From an uncultured Actinomycetes bacterium (GTDB lineage Bacteria > Actinomycetota > Thermoleophilia > UBA2241): a DNA stretch of 64,000 nucleotides. Each line of letters opens with the position of its first letter. Within the stretch, counting starts at the first letter, position 1. The translations under genes and the position numbers were made by a program. The notes beneath the pieces are model-generated. The model was not told where the DNA came from. It saw nothing but the letters and a program-made list of their open reading frames with translations, and did not search any database. This document shows, one piece after another, positions 1 through 64,000 of this stretch. The stretch lies in NCBI GenBank assembly GCA_963725665.1, contig CAVRZA010000002.1, forward strand, positions 96,001 to 160,000. Reading direction: 5' to 3'.

Positions 1-1629
1 ATGGTCGACCGGCTGGGCGCTCGGCCGCTCCCCTTGCAGCTCCCCATCGGCCGCGAGGCGGAGTTCAAGGGGGTCGTCGATCTCGTCGAGATGAAGGCCC
101 TTGTGTGGCTCGACGAGCTCGGCACGAGCTGGGAGGAACGGGAGACGCCGGAGGAGTTGCGCGAGATGGCCGACGAGTACCGCCAGCGCCTGGTCGAGGC
201 CGTCGCCGATCACGATGAGGAGATCATGGTCGCGTACCTCGAAGGCGAGGAGATCGCGCCCGATCGCCTGCGCGCCGCTATCCGCGCGGCGACCCTGGAC
301 ATCGCCGTCACGCCCGTGCTCTGCGGCTCGAGCTTCAAGAACAAGGGCGTCCAGCCTCTGCTCGACGCCGTGGTCGACTACCTCCCTTCGCCGCTCGACG
401 TGCCGCCCGTCAGCGGCCTCGCGCCGGGCAACGGCGAAGTCGTCCGCGACACGGCCGACGATGAACCCTTCGCCGCCCTCGCCTTCAAGGTGGCCGTCGA
501 CCCCTACGTGGGCAAGCTGACCTACTTCCGCGTCTACTCCGGCGTGTTGAAAGCCGGTTCCTACGTGCTCAACGTCAACAAGGAAAGGCGCGAGCGCGTC
601 AGTCGCATCCTCCAGATGCACGCCAACCATCGCGAAGACCGCAGCGAGATCTACGCCGGCGAGCTGGCCGCCGCCGTCGGCCTCAAGTTCACCGCCACCG
701 GAGACACGCTGAGCACGCCCGACAAGCCCATCGTGCTCGAGTCGATGGTGTTCCCCGAGCCGGTCATCGCGGTCGCCATCGAGCCCAAGACGAAGGCCGA
801 CGAGGAGAAGCTCTCGGCGTCGCTGCAGAAGCTCGCCGAGGAGGACCCGACGTTCCGCGTCCACTCCGACGAGGAGACCGGCCAGACGATCATCGAGGGG
901 ATGGGCGAGCTGCACCTCGAGATCATCGTCGACAGGCTCTTGCGCGAGTTCAAGGTCGACGCCAACGTCGGCCGTCCCCAGGTCGCCTACCGCGAGACGG
1001 TGACGCGCCCGGTGCAGAACGTCGAGGGGCGCTTCGTCCGCCAGACCGGAGGTCGGGGGCAATACGGGCACGTGGTCATCGACCTCGAGCCCAACGAGCC
1101 CGGCGAGGGCTACGTCTTCGAGAACAAGATCGTGGGGGGGACCATACCGCGCGACTACATCCCCGCGGTCGACCAGGGCGCGCAAGAGGCCATGAGCACC
1201 GGCATACTGGCCGGCTACCCCATGGTCGACGTCAGAGTGAGGCTGACGGACGGCTCCTATCACGAGGTGGACTCGAGCGAGCTCGCCTTCAAGATCGCCG
1301 GCTCGCTCGCCCTCAAGAACGCGGCCCAGAAGGCGAAGCCGGTGCTGCTCGAGCCGATGATGGCCGTCGAGGTGGTGAGCCCGCAGGAGTTCATGGGCGA
1401 CGTCATGGGTGACCTGAACTCGCGGCGCGGTCATATCGAAGGGATCGAGCCGCGTGGCAACGGCCAGGTGATCGGCGCGACTGTGCCTCTGTCGGCCATG
1501 TTCGGGTACGCGACCGACCTGCGCTCGATGACGCAGGGGCGCGCCACCTTCACCATGCAGTTCAAGCACTACGCGGAGGTCCCCGGGTCGATCGCCGACG
1601 AGATCGTGGCCAAGGTACGAGGGGTGTAG
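1..1629 (+). CDS. fusA: Elongation factor G (5' end outside window)
   Basis: EF-G motifs [37 protein letters not shown] and SMTQGRA; lies directly upstream of tuf. Confidence 0.98.
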
Positions 1630-1661
1630 GGATGAACGTCTGTCGCGGCGGGGATAAGAGA

Positions 1662-1691
1662 TTGCCCTTGTCTGGCAGCGTCGTGTATACT
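1662..1691 (+). promoter_or_regulatory. Putative sigma70-type promoter for tuf
   Basis: TTGCCC-N18-TATACT in the fusA-tuf gap; SD AAGGAG precedes the tuf ATG. Confidence 0.55.
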
Positions 1692-1786
1692 GCTCACCTT
1701 TGGTGTGAGCGGCAGTCCTTCCCCCGTTGCGACACAAGGCTTTAGTGTCCACAGCAGACGGGTGTCAACAAAGGAGTAAATGAGAC

Positions 1787-2995
1787 ATGGCCAAGCAGAA
1801 GTTTGACCGCAGCAAGCCCCACATGAACGTGGGCACGATCGGCCATATCGACCACGGCAAGACGACGCTCACCGCTGCGATCACGCTGGTGCTTCACAAC
1901 CGCGGCGTCGGCAATACGGAGTACACGGCCTTCGACCAGATCGACAAGGCGCCTGAAGAGCGCGAGCGCGGTATCACAATCGCCACCGCGCACGTCGAGT
2001 ACGAGACCGACAAGCGGCACTACGCGCACGTCGACTGCCCGGGCCACGCCGACTACATCAAGAACATGATCACCGGCGCGGCTCAGATGGACGCGGCCAT
2101 CCTCGTCGTGGGCTCTGACGACGGCCCCATGCCGCAGACGCGCGAGCATATCCTTCTCGCGCACCAGGTGAACGTGCCGTACATCATCGTCTACATGAAC
2201 AAGGTCGACCTCGTCGACGACCCCGAGCTGCTCGAGCTGGTCGAGATCGAGGTACGCGAGCTCCTTAGCAAGAACGACTTCCCGGGAGACGAGATCCCGG
2301 TCATCAGGGGTTCGGCGCTGAAGGCGCTCGAGTGCGGCTGCGGCAAGCCCGAGTGTGAGTGGTGCTCGTCGATCCTCGAGCTGACCGAGGCCCTCGACAC
2401 CTACCTGCCCGAGCCGCAGCGCGACGTCGACAAGCCGTTCCTCATGCCGGTCGAGGACGTCTTCACCATCACCGGCCGCGGAACCGTCGCCACCGGCCGT
2501 GTGGAGCGCGGCAAGATCAAGGTGGGCGAGGAGGTCGAGATCGTCGGCATGCGCGACAAGGCGCAGAAGACCGTCGTGACCGGCGTCGAGATGTTCCGCA
2601 AGCTGCTCGACGAGGGCGTCGCCGGCGACAACATCGGCATCCTCCTGCGCGGCACCAAGCGCGAAGAGGTCGAGCGCGGCATGGTCGCCTCGAAGCCGGG
2701 CAGCATCACGCCGCACACCAACTTCATGGCGCAGGTCTACGTGCTGTCGAAGGACGAGGGCGGGCGTCACACGCCGTTCTTCAACGGGTATCGCCCGCAG
2801 TTCTACTTCCGCACCACGGACGTGACGGGCGTCATCACGTTGGCCGAGGGCGTCGAGATGGTCATGCCGGGTGACAACACTGTGATGGAAGTCCAGCTGA
2901 TCACGCCGATCGCCATGGAAGAGGGCCTGCGCTTCGCTATCCGCGAGGGCGGCCGCACCGTGGGCGCCGGCGCCGTGACGGAGATCAAGAAGTAG
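1787..2995 (+). CDS. tuf: Elongation factor Tu
   Basis: [21 protein letters not shown] and [13 protein letters not shown] motifs. Confidence 0.99.
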
Positions 2996-3024
2996 CGTAG
3001 CAAGCGTCCAGCACAGTCATCGAG

Positions 3025-3053
3025 GGCCGGGCGTGCCATAGACACGCCCGGCC
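3025..3053 (+). terminator. GC-rich hairpin between tuf and rpsJ (terminator or leader element)
   Basis: GGCCGGGCGTG-N7-CACGCCCGGCC, 11-bp stem, no U-tract. Confidence 0.45.
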
Positions 3054-3079
3054 GCGTGAACAGACTTGAAGAGGCGAGA

Positions 3080-3388
3080 GTGGCCCAGCAGAAGATCCGC
3101 ATCAGACTGAAGAGTTACGACCATGAGCAGCTCGAGCGGAGTGCGCAATCGATCGTCGAGACGGCCCAGCGGACCGGTGCGACCATCTCGGGGCCGGTGC
3201 CGCTGCCGACCGAGAAGAACGTCTACTGCGTGATCAAGAGCCCCTTCAAGGACAAGGACTCGCGCGAGCACTTCGAGATCCGCACGCACAAGCGTCTGAT
3301 CGACATCCACCAACCGACCCCCAAGACGGTCGACTCGCTCATGCGCCTCGATTTGCCTGCCGGCGTACACATCGAGATCAAGCTGTAA
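3080..3388 (+). CDS. rpsJ: 30S ribosomal protein S10
   Basis: [34 protein letters not shown]; GTG start chosen at 3080. Confidence 0.98.
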
Positions 3389-3394
3389 GCGGAG

Positions 3395-4009
3395 ATGGCG
3401 GGCATCATCGGCAAGAAGGTCGGCATGACCCAGCTGTTCGACGACGACGGTAACGTCGTCGCCGTGACGGTCGTCGAGGCCGGGCCTTGTCCGGTGACGC
3501 ACGTGCGCACCCCCGAAAGAGACGGTTACGCGGCCGTGCAACTCGCGTTCGAAGACTGCAAGGACAAGCACCTCACGAAGGCCGAGCTGGGTCACCTCAA
3601 GAAGGCCGGTCTCAAGCACGGGATGCGTCATCTGGTGGAGTTTCGCGACATGGGCGACTTGAGCGTTGGTGACACCGTCACCGTCGCGGCGTTCGAGGAC
3701 GGCCAGAAGATCAGCGTCGTTGGCGTGTCGAAGGGCAAGGGTTTCCAGGGGACGATCAAGCGGCACAACTTCGGCCGCGGCCCAGAGACCCACGGCTCGC
3801 ACAACGTCCGCCAGCCAGGCTCGATCGGCGCCAGCGCCTATCCGAGCCGCGTCTTCAAGGGCATGCGGATGTCCGGTCACATGGGCTCGCGTCGCGTCAC
3901 GCAGCCCGGGTTGCACATCGTGCGCCGTGACGTCGAGAACAACCTCTTGCTCATCAAGGGCTCGGTCCCCGGTCCGAGGAACTCCGTCGTCATCGTCAAG
4001 GGCAGGTAG
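3395..4009 (+). CDS. rplC: 50S ribosomal protein L3
   Basis: GKKVGMTQ, GKGFQGTIKRHNF, KGSVPG. Confidence 0.98.
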   Translation: MAGIIGKKVGMTQLFDDDGNVVAVTVVEAGPCPVTHVRTPERDGYAAVQLAFEDCKDKHLTKAELGHLKKAGLKHGMRHLVEFRDMGDLSVGDTVTVAAFEDGQKISVVGVSKGKGFQGTIKRHNFGRGPETHGSHNVRQPGSIGASAYPSRVFKGMRMSGHMGSRRVTQPGLHIVRRDVENNLLLIKGSVPGPRNSVVIVKGR

Positions 4010-4011
4010 TC

Positions 4012-5127
4012 GTGAGCCCCGAGAAGAAGCGACCGGACAAGGACGCCGAGGCGAGGGCGGCTGATCAGGCGGCCGGCGAGCCGGCCGCCGGCGAGGACTC
4101 AGCCGAGTCGTCGGCGCCCCAAGCCGAGGTGGACGAGACTGCCGCCCCCGCAACCGAGGAGGCCGCAGCCGACAAGCCGAAGCGTGCGCGCGCCAAGGCG
4201 GCCAAGGCCGGGGCAGGCGCGGCCGATGATGTCGCGCCGGCTCCGGCGCCTGAGGCCGCGAAGCCCAAGGCGCGCAAGCCGCGCGCGGCTGCACGGAAGC
4301 CGGCTCAGGCGCCCGAGGCCGCCGCGGCCGCAGCCGAGCCGGTCATCGAAGAGGCGCCCTCGCCCGTCGCAGAAGAGGCGCCCGAGCCGGTCGCAGAAGA
4401 GGTGACCGAGGCCGTCGCGCCGCCCGAGCCGCCGAAGGTGACGAGGGCGAAGGCTGCCAAAGCGAAGGCGAAGAAACCGCATGTCGAGCACCACGCGGTC
4501 GAGAAACCGGCGCCGGGCCGAGCCGCGATCATCGACGGCGACGGCAACGAGGTCGAGGCGGTGGAGCTCGGCGAGAGACTGTTCGGGGTCAGTGCGTCAG
4601 TCGATGTGCTGCACCTCGTCGTGCGCGCCGAGCAAGCCGCGCGTCGCCGTGGCACCGCCTCGACGAAGACACGCGGCGAGGTCTCGGGCTCGACCGCAAA
4701 GCTGTACCGGCAGAAGGGCACGGGCCGGGCGCGCGTCGGGTCGGCCAAGTCGCCGACGCGTACCCACGGCGGTACCGCCTTCGGCCCCAAGCCGCGCGAC
4801 TACGACATCAAGGTGAATCGCAAGGTGCGCCGCAAGGCGCTGGCCATGGCGCTCTCCGACCGCGCAGCCGGCGGCGACATCTACGTCGCGCGCGACCTTG
4901 CCCTCGATGCGCCAAGCACGGGCCGGGCGAACGACTTCCTCGCGGGGCTCGACATCCCGGTGCCCGTGCTTGTGGTGACAGACGATGAGCCGGTCGTGAC
5001 GAAGTCGGTGCGCAACCTGCACTACGCGGAGCCAGCCGACGTGCGCACCCTGTCCACCGAGCAGGTGCTGCGCGCCCGCTCGCTCGTGCTGACCGCGAAG
5101 GCGTTCGCCGTCCTCAACGAGGCGTGA
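4012..5127 (+). CDS. rplD: 50S ribosomal protein L4 with ~170-aa Ala/Glu/Pro/Lys-rich N-terminal extension
   Basis: L4 core GTASTKTRGEVSG..KLYRQKGTGRARVGS..GG.AFGPKPRDY; position between rplC and rplW. Confidence 0.95.
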   Translation: MSPEKKRPDKDAEARAADQAAGEPAAGEDSAESSAPQAEVDETAAPATEEAAADKPKRARAKAAKAGAGAADDVAPAPAPEAAKPKARKPRAAARKPAQAPEAAAAAAEPVIEEAPSPVAEEAPEPVAEEVTEAVAPPEPPKVTRAKAAKAKAKKPHVEHHAVEKPAPGRAAIIDGDGNEVEAVELGERLFGVSASVDVLHLVVRAEQAARRRGTASTKTRGEVSGSTAKLYRQKGTGRARVGSAKSPTRTHGGTAFGPKPRDYDIKVNRKVRRKALAMALSDRAAGGDIYVARDLALDAPSTGRANDFLAGLDIPVPVLVVTDDEPVVTKSVRNLHYAEPADVRTLSTEQVLRARSLVLTAKAFAVLNEA

Positions 5128-5417
5128 CCATGATCGAAGCAGAGAAGATCATCATCCGGCCGATCATCTCCGAGAAGAGCTACGCTCAGATCGACCAGGG
5201 CCGCTACACCTTCGAGGTGCACCCGAAGGCGCACAAGACGATGATCGCCCAGGCGGTCGAGCAGCTCTTCGACGTCAAGGTGACCGACGTCTCCACGGCT
5301 CACGTGCCACCGAAGCCGAAGCGCCGCGGTTGGTCGGCGGGGCGCACGGCGGCGTGGAAGAAGGCCGTCGTGACGCTGCGCAGCGGCGACAAGATCGAGT
5401 TCTTCGAGGGCAGGTAA
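5124..5417 (+). CDS. rplW: 50S ribosomal protein L23
   Basis: IIRPIISEKS, YTFEVHPKAHK, WKKAVVTL. Confidence 0.97.
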   Translation: MTMIEAEKIIIRPIISEKSYAQIDQGRYTFEVHPKAHKTMIAQAVEQLFDVKVTDVSTAHVPPKPKRRGWSAGRTAAWKKAVVTLRSGDKIEFFEGR

Positions 5418-6251
5418 GTGGGCATCAAGAAGTTCAAGCCTACGTCGCCGGGTCGCCGTTTCATGACGGTGGATACGTTCGACGAGATAACGCGACAAGC
5501 GCCCGAGAGGTCGCTGGTAGCGCCGTTGAAGCGCACCGGCGGGCGCAACAGCTACGGGCGCATAACCACGCGTCACCAGGGCGGAGGCCACAAACGCCGC
5601 TACCGGGTCATCGATTTCAAGCGCGACAAGGACGGCGTGCCCGCCAAGGTGGCGCACATCGAGTACGATCCCAACAGATCGGCGCGTATCGCTCTCCTGC
5701 ACTACCTCGATGGAGAGAAGCGCTACATACTCGCCCCGCAGGGGCTGGTCGTCGGTGACCTCGTCGAGTCGGGGCCGACGGCGGACATCAAGCCGGGCAA
5801 CGCGTTGCCGCTCGAGAACATCCCGACCGGCACGACGATCCACAACGTCGAACTGTACCCCGGGCGTGGCGCCCAGCTAGTGCGCAGCGCCGGCACGAGC
5901 GCCCAGTTGCAGGCGAAGGAGCGTGGCTTCGGTGTGCTGCGGCTGCCCTCGGGCGAGCTGCGCCGCGTCCATCTCACCTGCCGGGCGACCGTCGGAGAGC
6001 TGGGCAACGCGGACCACTCGAACCTCGACGGCGGCAAGGCGGGGCGGACGCGGTGGCGGGGCGTGCGCCCGACGGTGCGCGGCACCGCGATGAACCCGGT
6101 GGATCATCCGCACGGCGGTGGCGAGGGCAAGACGACCGCGGGTCGTCACCCGGTGACGCCGTGGGGTGTGCCGACGCTCGGCTATCGCACGCGGACCAAG
6201 AACAAGCCGTCCGACAAGTACATCATCCGCGGCCGCAAGCGCGGCAAGTGA
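5418..6251 (+). CDS. rplB: 50S ribosomal protein L2
   Basis: [30 protein letters not shown]. Confidence 0.99.
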
Positions 6252-6276
6252 CGGGGACAGGCAGTAAGGAGACTGT

Positions 6277-6555
6277 GTGAGCCGGTCAACGAAGAAAGGC
6301 CCGTTCGTCGACGAGCGCCTCATGGCGCGTGTGCTGGAGATGAACGCTTCGGGTCAGAAGAGGATGCTCAAGACCTGGTCGCGCGCCTCGACGATCTTCC
6401 CCGAGATGGTCGGGCACACCATCGCCGTCCACGACGGGCGCAAGCACGTGCCCATCTTCATCACCGAGTCGATGGTGGGCCACAAGCTGGGAGAGTTCGC
6501 CCTCACGCGCACCTTCCGCGGGCACATCAAGTCGGACAGGTCGGCGAGAAGGTAA
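6277..6555 (+). CDS. rpsS: 30S ribosomal protein S19
   Basis: [24 protein letters not shown]. Confidence 0.98.
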
Positions 6556-6558
6556 GCC

Positions 6559-6903
6559 GTGGCGGTCAGGGCACAGGCCAAGTACGTGCGCATCGCGCCG
6601 CGCAAGGCGCGGGAGGTCGTCGACCTCATTCGCGGCAAGACGGTCGCCGACGCCCGTGCGCAGCTTCTCGTGACGAAGCGCGGGGCTGCTCGGGCAGTGT
6701 CGAGGGTGCTCGACTCCGCCGTGGCCAACGCGGAGAACAACGACGGCCTGGCCGCGGCCGACCTCTTCGTCAAGGAGGCGTACGTCGACGAGGGCCCGAC
6801 GCTCAAGCGCTGGCGGTTCCGCGCCATGGGCCGCGTCAATCGCATACGCAAGAGGATGAGCCACATCACGATCGCAGTCGATCAGAGGGAGGGCCGGCGC
6901 TAG
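6559..6903 (+). CDS. rplV: 50S ribosomal protein L22
   Basis: [28 protein letters not shown]. Confidence 0.98.
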
Positions 6904-7655
6904 TGGGCCAGAAGGTGCATCCCGGCGGCTTCCGCGTCGGCGTCATCCACGACTGGAAGTCGCATTGGTACACGGAGAAGGAGTTCAAGAACTACCTCTC
7001 CGAGGACGAGCGCATCCGCAGCCACATCCTGCGCAAGCTGTCGCACGCGGGGCTGTCGCGCATCATCCTGCGCAAGGATCAGAACAACGTGACCGTCGAC
7101 ATCTATACCGCCAGGCCGGGCATCGTCATCGGCAAGAGCGGTTCGGAGGTCGACGCGTTGCGCAAGGAGATCCACGCGATGACGCGCAAGAACGCGCAGG
7201 TGAACATCATCGAAGTCAAGCGTCCGGAGCTCGACGCAGTGTTGGTGGCGCAGTCTATCGCCGAGCAGCTCGAGAACCGCGTCAGCTTCAGGCGGGCCAT
7301 GAAACGCGCCCTCACGAGCGCGATCCGCTCGGGCGCCGCTGGGATGCGCGTGCGGTGCAGCGGGCGCTTGGGCGGGGCCGAGATGGCCCGCAGCGAGAGC
7401 TACAGTGAGGGACGAGTGCCTCTCCACACGCTGCGCGCGGACATCGACTACGGCTTCAAGGAAGCGAAGACCACCTTCGGCCGGATCGGCGTGAAGGTGT
7501 GGATCAACAAGGGCGAGATCATGCCCGAGGGCTACCCCAAGGACGAGGAGCGCGAGCGCCAGGAGCGCGAGCGCGACGAGCGCCGTGACGGCGGTCGCGA
7601 CCGTCGCCGGCCGCCGCGCCAGGGTGACTCGAGAGGGCCCAGGACGCAGAGGTAG
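6903..7655 (+). CDS. rpsC: 30S ribosomal protein S3
   Basis: [31 protein letters not shown]; Arg/Glu-rich C-terminal tail. Confidence 0.98.
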
Positions 7656-7667
7656 GGTCGAGGACAG

Positions 7668-8093
7668 ATGCTCCTGCCGAAACGAGTCAAGCACAGAAAA
7701 GAGCAGCGCGGACGCATGAGCGGCGTCGCCAAGGGCGGCACCGAGGTGCAGTTCGGCGAGTACGGGCTGAAGGCCCTCGAGGCGGGCTGGGTGACCAACC
7801 GCCAGATCGAGGCCGCCCGTATCGCCATGACCCGCTACATGAAGCGCGGCGGCAAGGTGTGGATCAATATCTTCCCGCACAAGCCGGTGACGGCGAAGCC
7901 GGCCGAGACGCGTATGGGCGGCGGCAAGGGTTCGCCCGACAAGTGGGTGGCCGTGGTCAAGCCGGGCAAGGTGATGTTCGAGCTGGCCGGCGTGACCGAG
8001 CCGGTGGCCCGCGAGGCCATGCGTCTGGCGATGCACAAGCTCCCCATCAGGAGCAAGTTCGTGACCAGGGAGGGTGACCTCTTTGAAAGCTAG
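7668..8093 (+). CDS. rplP: 50S ribosomal protein L16
   Basis: [28 protein letters not shown]. Confidence 0.98.
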
Positions 8094-8298
8094 GCAGCTA
8101 CGAGAGCTCTCCGACGACGAGCTGGCCCTGCGGCTGCGTGACACCCGCAAGGAACTCTTCAACCTGCGTTTCCAGCATGCCACGGGGCAGCTCGACAATC
8201 CCCACAAACTGGCGCTGACGCGGCGCGAGATCGCCCGCCTGCTCACGATGCAGAGCGAGCGTGAGAGCGAGCGTCGGGCCGCTGGCGGTGAGGTCTGA
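8083..8298 (+). CDS. rpmC: 50S ribosomal protein L29
   Basis: [25 protein letters not shown]; TTG start inferred. Confidence 0.95.
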
Positions 8299-8777
8299 TG
8301 GCCGAGAAGAAGACGACGACGACTACGAGCAAGTCTTCGCGGCCGGCGAAGACCGCGGCCGCGGCGGCGAAGAAGTCGGCGGCGGCGAAGAAGCCAGCGG
8401 CCGCGAAGAAGCCGGCCGCGAAGCGGACGACCAAGAAGGCCGACGCCCCCGCGGTGGCGGCCAAGACGACGAAGAAGATGACGGCGGCACGGGCGAAGAC
8501 GAAGTCCGAGCGTCCGGTGCCGGTGCGGGTGCCGGGTCGCAAGGAACGCCGCGGGGTCGTGGTGAGCAGCGCCATGGATAAGACCGTCGTCGTGCGTATC
8601 GACACCATCAGGGTGCACGACCGCTACGGCAAGGTGGTACGGCGTTCGCGCAAGCTGCACGTGCACGACGAGCACAACGCGGCGGGCGTGGGCGATCTGG
8701 TGCGCGTGGTCGAGTCGCGTCCGCTGTCGGCGACGAAGCGCTGGCGACTGCTGGAGATCCTCGAGAAAGCGAAGTGA
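8298..8777 (+). CDS. rpsQ: 30S ribosomal protein S17 with ~80-aa Lys/Ala-rich N-terminal extension
   Basis: S17 core [37 protein letters not shown]. Confidence 0.96.
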
Positions 8778-8799
8778 GCACGGCGGGCGAGGGACGAGG

Positions 8800-9168
8800 A
8801 TGATCCAGGTCGAATCGAGACTCCGGGTAGCGGACAACACGGGTGCCCGTGAGATCCTCTGCATCCGCATCCGCGGCGGCTCGCGGCGTCGCTACGCTCA
8901 CGTCGGCGACGTGATCGTCGCCGCCGTGAAGTCGGCGACGCCGGGCGGCAGCGTGAAGAAAGGCGACGTGGTGAACGCCGTGGTGGTGCGCACGAAGAAG
9001 GAGTTCGGGCGCAAGGACGGCACCTACATCGCCTTTGACGAGAATGCCGCCGTGCTGATCGACAACCAGAACAACCCGCGCGGCACGCGCATCTTCGGGC
9101 CGGTCGCCCGAGAGCTGCGCGAAAAGAACTTCATGAAGATCGTGTCGCTCGCCCCCGAAGTCCTTTAG
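8800..9168 (+). CDS. rplN: 50S ribosomal protein L14
   Basis: [33 protein letters not shown]. Confidence 0.99.
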
Positions 9169-9209
9169 TCGGGCGAGCGAAGAGAGGCGAGGGAAAGACC
9201 CGAAGCGAC

Positions 9210-9545
9210 ATGGCGAAGGCGAAGATCCACAAGGGCGACCAGGTGATGGTCATCAGCGGCAAGGAGGCCGGCAAGACCGGCAAGGTGCTGCGTATCGACC
9301 CCGACAAGGGACGGCTGGTCGTCGAGCGGCTCAACATGATGCGCCGGCACACGCGCCCCGACCCGAAGAAGAACCCGCAGGGCGGCGTGATCGAGCGTGA
9401 GGGCACGATGGACGTCTCGAATGTCATGCTCATCTGCCCGGCGTGCAACCAGCCCACCCGCGTGGGGTTCAGGGTGACCGGCGGCGGCGACAAGGTGCGC
9501 GTGTGCCGCCGCGGCAACTGCAGCTCCGACATCGACAAGGCGTGA
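9210..9545 (+). CDS. rplX: 50S ribosomal protein L24
   Basis: KOW motif [19 protein letters not shown]; SNVML. Confidence 0.97.
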
Positions 9546-9552
9546 GGGCGAC

Positions 9553-10098
9553 GTGATGGCGCGCTTGAAGGAGAGATACCGAGATGAGGTGGTCTCGCAG
9601 CTGCGGGAGCAGTTCGGCTACGGCAACCCGATGCAGGTGCCCAAGGTGACCAAGGTGACGCTGAACATGGGCGTCGGCGAGGCCAAGACCAACGCCAAGC
9701 TTCTCGATACCGCGGTCACCGAGCTAGCCCAGATCTCGGGACAGAAGCCCGTCATCACGCGGGCGCGCAAGTCGATCGCGGGCTTCAAAGTGCGCGAAGG
9801 CATGTCGATCGGCGCCAAGGTGACCCTGCGCGGTGACCGCATGTACGAGATGATCGATCGTCTCGTCTCGATCGCCTTGCCGCGCATCCGTGACTTCCGC
9901 GGAATCGGACCTGGTCAGTTTGACGGCCGCGGCAATTTCGCCATGGGCATCCGCGAGCAGACGATCTTCCCGGAGATCGACTACGACAAGGTCGAGCATA
10001 CACAGGGACTGAACGTGGTCATCACGACCACAGCGAAGACCGACGAGGAGGGCCGCGCCCTGCTGGCCAAAATGGGCATGCCTTTTCGTGAGAGCTAG
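9553..10098 (+). CDS. rplE: 50S ribosomal protein L5
   Basis: [28 protein letters not shown]. Confidence 0.98.
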
Positions 10099-10108
10099 GA
10101 GCAACTGA

Positions 10109-10294
10109 ATGGCTAAGACATCTTTGCTGGTGAAGGCGCAACGCAAGCAGCGCCACGCGACGCGCGAGTACAGCCGCTGCGTCAGGTGCGGCCGGCCGCG
10201 AGCCTACTACCGCAAGTTCGGCCTCTGCCGGATCTGCCTGCGCGAGCTCGCCCATCAGGGCGTGATTCCCGGCATGACGAAGTCGAGCTGGTAA
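10109..10294 (+). CDS. rpsZ: 30S ribosomal protein S14, Zn-binding type Z
   Basis: 61 aa; [19 protein letters not shown]; ends KSSW. Confidence 0.97.
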
Positions 10295-10308
10295 GGGGGA
10301 GTGACGAG

Positions 10309-10707
10309 ATGTCGATGACCGACCCCATCGCCGACATGCTGACGCGCATCCGCAATGCTAACCAGGCGATGCATTCGCAGGTCGAGATACCAGCGTCGAA
10401 GATGAAGAGCGAGATCGCACGCCTGCTCAAGGACCAGGGGTACATCGCTGGTTTCGAGGTCAAGAGCGCGGAGCACGGCGACGTCATAGTGATCGACCTG
10501 AAGTACGGCAAGAACCGCGAACGCGTCATCTCGGGCATCAAGCGCGTTTCGAAGCCGGGACGCCGCATCTATGCTCGCAAGGAGACGCTGCCCAGGGTGC
10601 TGGGCGGCTTGGGAACCGCTATCATCTCGACCTCCCGCGGCCTGCTGACGAGCGCCGAAGCGCAGCGTCAGGGCCTCGGCGGCGAGGTCGTCTGCTTCAT
10701 CTGGTAA
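10309..10707 (+). CDS. rpsH: 30S ribosomal protein S8
   Basis: [33 protein letters not shown]; start trimmed to ATG 10309. Confidence 0.98.
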
Positions 10708-10717
10708 AGGGACGTAG

Positions 10718-11251
10718 ATGTCGAGGATCGGTAGAGCGCCCATAGAGGTTCCCGCGGGGGTCGAGTTCGCCCAGCGAGACGACGTCGTGACCGTGAAAGG
10801 GCCGCGGGGCGAGCTCAGTCAGCGGGTGCCGAGCGAGATGCACATCGAGCTGAACGACGGGCTCATCGTCGTTACACGCCCGAGCGACTCGGGACAGCAC
10901 CGTTCGCTGCACGGACTGACCCGCTCGCTCGTGGCGAACATGGTCGAGGGCGTGACGAAGGGCTTCGAGAAACGTCTCGAGATCGTCGGCGTCGGCTACC
11001 GTGCGAGCGTCAAGGGCAACAACCTCGAGCTCCTTGTGGGTTACAGCCACCCGGTGGTCATGGAGCCGCCGGAGCACGTCGAGTTTGAGACCCCTCAGCC
11101 CCAGGTGGTCCTCGTTAGGGGCATCGACAAGCAAGTCGTCGGGCAGGTGGCGGCCGAGGTGCGCGCCGTGCGCCGGCCGGAGCCCTACAAGGGCAAGGGC
11201 ATCCGCCACGCGGGCGAGTACGTGGCGAAGAAGGTCGGCAAGCGCGCCTAG
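10718..11251 (+). CDS. rplF: 50S ribosomal protein L6
   Basis: [20 protein letters not shown]. Confidence 0.98.
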
Positions 11252-11282
11252 CGCGCCGCCAGCAAGAGGAGCGACGCGAACG

Positions 11283-11633
11283 ATGAGCGGGAAGACGGTA
11301 GAGCAGGCGCGCAGCAGGCGACACAAGCGCATCAGGGGCCGCCTGGCCGGCACGGCGGAGCGGCCGCGCATCTCGGTGTACCGCTCCAACCGGGCGATCT
11401 ATGCGCAGGCCATCGACGATGTCACCGGCACAACCGTCGTCGCGGCGCGCTCTTTCGAGGTAGACGCGACGGGAGGCAAGACCGCCGTCGCCGGGCGCGT
11501 GGGGCTGCTACTCGCGGAGCGCGCGAAAGCGAAAGGCATCGCGGCGGTCGTCTTCGACCGCTCGGGCTACCTGTACCACGGGCGCGTCAAGGCGCTTGCC
11601 GAAGGCGCCCGCGAGGGCGGCCTGCAGTTCTAG
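11283..11633 (+). CDS. rplR: 50S ribosomal protein L18
   Basis: [35 protein letters not shown]. Confidence 0.97.
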
Positions 11634-11654
11634 AGTGAGGAGAGAGAAAGCCTG

Positions 11655-12212
11655 ATGGCGAGAGTGAGCAGCACAGAGGCCGTAGAGCTCAAAGAACGCG
11701 TCGTCGATATCAACCGCGTCGCTAAGGTCGTCAAGGGTGGCCGCCGTTTCTCCTTCACCGCCCTCGTGGTGGTCGGTGACGAGAACGGCAACGTGGGCGC
11801 CGGCTATGGCAAGGCGCGCGAGGTGCCGCTGGCGATCCAGAAGGCCATCCTCGACGCTAAGAAGAACATGTTCCGCGTGGCTCGGTACAAGAAGACGATC
11901 ACCCACGAGGTGATCGGCCGCTATGGGGCGGCACGGGTGCTCCTCAAGCCGGCGGCGCCCGGCACCGGCGTCATCGCCGCCGGCGGTGTACGCGCCGTAC
12001 TCGAGCTGGCCGGCGTGCGTGACATCCTGACAAAGAGCCTCGGCACCACGAATCCCATCAACCTGGTGCGCGCCACCGTCGCGGGGCTGCAGCAGTTGCG
12101 CACGCCTCAGGACGTGGCACGACGGCGCGGAATCACCGTGGCCGAGGTGTTCGGCAAGACGGTCGAGCCCGCCGGCGAGGCGTCCGCCGAGCAGACGGCG
12201 CAGGAGGCGTAA
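11655..12212 (+). CDS. rpsE: 30S ribosomal protein S5
   Basis: [26 protein letters not shown]. Confidence 0.98.
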
Positions 12213-12215
12213 GCC

Positions 12216-12410
12216 GTGCCGACCCGTCTTGAGATCAAGCAGGTCAAGAGCGAGATCGGCACGCCGCGCGACCACCGCGGCACGCTGCGTGCGCTCGGCC
12301 TCAAGCGCATGAACCACACGGTCGTGCACGACGACACGCCGGTGGTGAGGGGGATGGTGCGCAAGGTGGCGTACCTCCTCGAAGTCCGTGAAGTGACGAC
12401 GAAGACGTAA
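12216..12410 (+). CDS. rpmD: 50S ribosomal protein L30
   Basis: QVKSEIG, TLRALGLKR, RGMVRKV. Confidence 0.96.
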   Translation: MPTRLEIKQVKSEIGTPRDHRGTLRALGLKRMNHTVVHDDTPVVRGMVRKVAYLLEVREVTTKT

Positions 12411-12412
12411 TC

Positions 12413-12889
12413 ATGGCAGAGCTTGGACTCCATAACCTGCGCCCCAACCCTGGATCCACGGGGCAGACGAAACGACTCGGGCGCGGCAAGGGCAGCGGAC
12501 AGGGCAAGACCGCCGGCCGCGGCCACAAGGGCTACAACGCCCGGTCGGGTGGCGGTGTGCGGCCCGGCTACGAGGGCGGACAGATGCCGATCTACATGCG
12601 CCTGGGCAAGCTCCGCGGGCCGCACATGAAGAAGAGCATGCCGATAGGCCCCTTCCGCACCTATATGGTACCGGTGAACGTCGGTCGTCTGGCGAAGGCC
12701 TTCGCCGCTGGCGCCGAGGTCACGCCGGAGGCACTCGTCGAGAAACGCATCGTGAAGAACACGCGCACGCCGATCAAGATCCTTGGCGGCGGCGACATCG
12801 ATGTCGCCCTGACAGTGAAGATGCACAGGTTCTCGCAGGCGGCGGCGGACAAGATCGCGGCCGCCGGCGGCACCGTCGAGCTGCTCTGA
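12413..12889 (+). CDS. rplO: 50S ribosomal protein L15
   Basis: RLGRGKGSGQGKTAGRGHKG, EGGQMP, KIAAAGG. Confidence 0.97.
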   Translation: MAELGLHNLRPNPGSTGQTKRLGRGKGSGQGKTAGRGHKGYNARSGGGVRPGYEGGQMPIYMRLGKLRGPHMKKSMPIGPFRTYMVPVNVGRLAKAFAAGAEVTPEALVEKRIVKNTRTPIKILGGGDIDVALTVKMHRFSQAAADKIAAAGGTVELL

Positions 12890-12950
12890 CGCGAGCGGTA
12901 TCGGCGGCCGCGAGCGGGGCTGGTAGCACGAGAGCGAGGTTCGAAGTCAC

Positions 12951-14210
12951 GTGAACAACAAGCTGTGGCAGTCGCTCGCAAACTCCTGGAAGATCCCCGA
13001 CCTGCGCAAGAAGGTCCTCTTCACCGCGGGCATTCTGGCCATCTATCGTTTCGGCTGCTACGTGCCTGTGCCGGGCGTCGATGTGCAGGCGTTGACCGAC
13101 TTCTTCAAGAGCGGGGCGGGGGGCGTGCTGGGCTTCCTCGACCTCTTCTCGGGAGGCGCCCTCGGCAAGGTCGCGGTGTTCGCTCTGGGCATCATGCCCT
13201 ACATCACGGCCTCGATCATCATGCAGCTCCTGACCGTCGTCATCCCCAAGCTCGAGGCGCTGGCCAAGGAGGGCGAGCAGGGGCAGAAGCAGATCACGAA
13301 GTACACCCGCTACCTCACCGTGATCCTTTCGCTCGTGCAGTCGATGGGGTACATCGCGCTCTTCCGCAACTACGGCGCCTTGCCGAACCTCGACGTGGTG
13401 CACGCGGCGCTCATCGTCGTCGCGCTGACTGCGGGCGCCACCGGCGTGATGTGGCTCGGTGAGCTGATCACGGCGCGCGGCATCGGCAACGGCATGTCGA
13501 TCCTGATCTTCATCAGCATTGTCTCGCGCCTGCCCTCGGGCCTTGTGAAGCTGAGCTCCATGAGCCCGGTCTCCATCGTCGCTATCACGATTATCGCTCT
13601 CGCCGTCGTGGTCGGCGTGATCTTCATCACGACCGGCGAGCGCCGCGTGCCGGTGCAGTACGCCAAACGCGTCGTGGGCCGACGCATGATGGGCGGCACG
13701 AGCACGTTCATCCCGCTCAAGGTCAATATGGCCGGCGTGATCCCGGTCATCTTCGCCTCGTCGATGATGATGATCCCGCCCACCATAGCGCAGTTCCTCT
13801 CGGGCTCGACGACGAGCTGGTTCGCACGCTTCTTCGGGCCCAGCTCGTGGCCGTACATCATCGGTGAAGCGCTCCTCATCATCCTCTTCACGTACTTCTA
13901 CACGGCGGTGACCTTCAACCCGATCGACCAGGCCGACAACCTCAAGAAGTACGGCGGCTTCGTGCCCGGCGTGCGTCCCGGGCGACCGACTGCCGAGTAT
14001 CTCGACCGCATCCTCACGCGGCTCACCTTCCCGGGCGCTCTCTTCCTCGCGGCGGTCGCGGTGCTGCCGTACATCCTGTTCAAGTACATGAACGTGAGCT
14101 TCTACTTCGGCGGCACGTCGCTTCTGATCGTGGTCGGCGTCGCCCTCGACACGATGCGCCAGATGGAAGCGCAGCTGCTGATGCGTCACTACGAGGGTTT
14201 CCTCAAGTGA
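12951..14210 (+). CDS. secY: Preprotein translocase subunit SecY
   Basis: ALGIMPYITASII, GIGNGMS, PGVRPG, GGTSLLIVVGVA. Confidence 0.99.
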   Translation: MNNKLWQSLANSWKIPDLRKKVLFTAGILAIYRFGCYVPVPGVDVQALTDFFKSGAGGVLGFLDLFSGGALGKVAVFALGIMPYITASIIMQLLTVVIPKLEALAKEGEQGQKQITKYTRYLTVILSLVQSMGYIALFRNYGALPNLDVVHAALIVVALTAGATGVMWLGELITARGIGNGMSILIFISIVSRLPSGLVKLSSMSPVSIVAITIIALAVVVGVIFITTGERRVPVQYAKRVVGRRMMGGTSTFIPLKVNMAGVIPVIFASSMMMIPPTIAQFLSGSTTSWFARFFGPSSWPYIIGEALLIILFTYFYTAVTFNPIDQADNLKKYGGFVPGVRPGRPTAEYLDRILTRLTFPGALFLAAVAVLPYILFKYMNVSFYFGGTSLLIVVGVALDTMRQMEAQLLMRHYEGFLK

Positions 14211-14250
14211 GGCGCGCGCCATCCGAGGCGAGCCTGGTTTCGGTCGCGAG

Positions 14251-14931
14251 ATGAGCGAGCAGAACGGACAGCTCAACCTCGTCCTGCTGGGCGCTCCGGG
14301 CTCCGGCAAGGGGACGCAAGCCGAGCGCATCATCAAGCAGCACGAGATCCCACATATCTCGACGGGGGACATCCTGCGCGATGCCGTCGCCAAGGGCACC
14401 GAGTTGGGCGCGACGGCGAAGCGCTATATGGACGCCGGCGACCTCGTCCCCGACGACGTCATCATCGGCATCATGCGCGCGCGTATCGGCGAGCCGGACG
14501 CGCGGAGCGGCTTCCTACTCGACGGCTTCCCACGGACGATCGAGCAGGCGGTGGCGCTCGACGGCATGCTCGCCGACGCCGCGCGCGCGCTTACCTACGT
14601 AGTGCTGCTCGATGTCCCCGAAGAGGAGCTCGTGCAGCGCCTCTCGGGGCGGCGCATGTGCCGGGGCTGCGGCGCGAACTACAACGTGATCTTCAGCCCT
14701 TCCCGGGAGGCTGGCGTCTGCGACGTCTGCGGCGGAGAGCTCTACCAGCGCAGCGACGACAACGAGGACACGGTGCGCAACCGCCTCACCGTGTACCGTC
14801 GTCAGACAGAGCCGCTCATCGGCTACTACGAGGAGCGCGGCCTCGTGCGGCGCTTCTACGGTGGCGGCCGCGGACCCGACGATGTGTTCGCCGAGGTCGA
14901 CGCCCTGCTATCGGCCGCCGAGGCGGTCTGA
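14251..14931 (+). CDS. adk: Adenylate kinase (Zn-binding LID)
   Basis: GAPGSGKGTQ, HISTGD, LDGFPRT, CxxC..CxxC lid. Confidence 0.98.
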   Translation: MSEQNGQLNLVLLGAPGSGKGTQAERIIKQHEIPHISTGDILRDAVAKGTELGATAKRYMDAGDLVPDDVIIGIMRARIGEPDARSGFLLDGFPRTIEQAVALDGMLADAARALTYVVLLDVPEEELVQRLSGRRMCRGCGANYNVIFSPSREAGVCDVCGGELYQRSDDNEDTVRNRLTVYRRQTEPLIGYYEERGLVRRFYGGGRGPDDVFAEVDALLSAAEAV

Positions 14932-14938
14932 TCGCCCC

Positions 14939-15730
14939 TTGATCGTCAGCAAGTCAAGCGCCGAGATCGCCAAGATCGCCGCCGCCGGTGCGGTCGTTGC
15001 CGAGTGCCTCGAGCTTCTGGCGGCGGCTGCGCGTCCGGGCGTCACTACGGCGGAGCTTGACCGCCGCGCCGAGAGGTTCATCGTCGAGCGCGGCGGCATT
15101 CCCACGTTCAAGGGATACCGCGGGTTCCCGAGATCGATCTGCACTTCCCCCAACGAGATGGTGGTGCACGGCATCCCCGGCGCGTACACGGTGCGCGACG
15201 GCGACGTGCTGAGCATCGATGTCGGCGTGACGCTGGGCGGTTACGTGGCCGACTCGGCGCTCACTTTGGCCATCGGCCAGGTCGGCGGAGAGGCTCTTCG
15301 CCTTCTCTCGGTGACGCAGGAGTCTCTCGAGGCGGCCATCGAGCAGTGTCGTGCCGGCAACAGGCTCGGCGACGTCTCGCACGCCGTGCAGGAGGTCGTC
15401 GAGGCGGCCGGCTTCAGCGTCGTGCGCTCGCTCGTGGGCCACGGGGTGGGGCGCGTGATGCACGAGGAGCCGCAGATCCCGAACTACGGTGAGCCGGGGC
15501 GCGGTCCGAGGCTCGAGGCCGGCATGGTGTTCGCCATCGAGCCGATGGTCAACGTCGGCACCTACGACGTCTACCTCGGTGAGGACGCGTGGAGCATCTA
15601 CAGTGCCGACCACTCGCTCTCCGCCCACTTCGAGCACACCGTGGCGATCACGGAGCGCGGGCCGCGCGTCTTGACGCGGCGCCGGTCAGAGCGGGTCGGC
15701 GAGGTGCGGGTCGCCGGGGTCGGGAGGTAG
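14939..15730 (+). CDS. map: Methionine aminopeptidase type I
   Basis: VVHGIP, GHGVG..MHEEP, AIEPM, SAHFEHT; TTG start inferred. Confidence 0.96.
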
Positions 15731-15842
15731 GTCGCGTGAGGATGGTTGGAACAACGGACTGGGTCGAGTGCACGATGCCTCGACTGGTCGTGCGGGCTGT
15801 GGTATCGTCTACGGTCGCGCTTGCCAAAGGGCGAATCTAGGC

Positions 15843-16064
15843 GTGGCCGGAAAAGAAGAAGCCATAGAGATGGAAGGCGAGGTCGTGGAGGCTCTGCCCA
15901 ACACGATGTTCCGCGTTCGTCTCGACAACAACCACGAGGTGCTCGCCCACATCTCGGGCAAGATGCGCATGAACTACATCCGGATCCTTCCGGGCGACAG
16001 GGTGAAGGTCGAGCTTTCGCCCTACGACCTGCGGCGGGGCCGGATCATGTACCGGTTTAAGTAG
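15843..16064 (+). CDS. infA: Translation initiation factor IF-1
   Basis: [24 protein letters not shown]. Confidence 0.98.
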
Positions 16065-16133
16065 GCGCCGGGCGGGTAACGCGACATCGGCCCGGCTTCT
16101 TGCTGCCGGGTGCGACGCCAAGAGCGAGGACTG

Positions 16134-16247
16134 ATGAAGGTTAGGGCATCGGTAAAAGCGATCTGTGAGAAGTGCAAGGTCATTCGCCGGCACGGGACCG
16201 TGCAGGTGATATGCACCAACCCCCGGCACCGGCAGAGGCAGGGCTAG
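16134..16247 (+). CDS. rpmJ: 50S ribosomal protein L36 (not in ORF track)
   Basis: Manual translation [37 protein letters not shown]; SD GAGGA. Confidence 0.97.
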
Positions 16248-16248
16248 C

Positions 16249-16620
16249 ATGGCACGTATCGCGGGCGTCAACATCCCGCCTCAGAAGCGGGTCGAGATCG
16301 GCCTCACCTACATCTACGGTGTGGGGCGTTCGACGTCGAACAAGGTCCTCTCTCAGCTCAGCATCGACCCCGACACCAAGGTCCGCGACCTGACCGAAGA
16401 AGAGGTCGTGCGCCTGCGCGAGGCGATCGACCGCGAGGCCACCGTCGAGGGCGACCTGAGGCGCGAGCGTTCGCAGAACGTCAAGCGGCTCATGGACATC
16501 GGCTGCTACCGCGGCATCCGGCATCGCCGCGGCATGCCGGTGAACGGGCAGCGCACCAAGACCAACGCCCGCACGCGCAAGGGTCCCAAGAAGACCGTCG
16601 GCGCGCGGCGCAAGAAGTGA
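16249..16620 (+). CDS. rpsM: 30S ribosomal protein S13
   Basis: [27 protein letters not shown]. Confidence 0.99.
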
Positions 16621-16659
16621 TACCGATCGCCCCGGCGAGACTCGGAGGTACGACGAAGC

Positions 16660-17058
16660 GTGGCTAAGCCGCAAAGAGCGAAGGGACGTCAGCGCCGTAA
16701 GGTGCGCAAGAACATTGCCATAGGCCAGGCGCACATCAAGACGTCGTTCAACAACACCCTCGTCACGCTGACCGACAAAGAGGGCAACGTGATCGCCTGG
16801 GAGAGCGCCGGAGCCGTCGGGTTCAAGGGTTCGCGCAAGAGCACTCCCTTCGCTGCGCAAGTCACGGCCGAGTCAGCAGCCAAGAAAGGCATGGAGCACG
16901 GCCTCCAGAAGGTCGAGGTCTTCGTGCGCGGTCCGGGTTCGGGGCGCGAGACGGCCGTCCGCTCGCTGCAGGCCGCCGGGCTCGAGATTCTGGGAGTCAA
17001 AGACGTGACCCCGGTGCCTCACAACGGCTGTCGGCCGCGCAAGCGGCGCCGGGTCTAG
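16660..17058 (+). CDS. rpsK: 30S ribosomal protein S11
   Basis: [25 protein letters not shown]. Confidence 0.99.
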
Positions 17059-17071
17059 GAAGGTTCGAGCA

Positions 17072-17692
17072 GTGGCTAGAGACACCTCCCCCCAGTGCAA
17101 GCAGTGCCGTCGCGAGGGCATCAAGCTGTTCCTCAAGGGTGAGCGCTGCCTTACCGACAAGTGCGCCGTCGAGCGTCGTTCTTACCCACCCGGCGAACAT
17201 GGGCGCGGGCGCATCAAGCAGTCCGAGTACCTGCTGCAGCTGCGCGAGAAGCAGAAGGCGCGCCGTTTCTATCAGGTGCTGGAGAAGCAGTTCCACTCCT
17301 ACTACGTTGAGGCTAGCCGTCAGTCGGGGATCACCGGCGAGAACCTGCTGCGCATCCTCGAGAGACGCCTCGACAACGCGGTTTACCGACTCGGGTTCGC
17401 AACGTCCCGCCGGCAAGCGCGACAGCTGGTGCGCCACGCCCACTTCCTCGTCAACGGCAGGAAGATCGACATCCCGTCGTATCAGGTGAGACCCAACGAC
17501 GTGATCAGCCTCAGGTCGAACAGCAAGGCGATGGAGCTGGTGCGCGCGGCGACCGACCTGACGTCATCGGTCTCGCCCTGGTTGCAGGCCGACCACGACA
17601 ACCTGACGGGGAAGATCCTGCGCCTCCCGGAGCGCGACGAGATCGACGCGCCGGTGCAAGAGTCCCTTATCGTCGAGCTGTACTCGAAGTAA
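17072..17692 (+). CDS. rpsD: 30S ribosomal protein S4
   Basis: [28 protein letters not shown]. Confidence 0.98.
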
Positions 17693-17742
17693 GCCCGCCT
17701 CGGCGCCTGGCACGGCGTGCGAGGACCGAAACGGGAGGTCAA

Positions 17743-18684
17743 GTGCTCCAATTCCAGATGCCCAACATCACGCGCGAGCAGCTCTCAGGCAACCGCGCCC
17801 GCTTCGAGGTCGAACCGCTCGATCGCGGCTTCGGGCACACATTCGGCAACGCGCTGCGGCGCGTGCTGCTTTCATCTCTCGAGGGCGCAGCCGTCAGCTC
17901 GGTGAAGATCGAGGGCGTGGCGCACGAGTTCTCGACCGTCCCTGGGGTCAAGGAGGACGTCACCGACATCATCCTCAACCTCAAAGAGCTCGTCTGTCGT
18001 CTGCACGGCGAGATTGACGAGGTGCAGGTACGGCTGGTCAAAGACAAGCCGGGCAAGGTCGTGGCAGCCGACATCGACATCCCCGCCGAGCTCGAGATCC
18101 TCAACCCCGACCACCACGTCGCGACGCTCGCCGACAGCGGCTCGCTCGAGATGACGCTCGTGATCCGCCGCGGCACCGGCTACGTGCCCGCCGAGGGGAA
18201 CAAGACGCCCGAGACGACCATCGGCGTGATCCCCATCGACTCTATCTTCAGCCCCATCAAGCGGGTGGCGTACAACGTCGACAGCGCCCGCGTAGGGCAG
18301 CGCACGGACTACGACAAGCTGGTCCTCGACGTGACGACTAACGGCGCCATCACGCCGCAGGAGGCGTTGCGCCACGCCGCGGAGATCCTCGTCGACCGCC
18401 TGCAGATCTTCACCGACCCCGACCGCACGCGCTCGACCGAGATGCTCGAGGGCGAGTTCGAGCCGGTGGTGACGGGCGGTATGGACGATGTGCTCATCGA
18501 AGAGCTCGAGCTTGGCGTGCGCTCGTACAACTGCCTGAAGCGTGAGGGCATCCAGACCGTCGGCGACCTCGTCTCGAAGACCGAAGCGGAGCTGCTCAAC
18601 ATCCCCAACTTCGGCAAGAAGAGCATAGATGAGGTCAAAGAGAAGCTCGCCAGCCGCGGTCTCGGTCTGAGGAGCGAAGAGTAG
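17743..18684 (+). CDS. rpoA: RNA polymerase alpha subunit
   Basis: [22 protein letters not shown], alpha-[18 protein letters not shown]. Confidence 0.99.
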
Positions 18685-19035
18685 ATGCGCCACCAGAACT
18701 CGGGCCGCAAGCTCAACATGGCCTCCGACCAGCGCAAGGCCTTGCTCAGCGGCCTCGCGGTGGCCCTGCTCGAGCACGAGAAGATCAAGTGCGGGCAGGA
18801 GCGCGCCAAGGAGGTCCGGCCGCTGGTCGAGCAGGTGATAACGCTGGGCAAGCGCGGCGATCTTGCCGCGCGCCGGCAGGCCATAGCCAAGTTGCGCAAC
18901 AAGAAGGTCACCTACAAGCTGTTCAACGACATCGCGCCGCGCTACGCCGACCGCAACGGCGGTTACACGCGCATCGTGAAGCTGGGGCCGCGTCCCGGCG
19001 ACGCGGCCGAGATGGTCTACCTGGAGCTCGTGTAG
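18685..19035 (+). CDS. rplQ: 50S ribosomal protein L17
   Basis: MRH...[22 protein letters not shown]. Confidence 0.96.
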
Positions 19036-19064
19036 GCTGTCGGTCGCGCCGTCTCCGTTGTGGG

Positions 19065-19113
19065 GCGCGAGGGGCGGGCGGCCCGGGAGGGCCGCCCGCC
19101 CCTCGCGCGTTTC
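19065..19113 (+). terminator. Strong hairpin, probable terminator of the alpha operon
   Basis: Perfect 20-bp stem GCGCGAGGGGCGGGCGGCCC-GGGA-GGGCCGCCCGCCCCTCGCGC followed by GTTTC. Confidence 0.7.
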
Positions 19114-19221
19114 GGGGTAAGCTCAGGCGTGTGCGGCGCGCCCGGGACAGCGGCGGCGATAGGCCGGGGTCCCGCGGCTCGGGTGATCGCTGCTCGGCCT
19201 GGTGTCATCGGACGGGGTGAG

Positions 19222-20055
19222 GTGGCAGCGCGCGTCATCGAGATCGAGGGGCTGACCTACCGCTACCCGGCGAGCGCCGCCGAGGCCCTCGGCGGGGTCG
19301 ACCTCGCCGTCGAGCAGGGTGAGTTCGTGGCCATCGTGGGCCCCAACGGCTCCGGTAAGTCGACGCTGGCGCGCATTCTCGGTGGTCTGGAGCGCCCCAG
19401 CTCGGCGCGCCGGGCCACTGCCTGCGGTCACGATCTGCTGACCGACGAGGGCCGTTGGGACGCCCGCCGCGCCGTCGGCGTCCTCTTCCAGAACCCGGAG
19501 AACCAGATCGTGGGCGAGAACGTCGAGGAGGACCTCGCCTTCGGACTCGAGAACCTCGCTCTGCCGTCCGAGGAGATCCGCGCCCGGGTCGACCGCATGG
19601 TGGCCGACTTCGATCTTGAGGAGCTGCGGCACCGCGAGCCACACCTACTCTCCAGCGGGCAGAAGCAGCGCACGGCGCTTGCGGGGGTGCTGGCCATCCC
19701 GCGGCGGGTGCTGGTGCTCGACGAGCCCACGGCGATGCTCGATCCCGCCGGACGAGAAGAGGTCCTTGCGGCCGTGCGCCGCGAGCACGCCGCCGGCCTC
19801 ACCGTGGTGTACGTCACCCAGGAGATGGACGAGGTGCTCGAGGCCGACCGCGTCGTCGTCCTCGAAAGCGGACACGTGGGGTTCGTCGGCAGCCCGCGCG
19901 AGCTCTTCGGCCGCCCCGACCTGGGCGGGGCCCTCGGTCTCGGCCTGCCCCCGGCCGGGGCGGTGGCAGTGGCCCTGGCGGCGCGCGGACGAGTGCTGCA
20001 CCCGGTCCCGCTCACGCTCGACGAGCTCGTCTCAGGGTTGTCCGATGGAGGGTAG
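19222..20055 (+). CDS. ecfA1: ECF transporter ATPase EcfA
   Basis: GPNGSGKST, FQNPENQ, LSSGQKQR, LDEPTAMLDP; start moved to GTG 19222, past the terminator. Confidence 0.9.
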   Translation: MAARVIEIEGLTYRYPASAAEALGGVDLAVEQGEFVAIVGPNGSGKSTLARILGGLERPSSARRATACGHDLLTDEGRWDARRAVGVLFQNPENQIVGENVEEDLAFGLENLALPSEEIRARVDRMVADFDLEELRHREPHLLSSGQKQRTALAGVLAIPRRVLVLDEPTAMLDPAGREEVLAAVRREHAAGLTVVYVTQEMDEVLEADRVVVLESGHVGFVGSPRELFGRPDLGGALGLGLPPAGAVAVALAARGRVLHPVPLTLDELVSGLSDGG

Positions 20056-20893
20056 CACCCGGGTGGCGGTGGGGCTCGACGTCGTCTGCGAAGGGCTCTC
20101 GTTCGCCTACGACGAAGGAGGGCGACGGGTGCCGGCCGTGCGCGATGTCGGCCTCACCATCGCCGCCGGCGCGTCGGTCGCCCTGCTCGGGCCTACGGGC
20201 TCCGGAAAGTCGACCCTGCTGCAGCTCATCCGCGGGCTGCTCACTCCCGACGCCGGCCGCGTGACGCTCAGTGGCGCTGCTCCGTCCGACCAGGACTACG
20301 GCGCGCGCCAGCGTGAGGTCGGCCTCGTCTTCCAGACCCCGGAGCTGCAGCTTTTCGCGGCCACGGCCGCCGACGACGTCGCCTTCGGGCCGCGCCAGCT
20401 CGGCTGGCCGCCGGGCGAGGTCGACGCGGCCGTCGCGCGCGCTCTCGAGCTGGTCGGGCTGCCCGAGCCGTCCTTCGGTCGGCGGCATCCCTACTCTCTC
20501 TCCGGAGGGGAGCAGCGCCGTCTAGCGCTCGCCGGCGTGCTGGCCATGCGCCCGCGCCTGCTCCTGCTCGACGAGCCCTTCGTGAGCCTCGACCCCGCCG
20601 GCCGGCGCGATCTCGCCGCCGTGCTGGAGCGGCTGAAGGGGGAGGGCAGCGGCATCGTCCTGGCGACTCACGACGTCGACCAAGCGTGGGCGCTCTGCGA
20701 CGAACGGCTCGTGCTGGCCGACGGCGAGCTCGTGGCGGCCGGTCCGTGGGGCTTCGAAGGCGATGCCGGTGCGACGGTCCTGCGCGAGCACCGGCTAGAG
20801 GTGCCCTTCTTGGTGCAGCTCTGGCAGCGGCTGGGGAGGCCGGCGGGGGCGGCGCCGAGGACGGCCGCCGCAGCGGCGGAGGCGTTGACGTGA
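20045..20893 (+). CDS. ecfA2: ECF transporter ATPase EcfA'
   Basis: GPTGSGKSTL, FQTPELQLF, LSGGEQRRLALAGVLAM. Confidence 0.9.
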   Translation: MEGSTRVAVGLDVVCEGLSFAYDEGGRRVPAVRDVGLTIAAGASVALLGPTGSGKSTLLQLIRGLLTPDAGRVTLSGAAPSDQDYGARQREVGLVFQTPELQLFAATAADDVAFGPRQLGWPPGEVDAAVARALELVGLPEPSFGRRHPYSLSGGEQRRLALAGVLAMRPRLLLLDEPFVSLDPAGRRDLAAVLERLKGEGSGIVLATHDVDQAWALCDERLVLADGELVAAGPWGFEGDAGATVLREHRLEVPFLVQLWQRLGRPAGAAPRTAAAAAEALT

Positions 20894-21672
20894 AGAGCGC
20901 AATCGCCCAGTACTACCCCGCCGACTCGGCCCTACACCGCCTTGACCCGCGCGCCAAGGTCGTCGCCGTCACCGCGCTGGCGATCGCGCTCTTCACGCGT
21001 GACTCCTTCGCCGCCCTGGCCGTCTACGCCGCCGCCGCCCTGGCCGGCCTCCTGCTCAGCCGCGTGCCGCCGGCCTGGTTCTGGCGCGGCCTGCGGCCGA
21101 TCCTCTGGCTGGTGGCGCTGACCTTCGTGGCGCAGCTCCTGTTCGTCCCCGGGCCGGCGTTCTTCAGCCTGGGACCGCTACATCTGACGTGGCACGGGCT
21201 GGAGGTGGCCGCCTTCCTGACCCTGCGTCTGGTGGTGCTCGTCGTCGTGGGCTCGCTGCTCACTCTGACGACGTCGCCGATCGCGCTCACCGACGGGCTC
21301 GCCTGGCTCGCCCGCCCGCTGCGCCGCCTGCGCGTGCCCACCGAGGAGCTCGCTCTGATGATGACCATCGCCCTGCGCTTCATCCCGACGCTGCTCGTCG
21401 AAGTCGAGACCATCATGCGCGCCCAGCGCGCGCGCGGCGCCGAGTTCGGCCGCGGCGGCCTGGTGCGCCGCGCGCGCGCCCTCGTGCCGCTGCTCGTGCC
21501 GCTCTTCGTCGTGAGCTTCAGGCGCGCCGATGAGCTGGCCTTGGCGATGGAGGCGCGCTGCTACCGTCCCGGCATCGTGCGCACGCGACTGCACCCGATG
21601 CGCGCCCGGTTCGACGACTGGGTCGTGCTCGCCCTGGTGGCGGGCGTCATCGTCCTTGCGAGCCTGGTGTGA
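20890..21672 (+). CDS. ecfT: ECF transporter transmembrane component T
   Basis: HRLDPRAK, IALRFIP, AQRARG and AMEARCY coupling motifs. Confidence 0.93.
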   Translation: MKSAIAQYYPADSALHRLDPRAKVVAVTALAIALFTRDSFAALAVYAAAALAGLLLSRVPPAWFWRGLRPILWLVALTFVAQLLFVPGPAFFSLGPLHLTWHGLEVAAFLTLRLVVLVVVGSLLTLTTSPIALTDGLAWLARPLRRLRVPTEELALMMTIALRFIPTLLVEVETIMRAQRARGAEFGRGGLVRRARALVPLLVPLFVVSFRRADELALAMEARCYRPGIVRTRLHPMRARFDDWVVLALVAGVIVLASLV

Positions 21673-22445
21673 GGAGCGGGGATCGAGTGGGGCGTCGCGA
21701 GGAAGGCAAGGCATGGTACCGGCTCGACCTCGCCTACGACGGCACGGAGTTCGGGGGATGGGCCAAGCAGCCGGGACGGCGAACGGTCGAGGGCGTGCTC
21801 GAGGAGGCGCTGGCCGTCGCGCTGCTCGAGCGCGTGCGTCTCAGCGTCGCGGGACGCACCGACGCCGGCGTGCACGCGCTCGCTCAAGTCGCGTCGTTCG
21901 CCACCGGCGCGGCCGCCGAGCCTGAGCGGTTGCTCCTGACGCTGAACGCCCTACTGCCGCCCGACGTCGCCGTGCGGCGGGTGGCGCGGGCGGCGGACGG
22001 CTTCGCCGCCCGCGCCGCCCGCGCGCGCACCTACCGCTACCGCCTCTGGCTGCCGAACGCCCGTCCCGTCTTCGAGGCGCGCTACGTGTGGGATGTGCGC
22101 GGCTCCGTCGATCACGGTCTACTGGAGGAGTGCGCGTGCCTGCTGGTCGGGCGCCGCGACTTCGCGGCGCTCTCGCCCTCGGCGCGCCTCTACCACACGT
22201 GCGTCCGGGACGTGACCTCCGCCGCATGGTCTCTCTCGAGCGACGGCTGCGAGGCCGTGTTCGAGATCACTGCGAACAGCTTCCTGCACATGATGGTGCG
22301 CGTGGCGGTGGGGAGCATGGTCGATGTGGCCCAGGGGCGCCTGTCGCCGAAGCAGTTCGCCGAGGGGTTGGCAGGGGGCGAGCGCTCGGCGTTGGGGCGC
22401 ACCGCCCCGGCGCGCGGTCTCGCGCTCGTCGCGGTGGACTACTGA
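21669..22445 (+). CDS. truA: tRNA pseudouridine(38-40) synthase
   Basis: AYDGTEFGGW, AGRTDAGVHA, FLHMMVR, TAPARGL. Confidence 0.96.
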   Translation: MRSGDRVGRREEGKAWYRLDLAYDGTEFGGWAKQPGRRTVEGVLEEALAVALLERVRLSVAGRTDAGVHALAQVASFATGAAAEPERLLLTLNALLPPDVAVRRVARAADGFAARAARARTYRYRLWLPNARPVFEARYVWDVRGSVDHGLLEECACLLVGRRDFAALSPSARLYHTCVRDVTSAAWSLSSDGCEAVFEITANSFLHMMVRVAVGSMVDVAQGRLSPKQFAEGLAGGERSALGRTAPARGLALVAVDY

Positions 22446-22547
22446 ACAGTGCGGGTGCCTCGCCACAACCGGAGTGACGGCGCAGAGCTGAAGGCGCGGA
22501 GGTGAAGGCACGGGGCGACGCCGCAGGGGCGCAGCCGCGGGGGCGCC

Positions 22548-23750
22548 CTACTTGCTGAGGAAGCGCTTGATCATGCGCAGGTTCGCCGCCCTGTCGGACA
22601 CGACGTAGTCGACGCCGCCGATGTAGGTCGACGCGCCCTGCATCACGAGCTTGAAGTTGTGGTTCTGGGGCGTGCGCCACTTCAGGTAGGCCAGCTCGAT
22701 GAGTTGCCGCGCCGAGAGATCGGTACCTATCCTTCTCACCATGTCCTTGCCGATCCAGGGCAGGCGGGGGAGGTTGCCGCGCGCCGCGACCTTCTTCTGT
22801 AGCGCCTGCACGACCTGCTGCTGGCGGGCCATGCGGAAGAAGTCGCTGTCGACCTTGCGCACGCGCACATACTGTTCGGCGCGCACGCCGTCCATGTGGT
22901 TCCAGCCGCGCTTGAAGGTCAGCGTGCGTCCGCCGGTGTACCACGAGCTGATGGTCCTGGGGACGTAGACGTCGACGCCGCCGACGGCGTCGATCATGGC
23001 CGGGAACCCCCGCATGCTGACGATCATGACGTGGTTGACGGGAATGCCGGTGAACTGGCGCACGGTCCTCACGCTCAACGCGGCACCGCCCCAGGCGTAG
23101 GCGGCGTTGATCTTCGACTGACCGTTGCCGGGGATGCTCACCAGCATGTCGCGTGGGATCGAGAGCTGGGCGATGCTGTGCGTCTTCGGATTGAAGCGCA
23201 TCAGCATGATGGTATCGGAGCGGGCCGGCTCGCCGCCCCGCTGGTCGACGCCGAGGACGAGTATCGTGGTCGGGTGCGTGAGGATGCTGCCGGCGGCGGG
23301 GGAGAGGACGGCGCGAGTGTGCGCGTCGACTTTCTTGTTGCTGACGGCGACGCCCGAGGCGAAGGCGCGGTAGCCGACGATGCCGTACACGAGTGCCGCG
23401 ACGAGGATGACGACAACTACGGCGAGGGGGATCGTCCACCAGCGCACGCGGCGGCGGGCGCGCGGTTCGGCCGCGCTGTGCGCAGCCGCGCTCGCCGCCT
23501 CGCCCGAGTAGACGCGCGGCTCTGCGTAGCCGCCGTTGCCGTTACCGTCGCCGCGCTGGCCGGGACGCGTGACGACGGCTCCGCCGCGCGAGCCGGCGGC
23601 TCGGGCGTCGCGCTCGCGCGGCGGCGTCTGCTCGGACGCGAGCTCCCCGGAGAGGGCGAGCTGGCCGGCGGTCGGTCTGGGGACGGACCGCCGGCCGCGG
23701 GCCTTGTAGATCCTGTACGGCTTGTCGCTCACGTTGTCGGTCTGTCGCAC
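22548..23750 (-). CDS. LCP (LytR-CpsA-Psr) family cell-envelope protein
   Basis: TM helix followed by ILVLGVD, RSDTIML, SIPRD, KINAAY, RQQQV. Confidence 0.92.
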   Translation of the reverse strand: MRQTDNVSDKPYRIYKARGRRSVPRPTAGQLALSGELASEQTPPRERDARAAGSRGGAVVTRPGQRGDGNGNGGYAEPRVYSGEAASAAAHSAAEPRARRRVRWWTIPLAVVVVILVAALVYGIVGYRAFASGVAVSNKKVDAHTRAVLSPAAGSILTHPTTILVLGVDQRGGEPARSDTIMLMRFNPKTHSIAQLSIPRDMLVSIPGNGQSKINAAYAWGGAALSVRTVRQFTGIPVNHVMIVSMRGFPAMIDAVGGVDVYVPRTISSWYTGGRTLTFKRGWNHMDGVRAEQYVRVRKVDSDFFRMARQQQVVQALQKKVAARGNLPRLPWIGKDMVRRIGTDLSARQLIELAYLKWRTPQNHNFKLVMQGASTYIGGVDYVVSDRAANLRMIKRFLSK

Positions 23751-24049
23751 CTTCCCCGCTCGCGCGGCGGCATAACGCGTCCGGCCGGAGTCAAGGGCTT
23801 CCCGGGGGACCCGGTGGCGTCTGGTAGCGTTCTACTACGACCCGTTGCGGCGGGTTTCCTGCCAGACGGGATTCTGTCAGCCTCGATTGTACTACGTGAT
23901 AGGGTAGCCCGCGCGCGGGAGGACCGCGCGGGACGACCTGCCGGGCGCTCTTCGGCGACGCGCTGGCGTCGCCGCCGCCGGCCGTCGGAGTTGTTATGGT
24001 GCGAGACTCCGATCTCGCGCCGGGAGCGGAGGCAGCATCGTGAGAGGCG

Positions 24050-25355
<1,306 letters not shown>

Positions 25356-25385
25356 TCATCCTCTCGGGGGATAGTCCGAAGTGGT

Positions 25386-25425
25386 GCGAGGGGGCCGCGG
25401 CTCTACAGAGCCGCGGCCCCCTCGC
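25386..25425 (+). terminator. Hairpin downstream of ferredoxin
   Basis: GCGAGGGGGCCGCGGCTCT-AC-AGAGCCGCGGCCCCCTCGC inverted repeat. Confidence 0.65.
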
Positions 25426-25441
25426 GCACGTCCTAACCTTG

Positions 25442-25545
25442 CCACGCGCGTCTTCCTGCGCCACGCGCTGTGAGACCACGCGCGTCTTCCTGCGCCACGC
25501 GCGCTGTGAGACCACGCGCGCTGTGAGGCCACGCTCGCTGTGAGA
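25442..25545. repeat. Composite minisatellite (A-B-A-B-B-B)
   Basis: Unit A CCACGCGCGTCTTCCTGCG at 25442 and 25476; unit B CCACGCGC(GC)TGTGAGA-like at 25461, 25495, 25512, 25529. Confidence 0.9.
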
Positions 25546-25556
25546 CAATCGCGCTC

Positions 25557-26312
25557 GTGAACGAGTGGCGCGAGTTCTTCGACGGCTACGCCGCGCAGTA
25601 CATGGACGAACCCTTCGTCACGGGTACCCACGGCGAGGTCGACTTCATCGCGCGCGAGCTCGGCCTGCCGGCCGGCGCCCGCGTCCTCGACGTCGGCTGC
25701 GGCACGGGCCGGCACGCCGTCGAGCTCGCGCGCCGCGGCTACCGGGTCACGGGGGTCGACCTGTCGCAGGGCATGCTGGATGAGGCCGTCCACGCCGCGG
25801 CTGCCGCAGGGGTCGAGGCTGCGGTCGAGTGGCATCGCGCCGACGCCGTCGATCTACGCTGGGAGGGGGAGCCTTTCGACGCCGCCATCTGTCTCTGTGA
25901 GGGAGCCTTCACGCTCCTCGGTGACGACGACCCCATCGAGCACGACGTGCGAATCCTGCGCTCGATCCACGCCGCCCTCAAGCCCGGCGCCCGCCTGGTG
26001 CTCACCGCGCTCAGTGCGGTGCGCAGGCTGCGCGAGCTCGTGGCGGAGGACCTCGCGGTAGGGGCCTTCGACCTCGAGACGATGGTCGAGGCGGAGCCGT
26101 TCACGTGGACCGGGCCGGACGGCGAGCACGTATTCGTGGGGAGGCAGCGCATGTACGTCCCCACTGAGCTCGTCATCCTCTTCCGCCAGGCCGGCTTCGC
26201 GGTCGAGCACGTCGGCGGCGGGACCGCCGGCGCGTTCGCCAAGCGACCCCTCGACCTGAACGAGATGGAGATCATGGTGATCGCGCGCAAGCTGGGCACC
26301 GTGGGGGTGTGA
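25557..26312 (+). CDS. Class I SAM-dependent methyltransferase
   Basis: VLDVGCGTGRH, VTGVDLS, FDAAICL, LKPGARL. Confidence 0.92.
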   Translation: MNEWREFFDGYAAQYMDEPFVTGTHGEVDFIARELGLPAGARVLDVGCGTGRHAVELARRGYRVTGVDLSQGMLDEAVHAAAAAGVEAAVEWHRADAVDLRWEGEPFDAAICLCEGAFTLLGDDDPIEHDVRILRSIHAALKPGARLVLTALSAVRRLRELVAEDLAVGAFDLETMVEAEPFTWTGPDGEHVFVGRQRMYVPTELVILFRQAGFAVEHVGGGTAGAFAKRPLDLNEMEIMVIARKLGTVGV

Positions 26313-26830
26313 GGGTGCGCGACGCTCTTCAAGGCCTGCAGATCCGGCCCGTCACGGTCGACGACGCTGAAGGTGTCGCACGCGTCCTGAACGAAGCCAT
26401 CGTCGATGGCCGCTTCAGCCTCCTCGACACGCCGTTCTCGGTGGCTGCGGAGCGGCAGTACATCGCCGCCTTTCCCGCACGGGGCGTCTTCAACGTGGCG
26501 GAGCTCGACGGCGAGGGCATCATCGCCGTGCAGAGCCTCGAGCCGTTTTCGCAGTACGCGACGCACGAGCACGACCACGTGCTTACCATGGGGACCTGGG
26601 TGGGCGAACCTTTCCGCCGCCGCGGCGTCGCCGGCCGGCTCGCGGAGACGTCCTTCGCGGCTGCCCGCGAGCGGGGCTTCGAGAAGGTGTTCACCGATAT
26701 GCGGGCCGACAACCTGCCGTCGCTCGCCTTTCACCTGGCTCTGGGGTTCACGGTCGTCGGTACGGCCCGCCGGCAGGCGCGCGTCGGCGACCGCTACGTC
26801 GACGTCGTGTTCGTCGAGCGGTTCCTGTAG
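26309..26830 (+). CDS. GNAT family N-acetyltransferase
   Basis: V.EPFRRRGVA acetyl-CoA motif, N..SLAFH..LGF. Confidence 0.9.
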   Translation: MRVRDALQGLQIRPVTVDDAEGVARVLNEAIVDGRFSLLDTPFSVAAERQYIAAFPARGVFNVAELDGEGIIAVQSLEPFSQYATHEHDHVLTMGTWVGEPFRRRGVAGRLAETSFAAARERGFEKVFTDMRADNLPSLAFHLALGFTVVGTARRQARVGDRYVDVVFVERFL

Positions 26831-26835
26831 GCGGC

Positions 26836-27678
26836 ATGCTCTACGTCTGCGCCACGCCGATCGGCAACCTCGGGGATGTCACCCTGCGCGTGCTCGACAC
26901 GCTGCGCGCCGTCGAGCTCATCGCCGCCGAGGACACGAGGCACACGCGCAAGCTCCTCGCACGCTACGACATCCACACTCCGCTGACGAGCCTCTTCGAG
27001 CACAACGAGGCGCGCAAGACCACCTATGTGCTCGGACTTCTGCGCGACGGGAAGGACGTGGCCCTCGTCACCGACGCCGGCACGCCCGGCGTCTCAGACC
27101 CCGGCTCGCGGCTCGTTGCGGCTGCGCTGCGGGAGGGTCTGCCGCTCACGGTTGTCCCGGGTGCTTCGGCTGTCGCCACGGCGGTCGCGGCGTCTGGCCT
27201 CGTGAGGGAAGACGGCTTCCGCTTCGTCGGCTACCTGCCGCGGCGCGCGACGGAGTTGCGCGCCGCGGCAGGTAGCTGGGTCGCCGACGGGGGCGTCGTC
27301 GTGGCTTTCGAGACGCCGCGGCGTCTGGCGCGCAGCTTGGCCGAGCTCGCGGCGGTCGCCCCCGATGTCGCGGGGGCGGTGTGCCGCGAGCTTACGAAGC
27401 TGCACGAGGAGGTCGTGCTGGGCACGCTCGTGGAGCTCGCCGAGCGCTTTGCCGCCGGTGCGCGGGGCGAGATAACGCTGGTGCTCGACCTCGGGCCGGG
27501 TGCGCGCCGGGCGCGGGGTGCCGTGCGGCTCGAGAGCGGCGAGGCGAGCGCCGCAGCCGCGTCGCTTCTCGCCAAAGGGCTTTCGCCGCGCGATGCGGCC
27601 ACGGCGCTCGCCGTCTGTCTCGGGCTCTCGCGTAACGAGGCCCACCGTCTGGTCGGGGAGTCGTCGCGGCCGAGATGA
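26836..27678 (+). CDS. rsmI: 16S rRNA (cytidine1402-2'-O)-methyltransferase
   Basis: LYVCATPIGNLGD, AEDTR, DAGTPGVSDPG, RELTKLHEE. Confidence 0.96.
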   Translation: MLYVCATPIGNLGDVTLRVLDTLRAVELIAAEDTRHTRKLLARYDIHTPLTSLFEHNEARKTTYVLGLLRDGKDVALVTDAGTPGVSDPGSRLVAAALREGLPLTVVPGASAVATAVAASGLVREDGFRFVGYLPRRATELRAAAGSWVADGGVVVAFETPRRLARSLAELAAVAPDVAGAVCRELTKLHEEVVLGTLVELAERFAAGARGEITLVLDLGPGARRARGAVRLESGEASAAAASLLAKGLSPRDAATALAVCLGLSRNEAHRLVGESSRPR

Positions 27679-28349
27679 GCGGGTACGACCCAGCCGGAGC
27701 AGACAGGTCACCCGAAGGCGCGGGAGTGGACAGGGGCGCGGGAGCAGACACGCCAACGAGAGCGGGCGGGCTACCCACGGGCGAGGTAGACGGCCCACCC
27801 GCGGGCCCCGCGGTCACGCCGCCTGTGGGGGCTGCGAGCGGCCGCGCGCGAGGTCGTATCGCGCGGCCACTCCTCGTCGTCTGCCTGCTGGCGCTCGCCG
27901 TGGTCGCCAGCGGTGCGGCGTTGTTCCGGTCGGCCCCGGATGCGCGCTGGTACTACGCTGCGAACACGGGAGTCCTGCTGCGCCTGCAGCCGCTTCCCGA
28001 CGCGAGGCAGGTCGCGCTGAACTCGTTCCGCCACGCCGACCCTCGCAGCGACGCGCCGGTGTTCAAGGTCACCTGGTACACGACGCGAGTCGCATACGCG
28101 GTCCCACGCGGCACCTCTGCGGGAGCGATCGTGAGCTTCTATCGCTTCCAGCTCGAGCCCCTGTGGACGTGCCGGACTCTGAGCCAGGACGTCGTGCAGG
28201 GCGACAAGACTGTGGCCCAGATGCCGGGTCTGCAGGCGTCGCAGGGCGATATGTTCGTCACCGTCCTGACGTCGAGCATGATGGGCGCCAACGGGCAGCA
28301 ACGCGCGCACCCGCGCTACACGGTGCAGGTGGACTACCGCGTGGAGTGA
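27675..28349 (+). CDS. Hypothetical membrane-anchored protein
   Basis: Overlaps the rsmI stop (ATGA); disordered N-terminus, one hydrophobic helix, no recognised family. Confidence 0.65.
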   Translation: MSGYDPAGADRSPEGAGVDRGAGADTPTRAGGLPTGEVDGPPAGPAVTPPVGAASGRARGRIARPLLVVCLLALAVVASGAALFRSAPDARWYYAANTGVLLRLQPLPDARQVALNSFRHADPRSDAPVFKVTWYTTRVAYAVPRGTSAGAIVSFYRFQLEPLWTCRTLSQDVVQGDKTVAQMPGLQASQGDMFVTVLTSSMMGANGQQRAHPRYTVQVDYRVE

Positions 28350-28410
28350 GAGACGGTGCCAGCGCCACCGGGTAGACTAGCGACGTGAGCGGCGTGCGAA
28401 GGGAGGCAGG

Positions 28411-29292
28411 ATGGACTTCCTGACGACTCTGCACGAGCGTACGCTCGTGCTCGACGGGGCCATGGGCAGCGAGCTGCTGACCCGCGGCTTCAGCACGCGC
28501 GAGTGTCCGGAGCTCTGGAACGTCTCGAACCCCGACGTCGTCGCCGACATCCATCGCGGCTACTTCGCCGCCGGCTCCGACGTCGTGCACACCAACACCT
28601 TCGGCGGCAGCCGGCCCAAGCTGGCGGCGTATCACTGCCAAGAGCGCACGCAGGAGCTCAACGAAGCCGGCGCCCGCCTAGCGGTCGCAGTACGCGACGA
28701 GGCGGCGCCGGGACGCTTCGTGGCCGGTGACGTCGGCTCCGCGGGAAGGCTCCTCAGACCGATGGGCGACATGGACCCGCGCGAGCTGGAGGAGGTCTTC
28801 GTCGAGCAGATCGAGGCGCTGGCGCGGGGCGGCGTCGATCTCGTGAGCATCGAGACCATGTTCGACCTCGAAGAGGCGCGCCTGGCCGTCAAGGCCGCCC
28901 GTGAGGTCAGCCGTCTGCCCGTCTCTGCCGCGATGACGTTCAACCGCACGCCCAAGGGCTACCGCACCATGATGGGTGTCACGACTCAGCAGGCCGTGGA
29001 GAGTCTGCTCTCCGAGGGCGCCGACGTCGTGGGCTGCAACTGCACGCTGACCGCCGATGACATGATCGAGCTGGTCGGCGACCTGCGCCGGGCGACGGAC
29101 GGCCCGCTGCTCGCTGAGCCCAACGCCGGGCAACCACGTCTGCAGAACGGCCACACGATCTATGAGGAGACGGCGGAGCACTTCGCCGAGGGAGCGGTCG
29201 AGATCGTCGCCCAGGGCGCCGACCTGATCGGGGGCTGCTGCGGCACGAACGCGACCTTCATCGCCACGCTCGTGGCGAGCCTGGGTCGCTAG
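28411..29292 (+). CDS. Homocysteine S-methyltransferase family protein (stand-alone MetH Hcy-binding domain)
   Basis: LDGAMGSEL, TNTFG, IETM.DL.E, GCNC, PNAG, IGGCCGT. Confidence 0.92.
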   Translation: MDFLTTLHERTLVLDGAMGSELLTRGFSTRECPELWNVSNPDVVADIHRGYFAAGSDVVHTNTFGGSRPKLAAYHCQERTQELNEAGARLAVAVRDEAAPGRFVAGDVGSAGRLLRPMGDMDPRELEEVFVEQIEALARGGVDLVSIETMFDLEEARLAVKAAREVSRLPVSAAMTFNRTPKGYRTMMGVTTQQAVESLLSEGADVVGCNCTLTADDMIELVGDLRRATDGPLLAEPNAGQPRLQNGHTIYEETAEHFAEGAVEIVAQGADLIGGCCGTNATFIATLVASLGR

Positions 29293-30257
29293 GCGCTGTC
29301 CGAACGAGGTGCGAGCGCGGCGCCGAGCGTGTCGAGCGCGAGACGCACGGCATGCAGCGCCGTTAGCTGCGCCGGGTCGTAGAGCGGGTCCACTTCGACG
29401 ACGTCCATGCCGATCAACCGCCCTCGCCGCGCCACCGCGCGCAACAGCGCCTTGGCCTCGTAGTAGGTGAGACCACCCGGCTCGGGCGTGCCGGTGCCCG
29501 GCGCGATGGCCGGGTCGAGCGCGTCGATGTCGAGCGTGACGTACACCGGTTCTCCCGGCTCGATGTGCGCCACGAGCTCCTCGACGGGCGTCCTCTTGAC
29601 CTCCTCGGCCCAGCGGATCGTCACGCCGCGGCTGCGCGCCAGCTCGATGTTGTCGGCAGGCGTGTGCAGGCCGCGGATGCCGAACTGGGTCACGCCGGCC
29701 ACCAAAGCGGCCTCGTGGGAGCGGATGATGGGGCTGGCGTGCGTCGTCGTGACCCCGCCCTCTTCCTCCCAGTAGTCCATGTGCGTGTCGAGCTGCACCA
29801 GGTGGGGTCGACGGCCGGCGAAACCCTGCAGCACCGGGTAGGTGATGGAGTGGTCGCCGCCGAGGACGAGGGGGAGGAGGCCGGCCTCGAGCAGGGCGGC
29901 GACGCGCGCTGCAACGATCGGGTGGTTGCGCTCAGCCGGCGCCATGGTCGGCAGTCCTATGTCGCCGACATCGACGAAGCGAACGCCGCCTAGGACCTCG
30001 GTCTTGGCCTCGCCGTCGTAGTAGGGCTCGTCGCCGCTGCGGTAGGCGTAGAAGAGCGAGACCTCACGCATGGCGCGAGGGCCATAGCGAGCACCGGGAC
30101 GGTTCGTGACTCCCTCGTCGAAAGGGATGCCCAGCACGGCGACCTGGCCGTCGGCCGTTGTCGGCTCGGGCACATACGGAGCTCCCAAGAACGTCGGGAT
30201 GCCGCTGTAAGGAATGGCTGGGTGCTCCCGGCGCTCGCCCATGGAGCGAGCATACAC
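29289..30257 (-). CDS. Agmatinase / ureohydrolase family protein
   Basis: RPGARYGP, LGGDHSIT, D.H.D, TLDIDALDPAIAPGTGTPEPGG. Confidence 0.9.
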   Translation of the reverse strand: MYARSMGERREHPAIPYSGIPTFLGAPYVPEPTTADGQVAVLGIPFDEGVTNRPGARYGPRAMREVSLFYAYRSGDEPYYDGEAKTEVLGGVRFVDVGDIGLPTMAPAERNHPIVAARVAALLEAGLLPLVLGGDHSITYPVLQGFAGRRPHLVQLDTHMDYWEEEGGVTTTHASPIIRSHEAALVAGVTQFGIRGLHTPADNIELARSRGVTIRWAEEVKRTPVEELVAHIEPGEPVYVTLDIDALDPAIAPGTGTPEPGGLTYYEAKALLRAVARRGRLIGMDVVEVDPLYDPAQLTALHAVRLALDTLGAALAPRSDSA

Positions 30258-30308
30258 GAACGATGCCGGTGGTAGGATAGCCCCTCGACACCGCGCGAGG
30301 AGGCTCCC

Positions 30309-30881
30309 ATGAAGATCCAGCGTCGCCCGTCGACGTTCGTGCTGCCGGTGCCGGCTGCGCTCATCACGGTCGCGACGCCGGAAGGTCCGGGCAACATCAT
30401 CACGTTGGCCTGGGTCGGCGCGGTATGCTCGGCGCCGCCCATGCTGAGCATCTCGGTGCGCCCCTCGCGCTACTCCTACGAGCTGCTAAGACGCTCGAAC
30501 GAGTTCGTGGTCAACATTCCACGGGCCGATCAGGTGGAGCTGGTCGACCTGTGCGGGATCGTCTCGGGAATGGATACCGACAAGTTCGCGCTCACCGGCT
30601 TCCACCCCGCCAAGGCGGCGAACGTGGCGGCCCCGCTGATCGAGGAATGTCCCATCAACCTCGAGTGCGTCACGCGTCACAGGCTCTCGCTCGGCGTGCA
30701 CGACCTCTTCATCGGCGAGATCGTGGCGGCGCACTTCAACGAAGACGTCATCGACGGGCGCGGGCGGCTCGACAAGTCGCGCCTCGACCCGCTGGCGTAC
30801 GTGGACGGCGAGTACTGGAGCCTCAGGGAGAAAGTGGGGAGCTACGGGTTCGCCAAGAAGCGTCTCCAGGGCAAGAAGTAG
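30309..30881 (+). CDS. Flavin reductase-like FMN-binding protein
   Basis: NIITLAW, EFVVNIP, APLIEECPINLEC, HDLFIGEI. Confidence 0.9.
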   Translation: MKIQRRPSTFVLPVPAALITVATPEGPGNIITLAWVGAVCSAPPMLSISVRPSRYSYELLRRSNEFVVNIPRADQVELVDLCGIVSGMDTDKFALTGFHPAKAANVAAPLIEECPINLECVTRHRLSLGVHDLFIGEIVAAHFNEDVIDGRGRLDKSRLDPLAYVDGEYWSLREKVGSYGFAKKRLQGKK

Positions 30882-30908
30882 GACGACCACCCGGACGCGA
30901 AGGGAACG

Positions 30909-32423
30909 ATGCGCTTCTACATCACGACGCCGATCTACTACGTCAACGCCGAGCCGCATCTTGGCCACGCCTACACGACGATAGCCACCGATGTGCTGGC
31001 CCGTTACCACCGGGCCAAAGGCGACGACGTCTTCTTCCTGACCGGTGTCGACGAGCACGGCTCGAAGATCGCCCAGGCGGCCCAGGAGCGCGGGCTCTCG
31101 CCGCGCGAGCACGTCGACCGCCTGGCGCCGCGCTTCCGCGAGCTCGTCGGCCAGCTCGACGCGACGGCCGATTTCTTCATGCGCACGACCGACCCCGAGC
31201 ACGAGGCCTTCGTGCAGCGCTTCGTCGAACGGATGCGCGACGCGGGCGACATCGAGAAACGCACCTACGGCGGCCTCTACTGCCAGGCGTGCGAGGGGTT
31301 CTACTACGAGCGCGACCTGGTCGACGGCAGGTGTCCGATCCACGGTACGGAGCCGGTGTGGCTGGAGGAGGAGAACTACTACTTCAAGCTGTCCTCCTAT
31401 CAGGACCGGCTCGCCGACTGGTATCGCACGCATCCGGGCTGGGTGCGGCCGCGGTCGCGCTATAACGAGGCGCTCTCGTTCATCGAGCAAGGGCTCGAGG
31501 ACATCTCGATCAGCCGCGAGTCGATCACCTGGGGCATCCCCGTGCCGTGGGACGAGAAGCAGGTCATCTACGTCTGGGTCGACGCCCTCATCAACTACCT
31601 TTCGGCACTCACCTACGCCGTGCCGGGAGAGGACCTGGCCGTCGTCTACTGGCCGGCGCAGGTGCACATGATGTCGAAGGACATCCTCAAGTTCCACGCC
31701 GTCATCTGGCCCGCGTTGCTCATGAGCGCAGGGTACGAGCTGCCCGAGGGGGAGTTCATCCACGGCTATCTCCTCTTCGGCGGCGAGAAGATGAGCAAGA
31801 CGCGCGGCAACGTTCTCGATCCGTTCGCCGTCATCGAGCAGTACGGCGTCGACCCGCTGCGCTACTACCTTCTGCGCGAGGTCACCTTCGGGCTCGATGG
31901 CGACATCAGCCTGAACGGGTTCGAGAGCCGCTACAACACGGAGCTCGCCAACGAGCTGGGCAACCTCGTCAGCCGCACGGTGTCGATGGTGGGCAAGTAC
32001 CGCGGCGGCCGCGTGCCGGCGACGGCCGGCCCGCCCGCGCTGGCGCGCGAGGCGGAGGCGGCCGTCGCCGAGTACGGCCGCCGCATGGACGAGATCGAGG
32101 TCACGGCTGCGCTCGAGGCGCTCTGGGAGCTGGTGCGTCGGCTCAACCGCTACGTCGAGGAAGAGGCGCCCTGGAAGCTCGCCAAAGACGAGGCGCAGGC
32201 GCCGCGACTCGACGAGGTGCTCCAGGGGCTCGTCGCGGGCCTGCGCCTCGTCGCCCTGTGCCTGCACCCCTTCATGCCCTCTACGGCCGTCGAGATCTTG
32301 CGCCGCATCGGGCAGCCGAGCGGCGAGGACGACCTGCGCCTCGATCGCGCCGTCTGGGACCTCGCCGTCGTGGGCGTCGTCGAGCAGGCGCCTTCGCTGT
32401 TCCCGCGCATCGAGGTCGAGTAG
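30909..32423 (+). CDS. metG: Methionine-tRNA ligase (short form)
   Basis: FYITTPIYYVN..PHLGH, KMSKT, ELANELGNL. Confidence 0.97.
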   Translation: MRFYITTPIYYVNAEPHLGHAYTTIATDVLARYHRAKGDDVFFLTGVDEHGSKIAQAAQERGLSPREHVDRLAPRFRELVGQLDATADFFMRTTDPEHEAFVQRFVERMRDAGDIEKRTYGGLYCQACEGFYYERDLVDGRCPIHGTEPVWLEEENYYFKLSSYQDRLADWYRTHPGWVRPRSRYNEALSFIEQGLEDISISRESITWGIPVPWDEKQVIYVWVDALINYLSALTYAVPGEDLAVVYWPAQVHMMSKDILKFHAVIWPALLMSAGYELPEGEFIHGYLLFGGEKMSKTRGNVLDPFAVIEQYGVDPLRYYLLREVTFGLDGDISLNGFESRYNTELANELGNLVSRTVSMVGKYRGGRVPATAGPPALAREAEAAVAEYGRRMDEIEVTAALEALWELVRRLNRYVEEEAPWKLAKDEAQAPRLDEVLQGLVAGLRLVALCLHPFMPSTAVEILRRIGQPSGEDDLRLDRAVWDLAVVGVVEQAPSLFPRIEVE

Positions 32424-32439
32424 CCTCCCGGGGGCTCCG

Positions 32440-33215
32440 ATGGGCGCGCTTGCCGCTGCTGGTCTTGTCGACTCCCACTGTCACCTGGACCTGCTCTCGG
32501 TGGGGGCGGACGACGCTCTGGCTGCGGCGCGCGAGGCCGGTGTCGACACGGTCGTCGCCGTCGGTATCGATGTCGCCTCATCGTCGCGCGCCGTCGACCT
32601 CGCGTTTCGCCACGGCGGCGTGTACGCCACCGTGGGTCTGCACCCGCACGACGCGTCGACCTTCGACGACCGTCTGCTCGACGAGCTCGAGCGCCTGGCG
32701 TCGTCGCCCAAGGTCGTCGCGATCGGCGAGACCGGGCTCGACTACTACCGCGAGCGCTCGCCCCGCGACGCCCAACGGCGCGCCTTCCTCTGGCAGGTGG
32801 AGCTGGCGCGCGAGACGGGTAAGACGCTCGTCGTGCACATGCGCGAGGCCGCGCCCGACGCCTTCGCGCTGCTCGGCGAGCATGCCGAGGGGCTGCGGGT
32901 CGTCCTGCACTGCTTCTCGGCCGTCGCGTACGTGGGGGAGTGCAACGCGCGCGGCTACTACGTCTCGTTCGCCGGCAACCTCACCTACAAGAACGCCGGC
33001 GACCTGGGCGAGGCGGCGCGCTTCGTGCGCGAGGAGCTCGTGCTGTCGAGACCGACGCTCCGTTCCTCGCGCCGGTACCCATGCGGGGCAAGGACAACGT
33101 CCCCGCCTGGCTGACCTTCACCGCGGCGCGGCTGGGGGAGCTGCGCGGCTGGTCTGCCGAGAAGACGGCGTCGGTCACCTCGCGGAACGCCCGCCGCGCC
33201 TTCGGCCTGGGGTGA
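32440..33215 (+). CDS. tatD: TatD family DNase with a 1-nt frameshift near 33045 (possible sequencing error)
   Basis: DSHCHL, GLHPH, AIGETGLDY, LHCF; C-terminal ETDAPFLAP is in another frame (CTG TC GAG ACC where CTG GTC GAG ACC is expected). Confidence 0.9.
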
Positions 33216-33218
33216 GCG

Positions 33219-34055
33219 ATGGCCCGGGTTCGCCCTGACGACCACGACCGTCCACCCCGGCCGCGTGCGCTGCGGCGCTACGGTCAGAACCACCTCGTCG
33301 ACGCCAACATCCTGCGCGTGATCCTTGCCCTCGCGGCCGTGCGCGCCGACGACGTCGTGCTCGAGGTGGGCGCGGCCGACGGGTTGCTGACCCAGCACCT
33401 GGCCGAGCAGGCCAGGGGGGTGCACGCGTTCGAGATCGACGGGCGCTACGCGGCCGCGCTCGAAGCGCTGGCTGCCAAGCGCCCGTCGCTCCACCTGCAC
33501 CTGCGCGACGCCCTCAAGACGCGCCTCGACGAGCTGGACCCGATGCCGACCATCCTCGTCGCGAACCTGGCCTACAACATCGCCATCCCGCTCATCGTCG
33601 AGACGGTCGGTCATCTGCCGGCGCTCGATCGCTGGGCGGTGATGGCGCAGAAGGAGCTCGAGGAGCGCCTGTTTGCCGCGCCGCGGGTCAAGGCATACTC
33701 AGCCGTGTCCGTGCTCGTGCAGCTCGCCTGCGAGCGCACGGGGCTGCGACAGGTTCCGCGGACGGCCTTCTCGCCCGTGCCCCGCGTCGACTCGGTCTTC
33801 GTCACCTTCAGACGGCGGCGGGAGGGACTGCCCGACGGCTACGAGGACTTGGAGAAGCTGGTGCGCCTCGGCTTCGGCCAGCGGCGCAAGATGCTGCTGA
33901 ACTCGCTGGCCGGCGCGGCGCACGGCGGCGTCGCACTGGTGCGCGACGACGTGCGCCGCGCCCTGGTGGCGCTGGGGGTGAACGAAAGCGCCCGGCCGGA
34001 GGAGCTCACTCCCCATCAGTTCGTCGCGCTGGCGCGCGAGCTGGGCTGGACGTAG
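33219..34055 (+). CDS. rsmA: 16S rRNA dimethyladenosine transferase
   Basis: YGQNHL.D, VLEVG, VANLAYNI, F.PVPRVDS, QRRKML. Confidence 0.93.
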   Translation: MARVRPDDHDRPPRPRALRRYGQNHLVDANILRVILALAAVRADDVVLEVGAADGLLTQHLAEQARGVHAFEIDGRYAAALEALAAKRPSLHLHLRDALKTRLDELDPMPTILVANLAYNIAIPLIVETVGHLPALDRWAVMAQKELEERLFAAPRVKAYSAVSVLVQLACERTGLRQVPRTAFSPVPRVDSVFVTFRRRREGLPDGYEDLEKLVRLGFGQRRKMLLNSLAGAAHGGVALVRDDVRRALVALGVNESARPEELTPHQFVALARELGWT

Positions 34056-34065
34056 AGGAGGGACG

Positions 34066-35118
34066 ATGACAGCGGGAGCGCGAGACGCGGACCCCCGAGT
34101 CGCGTCGCCGAACGGCAAAGCGCTCGAGCTTGCGGCTCCGGCCAAGGTCAACCTCGGGCTGCTGGTCGGTCCCCTGCGCGGCGACGGGTTCCACGAGGTG
34201 TTCTCCCTCATGGTCCCTGTGAGCCTCGGCGACACGGTGAAGGTGGAACCGAGCTTGGGTGAGGGTCTCGTGGTCGAGTGCGACGTCGCTCCGGGAGAAG
34301 CCAACCTCGCCGCGCGCCTGGTGCGCGAGCTCGAGAGCCGGCTCCACAGGACCTTCGACGTGCGCGTGACCATCCGCAAGCGCGTGCCGGACGCCGCCGG
34401 GCTCGGCGGGGGCAGCTCCGACGCGGCGACCACGCTCATCGGTCTCGAGCGCCTCTTCAGGCTCGACCTGCAGCCGCACCTGCGCCATGAGGTCGCGGCG
34501 GCCGTCGGCTCCGACGTGCCCTTCTTCCTCTGGCCCGGGCCGCAGCTCGTCATGGGGAGAGGGCAGGTGCTGAAGGACGTCGTTGTGCCCGACCCACTCC
34601 ACCTCGTGATCGCGGTGCCCGACCTGGCGCTCTCGACGGCCGACGTCTACCGCTGGCGCGACGAGGCTCGTCTGCCCGACCTGCGCGAGTTCGCGCCGCG
34701 CACGGCACTCCTGACCTCGACGCTCTTCGCCGCGGCGGCGCCGCGTGATCTCATCCCATTGATCGTGAACGACCTCGAACCGGTCGTCGCGGTGCGCCAT
34801 CGCGTCGTCGCCGAGCTCAAGGAGGCCCTGCTCGGGCTGGGCGCCTTCGCCGCCGCCATGAGCGGCAGTGGACCGAGCGTGTACGGGCTTTTCGGCGACG
34901 AGGAGTCGGCGCGGGCGGCGCGGGGGTCGCTGCTGAGCGACCCCCGCGCCGCCCGCGGCTGCTTCTACGTCACCGACCTGCAGCCGAAGGAACAGGCGGC
35001 GCCGCGGCGTCGGTCGGCTCCCGGCGAGACACCCACGCGCGCGCCGCGCCCCCGGCCGGCGCGACCGCGGCAGAGCCGCGACCCGCGCCGGCGCCGGCCG
35101 CGGCGCGCCGGCCCGTGA
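34066..35118 (+). CDS. ispE: 4-diphosphocytidyl-2-C-methyl-D-erythritol kinase
   Basis: APAKVNLGL, AGLGGGSSDAA, GSDVPF, MSGSGPSV; Arg/Pro-rich C-terminal tail. Confidence 0.95.
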   Translation: MTAGARDADPRVASPNGKALELAAPAKVNLGLLVGPLRGDGFHEVFSLMVPVSLGDTVKVEPSLGEGLVVECDVAPGEANLAARLVRELESRLHRTFDVRVTIRKRVPDAAGLGGGSSDAATTLIGLERLFRLDLQPHLRHEVAAAVGSDVPFFLWPGPQLVMGRGQVLKDVVVPDPLHLVIAVPDLALSTADVYRWRDEARLPDLREFAPRTALLTSTLFAAAAPRDLIPLIVNDLEPVVAVRHRVVAELKEALLGLGAFAAAMSGSGPSVYGLFGDEESARAARGSLLSDPRAARGCFYVTDLQPKEQAAPRRRSAPGETPTRAPRPRPARPRQSRDPRRRRPRRAGP

Positions 35119-35183
35119 CCGCTGCGACACGGTGCGCGAGCACCGACGCGGCGTTCGTCGCTGAGCCTGCGCTGAGACAACGG

Positions 35184-35192
35184 TGATACACT
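35184..35192 (+). promoter_or_regulatory. Extended -10 promoter for tRNA-Gln/glmU
   Basis: TGaTACACT about 18 nt before the tRNA. Confidence 0.5.
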
Positions 35193-35209
35193 CGAGCGGC
35201 CGTGAGCGG

Positions 35210-35284
35210 TGGGGCGTAGCCAAGTGGTAAGGCAGCGGGTTTTGGTCCCGCCATCCGGAGGTTCGAATCCTCCCGCCCCAGCCA
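35210..35284 (+). tRNA. tRNA-Gln (anticodon TTG)
   Basis: TGGGGCG/CGCCCCA acceptor stem, GCGGG-TTTTGGT-CCCGC anticodon arm, GTTCGAATC T-loop, encoded CCA. Confidence 0.97.
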
Positions 35285-35336
35285 CCGCGAGCGCACTCGC
35301 ACCGCAGCGACCCACCATCACCGACCCGAGCAGGGG

Positions 35337-36791
35337 GTGACGATGACCGTTCCCCGAGATGAGACAACCAACGACCGGCAACCCGACCTGACGGACGAGT
35401 CGGCCGACCGGCCTCTCGCCGTGATCGTGCTTGCGGCTGGGCTCGGCACGCGCATGAAGTCCGATTTGCCCAAGCTGCTGCACCCCGTGTGCGGACGACC
35501 CATGCTTGCCTACGTACTCGGCGCCGTCGCCGACGTCGGGCCGGAGCGCACGGTGGTCGTCACGGCGCGGTCCCACGACGCGCTCGCCGCGATCCTCTCC
35601 GAGGGCGTGGAGCGGGCGATCCAGGACGAGCAGCGCGGCACCGGCGATGCCGCCGCTGCCGGCGTCGCGGCTCTCGGCGGTTTCGCCGGCGACGTCGTGG
35701 TGCTCAACGGCGACCATCCACTCACCACCGGTTCGTTCGTCGCCGGCCTCGTCGCGGCTCACCGCGCCAGCGGCGCACGCGCGACGCTCACCGCGCAGAC
35801 GTTCGATCCTGGCCACTATGGCAGGATCGTCCGCGACGAGAACGGCCGGCTCGCCGGCATCGTGGAGTACCGCGACGCGACGCCCGAGCAGCGCGCGATC
35901 GCCGAGACGAACGTCGGCGCCTATGTCTTCGCCGCCGACGCGCTTCGCGGCGCCCTCCCGCGTCTGCGCAGTGACAACGACCAGGGGGAGTACTACCTCA
36001 CCGACGTCATCGCGCTGCTGCTGGCCGACGGCGACGAGGTGGCGGTGTACCGCACCGAAGACCGCGGCGTGACCCGGGGCGTGAACTCGCGCGTGGAGCT
36101 CGCGTGGGTCGCGGCCGAGGTACGCCGCCGCCTGCTCGAGGAGCTCATGCTCTCGGGGGTCACGATCGTCGACCCCGAGAGCACCTACGTCGACTGGGGC
36201 GTCGAGGTCGGCCGCGACTCCGTGATCCAGCCCCAGACGCACCTGCTCGGGGCGACGAGGGTGGGTTCGGGCTGCGAGATCGGCCCCGGCAGCGTGTTGC
36301 GCGACGTCACCGTGGGCGACGGCGCCCGCGTGGTGCAGTCGCACGTGCTGGGGTGCGACGTGGGGCCGGGGGCGACGGTCGGACCTTTCAGCTACCTGCG
36401 CCCCGGCACCGTGCTCGACGACGGCACCAAGGCCGGGGCCTTCGTCGAGATCAAGAACAGCCACGTCGGCCGGGGCAGCAAGGTGCCTCACCTGAGCTAC
36501 ATCGGCGACACCGAGATCGGCGCCGGCACGAACATCGGCGCCGGCACGATCACGGCCAACTACGACGGCTACCGCAAGCACCGCACCACGATCGGCGACG
36601 GCGTGCGCACGGGGAGCGACACCTGCCTCGTCGCCCCGGTCACGGTCGGGGACGACGCCTACACCGGCGCCGGCTCGGTGATAACCAAGGACGTGCCGGC
36701 CGGGGCGCTCGGCATCGCCCGCGAGCGGCAGCAGAACATCGAGGGCTACGCCGAGCGGCGGCGCCGGGAGAATGAGGGGCAGGCGCCCTGA
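35337..36791 (+). CDS. glmU: Bifunctional UDP-GlcNAc pyrophosphorylase / GlcN-1-P acetyltransferase
   Basis: LAAGLGTRMKS, GEYYLTD, hexapeptide repeats, HLSYIGD, NYDG. Confidence 0.97.
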   Translation: MTMTVPRDETTNDRQPDLTDESADRPLAVIVLAAGLGTRMKSDLPKLLHPVCGRPMLAYVLGAVADVGPERTVVVTARSHDALAAILSEGVERAIQDEQRGTGDAAAAGVAALGGFAGDVVVLNGDHPLTTGSFVAGLVAAHRASGARATLTAQTFDPGHYGRIVRDENGRLAGIVEYRDATPEQRAIAETNVGAYVFAADALRGALPRLRSDNDQGEYYLTDVIALLLADGDEVAVYRTEDRGVTRGVNSRVELAWVAAEVRRRLLEELMLSGVTIVDPESTYVDWGVEVGRDSVIQPQTHLLGATRVGSGCEIGPGSVLRDVTVGDGARVVQSHVLGCDVGPGATVGPFSYLRPGTVLDDGTKAGAFVEIKNSHVGRGSKVPHLSYIGDTEIGAGTNIGAGTITANYDGYRKHRTTIGDGVRTGSDTCLVAPVTVGDDAYTGAGSVITKDVPAGALGIARERQQNIEGYAERRRRENEGQAP

Positions 36792-36858
36792 GCTCCTTCG
36801 GGAATCCGCCGTGAGCAGCGAGAAAAGCGCCTCCCGCGCACCTCGCGGCGCGATCGTC

Positions 36859-36867
36859 TGGTACAAT
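36859..36867 (+). promoter_or_regulatory. Extended -10 promoter upstream of prs
   Basis: TGgTACAAT. Confidence 0.55.
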
Positions 36868-36902
36868 GACGAGCCGCCATCCACGCGTGGGGAGCGAAGC
36901 AG

Positions 36903-37922
36903 ATGACCGTCACCGAGAGGACAGCCGTGCCAGCGTCGTGCGTCGTCGGGCCCTACCAGAAGCGTCTCATGGTCTTCTCGGGGCGCAGCAACCCGGAGCT
37001 CAGCCGGCGCATCGCCGAGAAGCTCGACGTCGCCCTCGGCGAAGTCACGATCAAGACGTTCGCCAACGGCGAGATCTACGCTCGCTACGGGGAGAGCATC
37101 CGCGGCGCCGACGTGTTCATCATCCAGTCGCCCTCGGGCGCCGGCGTGGTCAACGATCAGCTCATGGAGCTGCTGATCATGATCCAGGCGGCCAAGCTGG
37201 CCTCGGCCAAGCGCGTCACGGCCGTCATGCCCTACTACCCCTACTCCCGACAGGACAAGAAGAGCGCCGCGCGCGAGCCGATCGCGGCGCGCCTGGTCGC
37301 GACCCTGCTCGAGGCCGCGGGGATCGACCGCGTGCTCTCGATGGACCTCCATCAGGGACAGATCCAGGGCTTCTTCGAGACCCCCGTCGATCACATGACG
37401 GCGGTGCCCATGCTGGCCGACTACTTCCGCTTCAAGGGCTTCGGCGACCGCAAGCTGGTGGCCGTCTCGGCCGACGCCGGCGGGGTCAAGCTGGCGAGGC
37501 GCTTCGCCAGCCGCGTGGGCGGCGACCTGGCGGTGCTGACCAAGATGCGCCCCGAGCACAACCTCGCCGAGAACCTGCACTTCATCGGCGACGTCGACGG
37601 CGCGATCGCCGTCGTCGTCGACGACATGATCGACACCGCGGGCTCGGTGGTGGGCGCGGTGCAGACCCTCTACGAGAACGGGGCCGCCGAGGTCTACGTG
37701 ACGGCCACGCACGCCCTCTTCTCGGGACCGGCGTTCGAGCGTATCCGCGAGTCGCCCGTCAAAGAGGTCGTCGTCACCGACACGGTGCCCGTGCGCCCCG
37801 GCCCCCAGGACACCAAGGTGAAGGTCCTCTCGGTGGCCGATATCCTTGCCAACACCATCCGCAACGTCTTCGACGACGAGTCGGTGAGCGAGCTGTTCGC
37901 CGGCGAGAACGCGCTGTTCTAG
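36903..37922 (+). CDS. prs: Ribose-phosphate pyrophosphokinase
   Basis: FANGE, YSRQDKK, DLH..QIQGFF, VVDDMIDTAGS. Confidence 0.97.
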   Translation: MTVTERTAVPASCVVGPYQKRLMVFSGRSNPELSRRIAEKLDVALGEVTIKTFANGEIYARYGESIRGADVFIIQSPSGAGVVNDQLMELLIMIQAAKLASAKRVTAVMPYYPYSRQDKKSAAREPIAARLVATLLEAAGIDRVLSMDLHQGQIQGFFETPVDHMTAVPMLADYFRFKGFGDRKLVAVSADAGGVKLARRFASRVGGDLAVLTKMRPEHNLAENLHFIGDVDGAIAVVVDDMIDTAGSVVGAVQTLYENGAAEVYVTATHALFSGPAFERIRESPVKEVVVTDTVPVRPGPQDTKVKVLSVADILANTIRNVFDDESVSELFAGENALF

Positions 37923-37941
37923 ACCCGAGGGAGAGCTACCG

Positions 37942-38607
37942 ATGGAGCGAGTGAAGCTCGAAGTGAGACCACGCCCCGACGTGGGGACCAGGCCGTCGCG
38001 GCGGCTGCGCAAGCAGGGGCTCATCCCCGGCGTCCTGTACGGATCGGGCAAGGACGCCCAGCCGTTCGCCGTCGACGGGCGCCACCTGCGTGAGGCGCTC
38101 AGCACCGACGCCGGACTGCACGCCATCCTCGATGTGACCTTCGAGGGCAAGCGGCGCCCGCACATCGCCATCCTCAAGGACCACCAGCTCGACGCCGTGC
38201 GCCACGTCGTCACGCACGTCGACCTGCAGGAGATCCGCCTCGACGAGCCGATCGACTCGACGGTGACGATCGTCGTAGAGGGCACCTCGGTGGGTGTGAA
38301 GCAGGGCGGCCTGCTCGACATGCTGACTCACGAGGTGGCCGTGCAAGGCCTTCCCGCGGACATCCCCGAGCACGTGACGCTCGACGTGACGCCGCTGGGT
38401 ATCGGTGATCACGGCCGCGTGGCCGACCTTGTCGTGCCCGAGAACGTCACGGTCCTCGACGACCCGGAGCACGTCGTCTGTTCGATCCTCGCTCCGAGAG
38501 TGGTCGAGGAGGAGGTCGTCGAGGAGGCGGCCGCCGAGATCGCTGCCGCCGAGCCTGGTCTGGTCGGCGAGGAGGCCGGTGCGGCGCCGGAGCAGGGCGA
38601 GGAGTGA
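37942..38607 (+). CDS. rplY: 50S ribosomal protein L25 / Ctc
   Basis: RRLRKQGLIPGVLYG, HVDL, GVKQGG, acidic tail; sits between prs and pth. Confidence 0.95.
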   Translation: MERVKLEVRPRPDVGTRPSRRLRKQGLIPGVLYGSGKDAQPFAVDGRHLREALSTDAGLHAILDVTFEGKRRPHIAILKDHQLDAVRHVVTHVDLQEIRLDEPIDSTVTIVVEGTSVGVKQGGLLDMLTHEVAVQGLPADIPEHVTLDVTPLGIGDHGRVADLVVPENVTVLDDPEHVVCSILAPRVVEEEVVEEAAAEIAAAEPGLVGEEAGAAPEQGEE

Positions 38608-38622
38608 TCCGCACCCGCCACC

Positions 38623-39234
38623 GTGTCGTTTCGCGCACAGCCTGAGCGGGTCGACTACCTGATCGTGGGGCTGGGCAATCCCGGCCCCGAATACTCCGGC
38701 AACCGGCACAACGTCGGCTACCTGGTGGTCGACGAGCTGGCGCGCCGCCATCGTTACGGCAGGGCGAAGCGAGGTTACAAGGGGCGCTACGCCGCCGGGA
38801 CGATCGCCGGGCGCCCGGTCGGGATGCTCGTGCCCACGACCTTCATGAACAACGCCGGCGCCAGCGTGGCGGCGGCCTTGCGCGGGTCCAGCCTCGAGCC
38901 CGACCGCCTGCTGGTCGTCCACGATGAGATCGACCTGCCTTTCGGCGAGCTGCGCCTCCGCTTCGACGGTGGCCACGGGGGCCACAACGGTCTGCGCAGC
39001 GTGGTGGGCCTCGTCGGCAGCGACTTCCACCGCCTGCGCGTGGGTGTCGGCCGTCCCGACAGCCGCGACCCGGAGGTGGTCGCCGAGTGGGTGCTGCACG
39101 ACTTCGCAGAGCCGCGCGACGAAGTGGAGGTCCTGGTCGGCAGGGCGGCCGACGCCGCCAGCGTCTGGATCGAGCGCGGCATCCAGGCGGCCATGAACGA
39201 GTTCAACGGGAGCGGCGGACCAGCAGCGGGCTAG
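38623..39234 (+). CDS. pth: Peptidyl-tRNA hydrolase
   Basis: LIVGLGNPG, RHNVG, TFMN, HDEID, GGHNGL. Confidence 0.97.
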   Translation: MSFRAQPERVDYLIVGLGNPGPEYSGNRHNVGYLVVDELARRHRYGRAKRGYKGRYAAGTIAGRPVGMLVPTTFMNNAGASVAAALRGSSLEPDRLLVVHDEIDLPFGELRLRFDGGHGGHNGLRSVVGLVGSDFHRLRVGVGRPDSRDPEVVAEWVLHDFAEPRDEVEVLVGRAADAASVWIERGIQAAMNEFNGSGGPAAG

Positions 39235-39424
39235 CGATTCGCGTTCCGGGGCTGGGATCAGGCCGTGCGGCCGGCGGCGATGCCGACCTGACGGCAGGCG
39301 ACAGCGCTCGCCGCCGTTCTCCCCCGGGGGTACAATCCGTCGCGACCCCGCCGCCTTTCGACGGCGGGGCTTTCGGCGTGCCGTTCGCCGGTCGTCGTGA
39401 CCGTCTGGCAGGGCGGATGCACTG

Positions 39425-42400
39425 TTGCTGCTCGAGTATCTGAAAGCAGACGAACGCTTCCGTGTGGTCGCGGCCAAGCTGCGCCGCGGGCAGTCGGTCT
39501 ACGCCCCGACATCGTTCGCGCCCTACCTCGTTGCGGGTCTGCTCACAGAGATCGAGGCTCCGGGATGGCTCCTCGTCGCGCCCGACTCCGAGGCGGCCGT
39601 GCGGCTGTCGGCCGAACTGGGCGTCTACCTGGGGCGCGAGCCGGCGACGCTGCCGGCGCGCGGCGTGCTCTACGGAGCAGACGTCGCGCCGGCAGCGCAC
39701 ATCGTCGGCGAGCGCCAGCGGGCGCTGCTTGCGCTCGAGCGGGGCGACGTCGTCGTGGCCGACGCCGTCGCCCTGCTCGAGCGCTTCGTGCCTTTCGCCC
39801 TGCAGCCGGCCCCGCTGCGTCTCGCAGCCGGCGAGGACATTCCCTTCGACGGCGTCCTCGCCGCGCTCGCCGCCCTGGGCTACGAGCGTGAGGAACAGGT
39901 GCGCGAGCGCGGCTACTTCGCCGTGCGCGGCGGTATCGTCGACGTCTACCCGTCGACCGGCGACCCCCTGCGTCTCGAGTTCTGGGGCGATCGGCTCGAG
40001 TCGCTGCGCCACTTCTCCGTCTTCTCGCAGCGCACCGTCTCCGAGGTCTCGGTGGCCGACATCTACGCCGCCACCGAGGTCGACAAGCGCGACCGGGAGT
40101 ACGGCGCAGTGGTGCACCAGGAGCTGGCCGGCTGGGAGCTCGCCGGCCGCGAAGAGGCGCCCGACGAGGCCTTCAGGCGCGCCGAGGCGCGCGCCCTGGG
40201 CGCCCTGGCCGACCGCTTCACGACGGTCGGCGAGCTCCTTTCGGCCGGCGGTCAGCGGACCTTGGTCTACGCGCCCGACGAGACCTACCGCGCGCTCGCG
40301 GGCTTCGATGCCGAGGTCGCGGAGCTGCTCGGCGGCGAAGCCCGCGAGCGCTTCTATCTGCCGCTGCTCGAGGTGCGCCACCTGCTCTCGGACGCGATAC
40401 AGCTCGACGTCGTGCAGCGCGACCAGCGCTGGCAGTTCCAGGCGTCGCGCCCGCAGACGGCGGCGCGCGACATCGGGGAGGCCGAGCGCGACCTCTCGCG
40501 TCTCGTGCGCGACGGTTACCGCACCGTGGTCGTCTTCCGTCACCCCGGCGAGGCCACACGCGCCACCTTCCGTCTCAAGACGCTCAGCGCCGAGGTGCTC
40601 GAGCCCGGCGTGCCGGCGCCTGAGGAGCCCGGCCTCTACTTCGCCGCTGCCCCTCTGCGGGAGGGCTTCGTCTCGGCGGAGCTCAAGCTCGCCGTCCTGG
40701 GCGAGCGCGCGCTGGTACGCGCCGCTCGTCCCGAGCGGCGCTTCGTCGTCGGCGCTCGCCTGCAGAGCTTCTTCGACCTGCGTCCCGGCGACTACGTGGT
40801 GCACGAGGACCACGGCATCGCCCGCTTCGCCGGCATCGAGACGCGCACGGTGGCGAGCGTCACGCGCGACTACCTCTTCCTGCACTTCAAGGGCGAGGAC
40901 AGGCTTTTCGTGCCGCACGACCAGATGTCCAAGGTGACGCGCTACATCGGCGCGAGCGGCGCCGCCCCGGCGCTCAACCACCTGGGCGGCGCCGCCTGGC
41001 AGACAGTCAAGACGCGCGCCCGCAAAGCCGTCGTCGAGATGGCCGGTGAGCTGCTGACCCTCTACGCCTCCCGGCAAGCCGTCCCCGGCTTCGCCTTCCC
41101 CTCCGATGCCGAGCTCATGCGTAGACTCGAGGAGCGCTTCCCCTTCGAGGAGACCGAGGACCAGGCCGAGACGATCGACGACGTGAAGAACGACATGGAG
41201 GCGGCGCACCCCATGGACCGCCTGGTCTGCGGCGACGTCGGGTACGGCAAGACCGAGGTCGCCGTGCGCGCCGCGTTCAAGGCCGCCGAAGCCGGCAAGC
41301 AGACGCTCATGCTGGCCCCGACGACGATCCTCGCCGAGCAGCATTACCTCACCTTCAGCGAGCGCTTCGGCGACCTGCCGGTCAGCGTCGAGATGGTCTC
41401 GCGCTTCCGCAGCGCCCCCGAACAGCGACGCATCCTGGGGGAGTTCAAGGCGGGCAAGGTCGACGTGCTCATCGGCACGCACCGCCTGCTGAGTCGCGAC
41501 GTGGCGCCCAGGGACCTCGGCCTCGTGATCGTCGACGAAGAGCAGCGCTTCGGCGTGCGTCAAAAAGAGTGGTTGCGCAATCTCAAGCTGCAGGTCGACG
41601 TCGTGAGCCTCTCCGCCACACCCATACCGCGCACGCTGCAGATGTCGCTCACCGGCATCCGCGACATCTCGGTCATCGAGACGCCGCCGCGTGGACGGCA
41701 CGAGATCCGCACCTATATCGGTGAGTACCGCGACGACCTCGTGCGCTTGGCGATCGAGAAGGAGCTGGCGCGCAGGGGCCAGGCCTTCTACTTGCACAAC
41801 CGGGTGGAGACGATCGAGGAGGCGGCCGAGCACGTACGCGAACTCGCGCCGCAGGCGAGAGTGCGCGTGGCTCACGGGCAGATGCAGGAACGCGAGCTCG
41901 AGCAGGTCATGCTCGGCTTTCTCGCCGGCGAGGCCGATGTGCTCGTCACCACCTCGATCATCGAGAGCGGCATCGACATCCCCACCGTCAACACGCTGAT
42001 CGTAGAACGCGCCGACCTCCTGGGCCTGGCGCAGCTCTACCAGATCCGCGGTCGCATCGGGCGCAGCGACGAGTACGCCTACGCCTACCTGCTCTACCCG
42101 GGCGAGGACTTCCTGACCCAGGAGGCGGCGGCGAGGCTGCGTACGCTCTCCGATCACACCGAGCTGGGCTCCGGCTTCAAGATCGCCATGCGCGACCTCG
42201 AGATCCGCGGCGCCGGCAACCTGCTCGGCGACGAGCAGTCGGGGCACGTGGCGGCCATCGGCTTCGAGATGTACGCGCAGCTCCTCGACGAGGCCGTCGC
42301 CGAGCTGCGCGACGAGCCTCCGCCGGTGCTCCCGAGCGTGCGCGTCGAGATCCCCGTCACCGCCTACGTGCCGCCCGAGTACGTGCCCTACGAGGCGACC

Positions 42401-42784
42401 AAGATCGACGTCCACAAGCGCATTTCGTCGGCGACGTCGATTGCGGCGCTGGCTGAGGTGCGCGCCGAGCTGACCGACCGCTTCGGTCCGCCGCCCGAGC
42501 CGGTCGATGCCCTGCTACGCCTGCAAGCCGTGCGCATCAAGGCGCAGGAGCTGGGCGCCGGCGCCGTCGTCATTCGTGGTGGGCGGCTGCGGGTCGAAGG
42601 TCTCGCTCTCGACGACGCGTGGGCGGCGCGCGTGCGCGCCGCCGATGAGCGCGTCGTCTACTTCAAGCAACGGGCAACCCTGAGCGCCCATGCCGCGCCG
42701 GGCGTCCCTTCATCGCCTCTGTGGGCTGAGGCGGTGCTCGATGGTATAATCACTGCTCGCGTTGGAAACCCCGACACCCCCTGA
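39425..42784 (+). CDS. mfd: Transcription-repair coupling factor
   Basis: AVRGGIVD, GDYVVH.DHG, GDVGYGKTEVA, DEEQRFG, QIRGRIGR, DLEIRGAGNLLG. Confidence 0.97.
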   Translation: MLLEYLKADERFRVVAAKLRRGQSVYAPTSFAPYLVAGLLTEIEAPGWLLVAPDSEAAVRLSAELGVYLGREPATLPARGVLYGADVAPAAHIVGERQRALLALERGDVVVADAVALLERFVPFALQPAPLRLAAGEDIPFDGVLAALAALGYEREEQVRERGYFAVRGGIVDVYPSTGDPLRLEFWGDRLESLRHFSVFSQRTVSEVSVADIYAATEVDKRDREYGAVVHQELAGWELAGREEAPDEAFRRAEARALGALADRFTTVGELLSAGGQRTLVYAPDETYRALAGFDAEVAELLGGEARERFYLPLLEVRHLLSDAIQLDVVQRDQRWQFQASRPQTAARDIGEAERDLSRLVRDGYRTVVVFRHPGEATRATFRLKTLSAEVLEPGVPAPEEPGLYFAAAPLREGFVSAELKLAVLGERALVRAARPERRFVVGARLQSFFDLRPGDYVVHEDHGIARFAGIETRTVASVTRDYLFLHFKGEDRLFVPHDQMSKVTRYIGASGAAPALNHLGGAAWQTVKTRARKAVVEMAGELLTLYASRQAVPGFAFPSDAELMRRLEERFPFEETEDQAETIDDVKNDMEAAHPMDRLVCGDVGYGKTEVAVRAAFKAAEAGKQTLMLAPTTILAEQHYLTFSERFGDLPVSVEMVSRFRSAPEQRRILGEFKAGKVDVLIGTHRLLSRDVAPRDLGLVIVDEEQRFGVRQKEWLRNLKLQVDVVSLSATPIPRTLQMSLTGIRDISVIETPPRGRHEIRTYIGEYRDDLVRLAIEKELARRGQAFYLHNRVETIEEAAEHVRELAPQARVRVAHGQMQERELEQVMLGFLAGEADVLVTTSIIESGIDIPTVNTLIVERADLLGLAQLYQIRGRIGRSDEYAYAYLLYPGEDFLTQEAAARLRTLSDHTELGSGFKIAMRDLEIRGAGNLLGDEQSGHVAAIGFEMYAQLLDEAVAELRDEPPPVLPSVRVEIPVTAYVPPEYVPYEATKIDVHKRISSATSIAALAEVRAELTDRFGPPPEPVDALLRLQAVRIKAQELGAGAVVIRGGRLRVEGLALDDAWAARVRAADERVVYFKQRATLSAHAAPGVPSSPLWAEAVLDGIITARVGNPDTP
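42742..42750 (+). promoter_or_regulatory. Extended -10 promoter (inside mfd 3' end) for the PPIase gene
   Basis: Perfect TGgTATAAT; SD GAGGA before ATG 42797. Confidence 0.6.
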
Positions 42785-42796
42785 GAGAGGACCCCG

Positions 42797-43804
42797 ATGA
42801 AGAGACTCGTTCTGGTCATGGCTGCGGCCACGCTGCTGCTGGTCCCGCTGGTGGCCGGCTGCGGTCAGAGTATGCCCTCAGGCGCGATCGCCACGGTCGG
42901 GGACGCGGCAGTGACCCAGCAGCAGTTCGATGAGATCGTCGACATCTCCAAGAAGCAGGCGGCCAGCGCGGCGAGCCCGCAGCCGTTCCCCAGCCCCGGC
43001 ACGCAGCAGTACAACTACTTCTCCGCCCAAGTGGTCAACATGCTGGTCAACCAGGAGCTCATGAAACAGCAGGCCGCCAAGCTCAACGTGTCGGTGACCG
43101 ACAAGCAGCTCAACGACAAGATCAAGCAGTACGAGAAGCAGTTCGGGGGCGCGAAGAAGTTCCAGACGTACATCGAGAAGCAGGGCATGACGATGGAGTT
43201 CGCCAGGACCCTCATCAAGAACCAGATCCTCACCCAGGCCATCTACGACAAGGTGACCTCGGCCGCGGCCGTGACCGATGCCGATATGAAGGCCTACTGG
43301 AAGCAGCACAACGACAGCTTCCAGCAGAAGCCAACGCGGACGGTGCGCCATATCCTGGTGAAGTCCAAGGCCCAGGCCGACATGGTACGCGCGCTGCTCG
43401 CGGCCGATCCCAGCAACGCCAACTGGAACAAGGTCGCCAAGAAGTACTCCACCGACCCGGGCACCAAGTCTACGGGCGGCAACTTGGGCCCCATCAGTCA
43501 GGGCATGATGGTCGCGGCCTTCGACAAGGCGGCCTTCTCGCTCAAGAAGGACGTCATCTCGGTGCCGGTCAAGACGCAATACGGCTGGCACGTCCTCGAG
43601 GTGACGGCCATCACGCCGGGTAAGACGGTCACCTACGACCAGTCCAAGACGCAGATCAAGCAGATGCTGCAGGCGCAAAGCAAGCAGACCTCCTGGACGA
43701 AGTGGCTCGACGGGGTCACCAAGGCGGCGAACATCAAGTACGCCAGCGGTTTCGATCCCGCCAAGCTCACGGCGCCGGCGTCTCCGCAACCGAGCGCGAG
43801 CTGA
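42797..43804 (+). CDS. PrsA/SurA-like peptidyl-prolyl isomerase lipoprotein
   Basis: Lipobox VAGC; parvulin motifs VRHILV, YSTD, GG.LG, F..AAF, GWHV. Confidence 0.92.
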   Translation: MKRLVLVMAAATLLLVPLVAGCGQSMPSGAIATVGDAAVTQQQFDEIVDISKKQAASAASPQPFPSPGTQQYNYFSAQVVNMLVNQELMKQQAAKLNVSVTDKQLNDKIKQYEKQFGGAKKFQTYIEKQGMTMEFARTLIKNQILTQAIYDKVTSAAAVTDADMKAYWKQHNDSFQQKPTRTVRHILVKSKAQADMVRALLAADPSNANWNKVAKKYSTDPGTKSTGGNLGPISQGMMVAAFDKAAFSLKKDVISVPVKTQYGWHVLEVTAITPGKTVTYDQSKTQIKQMLQAQSKQTSWTKWLDGVTKAANIKYASGFDPAKLTAPASPQPSAS

Positions 43805-43842
43805 CGCTTCATCGGGAGTCGGCCTCTCTTACGCGAACGAGA

Positions 43843-43881
43843 GGGCGGCGCCGCGTGGTGGTGAGCCACGCGGCGCCGCCC
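43843..43881 (+). terminator. Hairpin between the PPIase gene and mazG
   Basis: 16-bp stem GGGCGGCGCCGCGTGG-N7-CCACGCGGCGCCGCCC. Confidence 0.55.
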
Positions 43882-43889
43882 CAGACGAT

Positions 43890-46492
<2,603 letters not shown>

Positions 46493-46571
46493 GACGGCGG
46501 GCGGCACCCAAACGGGCCCCTTCCGACCACGACGATCCGGGCGCGGTGGCGCACCGGCAGGCGAAGAGAGA

Positions 46572-47366
46572 GTGACGATGTACTGCCCCGACTGCGGATA
46601 CGACGCCGGCGAGGCCAACTTCTGCCCCGAGTGCGGCAGCGACCTCGGCGCGCTGAAGAACGCGCGTAAGAACGTGAAGACCACGGGTAACCAGCGGCGG
46701 TCGGGCGGCGACCGCGCCGCCGGTAGCGGCGGCGCGGCCGCCGCCCAGCAGGGCCCCGCTCGCCGTGCGGCCGCGAGGGGCCTGTCGACGACCAGGATGA
46801 TCTGGATCCTCGTCGCCATCGCCGCGGTGGCCGCTTTCGCCATCGTCTACATCGTCAACAACCGCGGGAGCAGCAGCAGCACGAGCACGCCGACGACCCC
46901 GAGCGGTCCGGTCACCGCCGACACCAGCGGCACCTACTCGGAGCTCGTCGCGCGCGCCAACGGCCTCTACGACCAGGGCGCGCCGCTGATCCAGAAGAAC
47001 GACCTCAACGGTGCCTCGCCGTACTTCGCCGCTGCCGCCAAGGTCTACGCAGCGGCCTGGAAGAAGCAACCCGGCGACCCGGCTGTGGGCACCGACTACG
47101 CGACCTCGCTCTTCTACTCGGGCGACGTAGAGGGTGCCGTCAAACAGGTGGACAAGGTCCTGGCGAAGAACTCGACCTTCCAGAACGCCCTCTACAACCG
47201 CGGCAACTTCCTCGGCATGCAGGCGCGCGTCGCGCAGCAGAACGGCCAGAAGGCCAAGGCCGACAAGCTCTTCGCGCTAGCCAAGGCGTCGTACCAGGCG
47301 GCGATCAACGTCGATGCCACCTCCGACAGCGGCCAGGCGGCCGCGCAGGCGCTGAAGAGCCTGTGA
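46572..47366 (+). CDS. Zinc-ribbon / TM / TPR-like protein
   Basis: CPDCG..NFCPECG N-terminus, one TM helix, TPR-like helices (ALYNRG). Confidence 0.8.
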   Translation: MTMYCPDCGYDAGEANFCPECGSDLGALKNARKNVKTTGNQRRSGGDRAAGSGGAAAAQQGPARRAAARGLSTTRMIWILVAIAAVAAFAIVYIVNNRGSSSSTSTPTTPSGPVTADTSGTYSELVARANGLYDQGAPLIQKNDLNGASPYFAAAAKVYAAAWKKQPGDPAVGTDYATSLFYSGDVEGAVKQVDKVLAKNSTFQNALYNRGNFLGMQARVAQQNGQKAKADKLFALAKASYQAAINVDATSDSGQAAAQALKSL

Positions 47367-47507
47367 GCTGAAGCGTCGCCGAGGTCGGGTCGGTCGGCGC
47401 CATCCGTACTCCAGCGGGACCTTCGGGGATGTGTCGGTCTGAAGGTGAAGTCGGGGCCGGGGCGAATCTCGTAGCTACCTGGCAGCGTCGGGAGGAGCAC
47501 GGTCGCG

Positions 47508-47915
47508 ATGGCCGCAAGGAAGCGCAACACGACGAAGGCGCCGGTGCGTCTGCACCCCGGCCGCCTTGCCGTGCTCGTGCTGGGCATCGTCGCGGCGTAC
47601 TTCTTCGTCTCTCCACTGCGCGCCTTCTTCGCCCAGCAGGACCGCTACCAGCGGGAGGTCGCGGCGCTCGCGCAGGTGCGAGCGCAGAACGCCGAGCTGA
47701 AGGCCGAGCTGGCGACCATGGGCACGCAGGAGTACGTCGTGCGTCAGGCGCGCAAGGACTTCCAGCTCGTGCCGCCGGGCGTGCAGGCGTTCGTCGTGAA
47801 GGGTCTCCCGCACGAACCTCTCGTAGACCAGGCGCCGGCGGGATCCTCGCCGAAGACGTCGCACCTCTCCATCGCCCAACGTCTCGCGGACCTCTGGCAC
47901 ACCATCGCCGACTGA
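47508..47915 (+). CDS. ftsB: Septum formation initiator (FtsB/DivIC family)
   Basis: TM helix, coiled coil, EYVVRQARKDFQLV.PG; conserved position after eno. Confidence 0.85.
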   Translation: MAARKRNTTKAPVRLHPGRLAVLVLGIVAAYFFVSPLRAFFAQQDRYQREVAALAQVRAQNAELKAELATMGTQEYVVRQARKDFQLVPPGVQAFVVKGLPHEPLVDQAPAGSSPKTSHLSIAQRLADLWHTIAD

Positions 47916-47939
47916 TCACCTCATCCCTCCGGACACACC

Positions 47940-48560
47940 GTGGCACGTAGCGTCCGACCCCGCCGCGGCGGTTCGGCCGTGAGTCCCGGGCCTTCCCACG
48001 GTGGCGGATTGAGCGCGCGCGACCGAGCCGTCGTGGAACGGCAGCTCGGTCGCGCGCCGCACCTGATGAGCCGGGTCGCGGCCAGGTGCCCGTTCGGCTT
48101 CGTTGCGGTGGTCGAGGACCTGCCCTACGACGACCGCGGGCTGCCGTTCCCGACGCTCTTCTACGCCACCTGTCCGACGCTGGTGCAGGCGTTATCGCGG
48201 CTCGAGGACGCCGGGGGTGTGCGCAACTGGTCGACACGGGCTAGCTGCGAGGCCGAGTTGCTCGTCTCGCTGCGCGACGCGGAGCGCTACGAGCGGCGCC
48301 GCCGTCGCGTGCTGGCGGCGCGTTGCGCCGCCGCGTGGCGCGACGGCGGCGCCGCCCTGGCGCTCGGCGTCGCCGGCGTCCGGCGCGGCGACCGGACCGA
48401 CCTGAAATGCCTGCACGCGCACGCGGCCCACGCGCTGGCCCGGCCGCGCTATCTGCTCGGCCGGGCCATCCTGGAGGAGGCCGGGCGACCGTGGTGTGAC
48501 GACGAGCGCTGCCGATACGTGCCTTTCGGTCCCGCGATAGTGGCGGAGACGCTCCGGTGA
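47940..48560 (+). CDS. DUF501 family protein
   Basis: RQLGR, RCP.G, PFPTLFYATCP, SRLE..G, LKCLHAH; start uncertain. Confidence 0.9.
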   Translation: MARSVRPRRGGSAVSPGPSHGGGLSARDRAVVERQLGRAPHLMSRVAARCPFGFVAVVEDLPYDDRGLPFPTLFYATCPTLVQALSRLEDAGGVRNWSTRASCEAELLVSLRDAERYERRRRRVLAARCAAAWRDGGAALALGVAGVRRGDRTDLKCLHAHAAHALARPRYLLGRAILEEAGRPWCDDERCRYVPFGPAIVAETLR

Positions 48561-49558
48561 AGGTGGCCGTCGTAGACCTCGGCACCAACTCCTGTCGCCT
48601 TCTGCTGGCTCAGGTCGACGGCGGCCGCGTCACGACGCGCGCGCGGGCCGCCACGGTGACGCGGCTTGGCGAGGGCGTCGACCGGCGCCGCGCGCTGAAC
48701 GCGGCCGCTGCGCGACGCACGACGGAGTGCCTCGAGGTCTACGCGCGGCGCATCGAGCGCTTCGCGCCCGAGCGGCGGCAGCTCATCGCCACCAGCGTCC
48801 TGCGCGACGTCGCCGACGGACAGGCCTATCTTGACGGGCTCCAGCGCCGGTTCGGGCTGCCGTGGCGGATCCTGGGCGGCGACGAGGAGGCGGCGCTCGG
48901 CTTCGCCGGCGCCGCCTCAGGCGTCGCCGCCTTGCCCGTCGCCGCCTTGCCCGTCGCGGAACGGTCCGCTGCGCCAACCCCTGGCCGCCTCGCCGTGCTC
49001 GACGTGGGCGGCGGCAGCACGGAGCTCGCCGTCGGCCCTCTACCGATGGGGCGACGCCCGGAGCCACCCTCGGCGATAGCGACGCCGGACCTGACCCGCA
49101 GCCTCGACGTGGGCTCCGTGCGGCTCACCGAACGCTTCCTTCTCTCCGATCCGCCGACGGAGGCGGAATGGCGTGACGCCGAGCGCTTCACGAGAGAGCT
49201 TCTCGAATGTCAGCTACCAGACGACGCGCGCTTGCGCATCGCGCTCGTCGTGGGTGTGGCCGGGACGATCACCACGATCGTCGCCTACAAGCTCGGCCTG
49301 CGTCGCTTCGATCCGGAGCTGGTGCACGGTCACCGGCTGTCGCTGGCTGACATCGAGCGCGCCATCGCCGTCTTTCGCAGCCTGACCAGCGAGCAGCGCG
49401 CCGGCCTCCCCGGCATCCAACGCGGCCGCGAGGACGTGATCCCGGCCGGCGCGCTCATCGCCCGCGAGGCCTGCCGCCTGCTGTCGGTCGACGGGCTCGT
49501 GGCCAGCGAGGTCGACATCCTCGACGGTGTCGCTCTCGTGATCGCGGGCGAACGCTGA
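48557..49558 (+). CDS. ppx: Ppx/GppA exopolyphosphatase family
   Basis: VDLGTNS, TRLGEG, EEA, DVGGGSTE, GSVRLTE, GREDVI.AG. Confidence 0.93.
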   Translation: MKVAVVDLGTNSCRLLLAQVDGGRVTTRARAATVTRLGEGVDRRRALNAAAARRTTECLEVYARRIERFAPERRQLIATSVLRDVADGQAYLDGLQRRFGLPWRILGGDEEAALGFAGAASGVAALPVAALPVAERSAAPTPGRLAVLDVGGGSTELAVGPLPMGRRPEPPSAIATPDLTRSLDVGSVRLTERFLLSDPPTEAEWRDAERFTRELLECQLPDDARLRIALVVGVAGTITTIVAYKLGLRRFDPELVHGHRLSLADIERAIAVFRSLTSEQRAGLPGIQRGREDVIPAGALIAREACRLLSVDGLVASEVDILDGVALVIAGER

Positions 49559-49587
49559 CCAGGCGTCTGCGCGTTCGGGCGGCGGCA

Positions 49588-49615
49588 TTCTCAGCGGTCG
49601 TCCGCTCGCTATACT
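49588..49615 (+). promoter_or_regulatory. Promoter for tRNA-Leu
   Basis: TTCTCA-N16-TATACT ending 7 nt before the tRNA. Confidence 0.55.
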
Positions 49616-49622
49616 GGTCGCG

Positions 49623-49707
49623 GCCGGAGTGGCGGAACTGGTAGACGCGCGGGACTTAAAATCCTGTGGGACATGCGCCCGTCCGGGTTCAATTCCCGGC
49701 TCCGGCA
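49623..49707 (+). tRNA. tRNA-Leu (anticodon TAA), long variable arm
   Basis: GCCGGAG/CTCCGGC acceptor stem, anticodon loop CTTAAAA, GGTTCAATTCC T-arm; 3' end reads ACCT so CCA is incomplete. Confidence 0.96.
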
Positions 49708-49794
49708 CCTACTTTCACCTGCAAATGAGCCTTGCGCCAGTCTCGGCTCCGTTTCTACTAAGTCGGTAACTGCGCACACTGTGCGCACACGCCC

Positions 49795-49921
49795 TCAGTG
49801 GCCCTCGAAGATGAGCGCCGCCACCTTGGTCGCGGCCTCCTCCTGCATGTCGGGTAGAACGTGGCTGTAGAGGTTCAGCGTGATCGCTGTCGTGGAGTGG
49901 CCGAGCATCTCCGAGACCACC
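49795..49921 (-). pseudogene. Tyrosine recombinase / integrase C-terminal fragment
   Basis: VVSEMLGHSTTAITLNLYSHVLPDMQEEAA matches the LGH...Y catalytic box; the rest of the gene is missing. Confidence 0.88.
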
Positions 49922-49939
49922 AGAGAGGAGAACACGATC

Positions 49940-50390
49940 ATGTCTACATCGATCAACAACGTCACGCTGGTGGGCAACCTCACCCGCGATCCCGAGACGC
50001 GCGCCGCCGGCACTACGACGGTCTGCAGCCTGCGCTTGGCCGTCAACGACCGCGTCAAGGACCCCGCCACGGGGGAGTGGGGCGACCGCGCCAACTACTT
50101 CGACGTCGACGTCTTCGGCTCCCGGGGCGATTTGTGCGATTAGTACCTCCGCAAGGGCCGTCAGGTGGCCGTGCAGGGCAAACTGTGCTACCGCGAGTGG
50201 ATGGCCAAGGACGGGCAGAAACGCTCCGCCGTCGCCATCGTGGCCAACAACGTGCAGTTCATCGGGCCGCGCGAGGGCGCCAGCACCACGGCGACCGCGG
50301 GGGCGCGGCCAGCACAGACGGCTGTGCGGCCGCCCTCACCGATGACCTCGCCGCCGCCGAGGACGCCGAGGACGGGATATCCCGTTCTGA
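49940..50390 (+). pseudogene. ssb: Single-stranded DNA-binding protein pseudogene
   Basis: INNVTLVGNLTRDPE, YLRKGRQVAVQGKL; in-frame TAG at 50141-50143; acidic tail and DIPF* (50376-50390) out of frame. Confidence 0.9.
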
Positions 50391-50654
50391 CGAGATGCGG
50401 GCGACCTGCACACAGCCTGAGACGAAGATCCTGCGCGCCGTCGGCAGTCCCATCACTTTCTGCCGCCCCCCACCAAGAAGGTGCTCGCCCGGCACGGAGC
50501 CGAGCACAACGCGGCCGCATGAGCGCAACCCTGACGGAGGGGGCAGGCCCGCCGTCTCACTCAGGGTCGGCGGCCCTCGTCGTTCCCGCCACCTACATAG
50601 TTGCCGCTGGTATTGAGCGCTGTCTAGACTGCGGTTATTACTCGGGTGGTCGGT

Positions 50655-50763
50655 CCCCCGCCTGCTTCATGAAGGAAGCGCCCCCGCTGGGAGAGCGGGG
50701 ACGCTCGTGATGCGAGGGCCAGCCCTTTGGGGGGTACAAGCTGCTAACCCGTACGTAATAATA
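50655..50763 (-). ncRNA. Putative structured RNA, copy 1 (C-rich loops)
   Basis: Direct repeat with 52256-52362; minus-strand hairpins GGGUUAGC/GCUGGCCC and a 13-bp stem; TATTAT -10-like box at the 5' end. Confidence 0.55.
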
Positions 50764-51316
50764 CCGCGCTCCAAACGGCGCTCAATAGCAGGCCCACAAC
50801 GACGAACGCCCCCGCGAGTGGAGGCGCTCGACAGCGAGATCGAGATTGGCGCTTCCTGCGTCCACCCCCAGCGTGTCGGCGATCTTGCGCTGGGAGTAGC
50901 GGGCCGGCCGCGCTCTTGTGCCCGGCATCGCTCGCCCACGGCCGGCCTCGTCTCATCCTAACGCCGCGTCAGCGGCCGCCGGAGGGCCGCAAGGGTGCGC
51001 GACATTGCCCACGACGCGAACGGCCCCGTCGCCGGCGCCGCTTGCGGTGTCGCGTTGGAGTCACGCCATCCTGGGGCTCTGGACAGGATGGCGCATTGTA
51101 GCGTGTTGATGTGAGCCATCCTGGGATTTGTCTAGGTAGTCTGGCCTAGAGTCGTAGTAGGGGTGGCCGCGAGCATCGAGGGCCTACAACCGTCTAGGTC
51201 AGGCCGCCCCGGCCGTGCCTTCTCATCGTACCCCGACTATCCGCTGAAATACCTGCACTCGAGCTTGTGAAAGGCGACACTAGACACACTAGAGTCGATC
51301 GTCAGGCGGGTGACGT

Positions 51317-51535
51317 ATGAGCAGTGTCGAACTGGCATCGTGGTTCGCCCTGGGCCTGTTCTGGCTCTCGCGGATCGCACTTGTCGTAATCGTCGTGGCG
51401 GCGGTCATCGCCATCGTGCGCGTCCTGCGCTTGCCTCCGTACGTGCCCGAGGCGTCCGACCAGGAGGAGATAGATCTGGAGCCGCCTCTCTGGGCGATGG
51501 ACGGGTTGAAGAGAAAGACAGCGCACGGGAGATGA
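51317..51535 (+). CDS. Small hypothetical membrane protein
   Basis: 72 aa with a long hydrophobic stretch; no family recognised. Confidence 0.45.
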   Translation: MSSVELASWFALGLFWLSRIALVVIVVAAVIAIVRVLRLPPYVPEASDQEEIDLEPPLWAMDGLKRKTAHGR

Positions 51536-51538
51536 AGT

Positions 51539-52018
51539 ATGAGCCCACTGTTCACACTAACCGCGACGCAACGTCTCACGGCCGGAGAACAAGCCGTATA
51601 TGACTTCATTTCGGAGGATTTCCAGAACGTGCGGCGCCTCGTGGAACAAGTGGCGGCCGCGAAGACCACGAACACCCACGCGGCAGTCGTCACTCAAATA
51701 GCCGAGGCCGACGCTATCCTGCAGACCACGTACTCAGACTGGCTGGCGATGGACCTTGTGGGCGGACGAGTACATACGCTTGAGCGCGACTACGAGTCCG
51801 TGCTGCGCAGCATGCTCATCGTTAGCGAGAGCATGAAGGCGGTCTTGGCCGCGCCGACGAAGGTCTTGGCCGCTGCAGCCATGCAGGTGGCTCTGAGGGA
51901 GGTCCCTAGACTCACCAGGCGCGTCGGATGGTCCGCCCAAGAACTTGACGCGCTCGCGGCGTACACGGACGGAAACGGGGCACGACCTCGAGGACTTCCC
52001 GCGCGCGCAGGCAAGTAG
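51539..52018 (+). CDS. Hypothetical protein (predicted helical)
   Basis: 159-aa ORF with natural-looking composition, 3 nt after the previous stop. Confidence 0.55.
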   Translation: MSPLFTLTATQRLTAGEQAVYDFISEDFQNVRRLVEQVAAAKTTNTHAAVVTQIAEADAILQTTYSDWLAMDLVGGRVHTLERDYESVLRSMLIVSESMKAVLAAPTKVLAAAAMQVALREVPRLTRRVGWSAQELDALAAYTDGNGARPRGLPARAGK

Positions 52019-52255
52019 GGGCGCGACTGTCTACCCGCTCGTCAGCGCCAGCGTAGCCGGCCCCGTCTTCTCGTAGCGCCCCGTCAGCGCGCGCAGGAAG
52101 GCCGTGGGGGGTGTTGCGGGTTGACGTTGGCGCGCATCGCCGACCGGGCACCACCAATCCTCCTCTAAACGTTAAGGTCACGGTCCACGACGCCGATAGT
52201 AAGAGAGTGACCTCCTGAGAGTGGGGGGCGGCAGGGTGCTGAGAGGCATGGCCGC

Positions 52256-52362
52256 CCCCCGCCTGCTTCATGAAGGAAGCGCCCCCGCTGGAGGGCGGGA
52301 GCGCTCGTGATGCGCAGGTCAGCTCCTTTGGGGGGATCACTGCTAACCCGAACGGGATAATA
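52256..52362 (-). ncRNA. Putative structured RNA, copy 2
   Basis: 36 bp identical to copy 1, rest diverged but stems preserved on the minus strand. Confidence 0.55.
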
Positions 52363-52497
52363 GTCGCACACCGGCGATCGGCCGGCAGACGGTGGCGCAC
52401 CCTTCCGGTACACTGGCGACCAGGACCTCGTCAGGCGCGAACGAAAGGACACCGCGTGGGGCTGTTGCGCCCTCCCGACGTCGCGCGCTATGCGCGC

Positions 52498-53070
52498 ATG
52501 GGTCACATCGACAAGCTGACCGAGGCGGCGCGCAGCAAGCGCTGGCCCGAAGCTGCTATCGCGGCGCGGCGGGCGCTCGGGGAACACATGGACCTGCTCG
52601 TCGATACGCTGGGCAACAAGAGCATGCGCCGCGTCTTGACGGCCCGTGAGGCGCTCAAAGCCATCGGCCGGCCGGCCACCAAGGCCCTGCTCGACAAGAT
52701 CGACGATCCCACCAGGGAGCGTCGTCAGGACGTGGTGCACGCGCTCGGGGAAGTAGGCGATCCCTACGCGGTCAAGGCGCTGGTCGAGCGGCTGCGCGAC
52801 CCCGACGGCTTGGTGCGCCAGCTCGCCTGCCGCGCCCTCGCCAAGATCGGCGATCCGCGCGCGCTCGCGCCGCTGCGGCGCGCCGCCGCCGCCGACCCCG
52901 ACGACTCGGTGCGCAAGACGGCGGCCGAGGCGGCGCGCCGGATCGAGAAGCGCTCCAGCGTTGCCGCGAGCCGAGCCGGGGGCGCCGCGGCCGATTCGTC
53001 CCCATCCGAACAGCCGACCGGCCAGGAGGACGGTGCCGGCGAGGCCGAAGACCAGGAGGAGCGTCCGTGA
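52498..53070 (+). CDS. HEAT-repeat (PBS lyase-like) protein
   Basis: Repeats ALKAIGRPA, ALGEVGDPYAV..L.DPD..VR, ALAKIGDPRAL, DPDDSVRK.A; start set to ATG 52498. Confidence 0.88.
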   Translation: MGHIDKLTEAARSKRWPEAAIAARRALGEHMDLLVDTLGNKSMRRVLTAREALKAIGRPATKALLDKIDDPTRERRQDVVHALGEVGDPYAVKALVERLRDPDGLVRQLACRALAKIGDPRALAPLRRAAAADPDDSVRKTAAEAARRIEKRSSVAASRAGGAAADSSPSEQPTGQEDGAGEAEDQEERP

Positions 53071-54068
53071 CACCAGTGCGCCGCATCCAGGAGGAGCACG
53101 GCATCGTGGGGCGGGACCGGGAGCTCGCCCTCTCGCTGGCCGTGCTGGCGCGGGGCAGGCACCTGCTGCTCGAGGGGCCGGTGGGCGTCGGCAAGACGAC
53201 CGTCGCACTCGCCGTATGCCGCCACCTGGGCAAGCAGACGGTGCGTGTCGACGGGGACGACCGCTACTCCGAGAGCAAGCTGACCGGCTGGTTCGACCCG
53301 CCGCTGGTGCTCAAGCGTGGGTACTCCGAGGAGTCGTTCTTCCCGGGGCCGTTGGTGCGCGCCATGCGTGAGGGGGGTGTCCTCTTCATCAACGAGCTCA
53401 ACCGCATGCCGGAGTCGGTGCAGAACGTCCTTCTGCCGGCGCTCGACGAGCGTCTCGTGATCGTGCCCCATATCGGGGAGGTGCGCGCTGCCGAGGGCTT
53501 CCAGGTGGTCGCCACGCAGAACCCAGTGGAGTACATCGCCACTGGCCACCTCTCGGAGGCGCTGCGCGACCGCTTCGAGCACGTCGCTCTCGAGTACCAG
53601 AGCGCCGAGGAGGAGGCGCGCATCGTCGCCGCCGAGACCGGCAGCGACGATGCGCGCCTCATCGTGCGGGCCGTCGCCGTCGCTCGAGCGACGCGGGCTC
53701 ACCCCGGGCTCAAGAAGGGCGCCTCGATCCGCGCCGCCATCGCCACGGTGACGATCGCCGAGGAGCTCGCCGCCGAGGGCGGCTTCGCGGGACTTGCCGC
53801 GGCGTCCGGTGCCGGCGAGCGACGCCCGGACTCGATAGCGGCCGACGACCAGGCGGAACCCCGCGGATCGGCGCCGCCGGATGACGACCTACGGCTACTG
53901 CGCCTTGCGGCTGGGGCAGCCCTGCCGACGCGCATCGAGCTCGCCGGCGACGCAGACGCGAGCCTCGACGCCGTCATCGACGATATCTGCGCGGCGGTGG
54001 CCGCCGACGCCGACGCGGCGCTGGCGGCCTTCGCGGCGGCGAGCGCCGCGGCAAGAAAAAAAGGCTGA
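53067..54068 (+). CDS. MoxR/CbbQ-like AAA+ ATPase
   Basis: Walker A GPVGVGKT, variant Walker B VLFINE, ATQNP, LSEALRDRF. Confidence 0.92.
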   Translation: MTPVRRIQEEHGIVGRDRELALSLAVLARGRHLLLEGPVGVGKTTVALAVCRHLGKQTVRVDGDDRYSESKLTGWFDPPLVLKRGYSEESFFPGPLVRAMREGGVLFINELNRMPESVQNVLLPALDERLVIVPHIGEVRAAEGFQVVATQNPVEYIATGHLSEALRDRFEHVALEYQSAEEEARIVAAETGSDDARLIVRAVAVARATRAHPGLKKGASIRAAIATVTIAEELAAEGGFAGLAAASGAGERRPDSIAADDQAEPRGSAPPDDDLRLLRLAAGAALPTRIELAGDADASLDAVIDDICAAVAADADAALAAFAAASAAARKKG

Positions 54069-54099
54069 GCGGCGGCAGCCGCCGCACCGGCGTCCCGGT
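54056..54099 (+). promoter_or_regulatory. Candidate -1 ribosomal frameshift signal
   Basis: A_AAA_AAA heptamer (54056-54062), 6-nt spacer, hairpin GCGGCG-GCAGC-CGCCGC (54069-54085), then ACCGG-CGTC-CCGGT. Confidence 0.55.
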
Positions 54100-54139
54100 C
54101 AGGGAGTACCGCCCGGCTCGTCGTCCCGACACCGGGTCT

Positions 54140-54988
54140 GTGGGCCGCGGCGAGGTGCTCGCCGCCTTCGCCGAGCGCTACGGGATGACTCTCGAGGGTC
54201 TCGACGGCTGGGCGATCGCCCAGACGATCACCCGGCGTGGCGGCGCCGGTCTTGACGCCAACACGCGCGAGGTGGCCATGGGCATGGCCGCCGAGGCGGT
54301 CCTCGAGCATGCAGTGCGACTCGTCGGCCCGCTGCGCGCAGCGACCAGGCTGACGGCGGAAGCCATGATCGAGCCCCACGAGGGCGACTTCGACGTCGAG
54401 CGCACGTTCGAGAACGTGCTCGGCAAGGAGTTCCCGGAGCCCGATGACTGGGTCGTCGAGCGCCGCCGCGAGCGCCGTCAGCAGGTCGTCCTCATGATGG
54501 ACACCTCGCTTTCGATGGCCGGGCCCAACATGGCGGTGGCCGCCGTGGCGGCCGCCGTCATGGCTCTGAAGCTGCACCCGGGCGACCTGTCGCTGGTCGC
54601 TTTCGAGACAACGGCGGAGGTGCTCAGTCGTCTCGAGGATCCTGTGCCGGCCGAGTGGCTCGTGCGGCGCATGCTTGAGAGACCCTGCAACGGCTACACG
54701 AACATCGAGGCCGCGCTCGAGCTCGGCGCCATCGAGCTCGAGCGCGGTCGCAATCCACGTCGCGCGGGTCTCCTCATCACCGACGGTGTGTACACGGCCG
54801 GCGGCGACCCGCTCGAGGCGGCACGGTCGTTCACTCGTCTCTATGTCATGCTGACGGCTGACTACAAGATGAATCCCGAGCTGTGCCACGCCATGGCGAA
54901 GGTCGGCGGAGGCACCGTCTTTCACGTCGAGGACTTCGGCGAGCTACCGCGGCGCATGCTCGACGTGGCCGACCACGTGCTCAGGTAG
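54140..54988 (+). CDS. von Willebrand factor A (VWA) domain protein; its frame is open back through the slippery site
   Basis: MIDAS DTSLS, GYTNIEAAL, LITDG; in the -1 frame relative to the ATPase; no clear SD at 54140. Confidence 0.9.
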   Translation: MGRGEVLAAFAERYGMTLEGLDGWAIAQTITRRGGAGLDANTREVAMGMAAEAVLEHAVRLVGPLRAATRLTAEAMIEPHEGDFDVERTFENVLGKEFPEPDDWVVERRRERRQQVVLMMDTSLSMAGPNMAVAAVAAAVMALKLHPGDLSLVAFETTAEVLSRLEDPVPAEWLVRRMLERPCNGYTNIEAALELGAIELERGRNPRRAGLLITDGVYTAGGDPLEAARSFTRLYVMLTADYKMNPELCHAMAKVGGGTVFHVEDFGELPRRMLDVADHVLR

Positions 54989-57154
54989 CCGACTCCGGCG
55001 CCTCCGCGCCCGGCAGCAGCTCCTGCCTTGCGCTCTCTGCCTCGGGCGGCTCGACCGACTCGCCCTGCCTCGTCCAGCGCCTGCCCGGCCAGCCGGCCAC
55101 CGGCCCCACGGCCAGCGTAAGCCCCGGCACGAGGGCCGTGCGCACGAGGAAGGTGTCGATGAGCACGCCGATGGCCACCCCGATGCTGATCTCGACGAGG
55201 TCCTTCACGGGCTGCGAGAGCAGGATCAAGAAGGTCCCCGCGAGGATGATGCCGGCGCTCGTGAGCACGCCGCCGGTCGCCGACAGCGCCCTGACCACGC
55301 CGTCCTTCAGGCCCCTGGCGAAAGCCTCCGAGCGGATGCGCGTCGTGATGAAGATGTTGTAGTCGCTGCCCAGCGCGACCAGGAAGATGAACAGGTAGAG
55401 CGGGATGCGGTAGCTGATGTGCTCCCAGCCGAAGAGCTTCTCCGTGATGAGGATGGTCGCTCCGAGCGCGGCCAGGTACGAGAGCACGTTGGTGAGCAGC
55501 AGGTAGGCGGCGGCGACGATCGCCCGCAGCAGGAGGGCGAGGATCGTGCCCACGACGATCAGAGCGGCGATGGCGACGATGATGGTGTCTCTGTTGGAGA
55601 GCGCCCACGTGTCCGCCTGCGTCGCGCTGGGACCGCCGACGAGGGCCGTCCCGCCGGCCGACGCCGCGACGCCGCGCACGGTCTGGCGCAACTCACGCAC
55701 CTGCTCGAGGGCGGCGCTCGAGTAGGGATCGCCCTTCAGGATCACCTGGAAGCTCAGCAGCGTGCCGCTGTCGGCCACGCCCGTGGGGAAGGCGACGGCG
55801 ACGGCCGGGTTCTTGCTCAAGGCGCCGACGACCGCACCCGAGACCTGCTGCACGCCGGCTTCGCCGCCGGCCGGTGCGGCCGGCAGCTTGACCAGGATGG
55901 TCGTGGGCGCGAGCGCGCCCTTGGGGAAGTGCTTCTCGAGCAGCGCGTAGCCCTGCTTCGAGGGCATGTTCCTGAGGAAGTCCTCGGTGAAGCTGAAACG
56001 TGGGCTGTAGAAGAGGCAGCCCAGGGCGAGTACGACGAGGATCGCCGTGACGGTCGCGGCGGCCCGCTTCGGGCCCGCCGCGACCAGGCCGGCGATCCTC
56101 TCCCAGGCGCGATGCCGCGCTGGCGTCGCCCGCGCGCGGCACGCGTGGCCAGAAGGCGCGCCGCCCGAGCAGGGCGAGCAGCGCCGGCATCAGCGTGAGA
56201 CCGGCGATCAGGGTCACGAACACGCCGAGGCCGAGCACGGGTGCGAACCCTTTGTACTCGCCGTACGTGGCGAACAGCAGCGTGAGCACGGCCAGCGTCA
56301 CGGTGAGGCCGCTGGCCGCGATCGCCTCCCATGTCTCTCCCAGCGCCGTCGCCAGGGCCACGCGGTGGTCGGCCTCGCGGCGCAGCTCCTCGCGGTAGCG
56401 CGAGATCAGCAGCAGGGCGTAGTCGGTGCCGGCGCCGAAGAGGAGGATGACCATGAGCGAGGTGGCCTGGCCCGAGAGGGTCGTGCCCATCGCCGTGGCG
56501 CCCGCCGCCAGTATCCCTCCGGCGACGAAGTAGCCGAAGCCGACCGTGACCAGCGGCACGAAGGGCAGGATCGGCGAGCGGTAGATGAGAAGCAGCAGGA
56601 TGAGTACCAGGACGACGGTGCCGACGAGCAGCTTGATGTCGGCGTTAAGGAAGATCTCGTAGACGTCGGTGATGAGACCGCCGGGGCCAGTCACGCGGAC
56701 CTGCATCCCCCCGATCTGGTCGCCGAAGTGCGTGCGGATCGCCTTCACGGAGTCACGGAACGGACCCTCCCCGGGGTTGCCGGTGAGGGTGGCGAAGACC
56801 AGGGCTCCCTTGCCGTCGGGCGAGTAGCTCGACGCGCGTGCTTGTTATGGGCTCGGCGCCGCTCTTCAGCCACGCCTCTCCCTGCGCGATCGCCGCCTTG
56901 TCCGCGCTCGTCAGGGGGGCGTCTGAGCTGTAGACGACGATGATCGGCGTGCCCCTCGACTGCGGGAAGGATGCCTGCTGCAGCGCGTCGGCACGCTTGG
57001 CTTCGACGCTCGCCGGCAGTGAGCGTGAGGCGTCGTTGCTCGTGACGCTCTGCAGCTTGGGGCCCATCGCCAGGGCGCCGGCGATGAGCACCCACAGGGC
57101 GACGACCAGCCACGGGTGCCAGCCGCGGGTAGACCAAGTGATGAGTCGGCGCAT
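54981..57154 (-). pseudogene. MMPL/RND family transporter with two frameshifts (~56835 and ~56115); pseudogene or sequencing error
   Basis: MMPL motifs VTGPGG, FGAGTDYALLLISRYREE, ALGSDYNIF, TGGVLTSAG spread over three ORF segments. Confidence 0.8.
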
Positions 57155-57387
57155 GCGGGGTCTCCGGAAGTCGGGTGTGTCGCGTGACCTGACATGATAC
57201 AGCCTGCGGCCCCGTGCGGTCTCGAACCTCCAGAAGCCGCGAGCGCACCCCGTCGCGGAGTTGATGGGGAGCTGGTCCGCGAATCGCAGAGGAGAGGCGG
57301 TCCTGTCCGCCGTTGCGTTTGTAGCGGGAGCGCCGGCGGCCTAGAGTCTACGTACCGTCCCATCGGCGGTCGCTACAGGTGGGCCTC

Positions 57388-58584
57388 ATGAGGATCCTGT
57401 ATGTGAGTGGTTCCATCGGCTTGGGCCACGCGGCTCGCGACCTGGCCATCGCTCGCGAGCTGCGCCGGCTGCGTCCCGCGGTCGAGATCGACTGGCTCGC
57501 CGGTGAGCCGGGGCGACGTCTTCTCGTCGACGCGGGCGAGAACGTGCTGAGCGGCCCGTCGGCGGTCGATGACACGGCGACTGTCGAGGCCGTCGCCGGC
57601 GCCTTCAGGGCGAGTCTGGTCGACTACATGGTGCATGCCGGCCGTCCGTGGATCGAGACCGTGATCGCGTTCGCCCGCGTGACGCGGCGCTCCGGTTACG
57701 ACCTGGTGATCGGCGACGAGGCCTACGAGGTCTCGATCGGTCTGGCCTGGCTGCTGCGCGACCGGCCGCCGTTCGTCGTGCTCTTCGACTTCGTGGGCTT
57801 CGACCCTACGTCGTCTCGCCTGCGGGAGCGCGTCGGCGCCTATGCGGTCAACCAGCTCTGGATACAGACCGACCGCCGGCACTGGAGGCGACAGAGCGCT
57901 CTCATGCTGTTTCTGGGCGAGGCCGAGGACATCCCCGATCGCGGCCTCGGACCCCTGCTTCCCAACCGACGCGCGCACGCACGAGCTTGCTACCGGTTCT
58001 GTGGCCACGCCCTGCCGTTCGACCCGGCCGAGCTCGCCGATCGAGGCGAGCTGCGGCGGCGCCTCGGCTACGGCGAGGCGCCGCTCGTTATCGCCTCGAT
58101 CGGCGGTACGGCGATCGGCCGCGAGCTGCTACAGCTTTGCGGCGACGCCTACCCGCGCCTCACCGAGCTCGTGCCGGGGGTGCGCCTGGTGTTGGTCTGC
58201 GGCCCGCGCCTCGACCCCACCTCGCTCGACCTGCCCGACGGGGTCGAGGCGCGGGGCTACGTGCCGAAGTTGTACGAGCACCTGGCCGCCTGCGATGTGG
58301 CGGTCGTGCAAGGAGGAGGCACGACGACGCTCGAGCTCACGGCGCTGCGGCGGCCGTTCCTCTACTTCCCGCTAGAGGGTCATTGCGAGCAGGAGGTCGC
58401 CGTCGCCTCGCGCCTTGTCCGGCACGGCGCCGGTGAGCGCATGACCTTCAGCCGGACGACGCCCGAGGCGCTCGCAGAGCGCGTCGCCGCCCTCGTAGGC
58501 ACCGAGCCGCGCTACCCGCCTATCGCTGCCGACGGCGCGCGCCGGGTGGCCGAGGCCGCCTTGCAGCTGTCCGACGGGCGGTAG
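57388..58584 (+). CDS. GT-B fold glycosyltransferase (GT28 C-terminal-like)
   Basis: IGLGHAARD, SIGGT, LAACDVAVVQGGGTT..E, EQ. Confidence 0.85.
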   Translation: MRILYVSGSIGLGHAARDLAIARELRRLRPAVEIDWLAGEPGRRLLVDAGENVLSGPSAVDDTATVEAVAGAFRASLVDYMVHAGRPWIETVIAFARVTRRSGYDLVIGDEAYEVSIGLAWLLRDRPPFVVLFDFVGFDPTSSRLRERVGAYAVNQLWIQTDRRHWRRQSALMLFLGEAEDIPDRGLGPLLPNRRAHARACYRFCGHALPFDPAELADRGELRRRLGYGEAPLVIASIGGTAIGRELLQLCGDAYPRLTELVPGVRLVLVCGPRLDPTSLDLPDGVEARGYVPKLYEHLAACDVAVVQGGGTTTLELTALRRPFLYFPLEGHCEQEVAVASRLVRHGAGERMTFSRTTPEALAERVAALVGTEPRYPPIAADGARRVAEAALQLSDGR

Positions 58585-58687
58585 CGCAGCCGCCGTAGCC
58601 CGGGGGCCGATGGCGGCCGGCCCTGAGCAGGCCTTTTGGCGCCTTCCCCCTGGTCATACGAACCCGGCAGAACGTCCTGCTTGAGGG

Positions 58688-58693
58688 TATAAT
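58688..58693 (+). promoter_or_regulatory. -10 box upstream of the SPFH gene
   Basis: TATAAT followed by SD GAGGAG. Confidence 0.5.
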
Positions 58694-58708
58694 CGAGGAG
58701 TCAAACTG

Positions 58709-59614
58709 ATGGGAGGAAACGTGCTCACAGTCATAGGCATCATCGTCGGCGTCATTCTCATCCTCGTGATCGTCGCGCTGATCCTCGGTATCCGAGTAGT
58801 GCGACCGACGCATCGCGGACTCGTCGAACGCCTGGGCAAGTACAACCGCTACGCCGTTCCGGGCTTTCACGTGATCATCCCGATTCTAGAGCGCATGTAC
58901 CAGGTCGACATCCGCGAGGTGCTGGTCGAGGCCCAGCCGCAGACGATCATCACCAACGACAACCTGAACGCCAAGGTCGACGCGCAGGTGTACCTCAAGG
59001 TCAAGCCCGACGAGGAGAACGTCAAGGCGAGCCAGTACAACGTCACCAACTACGAGAACCAGATCGTGAACCTGGCGCGCACGACGCTGCGCAACATCAT
59101 CGGCACCATGACACTCAAGTCGGCCAACAGCGAGCGCGGCAAGATCAACGAGGAGTTGCGCAAGACGCTGCTGGTCGAGACGGCGAGCTGGGGCATCGAG
59201 ATCCTGCGCACCGAGCTCAAAGAGATCGACCCGCCGGCAGACGTGCAGGAGACGATGAACAAGGTCGTCAAAGCCGAGAACGAGAAGATCGCCGCGGTCG
59301 ACTTCGCCACCGCCGTCGAGACGCAAGCCGACGGCGCGAAGCGGGGCGAGATCAAGAAGGCCGAGGGCATCAAGCAGGCCCGCATCCTCGAGGCGCAGGG
59401 CGAGGCAGAGGCCATCAAGCTCGTCAACGAGGCGGCGGAGAAGTACTTCGTCGGCAACGCCCAGGTGCTGCGCAAGCTCGAGGCCGTCGAGAAGGCGCTC
59501 TGGCAGAACAGCAAGGTCGTCGTACCGGCCAACACCGAACTAATCAACGTCATCGGTGAGATGGCAGGCGTGTTGCCGGTCGACGGGCACAAGACCCAGC
59601 GCAGGGAGTCGTAG
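58709..59614 (+). CDS. SPFH / band 7 (stomatin-like) membrane protein
   Basis: N-terminal TM, VERLGKY, TTLRNIIG, WGIEI, coiled coil AEG.KQARILEAQGEAEAI. Confidence 0.93.
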   Translation: MGGNVLTVIGIIVGVILILVIVALILGIRVVRPTHRGLVERLGKYNRYAVPGFHVIIPILERMYQVDIREVLVEAQPQTIITNDNLNAKVDAQVYLKVKPDEENVKASQYNVTNYENQIVNLARTTLRNIIGTMTLKSANSERGKINEELRKTLLVETASWGIEILRTELKEIDPPADVQETMNKVVKAENEKIAAVDFATAVETQADGAKRGEIKKAEGIKQARILEAQGEAEAIKLVNEAAEKYFVGNAQVLRKLEAVEKALWQNSKVVVPANTELINVIGEMAGVLPVDGHKTQRRES

Positions 59615-59682
59615 GCAACTAGGTAGAGGCTCTGGGAGCGGTCTACGCCGGCCGGGTTGCGAGATCAAACATGGGGGCGGGG

Positions 59683-59716
59683 CACCGGCCGGGAGGCGCG
59701 GTGCCCCGCCCCCTTC
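59683..59716 (+). terminator. Hairpin after the SPFH gene
   Basis: GGGGGCGGGGCACCG...CGGTGCCCCGCCCCC then TT (stem begins near 59673). Confidence 0.5.
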
Positions 59717-59736
59717 AGTCGACCAGAGGGGGGAGC

Positions 59737-60357
59737 GTGAAGATCGTGGTGTGCGGGGCAGCGGGGCGCACGGGGCGCGAGCTAGTGCGCGTCGCCCTCG
59801 AGCGCGGTCACGAGGTGACCGCGCTCGTCCACGACGCGCAAGGCGACCTCACGCCCGCCGACGGGCTGCACATCGTCTACGGTGACGTCCTCGTGCGCGA
59901 GACGCTGGCACCAGCGTTGGCGGGCGTCGATGCCGTGCTGTGGGCCGTCGGCCCCGGGTCGGCCAAGACGCCGGGTCTGCAGGGGCCGGGGATGGCCAAC
60001 GTCGTGGCGGCCATGCGCGACGCCGGCGTCAGGCGCCTGGTCGCCCTTTCCTCCTCCGGCGTGGGCGACCAGAGCGGCGATCCGTGGTGGCGTCGCCTGT
60101 TCGGTCGCTCGTCGCGAACGGCGACGGCCGGGGACCTGCGCCACATGGAGGTCACGCTGCGGCAGAGCGGCCTGGACTGGACGATCGTGCGCGCCTCGAA
60201 GCTGGTCGACGAGCCGGCGCGAGGGCGCTATCGGGTAGGGCCGGGCTACTCGCTATCGGGCAGCACGGGCGTGGCGCGCGCCGATGTGGCGGCCGTCATG
60301 CTCGACCAGCTCGAGAACGACGTGAACGTCGGTCACGCCGTGGCCGTGTCGTACTGA
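59737..60357 (+). CDS. NAD(P)H-binding Rossmann protein (flavin/biliverdin IXb reductase-like)
   Basis: GAAGRTG, GHEVTAL, GVRRLV..SS.G, SGLDWTIVR, RADVA. Confidence 0.9.
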   Translation: MKIVVCGAAGRTGRELVRVALERGHEVTALVHDAQGDLTPADGLHIVYGDVLVRETLAPALAGVDAVLWAVGPGSAKTPGLQGPGMANVVAAMRDAGVRRLVALSSSGVGDQSGDPWWRRLFGRSSRTATAGDLRHMEVTLRQSGLDWTIVRASKLVDEPARGRYRVGPGYSLSGSTGVARADVAAVMLDQLENDVNVGHAVAVSY

Positions 60358-60405
60358 GGAGGAGCGTCGGGTCGCGAGTGAGGCCTGCCACCGGCCAAGC
60401 CTGGT

Positions 60406-62265
60406 CTAGCCGGCGCCTCCGCCGCCTCCGCCGCCTCCGCCACCGCCGCCGGAGAAGCCGCCGCCGCCGCCCGATGCCGACGAGCTGGGGCTGGCGGCCG
60501 TCGCGGCGGCCGAGAGGCCGCTGCTCACGGCCGCCAGCGGTGAGTGGGCGCCCGACATCCCGGAGGCCATCCAGTAGCCGGTCGTGGCCGTGAAGGCCGG
60601 GTCGCTCATGACCTCGGGCACCTTCACCTGCATGCTCTTCATGACCTCGTCGGCGATGCCGAACACGACGGCGAGCACGAGGAACTGCTGCCAGAGGACG
60701 ACCGACGTGGGCGGCTTCTCGTCCATGCGCCCGAAGTCCTTCATGTAGTTGTAGACGCCGCGGTACTTGGCGTAGACCTCGGCCGCCGCCGCCGTGCGCC
60801 GCTGCATGGCCTTGAAGGAGGCGATCATGAGGATGCCGACGACGATGCCGGCGGCCGGCAGCGCGTTACCGCTGTACGAGATCAGCAACACAGAGACGAG
60901 GATCAGGAGGCCGCCGCATCCGGCGCTCACGACCGCCGCCGTCTTGCCCGACGACTCGAAGTAGCCGCGGGCCCGGCCCAGCGCCGCCACGGCCGTCTTC
61001 CACGCCTGCATGCCCTCGCGGAAGGTCTTGGGATCGTCCTTCGCGTTCTCCCTGAGCTCTTCGATCGTCACGGCGCCGTCCGATCCCATGTCGCGGATGA
61101 GGAGGTCGACCAGGGCTCTTTCGTGCGGCAGAAGCGAGTCGTGCTTGTCGCGGTGCAGGACGAGCTGGTAGGTCTGCTTCTCTTTGTCCCCCAGCAGGTG
61201 GTGCTCGACGGCGACCGCGTCGCGCAGCTCCAGCGCGCCTCGGTCGGCGAGGTCGAGCAGCGTCGCCGTGATCTCGGGGTTGGCGATGGAACCCATCTTC
61301 CACAAGTAGCCGACCAGGGCCGGCGGGAGCTTCTCCTCGGGGATGTCGCGGTAGTACTGCGCCGTGAAGCTGGGCTTGTGCTCGCGGCCGAAGCGCAGGA
61401 AGAGGAGAAGCCAGAGGACGAATCCTCCCGCTGCCGCCGCCAACCCGCCGATCTCGGCGATGCGGATCTTGCGCCGCGCCGCGGCGCGCTCAGCGTTGGC
61501 CGCCTCGGCCAGGCGCTTCTCCTCGGCGAGGACGCTCTGCAGCCGCGCCCCGCCGGAGGGTGCCGCCGCCGAGAGCGCCGCGGCAGGGAAGAGCACACGT
61601 GCCTCGACGAACGTATATGGCGGAAGGTCGGTGACGTGCAGGGTCACGCTGGCGTCGGGGTTGATCGTCACCGTGCCGTTCAGGGGACCGTGCCCCCAGG
61701 CGCGCACCTGGTCGCGAGTGACGCCGGAAGGCAGGTGGATGGTGATCGTCGCCTCGCCGACGCCCTGCTCCCACTGATTGCCGATGAACTGCCAGTAGAG
61801 CTCGGCGGTGTCGCCGTAGCGCTTGGCCGCCCCCTTCACCACGTAGCGCAGAGTGAAGGGCACGCTGGTGTCGCTCAGCTCGAAGTTAGCCTGCACGCGG
61901 ACGACCGGCGGGCTGCCGACCGAGTAGGTGCCCGGCGCTCCCGAGTCGCTGCGCGTGAACGTCTGCGAGGGCGTGCTGACTCCCTGGACACGGATGTCCT
62001 GCGCGCCACTCGTCCGCAGGTCCCAGTAGACGAAGTGGTATGTGCCCGAGAAGTCGAAGGTACGTATCTCGACCACCTGCAGCGAGCCGTCGGGACGGAC
62101 GTTGCCCTCGATGCTCACTTGCGGCATCGAGTAGGACTTGGCGAGGGCGGGCGGCGCGGCGAGCAGGGCGAGAAGAACGGTGAGCGCGGACAGCGCGAAG
62201 ACGAGGCGCCCCGCTCGCCGCGCCCTCGAGCGCGTGCCCGTCTGCAGTGGTACGCGTGCTGGCAT
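60406..62265 (-). CDS. DUF2207 family membrane protein
   Basis: Signal peptide, ELYWQFIG, ATLLDLA.RG, TM pairs, C-terminal SGGGGGFSGGGGGGGGGGG; start at ATG 62265 with SD GAGGAGG. Confidence 0.9.
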   Translation of the reverse strand: MPARVPLQTGTRSRARRAGRLVFALSALTVLLALLAAPPALAKSYSMPQVSIEGNVRPDGSLQVVEIRTFDFSGTYHFVYWDLRTSGAQDIRVQGVSTPSQTFTRSDSGAPGTYSVGSPPVVRVQANFELSDTSVPFTLRYVVKGAAKRYGDTAELYWQFIGNQWEQGVGEATITIHLPSGVTRDQVRAWGHGPLNGTVTINPDASVTLHVTDLPPYTFVEARVLFPAAALSAAAPSGGARLQSVLAEEKRLAEAANAERAAARRKIRIAEIGGLAAAAGGFVLWLLLFLRFGREHKPSFTAQYYRDIPEEKLPPALVGYLWKMGSIANPEITATLLDLADRGALELRDAVAVEHHLLGDKEKQTYQLVLHRDKHDSLLPHERALVDLLIRDMGSDGAVTIEELRENAKDDPKTFREGMQAWKTAVAALGRARGYFESSGKTAAVVSAGCGGLLILVSVLLISYSGNALPAAGIVVGILMIASFKAMQRRTAAAAEVYAKYRGVYNYMKDFGRMDEKPPTSVVLWQQFLVLAVVFGIADEVMKSMQVKVPEVMSDPAFTATTGYWMASGMSGAHSPLAAVSSGLSAAATAASPSSSASGGGGGFSGGGGGGGGGGGGAG

Positions 62266-62441
62266 CGTCCTCCTCTCGACGACCGCTGCCGGCCACCAGT
62301 GTACTTCCGCGACGGGTGCGACACCCCTGCGTGGGCCGACCGCAAGGTGCAAGGGCGACCGGCCATACCCGGCCGGCGCGAGCGCATCGCCACGCGGCAT
62401 TGCGGGGATAGTGGGGTGACGCCAGACGATCGGAGTGCGCT

Positions 62442-62906
62442 ATGAGCCCTGCCCCAGGATGGAAGCCAAAGAAGCCGGACGCACTGTCCGGTTACCTCGA
62501 AGCCATCAGCCGCCCCATCTTCTCGACGGGCATGAGCTGGCGCGTGGTCGAGGCCAAGTGGGACGGCATCCGGCAGGCCTTCGCCGGGTTCGACCCCGAC
62601 AAGGTCGCCGCCCTGACACCGGCCGATGTCGACCGGCTGGTAGAGGACTCGCGGGTGATCCGCAATCGCAAAAAGATCGAAGCCATCATCGGCAACGCCC
62701 GGCGCATGATCGAGCTCGACCGTGAACATGGCGGCTTCCGCCGCTACCTCGAGTCACGAGGCTCGATCGATGCCACCGTGGCGGCCTTGCGGCGCGAGTT
62801 CCGGTTTCTCGGTGAGAGCGGAGCGTACATCTTCCTCTGGAGCGTCGATGAGCCGGTGCCTTCGCACGAGGAGTGGATGGTCGCGCGCGGCAAGCACGCC
62901 GCGTGA
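62442..62906 (+). CDS. DNA-3-methyladenine glycosylase I (Tag)-like protein
   Basis: GMSWRVV..KW, AFAGFDP..VA, IRNRKKIEA.I.NA, F.FLG. Confidence 0.85.
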   Translation: MSPAPGWKPKKPDALSGYLEAISRPIFSTGMSWRVVEAKWDGIRQAFAGFDPDKVAALTPADVDRLVEDSRVIRNRKKIEAIIGNARRMIELDREHGGFRRYLESRGSIDATVAALRREFRFLGESGAYIFLWSVDEPVPSHEEWMVARGKHAA

Positions 62907-62971
62907 TCTGACTCGCGACGCCGTCGGATGGGGTTTACACTGTAGCGACGAGAAAAACCGCAGGAGGAGTC

Positions 62972-63211
62972 ATGGAGCTTCCTCGCTGTCCCGGTCAGGA
63001 CACGATCAACTTCACGCCCGACGACGTTTACGACGTGCCGTGCCCCGAGTGCGGCCAGCCGGTCGAGTTCTTCAAGGACGACCCTACGCGTCGCTGCCCG
63101 AGCTGCGGTAATCGCTTCCCGAACCCCAAGCTCGACCTCGGCTGCGCCGCCTGGTGTCCGGCGGCAAGCGAGTGCGCGGCTGTGCAGGGACTCGCACCCT
63201 CGACTGAGTAG
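62972..63211 (+). CDS. Small Cys-rich zinc-ribbon / Fe-S candidate protein
   Basis: CPGQD, CPECG, CPSCG, CAAWC..ASEC; strong SD AGGAGGAG. Confidence 0.85.
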   Translation: MELPRCPGQDTINFTPDDVYDVPCPECGQPVEFFKDDPTRRCPSCGNRFPNPKLDLGCAAWCPAASECAAVQGLAPSTE

Positions 63212-63228
63212 GGCCCGCGCCACGAGTG

Positions 63229-63282
63229 GGCGAAGCCGGCGGGCGGGCGCCTCGCAGGAGGCGCCCGCCCGCCGGCTTCGCC
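63229..63282. terminator. Perfect 25-bp hairpin (terminator or REP-like palindrome)
   Basis: GGCGAAGCCGGCGGGCGGGCGCCTC-GCAG-GAGGCGCCCGCCCGCCGGCTTCGCC. Confidence 0.7.
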
Positions 63283-63451
63283 TAAAGAACCATCTCCCTC
63301 CCAGGCAACTTCGTTAAGTTGGGCCCTTGCGACGCCGTTCTCTCTAAGCGATTGGATGTGTGAGTGAGGAAGGAGCCACCATGTGGGGCGTGCCGGCCGG
63401 TCATGGGGCGGAGGCCGCGTACGGTGCGAGGGGTCGCGCGAGAGGCTCGTG

Positions 63452-63922
63452 ATGGCAGTCGACCACGAGAAGGCCAAGGTCCTCGACGTGCTGGGCTGTC
63501 TGCGCGAGTTCGAGCTCGTGCTGGCGGAGTTCTACGCCGCCTGCCGTGACTCGTGGCCCGACAGCGACGACTTCTGGACCGAGCTCGTGCAGGGCGAGCT
63601 GCGCCACGCCACCTACCTCACAGACGGCGCTCGCCTGGTCGAGGAGAGGCCGGAGGAGTTCATCACGCCGCGCAACGTGACCGAGGCGCCCGTGGTCGAG
63701 CAGACCGAGTACGTGCGCGAGCGGCTGCACCAACTGTGGGGCGAACATCTCGGGGAGCGTGCCGCGCTGATCGTCTCGCGCGACATCGAGCAGGCCATCC
63801 TCGACGGTAAGCTCTACGAGCTCGTACGCTCGGAGGAGCCGACGTATGCGCATCTCATGAGCGAGATCGTGAGCGAGACGCGCGAGCACGCTCGCCTCAT
63901 GCAGGAGCGGCTCAACCAGTAG
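63452..63922 (+). CDS. Ferritin-like / rubrerythrin-like four-helix protein
   Basis: E......Y, ELRH, IE, Y, ETREH di-iron-type ExxH pattern; start trimmed to ATG 63452. Confidence 0.8.
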   Translation: MAVDHEKAKVLDVLGCLREFELVLAEFYAACRDSWPDSDDFWTELVQGELRHATYLTDGARLVEERPEEFITPRNVTEAPVVEQTEYVRERLHQLWGEHLGERAALIVSRDIEQAILDGKLYELVRSEEPTYAHLMSEIVSETREHARLMQERLNQ

Positions 63923-64000
63923 GCCGTCCTTCGCGCCGGCGACGCGAGGCGGCGGCGCGGGCTCATCTAGCCGTGGCGCCCGGCGCCGCCGCCCCGCGCC

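Follow-up and report, generated by a model that had tools for sequence, protein, structure and literature searches.

Results

Gene content of the locus

The window, by which we mean the whole 64-kb stretch of DNA that was analysed, belongs to the 3.73-Mb genome of a probable soil actinobacterium with a G+C content of ~70%, whose mazG-eno-ppx neighbourhood we take to be actinobacterial. The part described here carries the following features:

49623–49709, plus strand: tRNA-Leu(UAA), where a decayed element probably integrated
49798–49932, minus strand: C-terminal remnant of a tyrosine integrase (phrog_1 integrase, E 2.8e-7)
49940–50520, plus strand: SSB gene with an in-frame TGA at 50141–50143 and a frame change before the DIPF tail
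50655–50763, minus strand: repeat copy 1, a unit of ~108 nt
50655–50690 and 52256–52291, no strand assigned: 36-nt identical block (3' arm of hairpin 2, tail, palindrome, G-run)
50676–50706, minus strand: hairpin 2 of copy 1, CUCCC loop
50716–50750, minus strand: hairpin 1 of copy 1, CCCCCC within the loop
50758–50785, minus strand: sigma-70-like promoter of copy 1 (TTGAGC, 16 nt, TATTAT; 9 of 12 matches)
50764–52255, plus strand: cassette between the copies, G+C 0.62–0.65 compared with about 0.70
51317–51535, plus strand: 72-aa ORF, a small, hydrophobic membrane ORF with a single helix
51539–52018, plus strand: 159-aa ORF
52221–52262, no strand assigned: hairpin of high G+C, GGGGGGCGGC...GCCGCCCCCC, directly next to the 3' end of copy 2
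52256–52362, minus strand: repeat copy 2, a unit of ~108 nt
52277–52306, minus strand: hairpin 2 of copy 2, CCUCCA loop
52316–52349, minus strand: hairpin 1 of copy 2, CCCCCC within the loop

The integrase remnant is recognised from residues 55–97 of a 99-aa ORF, which match positions 411–453 of the 611 positions of the phrog_1 profile, and the SSB gene is either a pseudogene or the product of an assembly error. A tRNA-Leu(taa) gene after ppx is also present in three relatives. Other genes lie between tRNA-Leu and MoxR in the relatives, which lack the repeat unit there, and the relatives of genus g2 have MoxR-VWA without the unit. The original prediction that the repeat is island-borne is supported by the integrase remnant and SSB gene adjoining tRNA-Leu, by the cassette gene being found in none of 88 relatives of the bacterial family, and by the lack of this region in relatives. 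When the two copies were considered as attL and attR, an identical core of 36 nt was indeed found between them; the integrase remnant, which is beside tRNA-Leu, is not enclosed by them, and no second copy of the tRNA 3' end was found in the window.

Neither cassette ORF matched a PADLOC, PHROG or Pfam family. The 159-aa protein has nine database matches, one of them a 99%-identical entry that probably comes from this same genome and the other eight at 46–90% identity. Loci of its family were sought by pattern in genome contigs (235 matches) and viral contigs (74 matches), with none confirmed in either, and in the protein atlas its best feature score was 0.82, below the usable level.

A diverged direct repeat present in two copies

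Comparison of the two units by blastn and repeat search bears out the direct repeat of ~108 bp that had been proposed: the copies align at 86.4% identity over 110 columns (E 3.7e-29), and their first 36 bp are identical as had been claimed. No alignment extends into the flanks of the copies, and the repeat is thus a discrete unit. BLAST and covariance-model searches of the genome found the two window copies only. Outside the 36-nt block the units are ~80% identical, and under uniform divergence a perfectly conserved block of this length would be expected with a chance of 0.8^36, or ~3e-4 by our own arithmetic. The block could be either a constrained 3' part of the unit or the tract of a crossover or gene conversion, and its perfect identity fits recombination as well as it fits constraint at the RNA level.

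Because of indels, the reading frames of the two copies differ on both strands, which rules out coding readings of the repeat; the unit is non-coding. An assembly artefact was also rejected, since the copies differ by ~14% and copy 2 recurs with its flanks in two studies: contigs of 151 nt from two soil runs, one from each study, are near-identical to 52228–52378 and to 52217–52365. Nor did the repeat turn out to be the end of an insertion sequence or MITE, an identity that would have counted against a small RNA: it has only two copies in 3.73 Mb, they are in direct rather than inverted orientation, and searches of the phage and plasmid collections matched no known mobile element.

Searches for the unit elsewhere gave no match in the phage collection and a single 32-nt match among plasmids, which we judged to be chance, and BLAST against 60 relatives and against 400 genomes of the class found no convincing homolog. 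Exact-pattern scans gave no match in viral contigs for any of three patterns and none in genome contigs, and one chance match in metagenome contigs, in an unrelated coding region with similarity limited to a 20-mer.

Anatomy and predicted fold of the minus strand

Both copies start on the minus strand with the TATTAT box that had been noted (50758–50763 and 52357–52362), and copy 1 also has TTGAGC 16 nt upstream of it. When both strands of 50300–52800 were scanned, the copy 1 promoter was the sole sigma-70-like site, where shuffled sequences lead one to expect 0.2; copy 2 has no -35 box. A terminator scan gave no sites. In both copies hairpin 2 is followed on its 3' side by the pyrimidine tail CUUCCUUCAU, then by the palindrome CTTCATGAAG, which is fully conserved between the copies, and then by a G-run. 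In the G+C-rich hairpin at 52221–52262, beside copy 2, the C-run forms the start of the repeat as read on the plus strand; other contigs contain short matches to this hairpin segment.

The two-hairpin fold was recovered by RNAalifold on the minus strand with 22 pairs. All four stem pairs that differ between the copies change on one side only (GC/GU, UG/UA, UG/CG, CG/UG), and all four keep pairing on the minus strand only, as had been pointed out from the sequence. With two sequences in the alignment, we estimate p ~0.06 for four compatible transitions out of four, so that these substitutions are suggestive of strand-specific pairing. Hairpin 2 is more stable on the minus strand (-24.9 and -23.7 kcal/mol in copies 1 and 2) than on the plus strand (-21.2 kcal/mol in both). 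The folding energy of the whole unit is ordinary, with minus-strand z-scores of -1.6 and -0.7 and plus-strand z-scores of -0.06 and -1.3.

The predicted structure depends on where the RNA would end. If the ends are set at CGGG...CUUCCUUCAU, the minimum-energy structure has the same two hairpins in both copies, hairpin 1 has pair probabilities of at least 0.98, and at least four of the six C residues of the C-run are unpaired with a probability of at least 0.96. Inclusion of the G-run lowers the pair probabilities of hairpin 1 to 0.00 in copy 1, where the C-run now pairs with the G-run, and to 0.42 in copy 2. Hairpin 1 is therefore predicted to be dominant only if the RNA stops before the 3' G-run. 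A minus-strand small RNA with C-rich loops, as originally proposed, is the best fit to this anatomy; transcription itself is something that we infer.

Comparison with 6C and other C-rich RNAs

A gathering-level Rfam scan of the whole window, which had been suggested with 6C in mind, returned two tRNAs only and no 6C, and the matches of an E-value scan of 50300–52700 were all sub-threshold (6C, CRISPR repeat, ar7 and ncS011 only). With the Rfam 6C model (RF01066), whose cut-off is 47 bits, copy 1 reaches 22.9 bits (E = 4 in 2.4 kb), and nothing is matched in copy 2 at E ≤ 10. According to PMC6486639, 6C RNA is named for its two hairpins with a run of six C in each loop, whereas the window units carry CCCCCC in loop 1 only and have CUCCC (copy 1) or CCUCC(A) (copy 2) in loop 2. 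The score and the second loop without a six-C run rule out membership of the Rfam family, and what survives of the proposed likeness to 6C is the analogy. No 6C was detected in 121 genomes of the class in a search in which the C. glutamicum control also fell below the cut-off.

As an analogy, 6C remains instructive. Like 6C, which is represented by B11/ncRv13660c of Mycobacterium and scr3558 of Streptomyces, the window units have an apparently actinobacterial host, and their predicted RNA of ~80 nt has C-rich loops on two hairpins, of which the 3' one is G+C-rich. According to PMC6486639, 6C uses its C-rich loops to bind G-rich ribosome-binding sites without a chaperone; we propose by analogy that the C-loops of the window copies could pair with such sites in the same chaperone-free way. 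Surplus, diverged copies borne by plasmids or by acquired DNA also have a precedent: PMC9569102 regards additional 6C genes on mycobacterial chromosomes and plasmids as probably acquired horizontally.

Anti-Shine-Dalgarno-like C/U-rich loops are found as well in the alphaproteobacterial RNAs ar7 and mmgR/suhB. Copy 1 matches ar7 (RF02342) at 15.0 bits, sub-threshold against a cut-off of 60, and one canonical copy (L059) of the C-rich family described below matches mmgR/suhB (RF00519) at 25.4 bits, likewise sub-threshold against a cut-off of 41. With hosts of another phylum and scores far under the cut-offs, these two RNAs serve as analogies only.

A lineage-restricted family of C-rich RNAs

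Two covariance models were used, R1 from the two window copies and R2 from 25 RNAs of relatives (alignment A4), with the window copies left out. In A4, 98% of the cells are paired and six pairs show compensatory changes, which are located in the terminal hairpin; the covariation score was reached by none of 500 shuffles. The members share a conserved upstream motif and a -10-like box. A4 and R2 thus describe a predicted lineage-restricted, promoter-bearing C-rich RNA family, of which this genome has two canonical members scoring 52.6 bits each with R2:

G000:C4:118130–118206: canonical family member
G000:C2:489319–489397: canonical family member

R2 gives its two highest scores in the 64-kb window to copy 1 (27.9 bits) and copy 2 (26.2 bits), each on the minus strand, ahead of matches at 20.8 and 16.9 bits, which lends indirect support to the small-RNA reading. 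Accepted members of the family score 35–95 bits, and the E-values of R2 are optimistic because hairpins in 200 kb of background sequence from this genome score up to 21.8 bits. In the opposite direction, model R1, built from both copies as had been recommended, was searched in 88 relatives and has two members of the C-rich family (L021 and L022) among its best matches. R1 and R2 each match the other's sequences; in its own genome, R1 gave seven matches at E ≤ 10, and the canonical copies are not among them. By sequence alone, a genome-wide nhmmer search returned the two canonical copies only, and in a targeted nhmmer test copy 1 scored 6.2 bits, a value reached by 3 of 1000 shuffles, and copy 2 gave no match.

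In the window copies, as in the family, a C-run is followed by AAGGGC and, at comparable spacing, by a CCCCG/CGGGG hairpin whose loop is rich in pyrimidines and C; behind it come a pyrimidine tail and a G-run, and there is a promoter-like box of their own. The window copies differ from the family in lacking the upstream motif CTTAACACG..CTTAA and in their -10 box, which is TATTAT compared with the GATACT/CAGAAT type of the family. Moreover, family hairpin 1 (AGGGC...GCCCU around ACCCCAA) is collapsed in the window copies: the R2 alignment places non-standard pairs in this helix in both of them, and in copy 1 AGGGC-UG-GCCCU leaves a loop of 2 nt. Since the background reaches 21.8 bits and the sequence-only similarity is weak, the modelled kinship of the window copies with the C-rich family is no more than suggestive. 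The copies may themselves be decaying, as the element that surrounds them is.

Discussion

We give an even chance to the reading that the window copies are extra, horizontally acquired genes of C-rich-loop small RNAs that work like 6C. The two repeats would then be paralogous minus-strand small-RNA genes, each with its own TATTAT -10 element and each giving rise to an RNA of ~81–83 nt with two hairpins. Hairpin 1 would present the CCCCCC run in its loop, hairpin 2 would form a G+C-rich stem of 12–13 bp with a CUCCC or CCUCC loop, and the pyrimidine tail after hairpin 2 would provide intrinsic termination, if imperfectly. In analogy to 6C/B11, the exposed C-rich loops may pair in trans with G-rich ribosome-binding regions of mRNAs and thereby lower the translation of these targets. 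The copies would add diverged versions to a C-rich RNA type that is already chromosomal in this bacterial family, and they could have arrived with, or been captured by, the now-decayed integrated element at tRNA-Leu.

The arrangement of the locus also suggests a relic of recombination, which we consider unlikely overall but deserving of real weight. A foreign segment, circular or linear, that carried one unit could have crossed with a resident copy inside the 36-nt block, and the resulting hybrid direct repeats would be junction marks on either side of the cassette, for which no present function is required. The direct repeats exactly flank a cassette of lower G+C, perfect identity is confined to one end of otherwise ~80% identical units, the cassette gene is in none of the 88 relatives, the region is a decayed integrated element, and in the relatives the interval from tRNA-Leu to MoxR holds other genes and no unit. 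What such a crossover accounts for is the arrangement, but not the promoter-to-terminator look of the unit with its strand-specific pairing; there is no intact recombinase, and no relative with an empty site or a single copy was found. It is also compatible with the small-RNA reading, since a small-RNA gene could be the homology anchor. It is rather improbable that the unit is instead a cis-acting module at transcript ends, a bidirectional terminator or 3'-UTR stabiliser without an independent RNA gene, which would serve the converging plus-strand genes (SSB and the 159-aa operon) and former minus-strand genes. Its position is suitable, with copy 1 downstream of the plus-strand SSB gene and copy 2 238 nt past the stop codon of the 159-aa ORF, hairpin 2 is stable on both strands (-21 to -25 kcal/mol), and a second G+C-rich hairpin abuts copy 2. 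However, the plus strand has no U-tract, the scan gave no terminator-like site, the G-U pairs favour the minus strand, and conservation runs ~70 nt past the hairpin to the -10 box, which a terminator would not need.

It was also suggested that the small RNA might control the ORFs between the copies, as an antitoxin or regulator; this type I/III-like sub-case of the small-RNA reading now seems very improbable. The unit is convergent to an operon of the 72-aa membrane ORF and the 159-aa ORF, and the 72-aa product is small and hydrophobic, but copy 2 ends well beyond the 159-aa stop codon and neither ORF is overlapped in antisense. Predicted duplexes with neighbouring start regions (-28 to -43 kcal/mol) are no more stable than background (median -37.9), the cassette ORFs match no PADLOC, PHROG or Pfam family, and, to our knowledge, type I toxins do not take the form of a 72-aa product with translational coupling to a 159-aa gene. 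Equally hard to credit is a promoter and operator on the plus strand, with ATAATA as the -10 box and the palindrome CTTCATGAAG as the operator, for example for the HEAT-MoxR-VWA operon. The perfect conservation of the palindrome would suit it, as would the 94 nt that separate the end of copy 2 from the downstream start of the HEAT gene (52456); on the other hand, the scan found no promoter-like site on the plus strand, copy 1 has no plus-strand gene within ~550 nt downstream, and the MoxR-VWA genes of the genus g2 relatives do without the unit.

If the C-rich-loop small RNAs of our preferred reading are transcribed, deep-branching soil Actinobacteria would use chaperone-free regulators of the 6C type, the relevant families would be too diverged for recognition by Rfam, and acquired DNA would be a vehicle for such regulators, as is reported of the extra mycobacterial 6C copies. 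The main yield of this study is the lineage-restricted RNA family described by A4 and R2, which with its conserved promoter and compensatory changes is a candidate for RNA family libraries; the two window copies form a side branch that is of limited interest.

A bolder extension, which we regard as a long shot, is that the small-RNA gene is a landing pad for gene capture, with the 36-nt 3' block as the crossover site and the G-run as a switch. The gene would be used for insertion in the way that tRNA genes are, and the block, comprising the terminator arm, the palindrome CTTCATGAAG and the G-run, would move foreign cassettes between genomes. On readthrough, the 3' G-run would mask the C-rich seed and so provide a built-in on/off switch.

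Two copies of a non-coding unit in acquired DNA

The repeat finding is real and was sensibly read as a minus-strand small RNA, and it is less special than proposed. The direct repeat of ~108 bp at 50655-50763 (copy 1) and 52256-52362 (copy 2) was recovered by repeat search and BLAST of the window with 86.4% identity over 110 columns (E 3.7e-29), and the first 36 nt are identical as originally described. Pairwise comparison of both copies with their flanks showed that the similarity ends abruptly on either side, and in the genome itself (3.73 Mb, 12 contigs) BLAST and R1, a covariance model built from both window copies, found these two copies only. About one position in seven differs between them, and two soil runs, each from a different study, yielded near-identical 151-nt contigs that span copy 2 with both flanks; divergence and recurrence together rule out an assembly artefact. 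A protein-coding reading is also ruled out, since indels shift the reading frame of one copy relative to the other on either strand.

Features around the copies, in window order
mazG, eno and ppx, upstream of tRNA-Leu
49623-49709, tRNA-Leu(UAA), after ppx
within 49795-50520, integrase C-terminal remnant, directly after tRNA-Leu
to 50520, SSB gene after the integrase remnant, with an in-frame TGA (50141-50143), a frame change and a shifted DIPF tail
50655-50763, minus strand, copy 1
stretch of lower G+C, carrying two ORFs of 72 aa (single-helix) and 159 aa
G+C-rich hairpin
52256-52362, minus strand, copy 2
HEAT-repeat, MoxR-type AAA and VWA genes

The integrase remnant and the broken SSB gene (49795-50520) are traces of a decayed integrated element, unless indel errors of the long-read assembly account for part of the damage. 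The 159-aa ORF belongs to a real gene family, with nine database matches, one at 99% identity, which is probably this genome's own entry, and eight at 46-90%; it matched no Pfam, PHROG or PADLOC family and was found in 0 of 88 relatives. Two relatives of genus g2 carry ppx, tRNA-Leu, a 1.4-kb stretch, MoxR, VWA and HflK, the stretch in one of them (G025) reading to us as two membrane-protein genes, and neither has an R1-type unit, or one of the lineage type modelled by R2 below, in the ppx-HflK region. Because of the integrase remnant by tRNA-Leu, the broken SSB gene, the absence of the 159-aa gene from relatives and their different tRNA-Leu-MoxR stretch, the copies are placed in acquired, decaying DNA, which agrees with the island-borne origin predicted for them.

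The SSB 3' region carries a perfect inverted match of 14 nt to the G+C-rich hairpin by copy 2 (50460-50473 / 52221-52234, CTGCCGCCCCCCAC / GTGGGGGGCGGCAG). VWA and HflK are adjacent in the two g2 relatives and separated here by ~3.7 kb (54981-58584) that hold a glycosyltransferase and, on the minus strand, an MMPL C-terminal fragment, a second spot of variation in this neighbourhood.

Predicted RNA structure

That the window copies are transcribed, where their RNA ends and what it targets are all matters that we infer. As the original prediction had it, TATTAT opens both copies on the minus strand, and TTGAGC lies 16 nt upstream of it in copy 1. The copy 1 site is the sole sigma-70-like match on either strand of 50300-52800, where 0.2 would be expected; the same scan found no -35 box for copy 2. 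RNAalifold on the minus strand returned the two hairpins proposed earlier. Four stem pairs vary between the copies, one side each, and all four remain paired on the minus strand, whereas the same positions would give A-C mismatches on the plus strand, which upholds the claim of minus-strand-only pairing; with two sequences we estimate roughly p = 0.06 for this. Hairpin 2 is more stable on the minus strand (-24.9 / -23.7 kcal/mol) than on the plus strand (-21.2 / -21.2), and whole-unit folding energy is unremarkable on either strand.

Since its tail, CUUCCUUCAU, lacks a U-run, the unit gave no site in a terminator scan. When the RNA ends are set at CGGG...CUUCCUUCAU (81-83 nt), both copies are predicted to adopt the same two-hairpin minimum-energy fold, with pair probabilities of at least 0.98 and the C-run unpaired. 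Including the 3' G-run lowers the predicted probability of hairpin 1 to 0.00 in copy 1, where the C-run pairs with the G-run, and to 0.42 in copy 2. Formation of hairpin 1 is thus predicted to depend on the position of the RNA 3' end.

Copy 1, unlike copy 2, lies between the arms of a 29-nt imperfect inverted repeat (50607-50635 / 50763-50791, 79% complementary, cores TATTGAGCGC / GCGCTCAATA), the right arm of which contains the -35 box.

Relation to 6C, proposed function and arrangement

An Rfam scan of the window, including 6C (RF01066), gave no family at cut-off over either copy. Copy 1 reached 22.9 bits with the 6C model, whose cut-off is 47, and copy 2 had no match to it; matches of ar7, CRISPR repeat and ncS011 to the region were noise-level. 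Across the class 6C was found in 0 of 121 genomes, which is weak evidence because the Corynebacterium glutamicum control also fell under the cut-off. Of the proposed "6C-like or new" small RNA, the 6C likeness holds as an analogy, and the best reading is an RNA of the actinobacterial C-rich-loop kind that is distinct from 6C itself.

On this reading both copies would be additional small-RNA genes, with exposed C-rich loops that pair in trans with G-rich ribosome-binding regions, as was shown for 6C of Mycobacterium (PMC6486639). A precedent is given by the extra 6C genes known from plasmids and acquired DNA (PMC9569102). The proposed role as antitoxin or regulator of the ORFs between the copies found no support: the unit overlaps neither ORF, and its pairing with the start regions of neighbours is no better than background. 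The main rival for the arrangement is that two diverged copies recombined by one crossover, which fits both the 36-nt block of identity and the presence of the foreign cassette; it is compatible with the small-RNA reading.

A C-rich RNA family of the lineage

Searching 88 relatives of the bacterial family with R1 gave weak matches only (18-23.5 bits). L021 and L022, which are among the best full-length matches, have in common a layout of C-run, short C-rich-loop hairpin, G+C-rich C-rich-loop hairpin and U-tail. By BLAST the L021 element recurs in 24 of the 88 relatives and has no match in this genome.

Genomes with an L021-type element, by genus (BLAST)
g2, 12 of 12 (1-5 matches each)
g10, 8 of 54
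g4, g11 and g9, 1 of 1 each
g7, 1 of 3
g6, 0 of 13
three further genera, 0 of 1 each

Members (relatives' loci L029-L058 and L067-L077) have the upstream motif CTTAACACG..CTTAA in common, as well as a -10-like box ~7 nt upstream of the RNA. In alignment A4, of 25 members with the window sequences left out, 98% of cells are paired, the terminal hairpin has six pairs with compensatory changes, hairpin 1 is almost invariant, and the covariation score was reached by none of 500 shuffles. R2, the model from A4, found two canonical members in this genome.

Canonical members (L059/L060 pair)
G000:C4:118130-118206, plus strand, R2 52.6 bits
G000:C2:489319-489397, plus strand, R2 52.6 bits

One is flanked by ligA and a tRNA gene, which we read from the alignment as tRNA-Thr(UGU); one g2 relative has this tRNA after its element too. 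R2 had matches in 12 of the 25 relatives sampled from the bacterial family, and in none of 125 genomes from the class's ten other families. At the element itself, no Rfam family reached cut-off in any of the eight loci scanned (best 6C 29.2 and suhB 25.4 bits). With its C-run, two C-rich-loop hairpins, U-tail and promoter-like motif, the family is lineage-restricted and, in those eight loci, outside Rfam at cut-off.

The window copies have the same kind of parts (promoter, C-run, C-loop hairpin, pyrimidine tail). With filters off, R2 gave them its two highest scores of the 64-kb window, 27.9 and 26.2 bits on the minus strand (E 1.9e-5 / 5.4e-5; next 20.8 and 16.9). These E-values are optimistic, since an ordinary G+C-rich hairpin reached 21.8 bits, the best in 200 kb of other DNA of this genome, and by our extrapolation chance might yield 26-28 bits at a rate of a few tenths per genome. 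A whole-genome nhmmer search by sequence only found the two canonical copies alone, and a targeted sequence-only test gave 6.2 bits for copy 1 (reached by 3 of 1000 shuffles) and no match for copy 2. R1 did not list the canonical copies, and the family's upstream motif and hairpin 1 are not conserved in the window copies. With these points against it, common descent is no more than plausible and the evidence for kinship suggestive; the likeness in kind holds.

In type A members from relatives (alignment A5; e.g. L029, L033, L056-L058, L038), a 5' CGACCCC has its complement, GGGGTCG, immediately past the U-tail in ~12-15 of 20, and one member has CCTCCCC/GGGGAGG instead. The pair may form a closing helix, by which the C-run would be masked, or may be an inverted repeat at the DNA level; an analogous C-run/G-run pair occurs in the window copies. 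A third kind of C-rich element (L061, G000:C2:277664-277738, minus strand, R2 27.5 bits) looks unlike the canonical members, with a GGUACC-CCCCCA-GGUACC hairpin, GGCUCCUUUC and a terminator with a GCCCCCC loop; its CUCCUUUC resembles the 16S rRNA 3' end, and L050 in genome G008 is similar. At L022:202-301 (minus strand), in the same-family relative G077, Rfam PYLIS_2 (pyrrolysine insertion element of mtbB) scored 49.6 bits against a cut-off of 36.

What the first reader, a model, noticed from the sequence alone, without database searches (positions are those of the whole stretch)
52498..54988. HEAT + MoxR-like AAA+ + VWA operon with a candidate programmed -1 frameshift giving short ATPase and long ATPase-VWA products
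Seen: the ATPase ends GCA AGA AAA AAA GGC TGA. An A7 run with AGA/AAA codons stands out in a gene that otherwise uses AAG and CGN. The heptamer A_AAA_AAA (54056-54062) is phased as X_XXY_YYZ. A GC hairpin starts 6 nt later (54069-54085), followed by a second (54086-54099). The -1 frame is stop-free from the slip site (RLSGGSRRTGVPVREYRPARRPDTGSVGRGEVL...) into the VWA domain with an intact MIDAS, and the GTG at 54140 has no clear SD. Predicted products are 333 aa and about 640 aa. Known: -1 frameshifting at A-rich heptamers plus a hairpin operates in dnaX and IS3-family elements, and some chlD chelatase genes make a short AAA+ and a long AAA+-VWA subunit this way. Inference: a similar stoichiometry control may act in a MoxR/VWA chaperone-like system with a translationally coupled HEAT partner (GTGA overlap) and no chelatase genes in this window.
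Basis: partly seen in the sequence, partly recalled or inferred. Interest (0 to 1): 0.85.

Follow-up and report, generated by a model that had tools for sequence, protein, structure and literature searches.

The report
Frameshift site joining ATPase to VWA
A conserved slippery site at the end of a MoxR-type ATPase gene most likely lets ribosomes slip back one base, so one gene gives a short ATPase and a long ATPase-VWA protein, a trick already known from chlD chelatase genes.

Summary

**In the window**
- The ATPase ORF (53067-54068) ends with A_AAA_AAA (54056-54062), one codon, then TGA.
- A 7-bp hairpin starts 6 nt after the heptamer.
- The VWA frame is -1 and is open across this site.

**In relatives**
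- I examined 65 related loci. 48 distinct junctions carry the same cassette: an in-phase A_AAA_AAA or C_CCA_AAA, and a 0-frame stop one codon later in 45 of the 48.
- 27 of the 48 have a perfect stem of at least 6 bp starting exactly at +6. The stem sequences differ between loci.
- The loci come from Thermoleophilia, Spirochaetota and Armatimonadota MAGs.
- No such heptamer occurs at 13,663 other in-phase positions of the same ATPase genes.
- 8 of the 48 loci have no possible start codon for a separate VWA gene.
- Many relatives are natural in-frame ATPase-VWA fusions.
- One lineage nested among the frameshift loci has a separate ATPase gene plus a fused gene instead.

**What it is and is not**
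- It is not a chelatase. The genome has no CobN/ChlH, and ChlD models score far below their cut-offs.
- The closest solved system is NorQ/NorD.

**Novelty**
- It is a new member of a known kind. Frameshifted chlD is published, including in genomes without chelatase pathways.
- This scan has noted similar MoxR-VWA cases on other DNA.
- No frameshift product has been shown.

The parts
52456..53070 (+). HEAT-repeat protein gene. The start is GTG 52456 (AGGA lies 6 nt upstream) or ATG 52498. The stop TGA 53068-53070 overlaps the ATPase start as GTGA.
   Evidence: Pfam HEAT_2 74.3 bits, ORF list, sequence. Homologues lie just downstream of the VWA frame in 31 other loci.
53067..54068 (+). 0-frame ORF for a MoxR-class AAA+ ATPase of 333 aa, the short product. 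Walker A lies at 53175-53198. Residues from about 235 to 333 form a low-complexity linker.
   Evidence: Pfam AAA_5 86.9 bits. PDB sequence hits to midasin AAA domains, NorQ and CbbQ. Walker A is invariant in 120 of 120 homologues.
54056..54062 (+). Slippery heptamer A_AAA_AAA, phased X_XXY_YYZ in the ATPase frame.
   Evidence: The same position holds A_AAA_AAA, A_AAA_AAG or C_CCA_AAA in 48 distinct junctions. There are 0 such heptamers at 13,663 other in-phase positions.
54063..54068 (+). Six-nt spacer: one codon (GGC) and the 0-frame stop TGA (54066-54068).
   Evidence: Exactly one codon lies between the heptamer and the stop in 45 of 48 junctions.
54069..54085 (+). Stem-loop of 7 bp with a 3-nt loop, starting 6 nt after the heptamer. 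It is the candidate frameshift stimulator.
   Evidence: A perfect stem of at least 6 bp starts at exactly +6 in 27 of 48 junctions, with at least 8 different stem sequences.
54062..54988 (+). -1 frame continuation of 308 aa: a short linker, N-terminal helices and a VWA domain. The MIDAS DxSxS motif is at 54500-54514 and the stop TAG at 54986-54988. Joined to ATPase residues 1-332, it gives the 640-aa long product.
   Evidence: Translation, Pfam VWA_CoxE and VWA_2, alignment A1, model with pLDDT 88.6, best fold matches to NorD VWA domains.

Best explanation
The ATPase and VWA reading frames are one recoded gene. Most ribosomes read A_AAA_AAA, one more codon and TGA, and release a 333-aa MoxR-type ATPase with a flexible tail.

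A fraction of ribosomes behave differently. They pause with the two Lys-tRNAs on AAA AAA while the hairpin 6 nt downstream sits at the mRNA entrance. They slip back one base and continue in the -1 frame. The result is a 640-aa protein in which the same ATPase is tethered to a VWA/MIDAS adaptor domain.

By analogy with NorQ/NorD, where a hexamer binds one VWA protein, and with ChlI/ChlD, the two products probably co-assemble. The slip frequency would then set how many ring subunits carry a VWA domain.

**Shown here:**
- the anatomy of the cassette;
- its conservation at nucleotide level across phyla;
- protein-level selection in the -1 frame;
- the lack of a conserved start codon;
- the existence of natural fused forms.

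**Inferred:**
- that slipping occurs, and at what rate;
- that the products co-assemble;
- the client of the machine, which is unknown.
For: **Conservation of the cassette**
- 25 of 29 relatives' loci have VWA in the -1 frame, and that frame is open across the ATPase stop.
- 48 distinct junctions of 65 loci carry an in-phase heptamer: 27 C_CCA_AAA, 20 A_AAA_AAA and 1 A_AAA_AAG. A 0-frame stop follows one codon later in 45 of the 48.
- 23 of 24 sampled genomes of the window's family carry the cassette. The 24th has a fused gene.

**Nucleotide-level selection**
- In all 21 A-type cassettes the preceding codon ends in A. It is one of 8 different codons for 7 amino acids. Third-position A is only 4.3% in these genes.
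- There are 0 A- or C-type heptamers at 13,663 other in-phase positions.

**Hairpin position**
- Perfect stems of at least 6 bp start at +6 in 56% of the junctions.
- At positions other than those nested in that stem (+7 reads 46%), the figure is 25% or less, and 21% or less upstream of the site. The stem sequences differ between loci.
- The 36-nt window after the site is among the 5% most stable windows of its own genes in 26 of 48 loci.

**No independent start for VWA**
- 8 of 48 loci have no ATG, GTG or TTG between the heptamer and the conserved N-terminus. Elsewhere the candidate starts are unconserved and mostly lack an SD.
- In a 12-locus clade the linker just after the site varies 4-fold more at -1-frame third positions (0.415 against 0.10-0.11). 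Its Val codon switches between GTG and GTC.

**Natural fusions**
- 251 longer homologues were found. In the best 120 a motif search flags the cassette-encoded junction peptide in one (P0218), and by eye P0123 carries a mutated form of it.
- L033, nested in a frameshift clade (SH-aLRT 100), has a stand-alone ATPase plus a fused ATPase-VWA gene and no slippery site.

**Other support**
- A7 is seen without gaps in independent contigs.
- Both heptamers are listed as frameshift-prone in E. coli (PMC4066793, passages).
Against: - No protein, ribosome-profiling or reporter data exist. No RNA run was listed.
- The window's own hairpin is not significantly more stable than shuffles (z -1.58).
- 21 of 48 junctions lack a perfect stem of at least 6 bp at +6.
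- All 7 junctions with an A9 run lack such a stem anywhere from +4 to +9.
- RNAalifold on 22 junctions predicted 0 pairs, because the stems are out of register.
- Four loci (L059, L064, L066, L069) hold the cassette letters, but their VWA match is not in the -1 frame.
- The window holds other broken genes, MMPL and SSB, so the assembly or genome is not free of frame breaks.
- The loci are related to each other, so the counts overstate independence.
Confidence: 0.85

Rival explanations
1. There are two separate genes. The VWA protein starts on its own at GTG 54140 or ATG 54185, perhaps by termination-reinitiation after the ATPase stop. The -1 offset would be a relic of gene overlap.
For: The window has in-frame GTG codons at 54140 and 54155 and an ATG at 54185. 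MoxR and VWA partners are separate genes in well-studied systems such as NorQ/NorD (PMC13036017, passages). The distant relative L070 has no slippery site.
Against: None of the window's candidate starts has an SD. 8 of 48 loci have no start codon at all, and the candidate starts are not conserved in position. This reading does not explain the in-phase heptamer, the forced NNA codon or the protein-level selection right after the site.
Confidence: 0.06
2. RNA polymerase slippage on the A-run, adding one A to some transcripts, produces the fused reading frame instead of ribosomal slippage. This could apply here or in part of the family.
For: All 7 junctions with an A9 run lack a stem of at least 6 bp at +4 to +9, against 28 of 41 with A4-A8 that have one. 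Sharma et al. note that AAAAAAA may cause indels in mRNA by transcriptional slippage (PMC4066793, passage). That long A-runs without a stimulator are typical of transcriptional slippage is recalled knowledge.
Against: 27 of 48 junctions have only four A's (C_CCA_AAA), too short for polymerase slippage. They still keep the phase, the stop and the hairpin. The window has A7 plus a hairpin at the canonical spacing.
Confidence: 0.06
3. It is an assembly artefact or recent mutation. The real gene in this organism is an in-frame ATPase-VWA fusion (A8), or a fused gene that is decaying.
For: Other genes in the window are split between frames: MMPL at 54981-56748 and SSB at 49880-50710. Many in-frame fused homologues exist.
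Against: Three independent contig records bridge the run with no gap. The same -1 offset occurs in 48 distinct junctions from many assemblies, 27 of them without a homopolymer longer than 4. In the best 120 true fusions the cassette-encoded junction peptide is flagged in one (P0218), with a mutated form seen in P0123.
Confidence: 0.02
4. The hairpin plus A-run is a transcription signal. On the minus strand it reads as a hairpin followed by T7, a terminator-like site. On the plus strand it could be a U-less terminator that limits read-through into VWA.
For: The consensus scan flags two terminator-like sites on the minus strand at 54083-54063. It found 2 sites against 0.7 expected in shuffles.
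Against: In 27 C-type junctions the run is only T4 on the minus strand. The minus-strand neighbour, MMPL, ends about 900 nt away and is not conserved beside the locus. This reading does not explain the reading-frame phase or the missing start codons.
Confidence: 0.01

Closest known systems
Frameshifted chlD (fs-chlD) genes of Mg/Co chelatases. Sources: Antonov et al. 2013, PMC3711429 (passages read); Atkins et al. 2016, PMC5009743 (passages); Kuznetsov et al. 2022, PMC9227772 (main text read). Antonov 2020 in MBE is not held.
   Same: - One gene gives a short AAA+ protein and, after a -1 shift at an A-rich heptamer with a GC-rich stem downstream, a long AAA+-VWA protein.
- Fused and split (chlI + chlD) arrangements exist in relatives.
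- Kuznetsov et al. report fs-chlD even in genomes lacking chlH/cobN and both pathways (Spirochaeta thermophila, Brevefilum fermentans), with function unknown.
   Different: - The ATPase here is AAA_5/NorQ-like, not ChlI-like. BchD-ChlD scores 27.4 bits against a cut-off of 499.55, and Cob-chelat-sub scores 23.8 against 779.45.
- tblastn to 12 true ChlD loci gives only partial hits, E 1e-7 at best.
- The genome has no CobN/ChlH.
- C_CCA_AAA is used in 27 of 48 junctions.
- A 0-frame stop lies one codon after the site in 45 of 48.
- A HEAT partner gene is present.
- Whether the published pathway-less fs-chlD genes belong to this same family could not be checked, because the supplement is closed.
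NorQ/NorD, and CbbQ/CbbO: MoxR AAA+ hexamer with a VWA adaptor. Source: PMC13036017 (abstract and passages). PDB entries 9qh4-9qhg.
   Same: - The ATPase hits NorQ at E 4.7e-18 and CbbQ at 5.4e-13 by sequence.
- The VWA model's best fold matches are NorD VWA domains in NorQD complexes (E 1.2e-8, TM 0.55).
- The MIDAS motif is intact.
   Different: - NorQ and NorD are separate genes with no recoding.
- NorD is larger and has a client-binding N-terminal domain.
- The NorQ/NorD client, cNOR, is known. No client is evident here, and the flanking genes vary.
- Walker B reads N-E instead of D-E in 120 of 120 close homologues.
dnaX tau/gamma and IS3/IS1-family -1 frameshift sites (recalled; also discussed in PMC4066793).
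   Same: An X_XXY_YYZ heptamer ending in AAA/AAG, plus a 3' stem-loop at about 6 nt, with two products from one gene.
   Different: In dnaX the shift shortens the protein, whereas here it lengthens it. No conserved internal Shine-Dalgarno stimulator was seen upstream here; this was judged by eye on the sequences and not tested.

Membership tests
-1 programmed ribosomal frameshift cassette | X_XXY_YYZ heptamer in phase with the upstream frame | tested here: met
   A_AAA_AAA at 54056-54062. An in-phase heptamer is present in 48 distinct junctions.
-1 programmed ribosomal frameshift cassette | -1 frame open across the site and encoding a conserved protein | tested here: met
   Variation is biased to the third position of the -1 frame right after the site.
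-1 programmed ribosomal frameshift cassette | Stimulatory RNA structure 5-9 nt downstream | tested here: met
   A 7-bp stem at +6 in the window. The stem start is enriched at +6 in 27 of 48 junctions. The window's fold alone is not significant (z -1.58). No such stem occurs in the 7 A9 junctions.
-1 programmed ribosomal frameshift cassette | Site conserved beyond what the protein sequence requires | tested here: met
   Forced NNA codon in 21 of 21 A-type cassettes against 4.3% background. 0 of 13,663 other in-phase positions carry such a heptamer. Heptamer type changes on the tree while slipperiness is kept.
-1 programmed ribosomal frameshift cassette | Trans-frame protein product demonstrated | not testable with these tools
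   No RNA run was listed. No proteomics is available.
ChlD / fs-chlD chelatase medium subunit | N-terminal ChlI-like AAA+ module reaching the family model's cut-off | tested here: not met
   TIGR02031 scores 27.4 bits against 499.55, and TIGR02442 scores 23.8 against 779.45. G000's best genome-wide match to TIGR02442 is E 1.3e-8.
ChlD / fs-chlD chelatase medium subunit | C-terminal VWA domain with MIDAS | tested here: met
   However, the VWA part has no NCBIfam hit at E<=0.001.
ChlD / fs-chlD chelatase medium subunit | Large subunit (CobN/ChlH) in the genome | tested here: not met
   PF02514 gives 0 matches in G000, which is 97.5% complete. The control search rings in 5 of 14 genomes.
MoxR-class AAA+ with VWA partner (NorQ/NorD-like) | AAA_5-type ATPase domain with an intact Walker A | tested here: met
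   AAA_5 scores 86.9 bits against a cut-off of 22. GPVGVGKT is invariant in 120 of 120 homologues.
MoxR-class AAA+ with VWA partner (NorQ/NorD-like) | Canonical Walker B (hhhhDE) | tested here: inconclusive
   It reads LFINE (Asn-Glu) in 120 of 120 close homologues, and NE in 108 of 120 fused ones. The effect on activity is unknown.
MoxR-class AAA+ with VWA partner (NorQ/NorD-like) | VWA/MIDAS partner encoded next to the ATPase, with a NorD-like fold | tested here: met
   The top Foldseek hits are 9qhe_G, 9qhd_G, 9qh8_G and 9qh6_G.
MoxR-class AAA+ with VWA partner (NorQ/NorD-like) | Identified client enzyme in the neighbourhood | tested here: not met
   The flanking genes differ between loci: NlpC/P60, alanine dehydrogenase, FakA-like, Usp. 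Only the HEAT gene recurs.

The most novel reading that the evidence does not exclude
The frameshift arose, or has been kept, in a NorQ/NorD-type MoxR machine that has nothing to do with tetrapyrrole chelation. Its role would be to build mixed AAA+ rings in which a fixed minority of subunits carry a covalently tethered VWA adaptor. The family would also have moved between three ways of doing this:
- ribosomal slippage (heptamer plus hairpin);
- polymerase slippage (A9, no hairpin);
- gene duplication (ATPase plus a fused gene).

If so, recoding-set stoichiometry would be a general design principle of AAA+/VWA machines rather than a peculiarity of chelatases.
Probability: 0.35. Interest if true: 0.72.

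Novelty: new member of a known kind. Interest (0 to 1): 0.58.

Why it matters
- **Annotation.** These loci are annotated as two genes: a 'MoxR-like ATPase', and a start-less 'Mg-chelatase subunit ChlD' or 'vWA protein' (names). Reading them as one recoded gene corrects this for a whole bacterial family and for relatives in other phyla.
- **Mechanism.** It gives a well-defined case, with natural variants, for asking how MoxR/VWA machines fix the ratio of motor to adaptor.
- **Scope of the chlD-type frameshift.** It shows that this frameshift logic is not tied to chelatases.
- **Material for recoding work.** The alternation of two heptamers, the near-invariant stop one codon downstream and the hairpin-less A9 variants are useful study material.

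Tried and rejected
- **Expression.** No RNA holder was listed for the stretch, so nothing can be said about expression.
- **Source reads.** No run holds half or more of the words. The source reads were therefore not seen, and only relatives' contigs were laid.
- **RNAalifold.** On 22 junctions it gave 0 pairs. The hairpins differ in stem and loop length, so an ungapped alignment puts the 3' arms out of register. I used a position profile instead.
- **Rfam.** At E<=1 it found no family at the cassette. It found a tRNA at 49623-49707 and a chance miRNA hit.
- **Complex prediction, VWA with the HEAT protein.** No verdict.
- **PDB sequence search with the VWA part.** Nothing meaningful.
- **NCBIfam for the VWA part.** 0 families.
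- **Published pathway-less fs-chlD genes.** I looked for Spirochaeta thermophila among homologues of a Spirochaetota family member. None of the best 120 carries that name, so the question stays open.
- **Antonov 2020.** The paper is not held.
- **Literature searches.** Searches on frameshifting with MoxR or VWA/AAA+ and passages in PMC7911831 and the 2025 bioRxiv frameshifting preprint gave no report of this family.
- **Neighbouring genes.** They gave no hint of a client.
Full report
**What is in the window.**
- A three-gene plus-strand unit occupies 52456-54988.
- A HEAT-repeat protein (Pfam HEAT_2, 74 bits) ends in a GTGA overlap with the start of an ATPase ORF.
- The ATPase ORF (53067-54068, 333 aa) is MoxR-class, with Pfam AAA_5 at 87 bits. 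By sequence it is closest to midasin AAA modules, NorQ (E 4.7e-18) and CbbQ.
- It ends GCA AGA AAA AAA GGC TGA.
- The A7 run at 54056-54062 is phased X_XXY_YYZ.
- A stem of 7 bp with a 3-nt loop occupies 54069-54085, starting 6 nt after the heptamer.
- The -1 frame is open across the site. From 54062 it encodes 308 residues: a linker, three helices and a VWA domain with an intact MIDAS motif.
- The predicted products are 333 aa and 640 aa.
- The two AAA codons and the AGA codon of the cassette are the only ones in the ATPase. This A7 is the only A or T run of 7 or more in the 64-kb window.
- Taken alone, the hairpin is not remarkable for 71% G+C: z -1.58, with 18 of 200 shuffles folding as well.

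**Relatives.**
- A search of 41 genomes with the VWA part matched 27. These included all 24 sampled genomes of the window's own family.
- In 25 of the 29 loci holding both parts, the VWA frame is -1 relative to the ATPase and is open across the ATPase stop.
- Printing the junctions showed the same cassette everywhere: A_AAA_AAA or C_CCA_AAA, one codon, a stop, then a GC-rich inverted repeat.
- A scan of species-representative genomes added 79 loci. Most are Thermoleophilia MAGs. Others are Spirochaetota (L056, L063, L068) and Armatimonadota (L067) MAGs.
- In all, I examined 65 loci with both parts:
  - 48 are distinct junctions with an in-phase heptamer in the right frame relation, and 7 more are duplicates of these.
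  - Four (L059, L064, L066, L069) hold the cassette letters, but their VWA match is not in the -1 frame.
  - L008 and L033 give identical match figures and so appear to be the same locus. Like L065 and L027, they are in-frame fusions without a slippery site.
  - L070 and L075, which are distant relatives, have nothing of the kind.
- Heptamer types are 27 C_CCA_AAA, 20 A_AAA_AAA and 1 A_AAA_AAG.
- 45 of the 48 have exactly one codon before the stop, which is TGA in 42, TAG in 5 and TAA in 1.

**Controls.**
- At 13,663 other in-phase positions of the same ATPase genes there are 34 X_XXY_YYZ heptamers of any kind, and none of the A- or C-type.
- In all 21 A-type cassettes the codon before AAA AAA ends in A.
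  - It is one of 8 codons (AAA, AGA, CAA, CCA, CGA, GCA, GTA, TTA) for 7 amino acids.
  - Third-position A is only 4.3% of 13,709 codons.
  - So the nucleotide is selected, not the residue.
- A profile of perfect stems of at least 6 bp (loop 3-12 nt) against distance from the heptamer peaks sharply at +6, in 27 of 48 junctions (56%).
  - Position +7, nested in the same stem, gives 46%.
  - Every other offset from -60 to +60 gives 25% or less.
  - Upstream of the site the figure is 21% or less.
- The stems differ in sequence between loci, with at least eight different arm pairs in that table.
- The 36-nt window after the site is among the 5% most stable windows of its own genes in 26 of 48 loci, with a median percentile of 0.045.
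- On a tree of the VWA parts, heptamer type changes several times: 8 changes by parsimony over three states, and 2-3 forced by well-supported branches.

**Against a separate VWA gene.**
- Between the heptamer and the conserved N-terminal motif, 8 of 48 loci have no ATG, GTG or TTG at all.
- Elsewhere the candidates are at varying positions and mostly lack a Shine-Dalgarno match. All three candidates in the window lack one.
- In a 12-locus clade, the 60 nt of linker before the recognisable VWA part vary four times more at third positions of the -1 frame (0.415 against 0.107 and 0.103). That is stronger constraint than in the VWA N-terminus itself.
- The one recurrent GTG in that linker is GTC in three of the twelve, as expected of an internal Val codon.

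**Against an artefact.**
- No public run holds the source sample.
- Contigs of two runs from two studies bridge the A-run without a gap. One has a single other letter in 151. No indel is listed there.
- More important, 27 junctions have only four A's.
- The window does contain other frame-split genes, MMPL and SSB, so this rival is kept at a low level rather than dismissed.

**Natural variants.**
- A search for longer homologues found 251 proteins of 584 residues or more, among the 8000 candidates scored. Nearly all of those listed are about 600-640 aa with AAA_5 plus VWA domains.
- Among the best 120, a motif search flags two proteins.
  - Only P0218 has the match at the junction.
  - By eye, P0123 carries a mutated form of the junction peptide.
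  - The rest look like ordinary fusions.
- They keep Walker A.
- L033 sits inside a frameshift clade (SH-aLRT 100). It has a stand-alone ATPase ending without a slippery site, an SD-like stretch, then a 614-aa fused ATPase-VWA gene. In that lineage the short and long forms are supplied by two genes.
- L065 has a fused paralogue beside a frameshift-type copy. That copy continues into the overlapping contig L032, where the C-type cassette is present.
- All 7 junctions with an A9 run lack a stem of at least 6 bp at +4 to +9, against 28 of 41 with A4-A8 that have one. This fits a shift to polymerase slippage in those lineages, though they form only a few clades.

**What family it is.**
- It is not a chelatase.
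  - BchD-ChlD and Cob-chelat-sub models score 27 and 24 bits against cut-offs of 500 and 779, and the VWA part hits no NCBIfam model.
  - True ChlD loci of other Actinomycetota give only partial tblastn hits, E 1e-7 at best in a 12-locus database.
  - The 97.5%-complete genome has no CobN/ChlH match.
- An AlphaFold model of the VWA part (pLDDT 88.6) matches NorD VWA domains in NorQD complexes best (E 1.2e-8, TM 0.55).
- In those complexes a VWA finger enters the pore of a NorQ hexamer (PMC13036017, abstract and passages).
- Walker B reads Asn-Glu in 120 of 120 close homologues. I cannot interpret this.
- The HEAT gene recurs directly downstream of VWA in one large clade, with 31 other loci hit. 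In this window it lies upstream instead.
- Other neighbours vary. The client is unknown.

**How it most likely works.**
- Most ribosomes terminate one codon after the heptamer and give the ATPase.
- A fraction slip back one base on the two Lys codons, or on Pro-Lys in C-type loci, while the stem is at the mRNA entrance. These add the tethered VWA domain.
- Co-assembly of the two products into one ring, with the slip rate setting the share of VWA-bearing subunits, is an inference. It rests on the NorQD and ChlI/ChlD precedents and on the L033 arrangement.
- The near-invariant stop one codon downstream may simply define the short product, or it may help the shift. I cannot tell which.

**What is known.**
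- Programmed -1 frameshifting in 'magnesium chelatase' (chlD) genes at A_AAA_AAR with GC-rich stems was found and tested in E. coli reporters, at up to 63% (PMC3711429, passages; PMC5009743, passages).
- Kuznetsov et al. 2022 (PMC9227772, main text) report fs-chlD genes, and adjacent chlI + chlD pairs, in genomes lacking both pathways and the large subunit. They state that the function there is unknown.
- I could not see their supplement or Antonov 2020. I therefore cannot exclude that some of their pathway-less 'chlD' genes are members of this very family. JGI's automatic names for these proteins are indeed 'Mg-chelatase subunit ChlD'.
- Both heptamers are among the frameshift-prone patterns in E. 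coli (PMC4066793, passages).
- My searches for frameshifting with MoxR, VWA or AAA+ found no paper describing it for a NorQ-like family.
- This scan has at least eight earlier notes of slippery sites joining MoxR and VWA genes in other genomes. None is on look-alike DNA. They agree with this reading but are not independent evidence.

**Verdict.**
- This is a real, strongly conserved recoding cassette, supported so far only by sequence comparison.
- It is a new member of a known kind.
- The tally includes seven genomes flagged as unpublished. No claim here rests on them.

Noticed in passing
window 50655-50763 and 52256-52362: A direct repeat of about 108 nt (36 nt identical, the rest 80-87% alike) with copies 1600 nt apart. 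The second copy ends about 100 nt upstream of the HEAT gene. There is no Rfam match at E<=1. Its nature is unknown.
   Followed up: partly
window 49623-50710: A tRNA gene (49623-49707) is followed by a short minus-strand ORF resembling an integrase C-terminus (by eye; no Pfam hit). An SSB gene follows, split between two frames (49880-50143 and 50165-50710). This may be a remnant of an integrated element.
   Followed up: partly
window 54981-57154, minus strand: An MMPL-family transporter gene is split into at least two overlapping frames (54981-55967 and 55693-56748, both Pfam MMPL). It is a frameshifted gene or an assembly indel.
   Followed up: partly
window 53382-53408 (ATPase residues 106-114): The Walker B motif reads LFINE, Asn-Glu instead of Asp-Glu. 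This is invariant in 120 of 120 close homologues, and NE is present in 108 of 120 fused homologues.
   Followed up: partly
L056, L063, L068 (Spirochaetota MAGs), L067 (Armatimonadota MAG), L031 (labelled Deltaproteobacteria): Members of the family from other phyla nest inside the Thermoleophilia diversity on the VWA tree. This suggests horizontal transfer, or mis-binning in the case of L031.
   Followed up: partly
window 54063-54083, minus strand: The reverse complement of the cassette (hairpin followed by T7) is flagged as terminator-like by the consensus scan. It is probably a by-product of the A7-type cassette.
   Followed up: partly
L005 (G021) and G021:C2:229793-230638: Some relatives carry a second, tandem copy of the ATPase-VWA unit. 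G021 has two adjacent VWA matches, and G008 and G024 have two loci each.
   Followed up: no
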